26,430 nucleotides of DNA, taken from NCBI GenBank assembly GCA_964454825.1, contig CAYVUJ010000001.1, positions 1-26,430 on the forward strand. The letters run 5' to 3'. The position numbers and the translations under genes were made by a program. This document shows, one piece after another, positions 1-26,430 of this stretch. The notes under the pieces were generated by a model. The model was given only the letters and a program-made list of their open reading frames with translations, did not search any database and was not told the DNA's origin. The DNA is from an uncultured Lachnospiraceae bacterium. Lineage in GTDB: Bacteria > Bacillota > Clostridia > Oscillospirales > CAG-272. The stretch's first letter is position 1, and every line of letters starts with the position of its first letter.

Positions 1-1
1 G

Positions 2-2260
2 GATGAGGCGCCGGATATGGACGGGCTTTATCAGGTCGGATGTCTTGCGAGGATAAAGCAGCTCACCAAAACCGACGAGGATTTTCTGCGTATAAGCTGC
101 GAGGGGCTCTGCCGCGCCACGATCTCCCATCTTTCGACGGACAATGAGTATTACCGCGCACAGCTTGTCTCGAAAACGGTCACGCTGGACGAATTTTCCG
201 CCACTATTCGCTCGGAAGCGCTGCGAGATGAATGTGTGCGCTCGATCGAGGGAATACTTCGGTATATCCCGGGTGTGTCAAAGGACGCGCTCAACACGAT
301 AAGGTCGATCACAAATCCGGGGCTTCTTGCGGACTACGTGGCGGCGACGATCTTCGTCAGGCCGGAGGATAAACAGCAGGTCCTTTCGGTCTATGAGCCG
401 CTTGAGCGCCTTGAACGCACCCTTTTCCTCATCCGGAGCGAGGAGGAGCTTCTCCGCACAGAAATGCAGATCCACATGAAGGTGCGCGAGCAGATCGACG
501 AAAATCAACGCGACTACTACATGCGCGAACAGCTCAAAGTGCTCCAGAACGAGCTCGGCATGGACGGAGACGAGGAGATCGACGAGTACAGCGCTAAGGT
601 GCGCGACGCGATCCTCCCCGATGAGGTCAGAGAGCGCATGGAAAAGGAGGTCTCGCGCCTTGCAAAGACCGCCTTCGGCTCTCCGGAGGCCGCCGTGATC
701 CGCAATTATATCGACACCGTTCTCGAGATACCGTGGGGCAAGAAGACCGAGGACACGCTCGACGTTTCTCTTGCCCGCAAGATACTCGACGCCGATCACG
801 ACGGACTTGACAAGGTCAAGGAGCGCATCTGCGAGTACCTCGCGGTCAAACAGCTCAATCCCGAGCTTCGCAATCAGATCATCTGCCTCGTCGGACCTCC
901 CGGCGTCGGAAAGACCTCACTCGGAGCCTCGGTCGCACGTGCGATGGGACGCGAATATGTGCGCGTCTCCCTCGGCGGCGTGCGCGATGAGGCGGACATC
1001 CGCGGGCACAGAAAGACCTACATCGGCTCGATGCCCGGACGCATCATCACCGCGCTGACACAGGCGCACACGCTCAATCCCGTGATATTGCTCGACGAGG
1101 TGGACAAAATGTGCTCCTCGGTGCAGGGTGATCCGGAGGCGGCGCTTCTCGAGGTGCTCGACGCGGAGCAGAACAAGTCCTTCTGCGATCATTTCGTGGA
1201 GCTTGGGGTCGATCTGTCCGACTGCATGTTTATCTGCACGGCAAATTCTCTCGATCCGATCACCAGACCGCTTCTCGACCGTATGGAGGTCATAGAGCTC
1301 TCCACCTACACAAAGAGTGAAAAGACCATGATCGCAAGGCATCATCTCATCCCCAAGCAGCTGAAGCGCCACGGTCTGAACGGCCGCCGTCTGAAAATTA
1401 CGGATGAGGCGCTGTCGGTCCTTATCGACGGATATACGAGGGAGGCGGGTGTGCGCCATCTCGAGAGGTATATCGCCGAGCTTTGCAGAAAGTGCGCGAC
1501 GGTGATCATCTCCGGTGAGGCAAAGTCCCTCACCGTAAGCGAGCGCAATATCGAAAAGCTTCTCGGACCGAGAAAGTTCATTGACGACGAGCACGACCGC
1601 CGCGATCTTGTGGGCGTCGTGAACGGGCTTGCGTATACGAGTGTCGGCGGAGACATGCTCAAGATCGAGACCGCTGTCATGGACGGCACGGGCAAGCTCA
1701 ACCTCACCGGCACGCTCGGCGATGTGATGAAGGAGAGCGCCGTGATCGCGCTCAGCTATGTCCGCGCGCACGCAAAACAGCTCGGCGCAGACGGTGAGTT
1801 CTACAAAAACAAGGACATACACATACATATCCCGGAGGGAGCTGTGCCCAAGGACGGACCGAGCGCCGGGGTGACGCTTCTTACGTCGCTGGTGTCGGCT
1901 CTGTCAGGACGCGCGGTGTGCGCAGAGATAGCAATGACCGGTGAGATCACGCTGACCGGACGTGTGCTTGCGATCGGCGGTCTGAAGGAAAAGAGCGCCG
2001 CCGCGTACGCCGCGGGCATCAAGCGTGTAATTATCCCGGCGGAGAATGAGCGGGACCTGAGCGAGCTCGGAGAGGAGGTGCGCTCGGCACTCTCCTTTAT
2101 TCCCGTGAGAAGCGTCGACGAGGTGCTCGCACTCGCGCTGTGCCCGAAGGAGGATGCGGCGGCAGATGGCAAAGAGGCTCCGACGTGTGTGCCTCAAAAG
2201 GAAATAAGGGTGATTCCGGACGCGCCCAAGCCTGCCGCTCCCGGAGTGTACTGCAACTGA
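2..2260 (+). CDS. lon: ATP-dependent protease La (Lon), 5'-truncated by window edge
   Basis: Frame is open from the window start; the ORF track begins at an internal Met at 17. Walker A GPPGVGKT, RGHRKTYIG, Walker B ILLDEVDK, catalytic Ser in PKDGPSAG and Lys in IGGLKEK. Confidence 0.97.
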   Translation, partial: DEAPDMDGLYQVGCLARIKQLTKTDEDFLRISCEGLCRATISHLSTDNEYYRAQLVSKTVTLDEFSATIRSEALRDECVRSIEGILRYIPGVSKDALNTIRSITNPGLLADYVAATIFVRPEDKQQVLSVYEPLERLERTLFLIRSEEELLRTEMQIHMKVREQIDENQRDYYMREQLKVLQNELGMDGDEEIDEYSAKVRDAILPDEVRERMEKEVSRLAKTAFGSPEAAVIRNYIDTVLEIPWGKKTEDTLDVSLARKILDADHDGLDKVKERICEYLAVKQLNPELRNQIICLVGPPGVGKTSLGASVARAMGREYVRVSLGGVRDEADIRGHRKTYIGSMPGRIITALTQAHTLNPVILLDEVDKMCSSVQGDPEAALLEVLDAEQNKSFCDHFVELGVDLSDCMFICTANSLDPITRPLLDRMEVIELSTYTKSEKTMIARHHLIPKQLKRHGLNGRRLKITDEALSVLIDGYTREAGVRHLERYIAELCRKCATVIISGEAKSLTVSERNIEKLLGPRKFIDDEHDRRDLVGVVNGLAYTSVGGDMLKIETAVMDGTGKLNLTGTLGDVMKESAVIALSYVRAHAKQLGADGEFYKNKDIHIHIPEGAVPKDGPSAGVTLLTSLVSALSGRAVCAEIAMTGEITLTGRVLAIGGLKEKSAAAYAAGIKRVIIPAENERDLSELGEEVRSALSFIPVRSVDEVLALALCPKEDAAADGKEAPTCVPQKEIRVIPDAPKPAAPGVYCN

Positions 2261-2458
2261 GCGGGAGGCATACATACTGCCGCGGCGCGCAGGCGGCGCG
2301 GTGCGCCGTATACATCACAGATTCCCGCGAATGCAGGCGGGGCGGCATTCCCCCCGCTGCGCGGTGCGTCTCATGACGGTGTGCCGCACCGGGACAGACG
2401 CGCGCCGGAACAAACTTAAAGCGACACGCAAATCGACATACAGACAAAGGGAGTCATT

Positions 2459-3064
2459 ATGAAGATCAACATACAAAATGCCGCGCTTCGGGCTAGCTGC
2501 GGCGATGCCCGCCAGTTTCCGGCCGAGCCGCGCCCCCAGGTGGCATTTTCCGGACGGTCGAATGTCGGAAAGAGCTCTCTCGTGAATTCACTGCTCAACC
2601 GCAAGTCTCTTGCCCGAGTCAGCGCGACCCCGGGGAAAACGATCACCGTAAACTTTTACGACGTCGATAAGAAGCTCTTTCTTGTCGATCTGCCCGGATA
2701 CGGCTTTGCCAAGCGGGACAGAAGCGAGCAGGAGAAATGGTCGGCGCTGACCGATGGCTTTTTCACCGCAAATCCGAACGGCGATCTGCTCTGCCTCGTT
2801 GTACAGCTTGTGGACAGCCGCATCGGACCGACGGCGGACGACCGGATGATGCTTGGCTTTCTGAATGAGAGCGCCATACCGTATGTCATCGTCGGCACAA
2901 AGACTGATAAGCTCAATGCTACCGAGCGCAGAAGGTTCGACGAGCTCATCGCACAGTGCGATGAGGCGCGCGGCGCGCTCGCGGTCATCCCCTTTTCTGC
3001 AAAGAACTCAGAGGGCAAGGAGCAGCTCTGGCGTACGATCCTTTCCTCCTGCGAGCTTTTATGA
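2459..3064 (+). CDS. engB: Ribosome biogenesis GTP-binding protein YihA/YsxC
   Basis: G1 GRSNVGKSS, G3 DLPGYG, G4 TKTDK; RBS aagggag upstream; conserved position after lon. Confidence 0.96.
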   Translation: MKINIQNAALRASCGDARQFPAEPRPQVAFSGRSNVGKSSLVNSLLNRKSLARVSATPGKTITVNFYDVDKKLFLVDLPGYGFAKRDRSEQEKWSALTDGFFTANPNGDLLCLVVQLVDSRIGPTADDRMMLGFLNESAIPYVIVGTKTDKLNATERRRFDELIAQCDEARGALAVIPFSAKNSEGKEQLWRTILSSCELL

Positions 3065-3083
3065 CATTGAGAGGAGCAAGCAT

Positions 3084-3794
3084 ATGATCTTAAGCATACT
3101 CAGAGACGAGGGTCCCTTCGCCGAAAAAATGATGGCCCTCATAATGACCCTGGTGACTGTGCTGATCTCACTCACGGTCCACGAGGTCGCACACGGCTAT
3201 GCGGCATACAAGATGGGAGACCCGACCGCACGCAATTTCGGCCGGCTGACGCTTGATCCCACAAAGCATCTCGATCCCATAGGAACGCTCCTTATGCTCT
3301 TTGTCGGCGTTGGATACGCTAAGCCTGTGCCGGTGAATTCGCGCAATTTCCGAAACCCGAAGCGCGGCATGGCGATCACGGCGGCGGCCGGACCGATCGC
3401 GAATTTCCTGCTCGCGTTTTTCGCATCGTTTTTCTACGTCCTCGCAAGCAAGTTCTATCTGGAGATGTGCTTTTCCGGCGCCGATGGCTTTGGCCTGAAC
3501 GTGCTCCATGTGACCGTGATGTTCTTCTTCTATTTCCACTGGCTCAATCTGTCACTGGCGATATTCAACCTTCTCCCGATCCCGCCGTTTGACGGCTCGC
3601 GCCTTGCGTTCGTGTTTCTTCCGACAAAGGTATATTTCGCCGTTATGAAGTATGAGCGCTATATCATGCTTGCGGTACTGTTCATTCTCTGGTCGGGCTT
3701 TTCGCTCGGGATCGTCAGCAATGTCGCGAACTTTTTCAGCGATTTGTTCACCGATCTCTGGCTGCTCATCCCGTTTATGAGGACCGTGATATGA
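3084..3794 (+). CDS. Site-2 protease family (M50) membrane metalloprotease
   Basis: HEVAH zinc motif, AGPIAN and NLLPIPPFDG motifs, hydrophobic segments. Start moved to ATG 3084 (RBS gagga) from the longer ORF-track start at 2865. Confidence 0.92.
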   Translation: MILSILRDEGPFAEKMMALIMTLVTVLISLTVHEVAHGYAAYKMGDPTARNFGRLTLDPTKHLDPIGTLLMLFVGVGYAKPVPVNSRNFRNPKRGMAITAAAGPIANFLLAFFASFFYVLASKFYLEMCFSGADGFGLNVLHVTVMFFFYFHWLNLSLAIFNLLPIPPFDGSRLAFVFLPTKVYFAVMKYERYIMLAVLFILWSGFSLGIVSNVANFFSDLFTDLWLLIPFMRTVI

Positions 3795-4576
3795 CACTGT
3801 CATATAAGCTTGAAACCTTCGAGGGACCGCTCGATCTTCTTCTCTCGCTTATTTCCAAGAACAAGATCGACATAAACGATATTCCGATCGCCATGCTCTG
3901 CGATCAGTATATGGAGTATCTTTCGGCGGCCCAGCGGTTCGACATCGAGCTTTCCTCGGATTTCATCGTCATGGCAAGCGAGCTGATGCTCATAAAAAGC
4001 CGCATGCTCCTGCCGCGTGCCGATGAGGAGGAAGAGGACCCGCGCGAGGCGCTTGCCGCGTATATCAGAGAATACAAGCGGGCCAAGGAGGCAAGCTCCA
4101 TGCTCGGCGAGCTGTTCTCCGTCTACGGCCTGAGAATGGCGAAGGAGACCGATGAGATCAGCGTTGACAAGACCTTTGTGGCAGATCACGACGCCGCTCT
4201 TCTCGCAAAGGCGTATAACAGGGTCCTTTCGCAGATAAAGGTCTCCGATACCGAGGCGAAGAAGCGTTTTGAGCCGCTTCTCAAGCAGGCCCAGACCGTG
4301 TCCGTCTCCGAGGTGGTGGGGAGCCTTGCAAAAAGGCTCGTCAAAATGCGAAAAATGCAGATAGGCACACTCTTCGGCGAGGCGCGCTCCAAGTCCGAGC
4401 TTATCACGATCTTCATGGCGATGCTCGAGCTTCTCAAGTCCGGGCTCGTCACGCTCAGGGAGGAGCATTTCTCCGAGAGCGGTATTATCGACGCGTCAGC
4501 CGACGATGTGACCGTTTCCATCGGCGAGGATACGGATATATCGGCGCTCGAGGCTGTCGCCGACAGTATCGGCTGA
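3791..4576 (+). CDS. scpA: Segregation and condensation protein A
   Basis: N-terminal FEGPLDLLLSLI, ELMLIKSRMLLP, C-terminal FMAMLELLK winged helix; ATGA overlap with the upstream gene. Confidence 0.95.
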   Translation: MTLSYKLETFEGPLDLLLSLISKNKIDINDIPIAMLCDQYMEYLSAAQRFDIELSSDFIVMASELMLIKSRMLLPRADEEEEDPREALAAYIREYKRAKEASSMLGELFSVYGLRMAKETDEISVDKTFVADHDAALLAKAYNRVLSQIKVSDTEAKKRFEPLLKQAQTVSVSEVVGSLAKRLVKMRKMQIGTLFGEARSKSELITIFMAMLELLKSGLVTLREEHFSESGIIDASADDVTVSIGEDTDISALEAVADSIG

Positions 4577-4731
4577 GCAGCGCTGCTGCGGGGCGAATGT
4601 CGCGATGCGGCAGCCGGCCCGGAAAAGCTGCGGCCGTGCAGGCGCGGCGGCGCGTTGCGATGGCAGTGCAGACCGGCCCCGGCACGGAATCAGTATCATC
4701 AGATCAGTATGACAAAAGGGAGGTGTTCCCA

Positions 4732-5544
4732 TTGAACGGAAGTGATTTTTTTAAGGTAGAGGAGCTGTCGGATTCCATCGGAGTCGATATCGACGTCACG
4801 GGGGAGATCTCCCCGGTATTCGACGAAGCTCATGCTAGACGGGTCATCGAGGCGGTGCTCTTTGCCGCCGGACATCCCGTGACATATGCAAAGCTGGCCG
4901 AGGTGCTGTCGACCACTGCGGCGAGAGTTAGGGACACGGTCCGCAGCTACGCCGAGGAATACAACTCCCCGGACTGTCCGATAGAGCGCGGGATCATGCT
5001 CATATGCTATGATGATTCCTGCCAGCTGTCGAGCTGTGAGATGTACGGCGATCATATCCGTACGGCGCTCGGAATCAAGCGGGGCGGGAATCTTTCGCCC
5101 TCGTCGCTCGAGGTGCTCGCGATCATAGCGTACAATGAGCCTGTCACCAGAGTGTATGTGGATACCGTGCGCGGCGTCGATTCGTCCTACGCGGTCAATT
5201 CGCTCGTCGATCGTCAGCTCATCGAACCGTGCGGCAAGCTGGACGCACCGGGACGTCCGAATCTGTACCGGACGACGAAGAACTTCCTTCGCGTGTTCGG
5301 ACTCGATTCGCTTTCGGACCTTCCGGCGGTGTCGGACGCGCCAAAAAAAGCCGACAACGCAGGCACGCTCCCTCTGGAGGGTTTTGAAGTGCCGGAGAGT
5401 GCGGTTCCTCCGGAAGGCGAACCTTCCCGCGCCGAGACTGCCTTTGGCGGGGAGCTTCCCGGCGGCGAAGCCGGAGAGGGCTTTGAGACTCCCGGGGATT
5501 TGCCGTCCGGTGACAGCGCCGAAGGCGGCGGGGTCGTCTCTTGA
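4732..5544 (+). CDS. scpB: SMC-Scp complex subunit ScpB with acidic G/E/P-rich C-terminal tail
   Basis: IEAVLFAAG, LEVLAIIAYNEPVTR, RGVDS, GRPNLYRTTKNFLRVFGL. The likely start is TTG 4732 behind GGAGG (4719-4723); the ORF-track start at 4597 is probably not real. Confidence 0.93.
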   Translation: MNGSDFFKVEELSDSIGVDIDVTGEISPVFDEAHARRVIEAVLFAAGHPVTYAKLAEVLSTTAARVRDTVRSYAEEYNSPDCPIERGIMLICYDDSCQLSSCEMYGDHIRTALGIKRGGNLSPSSLEVLAIIAYNEPVTRVYVDTVRGVDSSYAVNSLVDRQLIEPCGKLDAPGRPNLYRTTKNFLRVFGLDSLSDLPAVSDAPKKADNAGTLPLEGFEVPESAVPPEGEPSRAETAFGGELPGGEAGEGFETPGDLPSGDSAEGGGVVS

Positions 5545-6194
5545 CGGCGCTGTGGATACTTTGCGGCATTGCGGCTGTCGTTTGTCTGATACTTCTCATA
5601 CCGATCGGGATAGAGCTGCGCTACGACGGCGAGATCACCCTTTGTGTTAGGGCGGCGTTTCTTCGCTTCAGGCTGATCCCGAAGCGAAGGAAAAAGATCA
5701 GACTGAGCAGTTTTTCGAAAAAGCGCTACGAGAAGATGCTCGCAAAGGAAAAGAAAAAAAACGAAAAGAAGCCGTCGGCAAGATCTTCCCGCGCCGCAAA
5801 GCATAGGGCGGCGGATCAAAAGAGCGGGGACGGCGTAAAAAAGACGAGCCTCGCCGCCGATCTTTGGGAGCTTAGGGATATCATGCTCGATATATTCGGC
5901 GATTTTTTTCGTAAAATACACACAAAATGTCTGAGAATACATCTAAGCATCGGAGCATCGGACGCGGCCTCCTGCGCGCTGCTTTACGGTGCGGCGTCGC
6001 AGTTTACGGCGTACGCGCTCGAGCTTGTCAGATCCCGGACACAGCTTAAATGCAGGGAGGACGTCGTGCTGGACGCCGATTTCACGTCCGAAGAGACGCG
6101 CTGCGATATCAGGCTTTGTTTCGGTGTCCGTGTGTGCAATGTGCTGGCAAGCATACTGCGTCTCGGCGTGGCATATTTCAGAAAAATGATATGA
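5541..6194 (+). CDS. DUF2953 (YtfI-like) membrane-anchored protein
   Basis: N-terminal hydrophobic helix, Lys-rich linker, DAASCALLYG motif; TTG start overlaps the scpB stop; standard position before ytfJ. Confidence 0.8.
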   Translation: MTALWILCGIAAVVCLILLIPIGIELRYDGEITLCVRAAFLRFRLIPKRRKKIRLSSFSKKRYEKMLAKEKKKNEKKPSARSSRAAKHRAADQKSGDGVKKTSLAADLWELRDIMLDIFGDFFRKIHTKCLRIHLSIGASDAASCALLYGAASQFTAYALELVRSRTQLKCREDVVLDADFTSEETRCDIRLCFGVRVCNVLASILRLGVAYFRKMI

Positions 6195-6242
6195 AAAATG
6201 ATATAAAGAAAATTAACGGGACAATCCCGAAAGGAGAATATT

Positions 6243-6659
6243 ATGGATCTCAAAGATACACTCCGGAGCGCTCTCGAGGGCATAACGAGCAACGCGGGGG
6301 CGAACACTGTGATCGGTGAGCCTATTGAAACGACGTACGGTACCGTGATCATTCCGGTGTCAAGGGTGATGCTCGGAAATGTGTCCGGCGGGCTTGACAA
6401 TTTGGGCACTCCAAAGACGGCTGAGGCGAAGTCCTCCGGCGCGAAGTTCATCGGCGGCGGCGGAAGCGGCGTTACGGTGAGCCCGGTGGCGTTTCTGATC
6501 GTCTCTCCGGACGGAGGAGTCGAGCTTCTGAGCATAAATCAGACTCCGGCGCCCGTGTCCGATCCGGTGTCCTCCATTGTCGGTGCTATCGAGCGCTCTC
6601 CCGAGCTTATCGAGCGCTTTAAGGCTGTTTTTTCAAAAAATAAGGACGACGCGCAATAA
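6243..6659 (+). CDS. ytfJ: GerW/YtfJ family sporulation-associated protein
   Basis: NTVIGEPI, VIIPVSRV and GGGGSGVTVSPVAFLIV motifs; RBS aaaggaga. Confidence 0.9.
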   Translation: MDLKDTLRSALEGITSNAGANTVIGEPIETTYGTVIIPVSRVMLGNVSGGLDNLGTPKTAEAKSSGAKFIGGGGSGVTVSPVAFLIVSPDGGVELLSINQTPAPVSDPVSSIVGAIERSPELIERFKAVFSKNKDDAQ

Positions 6660-6903
6660 GCCTCCGGCAATTGACGGGCGATGCCCGTGAAAATGCGTTT
6701 TACGATGCCGGGCGGCATCTTGCGCATCATTTTTCCTGAACATCCGCAGTTTTGCACGCGGCATATCGTTTGCGCCAAGGTGTCGATCTGCGTGCCGTGT
6801 ATGCGGGAAACGCCGCTTTTGTGCCGTTTCTCCAAAGATTTCATTGCATATAATGAATTAAACCGCCGAGAATAAATGCAAATCGATTTTTCGAGGTGGT
6901 TTT

Positions 6904-8049
6904 ATGAAAATTATCACGTATTCACTTGCGTTTCTTCTGCTTACAGCGATCATTTGCCCGCTTGTTTTGGCGAGTGCCGCCGATGTGACGGCTGCGGATG
7001 GCCCTGCGGCTGCGGACATCGGCGTGGCGGCGAAGAGCGCCGTTCTTCTTGACGGCAACACAGACAGCATCATATATGAAAAGAACTCCGCCCAGCGCCT
7101 GCCCATGGCCTCCACGACGAAGATCATGACCGCGCTCGTCGCGATCGAGCATATTCCGCTCGATCGTGAGGTGACAGTCGCTGCGGCGGCGTGCGGGGTA
7201 GAGGGCTCGTCTGTCTATCTGCGCGAGGGGGAGAAGTTCACGATGGAGGAGCTTCTGTACGCTCTGCTTCTGAACAGCGCAAACGACGCGGCGACGCAGA
7301 TCGCGATCGCGACTGCGGGCTCGGTCGAGGATTTTGCCGGTCTCATGAACGAAAAGGCGGCCGAGCTCGGTCTTGCGGATACTCATTTTACAAACCCGCA
7401 CGGGCTTGACAACGAGGAGCATTATACCAGCGCCCGCGATCTTGCAGTCATCGCGTCCGCCGCGCTCAAAAATCCGACCTTCCGGCAGATCTGCTCGACC
7501 TACCGTCACACGATCGGTACGGGGGAGAGCACGCGGTATCTGCTCAATCACAACCGCATGCTGAAGCTGTACAAGGATGCTATCGGCGTCAAGACCGGCT
7601 TCACCAAGCGGAGCGGGCGATGCCTTGTCAGCGCCGCCGAGCGTGACGGGGTCACGCTTGTGGCGGTCACCCTGAGTGATCCGGACGACTGGCGCGATCA
7701 CGAGGCGATGCTCGATTACGGCTTCGGGCAAATTGAGTCGGTATCCCTGTGTACCGCTGGATCGGTCCGGCGGGATATCCCGTGTACGGGCGGAGACTGT
7801 GAATCTGTGCGCATTTCGAACAGAGATGCGCTTGATGTGACGCTTCCGGTCGGTCACGGCGAGATCACGGTGACAGTTACCGCCGGGCATATTCTCTTTG
7901 CCCCTGTCGGAGAGGGAGATGCGCTCGGTACGGCGATCTTCTCGTGCGACGGCAAGGAGCTCGGACGGTGCACGCTGTATGCCGAGAACGGCTGTGAATA
8001 TATCGAACAGAAAGGCTTTTTCGAGCGGCTTCTTGACCTCTATCGGTGA
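6904..8049 (+). CDS. dacB: D-alanyl-D-alanine carboxypeptidase (peptidase S11, DacB/DacF-like)
   Basis: Signal peptide, SxxK (STTK), SxN (SAN), NPHGL, KTG; RBS gaggtg. The dacB versus dacF assignment rests on gene context only. Confidence 0.88.
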   Translation: MKIITYSLAFLLLTAIICPLVLASAADVTAADGPAAADIGVAAKSAVLLDGNTDSIIYEKNSAQRLPMASTTKIMTALVAIEHIPLDREVTVAAAACGVEGSSVYLREGEKFTMEELLYALLLNSANDAATQIAIATAGSVEDFAGLMNEKAAELGLADTHFTNPHGLDNEEHYTSARDLAVIASAALKNPTFRQICSTYRHTIGTGESTRYLLNHNRMLKLYKDAIGVKTGFTKRSGRCLVSAAERDGVTLVAVTLSDPDDWRDHEAMLDYGFGQIESVSLCTAGSVRRDIPCTGGDCESVRISNRDALDVTLPVGHGEITVTVTAGHILFAPVGEGDALGTAIFSCDGKELGRCTLYAENGCEYIEQKGFFERLLDLYR

Positions 8050-8065
8050 GTCGCTCCTATATAAC

Positions 8066-8809
8066 ATGGAAAAGATCAGACTCCAGAAATTCTTCACCGA
8101 CGCCGGGATATGCTCCCGGCGCGCGGCGGAGGCGATGATCTCTGAGGGGCGTGTCGCTGTGAACGGCGCCGTCGCCGCCCTCGGGGACCGCGCCGATCCC
8201 GCATCTGACGTGGTTACGCTTGACGGCGAGGTGATATCCTACCCGTCGGAGAAAGAACATACATATATCATGCTCAATAAGCCGATGGGCGTGGTCACCA
8301 CCGCATCGGACGAAAAGGGCCGCGCGGCGGTGACCTCACTTGTCGCGGACTGCGGCGTGAGGGTGTACCCCGTCGGCAGGCTGGACATGTATTCTCAGGG
8401 GCTCCTCCTCCTCACCGACGACGGAGAGCTTGCCAATGCCCTGATGCATCCGTCCCACGGCGCGGCGAAGGTCTACCGTCTCACGGTCAAGGGAGAGCAC
8501 GGCGAGGCTCTGTGCGCCTCGCTTTGCGGCGTGCGCACACTCGACGGATACCGCCTCGCCCCTGTGGAGTGCGAGTATGTCGGCTCCGGAAGGCGAACGA
8601 AGGACGATCGTCCCACATCGGTGTACCGTGTCACATTGCGCGAGGGACGAAACCGCCAGATCCGCCGCATGTGTGCCGAGATTGGGGTGAAGGTGGTGCG
8701 CCTGGAGCGCGTGGCGGTCGGGGCGCTCCGGCTCGGGGATCTGCCGCTCGGAAAGTGGCGGCATCTGACGGCCGAGGAGGTCGCCGCGCTCAAGGATGGC
8801 ACAAAGTGA
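8066..8809 (+). CDS. rluB: rRNA pseudouridine synthase (RluB/RsuA family)
   Basis: S4 domain RLQKFFTDAGICSRRAAE, YIMLNKP, catalytic VGRLD, EGRNRQIRRM. Start set at ATG 8066. Confidence 0.93.
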   Translation: MEKIRLQKFFTDAGICSRRAAEAMISEGRVAVNGAVAALGDRADPASDVVTLDGEVISYPSEKEHTYIMLNKPMGVVTTASDEKGRAAVTSLVADCGVRVYPVGRLDMYSQGLLLLTDDGELANALMHPSHGAAKVYRLTVKGEHGEALCASLCGVRTLDGYRLAPVECEYVGSGRRTKDDRPTSVYRVTLREGRNRQIRRMCAEIGVKVVRLERVAVGALRLGDLPLGKWRHLTAEEVAALKDGTK

Positions 8810-8872
8810 TGAGCCGATAAACCGCGTGCTTTTAGTAGGTTGACAGATTATGAGCCAGAGAGGTGGACGGAA

Positions 8873-9634
8873 ATGATAACAGAAGCATTTGATAATCAAT
8901 CCGAAGCAATAATAAATCCCCATATCAATGAAAACGCCGCGGCAGTTGACGGATGCATCCTTACATTTTCCGATGTAATAGAAAAATATGTGCTTGAAAA
9001 CTACGACTGCACAAGAATCGGGTCATTCAGATTTGCCTGCGGAGAAACGCCGATATACAAGATTTCGTATGAAAACAGGGAATTCGCTTTCTATAAAACG
9101 TATGTGGGCGCTCCGGCATGTGTCTGTACGGTTGAGGCTTCGTTTTCGGTTATTAAGACCGACAGATACATAGTGTTCGGAGGTGCGGGGTGTCTTGATA
9201 AGGAGATTGCCCGCGGTAAGGTAATGGTGCCTACTCAGGCATATCGTGATGAGGGGACCTCATACCATTACGTACCGGCATCTGATTATATTGAGGTGAG
9301 AAATTCGGATAAGGTTGCCGAATTTATGGAGATAAGCGGCATTCCGTACGTAACAGGAAAAACATGGACGACGGATGCTTTAAACAGAGAGACGAGGGAT
9401 AATTTTGCCAAGCATAAGAAGGACGGTTGTATTTCTGTAGAAATGGAATGTTCTGCTTTGCAGGCAATGTGCGATTTCAGAGGACTGAACCTCTATGTTT
9501 TTTTCACAAGCGGAGATCTGCTTGATGCTCCTAAGTGGGATGAGCGAAGAAAGCCGGGACAAGTGAAAAACGGTCAGCATGACTCCGATCATTTTGAAAT
9601 AGCGCTGGAGCTGGCATTGCATTTGGCACTCTGA
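8873..9634 (+). CDS. Nucleoside phosphorylase (PNP/UDP family 1)
   Basis: GAP, FGGAGCL, RDEGTSYHY, WTTDA-RET and VEMECS motifs. ATG 8873 has RBS gagaggtgg; TTG 8840 is an alternative start. Visibly lower GC than its neighbours. Confidence 0.88.
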   Translation: MITEAFDNQSEAIINPHINENAAAVDGCILTFSDVIEKYVLENYDCTRIGSFRFACGETPIYKISYENREFAFYKTYVGAPACVCTVEASFSVIKTDRYIVFGGAGCLDKEIARGKVMVPTQAYRDEGTSYHYVPASDYIEVRNSDKVAEFMEISGIPYVTGKTWTTDALNRETRDNFAKHKKDGCISVEMECSALQAMCDFRGLNLYVFFTSGDLLDAPKWDERRKPGQVKNGQHDSDHFEIALELALHLAL

Positions 9635-9645
9635 CCGGCGTTTAC

Positions 9646-9809
9646 TAGAGCGTGTTCACACTATCCGAAATGAGCGGATTTCGAGCGGATTTTTCGTCAG
9701 ACAAGGCGAAAAATCGCCGCACTCCTTTACGGAATGCAAGATTTGACAACGCAGTATGGCGGAAAAGCCGCCGAAAGCCGCCTTTGAGCGGTAGTGTGAA
9801 CACGCTCTA
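9646..9809. mobile_element. MITE-like non-autonomous palindromic element (164 bp)
   Basis: Perfect 18-bp terminal inverted repeat TAGAGCGTGTTCACACTA (9646-9663) / TAGTGTGAACACGCTCTA (9792-9809), TA at both outer ends, imperfect complementarity through the interior, no ORF. Confidence 0.75.
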
Positions 9810-9858
9810 ATTATAAAGAATACTTTTTCGATAAGAGACCCTTGATAAGGAGATCAAA

Positions 9859-10266
9859 ATGTTACATATAATTCCGATACAGTCGAAGGATGAGCAAAAA
9901 GCTCTCGCCGAGAGGATCGGGGAGAGCTTTTCGGACGCGGCTTTCGCGTACCTTGCCGTCGATGAGGATGAGCGCGGCGAGATTACCGCCATCATCGGCT
10001 TCATGCAGTTTACGCTCGGTGAGGAGGCGGCCGAGGTGCTCTGCCTCAGGGAGTTTCCCGGCAGCCATGACACCGAGGCGATGCAGATACTCGCCCGCGC
10101 CGCGTTTTCGTTTATACACCGCGTCGGTCTGAGCATTGTCCGTGTGCCAAAGGGGGCGGCTGACGAAGAGCTGATGACTGCGCTTCGCATGCGCGATCTC
10201 ACAGACTTCTGGGAGCTTGATATTGCCGGATATTTTGCGATGAAATGCGAGGATCGACTGAAATGA
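9859..10266 (+). CDS. Hypothetical protein, possible degenerate GNAT fold
   Basis: Strong RBS aaggag, normal codon usage, ATGA coupling to glycerate kinase. The strand/helix pattern (FAYLAVD, IIGFMQFTL, AEVLCL, amphipathic helix) suggests GNAT; the fold call is inference. Confidence 0.7.
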   Translation: MLHIIPIQSKDEQKALAERIGESFSDAAFAYLAVDEDERGEITAIIGFMQFTLGEEAAEVLCLREFPGSHDTEAMQILARAAFSFIHRVGLSIVRVPKGAADEELMTALRMRDLTDFWELDIAGYFAMKCEDRLK

Positions 10267-11450
10267 CGGCTTCCAAACGCGCGCTGCGCTTCCTTGTGTG
10301 CCCGGATTCCTTCAAAGGCTCGCTCTCCTCGCCTGATATGTGCGATGCTCTCGAACGCGGTATCCTGCGTCGGCTGGGCGATGCATGTGTCCGGAAAATG
10401 CCGCTTGCCGACGGCGGCGAGGGGACTGCCGAGGCGATCTCTTCCGCACTCGGCGGAAAAAGCGTCAATGTCGGCACTGTCGATCCCTTCGGCGAACCGA
10501 TCACTGCGACGTACGAGGTGATCGATGAAAAAAGCCTCGCCGTGATCGACATGGCGGCGGCGAGTGCGCTCGCGTTTTCGAAGGCGCGGGACGATTTCGG
10601 ACGCGGCGGGATAATGAAGGCGTCCACATACGGTACAGGGCTCATGATACGTCACGCGCTCTCGCAGGGATACAGAAATATCGTCGTCGGGCTCGGCGGC
10701 AGTGCGACAAACGACGGCGGCCTTGGCGCAGCTCAGGCGCTCGGGATGAGGTTTTTCGATTCCGACGGAGCTGTGATTGATGCGCATAGTGGTGCGGCGA
10801 TGCTGTCGGAGATAGCCGCGGTGTCTGATGAGAGCCTTATGCCGGAGCTTTCAGAGTGCTCGCTCACGCTCCTCTATGATGTTGATATCCCGCTTACCGG
10901 AGAGCGCGGATGCTCTGTGAACTATGCCCCGCAGAAGGGCGCTTCAGGCGATGAGGTCGCGATCCTCGACGCGGCGATGGCGGGCTTTGCCTCTGCCGCG
11001 GCGCGTTCCCTCGGACGTGATCTGTCCGAAGAGAGCGGCGCGGGTGCCGCGGGCGGACTGGGCTTCGGGCTCTCGCTCTGCGGAGGACAGCTTCGCTTCG
11101 GCGCGCCGTTTGTGCTCGATGTCTGCGGTTTTGATGAGGCGGCGCGTGATTCCGACGTGGTGATCACCGGCGAGGGTAGGTGTGACGCACAGACAGCGAG
11201 CGGGAGGCTTCCCTCATGGGTTGCAAGACGCGCAAAGGATGCGGGGAATGCCGCTGTGGTGTGTGTATGCGGGGCGGATCGCTCCGTGAAGGGGCTCTAC
11301 GACCTCGGCGTGGACGCGGTTTTCGCGTTGGCGGACGGGCCGATGAGCTTTGAGGAGTCGACGCAGAACTGTGCTGCGCTTGCCGAGAAGCTGGCGTTCA
11401 ACGTGGCGGGTCTTGCCGCGTCGGTTGGGAGAGGAAAGTGCTTGGAGTGA
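10263..11450 (+). CDS. glxK: Glycerate kinase
   Basis: PDSFKGSL, PLADGGEGT, ASTYGTG, GLGGSATNDGG, GAGAAGGLG, VITGEG motifs. Start set at ATG 10263. Confidence 0.94.
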   Translation: MTASKRALRFLVCPDSFKGSLSSPDMCDALERGILRRLGDACVRKMPLADGGEGTAEAISSALGGKSVNVGTVDPFGEPITATYEVIDEKSLAVIDMAAASALAFSKARDDFGRGGIMKASTYGTGLMIRHALSQGYRNIVVGLGGSATNDGGLGAAQALGMRFFDSDGAVIDAHSGAAMLSEIAAVSDESLMPELSECSLTLLYDVDIPLTGERGCSVNYAPQKGASGDEVAILDAAMAGFASAAARSLGRDLSEESGAGAAGGLGFGLSLCGGQLRFGAPFVLDVCGFDEAARDSDVVITGEGRCDAQTASGRLPSWVARRAKDAGNAAVVCVCGADRSVKGLYDLGVDAVFALADGPMSFEESTQNCAALAEKLAFNVAGLAASVGRGKCLE

Positions 11451-11554
11451 TGGAAATGTCCGGAGCGGGAGCTTCGCGGCGCCGACCGGGCGAGGGAAGT
11501 GCTCAAGGTGACGTTTTTTCCACGACGCGCCTGCATTGTCTATGATAAACCAAA

Positions 11555-11588
11555 AACAGAGAGGTCATCCGATAATGACCTCTCTGTT
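11555..11588. terminator. Bidirectional intrinsic terminator between convergent glxK and P-type ATPase
   Basis: Perfect 14-bp stem AACAGAGAGGTCAT / ATGACCTCTCTGTT with a 6-nt loop; A-tract before and T-rich tract after. Confidence 0.8.
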
Positions 11589-11682
11589 ATTTTCAATTTA
11601 CAGCACCACGGTATCCACGCACATGTGCCCCAAGACCGCTGTTTTTGCGCGCTGTGCGATTCGGCTTCGATTTCGCATTGCC

Positions 11683-13575
11683 TCAATCCCGTTTGATCAG
11701 CGTGCGGGAGGCGTTGAGCGTGGCAATGACCATGACTCCCACGTCCGCAAAGACCGCAAGCCACATGTTCGCAAGCCCGAGCGCGCCGAGAAGGAGTATC
11801 GCTCCCTTCACGCCGAGCGCGAAGATCACGTTTTCCCACACGATCCTGATGGTGCGGCGGGCGAGCTTTATCGCCTTGACGACGTCCGCGGGGCGGTCGT
11901 TCATCAGCACCACATCCGCCGCCTCGATCGCAACGTCGCTTCCGAGCGCACCCATGGCGATCCCGATATCCGCGCGGCTCAGCACAGGTGCGTCGTTGAT
12001 CCCGTCGCCGACAAAGGCGACGCTCCCGACTCCGGAGTGCTTTCTTTCGAGAATCTTCTCGATATGTGTGACCTTGTCCTTCGGCAGAAGCCCTGCATGG
12101 TATGAATCAAGACCGACAGTGTCCGACACAAGCTTCGCATTCTGCTCGCTGTCGCCGGAGAGCATCATGATCTGCTTTATACCGATCGAGCGCAGTCCCT
12201 TCACCGCGTCGGCGGAGCCTTCTTTGATCTGATCCTCGATCACGATGTGCCCCGCGTAGACTCCGTTCTTTGCCACATGGATCACATGACCGCCGCGGTG
12301 GCAGTCGTGCCATGCGGCACCGACCTTCTCCATGAGACGCACATTGCCCACGGCGATCTTACATCCGTCGACTGCGGCGATCACGCCGAGTCCCGCCTCC
12401 TCCGTTATCTCGCCGATGCGCGTGTTGTCGATATCGCTGCCATGAGCACGGACGATCGACTCGGCGATCGGATGAACGCTGTGGCTTTCCGCGAGCGCGG
12501 CGAGGTCAAGAAGCTCAGCCTCGCTCACACTTTCGGGGTGGATCGCGCTCACTTCAAAGCACCCTTGGGTCAGTGTACCCGTCTTGTCGAACACTACACA
12601 GCCTACCTTGGCAAGCGTCTCCATGTAGTTTGCACCCTTGATCAGAATGCCGCGGCGGCTCGCTCCGCCTATTGCGCCGAAGAACGAAAGCGGGACGGAC
12701 ACGACCAGTGCGCACGGACATGACACTACAAGGAAGATCAGCGCGCGGCGGATCCACGCTCCCCACACTGCCGCATCAGACATGCCGAGAAAGAGCGGAG
12801 GCACAAGTGCGAGAAGCAGTGCGCCGATGACGACGGCGGGGGTGTATACGCGGGCGAATTTTGTGATGAAGTTCTCGGTTTTTGCCTTCTTTTCGGAGGA
12901 GCACTCGACAAGCTCGAGCACCTTTGAAACCGTCGATTCGGCGTAGGTGCCGGTGACTTTGATCCTGATAAGCCCTGTCAGGTTCACACTGCCGCTGATG
13001 ACTGCGTCGCCCTCGGCGACATCTCTCGGAACGCTCTCTCCCGTGAGCGCGGCGGTGTTGACCGAAGAGCGTCCCGATACAATGATGCCGTCAAGCGGTA
13101 TCTTGTCGCCCGGTCGGCATTCCACGAGCTCACCGGCTGTGACTTCGTCCGGTGAGAGCTCGACGCACTGTTCGTTGCGTATTACCCGGGCGATGTCGGG
13201 ACGTATGTCCATAAGCTCCGAGATCGCTCGGCGGCTTTGACCGACGGCGATGCTCTGGAACAGTTCGCCAACCTGATAGAAGAGCATGACGAACGTCGCC
13301 TCCGGATATTCTGCCACGATGAATGCGCCGACAGTTGCCACTGACATCAGGAAATTCTCGTCGAATACCTGCCCGCGCGCTATGTTTCTCGCCGCCCGCA
13401 GGAGTACGTCGTATCCGCAGATGAGGTATGGTATCAAAAACAGAGCGAGGCTTGCAATGTGCGGGAGTTCTGTGAACTCTGTCACAGTCCACACCGCGCC
13501 CATCGCGAGTGCGGAGGCGATGATACGTATGAGATTTCTTCGCTGTTTTTTGGTCAGCTTTTGTTTTGTATTCAT
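11683..13575 (-). CDS. cadA: Heavy-metal (Zn/Cd-type, P1B) translocating P-type ATPase lacking an N-terminal metal-binding domain
   Basis: TGES, SCPC, DKTGT phosphorylation site, HP, GDGINDAP; own RBS (gagg). Substrate inferred from family motifs. Confidence 0.93.
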   Translation of the reverse strand: MNTKQKLTKKQRRNLIRIIASALAMGAVWTVTEFTELPHIASLALFLIPYLICGYDVLLRAARNIARGQVFDENFLMSVATVGAFIVAEYPEATFVMLFYQVGELFQSIAVGQSRRAISELMDIRPDIARVIRNEQCVELSPDEVTAGELVECRPGDKIPLDGIIVSGRSSVNTAALTGESVPRDVAEGDAVISGSVNLTGLIRIKVTGTYAESTVSKVLELVECSSEKKAKTENFITKFARVYTPAVVIGALLLALVPPLFLGMSDAAVWGAWIRRALIFLVVSCPCALVVSVPLSFFGAIGGASRRGILIKGANYMETLAKVGCVVFDKTGTLTQGCFEVSAIHPESVSEAELLDLAALAESHSVHPIAESIVRAHGSDIDNTRIGEITEEAGLGVIAAVDGCKIAVGNVRLMEKVGAAWHDCHRGGHVIHVAKNGVYAGHIVIEDQIKEGSADAVKGLRSIGIKQIMMLSGDSEQNAKLVSDTVGLDSYHAGLLPKDKVTHIEKILERKHSGVGSVAFVGDGINDAPVLSRADIGIAMGALGSDVAIEAADVVLMNDRPADVVKAIKLARRTIRIVWENVIFALGVKGAILLLGALGLANMWLAVFADVGVMVIATLNASRTLIKRD

Positions 13576-13600
13576 AGCGCCGGACCTCGTTTGTTCTTAT

Positions 13601-13813
13601 TTAAAGAGAAATAACTGCGTCGAATTTTTTAGCTTCCTTTACAGCCGCTTTCATGATCGCGTCAAACTCGTCCTCGTTTGCCTCTACCGTCAGCCTCTGT
13701 GCGATGAAGTTGACGGATGCGTTTTCGACTCCTTTGATGCCCTTGAGTGCAAGCTCAAGCTTAGCGGCGCAGTTGGGGCAGTCCAGATCCTCGATTGTGA
13801 ATGTCTTTTTCAT
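13601..13813 (-). CDS. Stand-alone heavy-metal-associated (HMA) domain protein
   Basis: DLDCPNCAAKLE CxxC motif and HMA pattern; RBS aaaggag; own stop codon before the ATPase. Confidence 0.88.
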   Translation of the reverse strand: MKKTFTIEDLDCPNCAAKLELALKGIKGVENASVNFIAQRLTVEANEDEFDAIMKAAVKEAKKFDAVISL

Positions 13814-13865
13814 GATTTTTTCTCCTTTTGAATATAATTGGAATATATTTTTTTGACTTAAAATA

Positions 13866-14201
13866 TTACTCGCCCTCTGTTATGTGATCAAAGCCCTGTG
13901 CAATGATCAGGCGGACATGATCGTCCGCGAGGGAATATTCGACCGTCTTGCCCTTTCTGTGGGATGCGACAAGATCGTTCTTTTTCAATACCGCAAGCTG
14001 ATGCGAGATCGCGCTCTGGGTCATCCCGAGCAGCTCCGCGATCGCGCAGACGCACATTTCGGACTCAAACAGCGCATACAGTATCTTTATCCTTGTCGAA
14101 TCCGAGAACACCTTGAACAGATCAGCAAGGTCTGTCAGTACCTCGTCGCTGGGCAGGTCCGAACGTACGTTTTCGAGAAGCTTTGTGTGATCGTGCTTCA
14201 T
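13866..14201 (-). CDS. ArsR/SmtB family metal-sensing repressor (CadC/CzrA-like)
   Basis: FKVFSDSTRIKIL, EMCVCA, TQSAISHQL helix-turn-helix, complete alpha5 site D-x-H-x10-H-x2-E (DDHVRLIIAQGFDHITE); RBS ggagg. Confidence 0.93.
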   Translation of the reverse strand: MKHDHTKLLENVRSDLPSDEVLTDLADLFKVFSDSTRIKILYALFESEMCVCAIAELLGMTQSAISHQLAVLKKNDLVASHRKGKTVEYSLADDHVRLIIAQGFDHITEGE

Positions 14202-14213
14202 GTGAGCCTCCGT

Positions 14214-14262
14214 TCATATGAATCTGTGATCATATGATAACACATTCATATGTACTTGTCAA
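14214..14262 (-). promoter_or_regulatory. SigmaA promoter and ArsR/SmtB operator of the metal-efflux operon
   Basis: On the minus strand TTGACA (14257-14262) - 17 nt - TATCAT (14234-14239). CATATG palindromes at 14215, 14231 and 14247 overlap the -10 and start region. Confidence 0.82.
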
Positions 14263-14329
14263 TAGGGTGTGATAAAAAAAGTGAAAAAAACGAAAGTTCT
14301 TTTTCAAAAAAGGTTTTTTCGGCTTTTTA

Positions 14330-14358
14330 TTGACTTAAAGAGGCGGCGGGAGTATAAT
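14330..14358 (+). promoter_or_regulatory. SigmaA promoter for the PHP gene pair
   Basis: TTGACT (14330-14335) - 17 nt - TATAAT (14353-14358), preceded by A/T tracts (about 14274-14328). Confidence 0.8.
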
Positions 14359-14413
14359 CTACTAAAGTGTGTTTTTATTCACTTATTTTAAGGAAAGGCA
14401 AGTCGCAGGATAA

Positions 14414-15103
14414 ATGAAATTCAAGACTGAGCTCCACTGTCACACGAAGGAGATTTCTCCTTGTTCAAATGAATCGTTTGAAGAAGCGGTGGAAAAATAC
14501 ATAAAACACGGTTACACCACGCTGGTGATCACAAATCACGCACGTGCGTGGGATTTTGAGGTCAACATTCCGGGTAACACGTGGGAAGAGAAGGTGTACG
14601 AATACTTTGCCGTTGCCGACCGTGCGCACAAAGCGGCAGGCGGAAAGCTCAACGTGTTGTGCGGCATGGAGATAATGTTTGATAACGACCCGAACGACTA
14701 TCTCCTGTACGGTGTGGATCCTGAAAAGTTCTGTCCTGTTCCGGACTACCATAAGATGGGCTTGGCGGAATTCCACAAATACGCTTCGGAGAACGGCTTT
14801 GTCATTATTCAGGCGCACCCGATGCGCTTCGGAATTGTATGTGCACCGCCTGAGATGCTCGACGGATACGAGATATTGAACGGAACGGTCGAGGTTTCCC
14901 ATAACCGTATCGCTGAGGCGTGGGGAAGGCAGTTTGAGGGTCAAGGGCTTATCCTGACCTCCGGCTCCGACAGTCACCGTAAGGAGGAAAAGAAGCCGAA
15001 TGCCGGAATCCTTACAGATGAACCGATCACCTCAAACGATCAGCTTCTTGCAGTGCTGAAGAGCGGAAGCTACGAGCTTATCCGTCCCGAAGGTGAGCAT
15101 TGA
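14414..15103 (+). CDS. PHP domain metal-dependent phosphoesterase (paralogue 1)
   Basis: ELHCHT, ITNH, GME, QAHP, SGSDSH metal-ligand motifs; RBS ggaaagg. Confidence 0.88.
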   Translation: MKFKTELHCHTKEISPCSNESFEEAVEKYIKHGYTTLVITNHARAWDFEVNIPGNTWEEKVYEYFAVADRAHKAAGGKLNVLCGMEIMFDNDPNDYLLYGVDPEKFCPVPDYHKMGLAEFHKYASENGFVIIQAHPMRFGIVCAPPEMLDGYEILNGTVEVSHNRIAEAWGRQFEGQGLILTSGSDSHRKEEKKPNAGILTDEPITSNDQLLAVLKSGSYELIRPEGEH

Positions 15104-15128
15104 ATGTAACAGAACTTGGAGAACCGAT

Positions 15129-15836
15129 ATGAACGAAAGAATTTATAAAACAGAGCTTCACTGCCATACGAGTGAAATGTCCCCCTGCTCGCAGGAGGGC
15201 CCGGAGGAGGTAGTAAAGAAATACGTTGACGCCGGATACACCTCTCTTGTGATAACGAATCATTTCACGGCGGATCTGTGCTACTGGCGCGTCCCGGGAG
15301 ATACCTTCCGCGAAAAGGTTGACGCGTATTTTGATGCGATCGAGCATGTGCGCGAGGCGGCGGGCGATCAGCTTAACATCATCGACGGAATGGAGATCAC
15401 CTTCAGGGAGTGGCGCAACGATTATCTTGTGTTCGGTGCGCGCCGCGATCTTTTCTACGATATCGAGGATGTTTTCGACATGGGATATCAGAATTTTTAC
15501 AAGTACGCCGACGAGCACGGGATGCTTTTCGTGCAGGCGCATCCGTTCCGCTTTTGGATATCTCACTGCGATCCGCGTTTTCTCCACGGGATCGAGGTGT
15601 TCAACGGACATAAGGGGCATCAATCACATAACAATATCTCCGAGCTTTGGGCAGAGTATTTCAGTGAAGAGAATCTGATACTCACCTCCGGCACGGACAA
15701 TCACCATACATGGCAGACTCCGACAGGCGGGATTCTCGCCGCAGAGCCGATCAGGACGAACGATCAGCTTCTCGGGGTGCTAAAGAGCGGAGAGTATGAC
15801 ATCATCCGCACGCCGCTCGTTGACGCTGAACACTGA
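15129..15836 (+). CDS. PHP domain metal-dependent phosphoesterase (paralogue 2)
   Basis: ELHCHT, ITNH, GME, QAHP, SGTDNH; colinear with paralogue 1. Start set at ATG 15129 behind ggag. Confidence 0.88.
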   Translation: MNERIYKTELHCHTSEMSPCSQEGPEEVVKKYVDAGYTSLVITNHFTADLCYWRVPGDTFREKVDAYFDAIEHVREAAGDQLNIIDGMEITFREWRNDYLVFGARRDLFYDIEDVFDMGYQNFYKYADEHGMLFVQAHPFRFWISHCDPRFLHGIEVFNGHKGHQSHNNISELWAEYFSEENLILTSGTDNHHTWQTPTGGILAAEPIRTNDQLLGVLKSGEYDIIRTPLVDAEH

Positions 15837-16033
15837 AAGCGCGCCGGCGGCACGCCGGTGCGAAGCGTGCGCGTTTGCAGTCCGGATCGCAAAACGTTTG
15901 CGGTCCGGACCGCGCAATAAGGAAGTTTTTTTAATGTTTCGCCCGGAATCGCCGGGCGGGGAATACCTGTGTGCAATTTTGTAAATAATAATATGCGGCG
16001 TATTCTTCGCCGCATACGGGAGGAGGCGGCGTC

Positions 16034-17575
16034 GTGACATTCGAGGAGAGATTTCTTGACAGCGCAAAGGCTCTGTTGTTTCACGATCCTTTACCGTTTT
16101 GCGGTGTACAGTCATCCGGCGACATACGGTCATCTCATGACACGCAGTCATCTGATGACCCACAGCCGTCGCGCGGCGTTCCTTCGCTTCACGATGTCCT
16201 TTCTGAGGCCGACACAGTAGTCGCCGGGTTTTCGGGAGGCGCGGATTCCACTGTGCTTCTGTGGCTTCTCACAAAATTTTATGCAAACGCCGATATCCGT
16301 GCGATCCACATCAATCATATGATCCGCGGAGAGATGGCCGAGCGCGATGAGGCGCACTGCCGCGCTTTCTGCGAAAAAATGGGGATTCCCCTTGAGGTGC
16401 GGCGTATCGACGTGCCCGCCCTTGCCGCTGAGCGCCGTGACGGGCTTGAACAGGCGGCGCGTGAGGCGAGGTATGCGGCATTTGACGAGTATCTCGCGGA
16501 TATAGGCGGCGACCGGACGTATCTTTGTACGGCACACAACGCCGACGACAATCTGGAGACGGTGATATTTAACCTCATCCGCGGAAGCGGCGCGAGGGGA
16601 ATGGGCGGGATCGCTCCGTGCAGGGGAAGGATCCTGCGGCCCATGCTTGGTCTGAGCGGGGCGCAGATCAGGGAGTTTGCCGCGCAGGCCGGGCTTGACG
16701 TTGTCTTTGACGAGACCAACGCCGACGTGCGCTACACACGAAATCTGATCCGCAGCGAGGTGATCCCGCTTCTTCGTCAGATCGCCCCGGAGTGTGCGAT
16801 CTCGGCGGCGGCGGCCAGCGCTCTTATCCGGCGGGATGACGCTTTTATCGCTGCCCTTGCGTCGCAGACAGTGGCCGGCCGCACTGCCGTGCCGCTCAGT
16901 GAGCTTCGCTTACTTGACGATGTGGTGCTCTCCCGCGCGCTCCTCGAAATGTACAGTGCGAGGCGGGGGGAGCGCACGGACTTCGGCTCTGTGCATATCT
17001 CAGACTGTATCCGCCTCATACGTGAGAACGGACGCGGGGAGATATGTCTCCCCGGTGCATTCAGCATGTATGTCACGGACGGCGAGGTCAGCTTTGCACG
17101 CACGTGCCGCGAGCACCCAAAGCCCTCGTTCGAGCACGTCATCCTGTGCCCCGGAGAGATGTCAGATCCCGGTGCGGCGGAGTGCTCACAAGGTCAAGAT
17201 CCATTCTCACGGATACTTGATTTCCCAGACGATGGCTTTTGCATCGCTGTGGAGGACCCTCGGGGCAGCGGTGTTGCCAAATCTTCCGAAAATTTCCTCC
17301 CATGGAAAAATATTTACAAAAAATCTATACATGCCACAATAGGATTTGGTAAAATAAAAGGAACTATGGTTGCCAGAAACCGCCGCGCGGGTGATACGAT
17401 TCTGTTTTGCGGGATGAGCCGGAAGCTCAAAAAGCTTCTCTGTGACAAAAAGATTCCCGACCGGGATCATCTTCCCGTGATATGTGTTGACGACGGGGTA
17501 CTTTTTGTCCCCGGAATCGGAGTGCGTGACGGCGTATATGACAAGGACGGTTTGCGTATTACTGTGTGGAGGTAA
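16034..17575 (+). CDS. tilS: tRNA(Ile)-lysidine synthetase
   Basis: SGGADS, HINHMIRG, AREARY, TAHNADDNLET, RPML, RNLIR and C-terminal RKLKKLL; GTG start with RBS ggaggagg. Confidence 0.94.
   Translation: MTFEERFLDSAKALLFHDPLPFCGVQSSGDIRSSHDTQSSDDPQPSRGVPSLHDVLSEADTVVAGFSGGADSTVLLWLLTKFYANADIRAIHINHMIRGEMAERDEAHCRAFCEKMGIPLEVRRIDVPALAAERRDGLEQAAREARYAAFDEYLADIGGDRTYLCTAHNADDNLETVIFNLIRGSGARGMGGIAPCRGRILRPMLGLSGAQIREFAAQAGLDVVFDETNADVRYTRNLIRSEVIPLLRQIAPECAISAAAASALIRRDDAFIAALASQTVAGRTAVPLSELRLLDDVVLSRALLEMYSARRGERTDFGSVHISDCIRLIRENGRGEICLPGAFSMYVTDGEVSFARTCREHPKPSFEHVILCPGEMSDPGAAECSQGQDPFSRILDFPDDGFCIAVEDPRGSGVAKSSENFLPWKNIYKKSIHATIGFGKIKGTMVARNRRAGDTILFCGMSRKLKKLLCDKKIPDRDHLPVICVDDGVLFVPGIGVRDGVYDKDGLRITVWR
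16109..16180 (+). repeat. Degenerate 18-bp tandem repeat (3-4 units) inside the tilS 5' region
   Basis: cagtcatccggcgacata / cggtcatctcatgacacg / cagtcatctgatgaccca / cagccgtcgcgcggcgtt, encoding QSSGDI-RSSHDT-QSSDDP-QPSRGV. Confidence 0.75.
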
Positions 17576-17579
17576 TGCT

Positions 17580-18140
17580 ATGGGAAATGTTCTTGACAAC
17601 GATATTGAAAGAGTGCTTCTCTCTGAAAAAGAGCTGAACGCGGCGGTAAAGCGCCTTGCCGCGCAGATCGACGAGGATTACCGCGGACGCGAGACAAAGC
17701 TGGTGCTTCTCTGCATTCTGAAGGGAAGCGTGGTTTTCATGGGAGACCTCATGAAAGCGCTCACGATCCCGACAGAGATCGATTTTATGAAGGTGTCGTC
17801 CTACGGGTCCGGCACCGTAAGCGGCGGAAGAGTGAACATAGTCCTTGACCTTCATCGCAAGGATATTGCGGATTGCGATATACTGATAGTTGAGGACATA
17901 ATCGACAGCGGCCGCACGCTTTCGTATCTCACCGAATATCTGGAATTAAACGGTGCGCATTCGGTCAGAACCTGCACCATGCTCGATAAGCCGTCGCGCC
18001 GCACGGTGGATTTTGTCCCCGATTACGTCGGAGAGGTCGTCCCCGACGAATTTGTGGTCGGATACGGACTCGATTACGATGAAAAATACCGCTCGCTTCC
18101 GTATGTAGGCGTGCTCAAGAGAAGCGTTTACGAAAAATAA
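17580..18140 (+). CDS. hpt: Hypoxanthine phosphoribosyltransferase
   Basis: ILKGSVVFMGDL, PRPP-binding VEDIIDSGRTL, FVVGYGLDY; ATG 17580 with RBS ggaggt. Confidence 0.96.
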   Translation: MGNVLDNDIERVLLSEKELNAAVKRLAAQIDEDYRGRETKLVLLCILKGSVVFMGDLMKALTIPTEIDFMKVSSYGSGTVSGGRVNIVLDLHRKDIADCDILIVEDIIDSGRTLSYLTEYLELNGAHSVRTCTMLDKPSRRTVDFVPDYVGEVVPDEFVVGYGLDYDEKYRSLPYVGVLKRSVYEK

Positions 18141-18167
18141 TACTTCAAACTCCCGAAAGGAGCCTCA

Positions 18168-20300
18168 ATGAAGAAGAATCTCAGAATCATAATCATCTAT
18201 GTGGTGCTTATCGGCATCATTGTGGCGGTGACAGCCTCCCTTTACGGTTCCGTCCCGAAGGAGGAGCAGACATACGCCTCTGTCCGCTCGTATTTTGTCA
18301 AGGAGCAGGTGCGCTCGTTCGAGATAAAGTCCGGTGTGCTCAAAATGCAGGTCGAGGATGAAAAGAGCGGCGAGGGTAAGACGAGAACGGTCGAGTACAA
18401 GCTCGGGGATATCTCGCTCACGCTTTTTGTCAACAACATGGGCGAGCTCATCGATGAGCAGTACGACAAGGGCATCATACAGAGTTACGACTATCCGAAG
18501 CCGTACGAATTCCCCGTCTGGGTGTCGGCTCTGCCGTATCTTATCGTCATTGTCGGCTTTGTCGCCGTATGGTTCTTCGTGATGAAGCAGGCGGCGGGAG
18601 GCGGCGCCGGTAAGCCCGGTGCGTTCGGCAAATCGAAGGCGAAGATCAATACTCCGGATAAGGATAAGGTGCTGTTCAAGGATGTGGCGGGCGCCGACGA
18701 GGAAAAGGCGGAGCTCGAGGAGATCGTGGAGTTTCTGCGCGATCCCGCGGCGTTTACAAAGCTCGGCGCCAAGATCCCGCACGGCGTGCTTCTGATGGGC
18801 CCTCCCGGTACTGGTAAGACACTGCTTGCAAAGGCGGTTGCCGGCGAGGCGGGGGTTCCGTTCTATTCGATATCCGGCTCTGATTTTGTGGAAATGTACG
18901 TCGGCGTGGGCGCATCCCGCGTACGCGATCTGTTTGAGACGGCGAGAAAGCATCCCGCCGCGATCATATTCATCGACGAGATCGACGCTGTCGGACGTCA
19001 CCGCGGTGCGGGACTCGGCGGCGGACACGACGAGCGCGAGCAGACGCTCAACCAGCTCCTCGTTGAGATGGACGGCTTCGGAAGCTCCGAGGGTATTATC
19101 GTGATGGCGGCGACCAACCGCCCCGATATCCTTGACCCGGCGCTGCTTCGTCCCGGCCGCTTCGACAGACAGGTCACAGTCAATTATCCCGACCTGAACG
19201 GCCGTGTTGAGATACTCAAGGTCCACGCGAGAAATAAGCCCCTTGAGGCGGGTGTCGACCTTGAGCATGTTGCGCAGACCACGGTCGGTTTCACCGGTGC
19301 GGACCTTGCAAACCTGCTCAATGAGGCGGCGCTTCTTGCGGCGCGCAAGGGCAAGAGCCTGATAGGAAGCATCGATATCGACGAGGCGGCGATGAAGATC
19401 ATCGTCGGCATGCCGAAAAAGAACAACCGCATCAAGCCGCAGGAAAAGCTCAAGACCGCGTATCACGAGGCGGGCCACGCGATCATCGCGCATGTTCTGC
19501 CGTCGCTCGATCCGGTCAAGCAGATATCCGTTATCCCCACGGGGCGCGCGCTCGGTTATACGCTCAATCCTCCGGTCGAGGATAAGTACAGCGTATACCG
19601 CGAGGGCATGAAGGAGGAGATCTGCGAGCTGCTCGGCGGCCGCGTGGCGGAGAAGATCGTTTTCGAGGACGTCTCCGGCGGCGCTTCCAACGATATTCAG
19701 CGCGCGACGCAGATCGCACGCAACATGGTCATGAAGTACGGCATGAGTGACGAGCTCGGTCCGATCCTTTACGGCTCCGAGCACTCCAACGACGAGGTGT
19801 TCCTCGGCCGCGATTTCAATACCGATAAGAACTACTCCGAAGAGACGGCGGCGCTGATCGATAAGGAGATCAAGCGCATCATCAGCGAGGCATTCGAGCG
19901 CGCAGAGAAGATTCTTTGCGAGTACCGCGATAAGATGGACTTTATCGCAAACTATCTCGCAAAGAATGAGGTCATGGATGATAAGCAGTTCGAAGCCGTC
20001 ATGAACGGCGAGCCTACTGTCGAGGAGCTTGAGGAGATGGTGGCGGAGAAAAAGCGCCGCAGTGAGGAGGAGAACGCCGCCCGCGCCGCGCGCATCCGCG
20101 AGAAGGAAAAGGAGCGCGAAAAGGAACGTGAGAAGGCTGAGAGCGCCAAGCGTCAGCGTCCTCAGGGTCCCGCTCAGGGCGGAGCATGGATATTCCCCGA
20201 GATGCCAGGCAACGTATACCGTCCGGACGACGATCCCGCCGACGAGCCGCGCGAGGATGATCCTTCCGACGACTCACAGGACGACGGCGAGGAGAAATGA
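18168..20300 (+). CDS. ftsH: ATP-dependent zinc metalloprotease FtsH
   Basis: Two N-terminal TM helices, Walker [46 protein letters not shown]; RBS aaaggag. Confidence 0.98.
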
Positions 20301-20334
20301 TCCCGCCGGGCGTCCCACGTGAACTTAAAAGCAT

Positions 20335-20370
20335 AAAAATCCGACTGCCGCAGGGCGGTCGGATTTTTTG
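20335..20370 (+). terminator. Intrinsic terminator after ftsH
   Basis: 15-bp stem AAAAATCCGACTGCC / GGCGGTCGGATTTTT (one G-U) with a 4-nt loop and T-run. Confidence 0.85.
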
Positions 20371-20395
20371 CTTATGTCATCAATTATATTATAAA
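20368..20395 (+). promoter_or_regulatory. Possible sigmaA promoter reading into the structured intergenic region
   Basis: TTGCTT (20368-20373) - 16 nt - TATAAA (20390-20395) in an AT-rich patch. Weak match; inference only. Confidence 0.3.
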
Positions 20396-20409
20396 GTTTT
20401 TGAGAGTTT

Positions 20410-20735
20410 TCAGGGAACTTAAGGCGCGCTCCTGGATTGCATTGCGGGCTTTGAAGTTTGTACAAACCCGTTAGCCGGAGTCCGGTGTACATGGCATAAA
20501 GTTTACATGTAAATGAAAGTTCGCGTGCCATGTACCTTCAATGCCGCTTCGCGTCATTCTTTCCAAGCTTTGAATACATTCCACCGGTCCCCCCGGCGGG
20601 ATGTAGGGCAACGCCCGGATGGGTTTGGGGGCGATGGCCCCAAAATCACGTACCCACGCACTTCCGGCGAAAGCCGGAAGTACAAACGACATGAGCCGGA
20701 ATGGCAAAGGCCTCGCGCCGCCGAAGCAGCGTGCA
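20410..20735. ncRNA. Candidate structured non-coding RNA or palindromic element, family unassigned
   Basis: At least eight stems or palindromes, including a 9-bp stem with GAAA tetraloop (20660-20681) and long-range pairings 20543-20551/20722-20730 and 20553-20559/20699-20705; no credible ORF. Strand and family not determined. Confidence 0.45.
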
Positions 20736-20736
20736 A

Positions 20737-20761
20737 AGGGAGAGGTGCTTCACCTCTCCCT
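20737..20761 (-). terminator. Intrinsic terminator after the prsA-like gene (possibly bidirectional)
   Basis: Perfect 11-bp stem AGGGAGAGGTG / CACCTCTCCCT with a 3-nt loop, 9 nt beyond the minus-strand stop codon; the T-tail is short. Confidence 0.7.
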
Positions 20762-20770
20762 CGCGTTATT

Positions 20771-21883
20771 TCAATACAGATCAAAATTCGGTTTCACATT
20801 CGTTACCGAAAAGGCTTTTTCCTTTTCGTCGTTTGCTTTGATCAGCTCAAGCTGTGATTTCAGAAGCTCGTCGTAAAGCGCGTTTTTTAAGGCGCTGTCA
20901 AAATCCGCAAAGAAATCCGCGTTTGCCGTCAGTGCATAGCCGCCGTCGTCAAGCGGCATGCGCTTGATATAGAACGTGCCGTGCTCTGTGTGCAGTTTCG
21001 TCTGCGCGTTTTCATCGAGGTCAAAGGCGGCGGCGACGATCGTCTCGTCATAGTTTCCCGCCGTGGCGTGAGAGAAGTAATATCCGCCGGGATAGTCCGT
21101 GTTCTCCGAGAACTTGGCATACAGCTCCTCGAGATCTGCCCCTGCTGCGAGATTTGCGTCGATCTCGGTCAGCACGCGCTCCTTTTCGGCGCGCTCACTG
21201 TCATTCAGAGGCCGTGTTTTGTACTTGCCGTACTGATCCTGAACATACGCTCCGTCCTGTTCCACATACGCATATGCGTCGTTCACATTGATCTGAATGA
21301 ATCGCACATAATTCTCCCTGTAGAATGTGTCGCGCTCCTCATTCGAGACGGACATCGTGCCGCTTGTGCCATAGTAATGCGCAAAAAGCTGTGACATCTT
21401 CTCCTCGCCGAGGAGCATCTCGCGAAATATTTCGACACTCGCGCCGTATTCGGCGAGGCGCGCTTCAAAGTCCTTGCGGCTGCCGCTGCAGCGTTCCATT
21501 ACGAGATCGTCGATGTAGCTGTCGATCTTCTCCAGAGCCGAATCGGAATCAAAGCCCGACGGGCCCTCGCTGGCAAAGAGCCACTGGGCTCTCAGGAACA
21601 TGCGGATGTTCTCGCGTATGAGCGAGTCCATCCACTCAGCGTTCGTCACCCCTGATGAGTGCCCGGCGCTCCAGAAGGCATCCGTGTCCTTTGCCTCCCT
21701 GTACATCGAGAGATACCGCGCCTTGTAGGTCGCAAAGAGCAGATGATACATGTCCTCGCCGATGTCGTGATTGTGCAGCGACAGAACAACGGAGCCTTCC
21801 TCTTCGTTCTTTCGGCACGCGACGACGGACAGCGCGAGCATGAGCGCCAGAAATAGCGAGATCAGCCGTATTGTGTGTTTCAT
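20771..21883 (-). CDS. PrsA/SurA-like lipoprotein foldase with divergent parvulin domain
   Basis: Lipoprotein signal ending LSVVA-C; helical N domain; parvulin-like segments ELYAKFSEN...PGGYY and TEHGTFYIKR; conserved position after mfd with ATGA-type overlap. Confidence 0.72.
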   Translation of the reverse strand: MKHTIRLISLFLALMLALSVVACRKNEEEGSVVLSLHNHDIGEDMYHLLFATYKARYLSMYREAKDTDAFWSAGHSSGVTNAEWMDSLIRENIRMFLRAQWLFASEGPSGFDSDSALEKIDSYIDDLVMERCSGSRKDFEARLAEYGASVEIFREMLLGEEKMSQLFAHYYGTSGTMSVSNEERDTFYRENYVRFIQINVNDAYAYVEQDGAYVQDQYGKYKTRPLNDSERAEKERVLTEIDANLAAGADLEELYAKFSENTDYPGGYYFSHATAGNYDETIVAAAFDLDENAQTKLHTEHGTFYIKRMPLDDGGYALTANADFFADFDSALKNALYDELLKSQLELIKANDEKEKAFSVTNVKPNFDLY

Positions 21884-24800
21884 TTTGTCTCCCTGTTCCC
21901 TTCGTTTGCGTCTGAGCGTATCTCAGCGTATTTTTCGAGCACATTGAGTGCGAAATCGACGGCGGCAAAGGACGATGTGCTCTTCGGTACCCGGAGCGTC
22001 GCTCCCGGCTCCGGCGAAAGGCTCGCACGCAGGGCCGCCTGAGGCAGCTTGACGGCGAGCATCTGCCAGAGCGCCGGATCGAATTCCTCCGGCACAAAGC
22101 GCAGTGTTTCGTCGATCTGTGTGATCTTCTTCATGCCGCATCTGATGCCCGTTCCGCGGAGCAAGGCTATGCGGCAGAGGTTGACCGCCGGGCGCGGTGG
22201 CTCGCCGAAGCGGTCGCAAAGCTCGTCGAGGATATCCTCGAAGTCCGCCTCGGTGGAGATTCTCGCAATCTTTTTGTACATCTCCATGCGCTGTGCGCCG
22301 ACGGTGATGTACGCTTTGGAAAGGAACGCGTCAAGCTTGATATCCACGGTGCATTCGGCCGGCACCTTGACCTTTTCGCCCTTTTCTTCGAGAACGGCTT
22401 CGGAGAGAAGCTTTATAAACATATCGTAGCCGACCGCGTCAAGATGGCCGTGCTGCTCGGTGCCGAGCAGATTTCCTGCGCCGCGTATCTCGAGGTCCCT
22501 CAGTGCGATGCGGAAACCCGCGCCGAAGGCGGCGTATTCCTTGATCGCGGCGAGGCGGTGCTCGGCGATCTCGGAAAGGCTTTTGTTCGCCTTGTAGGTG
22601 AAGTACGCGTATGCCCGCCGCGGACCGCGTCCGACGCGTCCTCGGATCTGGTGGAGCTGGGACAGGCCGTAGCGGTCGGCGTTCTCAATGATAAGCGTGT
22701 TTGCGTTCGTCACGTCCACGCCTGTCTCGATGATGGTCGTGGAGACAAGAATGTCGATCGTACCTCCGACAAGTGCGGCCCATATTTCCTCAAGCTCCTC
22801 CCGTTCCATCTGGCCGTGCGCGACCGCGATCGACGCATCCGGAATAAGCTTTTCAAGCCGTGCACATGTGTGATAGACGCTCTCAATGTTGTTGATGAGG
22901 TAAAAGCTTTGCCCGCCGCGGCGAAATTCCCGGCGCAGAGCCTCGAGGATCACCGCTTCGTCGTATTCGAGGACGTATGTCTGGACGGGGCTTCGCATGC
23001 CCGGGGCCTCCTCGAGCACGCTCATGTCGAGAATGCCGCTCATTGCCATGTTCAGCGTGCGCGGGATGGGAGTTGCGGTCAGTGTCAGCACGTCCGCGCC
23101 GACGGTGCGCTTCTTCAGCTTCTCCTTTTGCATCACGCCGAAGCGCTGTTCTTCGTCGATGATCAGAAGGCCGAGGTTGGCAAACTCAACATCCTCGGAG
23201 ATGAGACGGTGCGTTCCGACGATTATGTCGATCTCACCGCGCTTCAGGCGGCGCAGGGTGAGGGATTGCTCCTTTTTGGTGCGAAAGCGCGAGACCATGT
23301 CTACCGTCACGGGGAAATTGCGCATGCGCGAGATCAGCGTCTGATAATGTTGGAGGCAAAGTATCGTGGTCGGCACGAGGATCGCGACCTGATAGCCGCT
23401 CTGCACCGCCTTGAAGGCCGCGCGGATCGCGACCTCGGTCTTGCCGTAGCCGACATCACCGCAGAGCAGACGGTCCATCGGACAGCCCTTCTCCATATCG
23501 CGCCGGATGTCCTCGATCGCCGAGAGCTGGCCGTCCGTCTCCTCGAACTCGAACGACGCGTCAAACTGCGCTGAAAGATCGCCGTCCTCATCAAATGCGA
23601 TGCCTTCGGTGCGCTGACGGCGTGCGTATATCTCAATCAGCTCCTTCGCCATCTCGCGGCTCGCGGTCTTGGCGCGTGATTTGGCGTTGTGCCACTCCTT
23701 GCCGCCCATCTTGGACAGCTTTACGGGGTTGAGCTCCGAGGACGCGCCGATGTACTTCGACACAAAATAGAGCTGATCGGTCGGAAGGTACAGCTTATCT
23801 GTCCCGGCGTAGTTGATGAGCACATAGTCGCGAGAGACCCCGCCGACAGTGAGGTTCTCGATCCCCATGAACTGTCCGACGCCGTATGCCGCGTGGACTA
23901 CGTAGTCCCCGACATTCAGGTCGGCATAGGAGATGATCGCCTCGGTGGAATCCTTCTTTATTCCGGCGATCTTGCGGCGTTTCTTTGCGCGCAGGATACC
24001 GGAGTGCCGCCGCGCCGAGGACGAAAAATCGAGAAGCGCGAAGCGCGGGACGTCGGTCTCAAAGCCCGCAAAGTATTCACCGACAGAGACGATCACCGGC
24101 AGGCGCGTTTTTGTTCCGGCAAGAAGCTCGGCGGTGACCGCACTGTCCGACGCAGTCGTGAAGCCGTCCTCGGCAAGCGCGGCGGACACCGATGCCGCCT
24201 CAGCGTCGGAGGCGCACAGCACGATCGGCACGGTCTTTTTGGCGATGTAGGCAGCGATGTCCTCGCAAAGGCGCGCCATGTTGCCGTCATACGCGGGCAC
24301 ATGGCGGCTGCGCATGTCGATTGCCTCCGACATTCCGGAGCGCACGAATGAGTCCTCGTACAGCGTCGGTATGTGTGCCGAGGCCACATCGATATCGGAG
24401 AACTCGCGCATCCAGACGCCGCCGGACTTTCCGAGCTCGCCGCTCTCCTTCATGTCCGTGATACTCTGGGAGAGGAGCAGGGCCGCCGCCTCCGCGCGCT
24501 CACGGCAGGCGTTTTCGGACAGCACGATGATCTCGTCGGCGTAATCCGCGAGACAGAGCGCGTCCGGGGAGGTCAGCGGAAGGTATTTGTCGGCGAAATT
24601 GATGTCGCCGTCGTTGTCCAGCGCATCGAGCTCCGCGCGGAGAGTGAGCGCGGCGGCACTGTCCTTTACCACGCGAAGCTGTTTTTTCACCGCCTCGCGG
24701 ATGATGTCCCGATCGTACGCGGTGACGACATTTTCGACCGCAGGCACGAGGGTAAAGCGCTCGGTTTGATCTCCCGTGAATCGCTGTGTGTCGATATCGA

Positions 24801-25425
24801 AATTGCCGAGACGGTCGACCTCGTCGCCGAAAAGTTCCACGCGGATCGGGGCTGAGGATGGCGGGTAGATGTCCACGATCCCGCCGCGAATGGCAAACTG
24901 CCCGCAGCTTTCCACAAGGTCCGTCCGCCGGTATCCCGCAGCCACAAGCGCTTCGGCGAGGGCGGCAGCGTCGATCTCGCTGTCTGCGGCGATGTCGATG
25001 CAGTATGCCGCCAGCTTCTCGGGGGAGAGCGTCACCGAGAGCGCCGCCTGGGGCGTGGTGACTACGGTGAAATTATCCTCCGACATAAGGCGGTAAAGCA
25101 CGGCAAGCCGCTCATGATCGAAGTCGTGAGAGGCTGTTATGTTGTTGAAATTGAAGTCCCGCGTGGGGTAGAACGCCGCCTCAGAGCCGCATTCATTGAT
25201 GAAGGCGGCGAGGCGTTTTGCCTCGGAGTCCTCGGGGACGATTATCACAGTTCTTCGCGGCGAGGCGGCGAGCGCGGCACAGAGAAGGGGCTTTGTGCCG
25301 TCACAGAGTCCGGTCACACGAAGCACCTTACGTCTGCCGCGGCCCGGAGGTGCGTCCATCACACGGCGGATATGCTCAAAGTTGTCACCCGAGCTGAAAA
25401 TTTGGCGAATCAGACCGAGGTTCAT
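21880..25425 (-). CDS. mfd: Transcription-repair coupling factor
   Basis: UvrB-like FAIRGGIVDIYP, CarD-like RID (GDYVVHAAYGVG), DRLLCGDVGYGKTEVA, IIDEEQRFG, TATPIPRTL, QIRGRVGR, DLEIRGAGNLLG, C-terminal TRCF domain. Confidence 0.98.
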   Translation of the reverse strand: MNLGLIRQIFSSGDNFEHIRRVMDAPPGRGRRKVLRVTGLCDGTKPLLCAALAASPRRTVIIVPEDSEAKRLAAFINECGSEAAFYPTRDFNFNNITASHDFDHERLAVLYRLMSEDNFTVVTTPQAALSVTLSPEKLAAYCIDIAADSEIDAAALAEALVAAGYRRTDLVESCGQFAIRGGIVDIYPPSSAPIRVELFGDEVDRLGNFDIDTQRFTGDQTERFTLVPAVENVVTAYDRDIIREAVKKQLRVVKDSAAALTLRAELDALDNDGDINFADKYLPLTSPDALCLADYADEIIVLSENACRERAEAAALLLSQSITDMKESGELGKSGGVWMREFSDIDVASAHIPTLYEDSFVRSGMSEAIDMRSRHVPAYDGNMARLCEDIAAYIAKKTVPIVLCASDAEAASVSAALAEDGFTTASDSAVTAELLAGTKTRLPVIVSVGEYFAGFETDVPRFALLDFSSSARRHSGILRAKKRRKIAGIKKDSTEAIISYADLNVGDYVVHAAYGVGQFMGIENLTVGGVSRDYVLINYAGTDKLYLPTDQLYFVSKYIGASSELNPVKLSKMGGKEWHNAKSRAKTASREMAKELIEIYARRQRTEGIAFDEDGDLSAQFDASFEFEETDGQLSAIEDIRRDMEKGCPMDRLLCGDVGYGKTEVAIRAAFKAVQSGYQVAILVPTTILCLQHYQTLISRMRNFPVTVDMVSRFRTKKEQSLTLRRLKRGEIDIIVGTHRLISEDVEFANLGLLIIDEEQRFGVMQKEKLKKRTVGADVLTLTATPIPRTLNMAMSGILDMSVLEEAPGMRSPVQTYVLEYDEAVILEALRREFRRGGQSFYLINNIESVYHTCARLEKLIPDASIAVAHGQMEREELEEIWAALVGGTIDILVSTTIIETGVDVTNANTLIIENADRYGLSQLHQIRGRVGRGPRRAYAYFTYKANKSLSEIAEHRLAAIKEYAAFGAGFRIALRDLEIRGAGNLLGTEQHGHLDAVGYDMFIKLLSEAVLEEKGEKVKVPAECTVDIKLDAFLSKAYITVGAQRMEMYKKIARISTEADFEDILDELCDRFGEPPRPAVNLCRIALLRGTGIRCGMKKITQIDETLRFVPEEFDPALWQMLAVKLPQAALRASLSPEPGATLRVPKSTSSFAAVDFALNVLEKYAEIRSDANEGNRETK

Positions 25426-26108
25426 TCTTTCCCTCCGCTTTCGGTGCTGTCATTTGAGGAGCTGTTCTTCACGACGCGCGCCTTACCGTTGTATCTTGCC
25501 ATTGCGTCCGCACATTTTCCGTCGAGGATCAACAAAAGTGCCTGCGCCGCTCGCTCGAAGGCGTTGAGCATCGCCTCCCGGTCGGATTTCGGGATCTCTC
25601 CGAGAACCCAGTCGGCAAGATCATATTCCGGACTCGGTTTCGCGCCGACTCCGATGCGTATGCGCGGGAACGCGTCGCTTCCCATGTGCTCGATGATCGA
25701 GTTCAACCCCTTCTGACCGCCGGAACTTCCGCCCTCGCGTATGCGGATCGCACCGGGCGCAAGATTGATGTCGTCGCTGATCACGACGATGTTCTCCGGC
25801 GTGATCTTGTAGAAATCCGCCGCCTCGCGAAGCGCCTCGCCGGAGTTGTTCATGAATGTCTCCGGCTTCATAAAGAGTACCCGGTGTGTGCCGACATTAC
25901 CCTCGGCGCACATCGCTTTGAAGCGCGGCCGAAATGCCGGAAGCGAATACTCCCGCGCGATGATATCCATCGCAAGAAAGCCCGCGTTGTGCCGCGTGCG
26001 GCTGTATTTTTCTCCCGGATTGCCGAGCCCCGCGACGATGTGTGTCAGCTTTGAAGGTGCGCTGCCTCCGGAGGAGATTTTTTTGAATAGCTCGAATATG
26101 TCTGCCAT
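25422..26108 (-). CDS. pth: Peptidyl-tRNA hydrolase
   Basis: GLGNPG, TRHNAG, KPETFMNNSG, DDI, GQKGL, RIRIGVG. Start set at ATG 26108 (RBS aaagga); stop overlaps the mfd start. Confidence 0.96.
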   Translation of the reverse strand: MADIFELFKKISSGGSAPSKLTHIVAGLGNPGEKYSRTRHNAGFLAMDIIAREYSLPAFRPRFKAMCAEGNVGTHRVLFMKPETFMNNSGEALREAADFYKITPENIVVISDDINLAPGAIRIREGGSSGGQKGLNSIIEHMGSDAFPRIRIGVGAKPSPEYDLADWVLGEIPKSDREAMLNAFERAAQALLLILDGKCADAMARYNGKARVVKNSSSNDSTESGGKE

Positions 26109-26180
26109 ACTGAATCCTTTGCAGTTACTTTTTGAAACGACGAAAGCGCGGGAGAATTCCCCCGCGATCCGCTTACATAT

Positions 26181-26209
26181 ATTGTAGCATTTTTCTGCCG
26201 AAAGTGCAA
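26181..26209 (-). promoter_or_regulatory. SigmaA promoter for pth-mfd-prsA
   Basis: Minus strand TTGCAC (26204-26209) - 17 nt - TACAAT (26181-26186) with a TGn extended -10. Confidence 0.7.
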
Positions 26210-26270
26210 GCATATTTTGTCACAGAATAAAAATACGTCTTGTAAAAAATGCAGGCTTTTGCGCAGACAC

Positions 26271-26430
26271 ACTTAAGGCAACACCGCACAACTTTCGGCT
26301 GACGCCTTGACGGCCGAGCTGCACCGTCAGAATTGTGCGGTGTTGCCTCAAGTCTGCTGTTTCCCTTGTTCAAGTTTTTTGAAAAGGGGGTCCGGGGGAG
26401 AAACTTTTTTCCAAAAAGTTTCTCCCCCGG
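26271..26430. repeat. Pair of long inverted repeats at the window end (REP/MITE-like element, possibly truncated)
   Basis: 21-bp stem with one mismatch (26271-26291 / 26333-26353) and a perfect 18-bp stem (26392-26409 / 26413-26430) with a 3-nt loop. Confidence 0.65.

Follow-up and report, generated by a model that had tools for sequence, protein, structure and literature searches.

The BOX elements of Streptococcus pneumoniae and the NIME/Correia-type mosaics of Neisseria are intergenic, modular repeats in which variable hairpin sub-units follow a fixed order, and they have no obvious transposase. Correia elements are further characterized by terminal inverted repeats and a TA target duplication. 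The repeats described here resemble these systems in their modular build, a likeness drawn from descriptions of the elements rather than from sequence comparison, and differ from Correia elements in that neither terminal inverted repeats nor a TA duplication is seen. The REP/BIME elements of Enterobacteria and the REPINs of Pseudomonas are likewise high-copy, extragenic, GC-rich imperfect palindromes arranged in mosaics with conserved linkers, and they too form inverted doublets, occur in both orientations, and show compensatory stem changes (PMC2817692, PMC3116915, PMC3337134). Unlike REP, BIME, and REPIN, our family lacks a GTAG tag, and the search for a cognate RAYT was negative; its units measure 100–200 nt and comprise three to five different hairpins in fixed order together with conserved non-palindromic boxes. 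Its hosts are mostly MAGs labelled as gut Clostridia, as opposed to the Proteobacteria that carry REP/BIME/REPIN. The CGTC-tagged and untagged stem-loop families (Di Nocera et al. 2013, PMC3733652) share with the present family abundant palindromes for which no flanked transposase gene was found, dimers, and insertions between dimer partners. Unlike the CGTC-tagged REPs of that study, the text of which mentions no Firmicutes or Clostridia, the stem ends here lack a CGTC tag. The closest kin of our family is found among these REP-like stem-loop families without a known dedicated transposase (PMC3733652) and among the mosaics of the BIME/BOX type.

The locus lies in the window, i.e., the whole 26,430-nt stretch of DNA that was analysed. 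It occupies the 470-nt spacer between two convergent genes, ftsH (encoding Peptidase_M41 and AAA domains; stop at 20300) and a prsA-like gene on the minus strand (stop at 20771). A sequence-only reading had singled out positions 20410 to 20761 as a candidate novel ncRNA or non-autonomous element. We found that the core, 20448–20690 (243 of these 352 nt), consists of dispersed repeat modules that occur elsewhere in the same genome, and we assign it, with a probability of roughly 0.85, as one locus of high-copy, non-coding, GC-rich stem-loop repeats of the REP/BIME, REPIN, and BOX kinds. The family appears to be a hitherto undescribed REP/BIME-like mosaic; our literature search found no description of such repeats in Clostridia, and Rfam 15 gave no match. 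Positions 57–200 of the unit profile align across 20448–20685 (E 3e-19), with one module, termed A, as an insertion into a B unit. The features are as follows, including a second copy of module A elsewhere in the window.

20335 to 20369, plus strand: intrinsic terminator of ftsH, GC hairpin with T run (terminator scan and sequence; outside the repeat)
20448 to 20486, plus strand: 5' part of the B unit, comprising the GAAGTyTGyACAAACCC box, small hairpin CCGGAGTCCGG, and beginning of hairpin H1 (unit profile; box in about 40 aligned copies)
20456 to 20467: palindrome GTTTGTACAAAC
20475 to 20485: palindrome and small hairpin CCGGAGTCCGG
20478 to 20571, plus strand: module A, nested in the H1 apex of the B unit (module A profile, E 2.6e-17)
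20487 to 20496 pairing with 20526 to 20535, plus strand: 10-bp stem, hairpin A1 of module A (compensatory changes)
20502 to 20513: palindrome TTTACATGTAAA
20540 to 20547 pairing with 20551 to 20558, plus strand: hairpin A2 of module A (compensatory changes)
20543 and 20722: distal complements GCCGCTTCG and CGAAGCAGC
20553 and 20699: distal complements GTCATTC and GAATGGC
20572 to 20586, plus strand: conserved 3' extension of module A, GAATACATTCCACCG (..CCAAATTyGAAyG type), a tail common to the flanks of module A copies
20587 to 20690, plus strand: module B, with the remnant 3' arm of H1, hairpins H2 and H3, the CAAnATCAC linker, and hairpin H4 (module B profile, E 8e-21)
20606 to 20616, plus strand: H2, GGGC-AAC-GCCC (stem covariation)
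about 20624 to 20644, plus strand: H3, the TTGGGG/CCCCAA hairpin (stem covariation)
20660 to 20681, plus strand: H4, ACTTCCGGC-GAAA-GCCGGAAGT (stem covariation)
20691 to 20736, no strand: unique spacer holding GAATGGC and CGAAGCAGC (no other genomic match at E≤10)
20737 to 20761, minus strand: terminator hairpin of the prsA-like gene (terminator scan; outside the repeat)
6753 to 6840, plus strand: solo second copy of module A (module A profile, E 2e-12)

The palindromes and stems named in the sequence-only reading were all recovered at their positions, and its description of the region as highly structured was borne out by the fold of the plus strand (MFE −153.7 kcal/mol, versus −120.1 ± 5.7 for shuffles; z −5.9). 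The minus strand folds nearly as well (z −5.2 versus shuffled sequence), suggesting DNA palindromes rather than a strand-specific RNA. The claim that terminators bracket the region also held, as a consensus scan gave terminator-like hairpins at 20347–20359, followed by a T run, and at 20737–20761. Each of the two genes thus owns one of the outer hairpins as its terminator: that of ftsH (20335–20369) begins 35 nt past the stop codon, and that of prsA lies at 20737–20761. In the L166 and L167 orthologues, a hairpin of the GAGGGAG..CTCCCT type comes after the prsA stop, with a similar hairpin in the L168 spacer. The weak upstream promoter that had been proposed was not recovered: a scan of 20200–20900 gave no sigma-70-like promoter. 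With the mosaic placed between two terminators and no promoter predicted, a dedicated RNA product is unlikely; the window copy is probably not a gene and would at most be weakly transcribed by read-through. The region had further been said to hold no credible ORF, in agreement with the position of its 114-aa frame (20513..20857) outside the codon-usage-supported gene calls for the stretch.

The host genome (G000) is a 1.6-Mb MAG assembled into 290 contigs, with an estimated completeness of 57.7%. A 411-nt query yielded 22 BLAST matches on other contigs and about 71–72 nhmmer matches, which were partial. The matches pile up on two blocks, 20449–20587 and 20587–20715, leaving 20300–20447 and the sequence from 20716 onward essentially unique; the flanks 20369–20447 and 20686–20740 have no significant second copy in the genome. 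Iterated profiles detected 102 matches to module B, on both strands, and 29 to module A, and a whole-unit profile seeded with a 209-nt tandem unit from contig C81 detected about 180 matches covering 27 kb. These merge into 107 clusters that make up 1.6% of the assembly, and 31 of them lie within 300 nt of a contig end, as expected of repeats that break short-read assemblies. The copy-number search thus revealed many dispersed copies with variable flanks, the outcome under which the sequence-only reading itself would regard the region as a repeat rather than a gene. Separately, a 28-nt stretch in the ftsH-side unique flank (AAAGTTTTTGAGrGTTTTCAGGGAACTT, 20393–20420) shares 96% identity with C61:2741-2768, in another spacer, where it forms one arm of a perfect hairpin.

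About 40 canonical copies align as an ordered mosaic, in which the B unit has the following order.

1, the conserved box RAAGTCTGCACAAACCC (also given as GAAGTCTGCACAAACCC)
2, a small CCC..GGG hairpin
3, H1, e.g., CCAGAGGGAC-GAA-GTCCCTTTGG
4, one to three H2-type hairpins
5, H3, TTTGGGGC-NNN-GCCCCAA
6, the conserved linker CAACATCGCA
7, a terminal hairpin of two alternative types, CTTCCGRC..GYCGGAAG or GCGCGAG..GAGCGC

Between the small hairpin and the linker, the B unit contains two to four hairpins with 3–4-nt loops. The window copy conforms to this order: its GAAGTTTGTACAAACCC box and CCGGAGTCCGG hairpin are parts of the B unit, after which come module A, in place of the H1 apex, and then H2, H3, and H4. 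The GGGC-AAC-GCCC, TTGGGG/CCCCAA, and ACTTCCGGC-GAAA-GCCGGAAGT hairpins noted earlier correspond to H2, H3, and H4, respectively, and the 10-bp stem at 20487/20526 is A1. The stems vary in a compensatory manner in H1 (CCAAAGGG/CCCTTTGG, CCGGGGG/CCCCCGG, and GTGGGGG/CCCCCAC), in H3 (GGGAC/GTCCC and GGAGGC/GCCTCC), and in H4 (CCGAC/GTCGG and CCGGT/ACCGG), and double-sided changes affect 10 of the 19 pairs predicted by RNAalifold. Two further pairings were considered and not adopted: the closing helix CGGG/CCCG (RNAalifold) showed almost no double-sided changes, and a GTCTGC/GCAGAC pairing drawn by eye was lost across the aligned copies. Module A (96 nt) is composed of A1, a 9–10-bp stem with a loop of about 30 nt, and A2, both of which carry compensatory changes. 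Thirteen of its 22 long copies lie inside a B unit (nine in the opposite and four in the same orientation), while six stand alone. The solo copy at 6753–6840 is intergenic (flanking ORFs 6243..6659 and 6904..8049), and its surroundings contain no B-type module, indicating that module A also occurs on its own.

In the plus orientation of the unit, G:T wobbles are more frequent than A:C mismatches, a possible sign that folding is strand-specific, be it in RNA or in single-stranded DNA. Most of the wobbles stem from one subfamily, and 13 of them represent one inherited variant; this non-independence led us to reject the asymmetry as a sign of a functional strand. The conserved non-palindromic boxes imply a putative sequence-specific recognition.

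The multi-junction fold proposed for the region, in which distal helices close four hairpins, did not survive comparison with other copies. The 5' halves of the closing helices, GCCGCTTCG and GTCATTC, pair locally as A2 across the family, and their 3' partners lie in unique sequence. The closest paralogue (C71:3316-3520; 81–84% identity over module A and the start of module B) retains the 5' halves only, and both distal partners, GAATGGC and CGAAGCAGC, are absent from it. The same reading had envisaged a switch between TGCCAT and ATGGCA. The latter motif occurs twice, at 20491 and, as described, at 20701. Since the distal partners are unique and missing from the C71 paralogue, the branched fold is fortuitous, and so is the alternative pairing of TGCCAT with ATGGCA.

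The orthologous spacers are consistent with this interpretation. In the L168/L169 relative, whose PrsA-like protein is 63% identical, the gene order pth-mfd-prsA> <ftsH-hpt-tilS is kept, and the spacer of 93 nt consists of two terminator hairpins without any repeat. The L167 relative (75%) has only the terminator. In the L166 relative (82% identity in PrsA), the conserved terminator hairpin of prsA is followed by a B-type unit that has the same relative orientation as in the window and different modules, with neither module A nor the CTTCCGGC hairpin. Judged from these spacers, the repeat mosaic is an addition between two terminators, and its composition turns over quickly. Six same-genus genomes carry a prsA-like gene with no ftsH within 1.5 kb, and they were therefore unusable for a comparison of filled and empty sites. 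BLAST of the window copy against 40 relatives gave nothing, the window copy being an atypical query because module A interrupts it, and no relative was detected in the metagenome contigs scanned with the PrsA-like protein. The L166 contig ends within its B-type repeat (L166:5114-5370), 257 nt past the prsA stop, showing that repeats fragment that assembly as well.

A search of the whole window against Rfam 15 at gathering thresholds gave no match. At E≤10, the interval 20280–20800 gave matches at chance level only, and none to 6S. Over all searches, which covered the window, canonical copies, and copies from other genomes, the chance-level matches were to BjrC80 (22.6 versus 80 bits) and Clostridiales-2 (23.2 versus 58.6 bits). 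Twenty further loci likewise gave nothing at the gathering thresholds. The canonical copy L173 weakly matches the full model of Clostridiales-2 RNA (RF02937) in the orientation of the unit, scoring 23.2 bits against a gathering threshold of 58.6 bits. We rejected membership in RF02937, because the L173 match has an E of 0.021 in a small search and no copy from this or the other genomes reaches the threshold.

It is thus extremely improbable that the region is a single-copy structured ncRNA or a divergent 6S RNA. The strong fold z-score and the bracketing terminators speak for such an RNA; against it, 243 of the 352 nt are dispersed repeats, no Rfam family, 6S or other, matches even at E≤10, no promoter is predicted, the minus strand folds about equally well, the distal helices are not kept in the closest paralogue, and the region is missing from the syntenic relative. 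Of the three options offered by the sequence-only reading, the stand-alone multi-junction ncRNA fails on the dispersed copies with variable flanks, the absence from the syntenic relative, and the negative Rfam search, and the divergent 6S RNA on the multi-copy nature of the sequence and the lack of a 6S match at E≤10. The third, an HUH/REP-type non-autonomous element, is taken up below. A false candidate for a novel ncRNA is thereby removed. The case also illustrates that mosaic repeats can mimic a multi-junction RNA by combining a strong z-score of the fold, perfect stems nested in one another, and long-range complements that arise by chance.

The genomic distribution of the clusters is that of intergenic repeats. 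Only 7% of the repeat bases fall in codon-usage-supported genes, versus 72% coding genome-wide. A map of the longest ORFs had placed 66% of the repeat bases in frames, and it was replaced by the codon-usage-filtered map, since GC-rich repeats create long spurious frames that make the former misleading. Relative to co-directional neighbour genes, 40 units are in the same and 38 in the opposite orientation, and the split into convergent, divergent, and tandem contexts (13:12:78) follows that of the background (101:107:698). The clusters show no preference for 3' ends (29) over 5' ends (24). The median length of repeat-bearing spacers is 434 nt, versus 128 nt overall, and the 470-nt ftsH-prsA spacer is typical of the former. 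The genes bracketed by clusters are ordinary, encoding triosephosphate isomerase, a radical-SAM enzyme, an EamA transporter, a methionine gamma-lyase family protein, a ParB-HTH protein, and a phage portal; no transposase is among them. Among dispersed copies, the median identity to the nearest paralogue is 84%, and near-identity is confined to local tandem copies. At C81:2303-2916, three complete 209-nt B units with mutual identities of 90–95% lie head to tail, and C69 has a similar pair; the C81 array probably arose by local tandem duplication.

The arrays might be kept by the host for an action in RNA, as 3'-end stabilizers, auxiliary or bidirectional terminators, or insulators separating convergent genes, in the manner of E. 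coli REP and BIME. Their stable, GC-rich stems are kept by compensatory changes, the median distance between a cluster and the stop codon upstream of it is 56 nt, and the window copy lies between convergent genes, all of which would suit such a role. Compensatory changes in palindromic DNA are, however, possible without selection on RNA. Furthermore, both neighbouring genes have their own terminators, formed by the hairpins conserved in relatives, and the repeat hairpins lack U tracts. Neither 3' ends nor convergent spacers are enriched for clusters, and the syntenic relative does without the element. The lack of an orientation bias is not decisive against an RNA role, as palindromic hairpins fold in either orientation. 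We therefore regard a host-maintained RNA role as unlikely for the arrays and similarly unlikely at the ftsH-prsA locus, where 3'-end stabilization or auxiliary termination finds no specific support.

The signature hairpin of the family is H1 (CCAAAGGGAC-N2-4-GTCCCTYYGGA). This pattern has 32 copies in its own genome and none in the 120 same-family and 200 same-order genomes sampled. It was detected in at least 118 stretches of the genomes of other species, mostly MAGs labelled Ruminococcus, Oscillospiraceae, Clostridia, or Eubacteriales, with a few from unrelated phyla. Ten other genomes, most of them labelled Clostridia, contain 10–85 signature hairpins each; the reversed-pattern control gave 0 everywhere. 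In these ten, the signature hairpin stands first in comparable runs of two or three hairpins, frequently arranged as inverted doublets with a spacer of about 40 nt. No copy of module A was found outside its own genome. The module A profile gave no match in the 118 fetched loci of other genomes. Three matches to a module A pattern in metagenome contigs were dismissed as chance; they are unlike the element, and at least two are probably coding.

The H1 hairpin is also present in MAGs labelled Alistipes sp. (L090:2990-3080), Desulfovibrio/Desulfovibrionaceae, Lentisphaeria, Spirochaetota, and Fretibacterium, and the three-hairpin array of L090 closely resembles the Ruminococcus-labelled copy L041. 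The occurrence of H1 in MAGs labelled as unrelated phyla could reflect horizontal transfer, mis-binning, or convergence.

In a strict REP/REPIN system, a single-copy RAYT (an HUH Y1 enzyme) cleaves and re-joins the hairpins as single-stranded DNA. Several properties of the family point in this direction. The repeats are high-copy, GC-rich palindromes confined to extragenic DNA, as REPs are. REPIN-like inverted doublets occur in other genomes, exemplified by the G144 copies, which consist of an inverted arm, a spacer of about 40 nt, and an arm, and in the host genome the unit consensus begins with H1 in inverted form, some 60 nt ahead of H1 itself. Many of the loops are of the GNA or GNRA kind, which remain stable when the DNA is single-stranded, and the host genome encodes a Y1_Tnp protein. 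However, the one intact Y1 transposase of this 58%-complete assembly is a typical 151-aa IS200-type TnpA (C272:2006-2461) in an AT-rich element with ends unlike the repeats, and the second Y1 match (C25:10384-10533) is a C-terminal TnpA fragment; neither gene is flanked by the GC-rich repeats. Y1_Tnp (PF01797) gives no match in nine of the ten other hairpin-rich genomes, which are mostly MAGs and include assemblies with 200–500-kb contigs and one isolate. All matches in the tenth are interrupted or partial, and stop codons occur in the best of them. Neither a GTAG/CTAC nor a terminal CGTC tag is conserved in the unit consensus or in the 41-sequence alignment, where GTAG precedes H2 in two copies, the window copy being one. 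Lacking both the tag and a cognate RAYT, the strict REP-RAYT reading fails in two defining features, and we consider it very unlikely. The HUH/REP-type option of the sequence-only reading thus stands as regards a non-autonomous repeat element and is not supported as regards the link to HUH/REP-RAYT enzymes, given the IS200 and fragmentary Y1 genes and the nine genomes without Y1_Tnp.

Alternatively, the units could be MITEs that descend from a DDE, TnpB, or IS110-type insertion sequence and rely on its transposase for movement. This explanation would suit their size of 100–200 nt, their location between genes only, the behaviour of module A, which sits within B units either way round or stands alone, and the tandem and inverted arrangements. 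Nevertheless, DDE_Tnp_1 (PF01609), the TnpB zinc-ribbon (PF07282), and IS110 transposase (PF01548) are absent from the assembled 1.6 Mb, which is 58% complete, and the only multi-copy protein family is BspA-LRR/dockerin. Inspection of the module A borders by eye revealed neither a clean terminal inverted repeat nor a target duplication. Units also differ in their number of hairpins, which suits a mosaic better than a fixed element. A MITE origin is accordingly a distinctly unlikely explanation.

Within the preferred reading of a REP/BIME-like repeat mosaic, the family may have spread as selfish, non-autonomous DNA. Against such mobility, no mobilizing enzyme, target-site duplication, or clean terminal inverted repeat was identified, and the diverged dispersed copies give no sign of recent transposition. 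Recognition or copying would act on the hairpins, probably as single-stranded DNA, through an enzyme supplied in trans. At the ftsH-prsA locus, the element would have no dedicated function; it would simply supply a spacer rich in terminators with further stable hairpins. A bolder version, which we put forward tentatively and consider unlikely, is a RAYT-independent hairpin-repeat system of gut Clostridia, in which B arrays spread without a known transposase and module A inserts specifically into hairpin apices or arms in either orientation. If true, it would imply an undescribed enzyme that targets single-stranded DNA hairpins, or a replication- or repair-based copying process, and the patchy distribution would reflect horizontal spread. 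The family offers a modest lead on how REP-like repeats spread where RAYT is absent.

The family takes up at least 1.6% of a small genome, fragments its assembly, gives rise to spurious ORFs, and makes the spacers in which it sits longer, all of which is also a practical problem for MAG annotation. The GC-rich repeats of the window generate spurious ORFs of 76–114 aa at 20513–20857 (plus strand), 20471–20707 (minus strand), and 20554–20784 (minus strand), and such frames are a likely origin of false "hypothetical proteins" in the automatic annotation of this MAG.

Public sequencing runs searched for the locus shared at most 6% of its words, and none contains it. The sole multi-copy protein family in the assembly is a BspA-LRR protein with a type I dockerin (C195:2134-3648, C41:2-1003, and C7:3-461), which suggests a cellulosome-bearing, Ruminococcus-like organism. 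Finally, the tail of FtsH beyond the Peptidase_M41 domain (20090–20300) is long, strongly charged, and of low complexity (EKEKER.., then D/E/P-rich).
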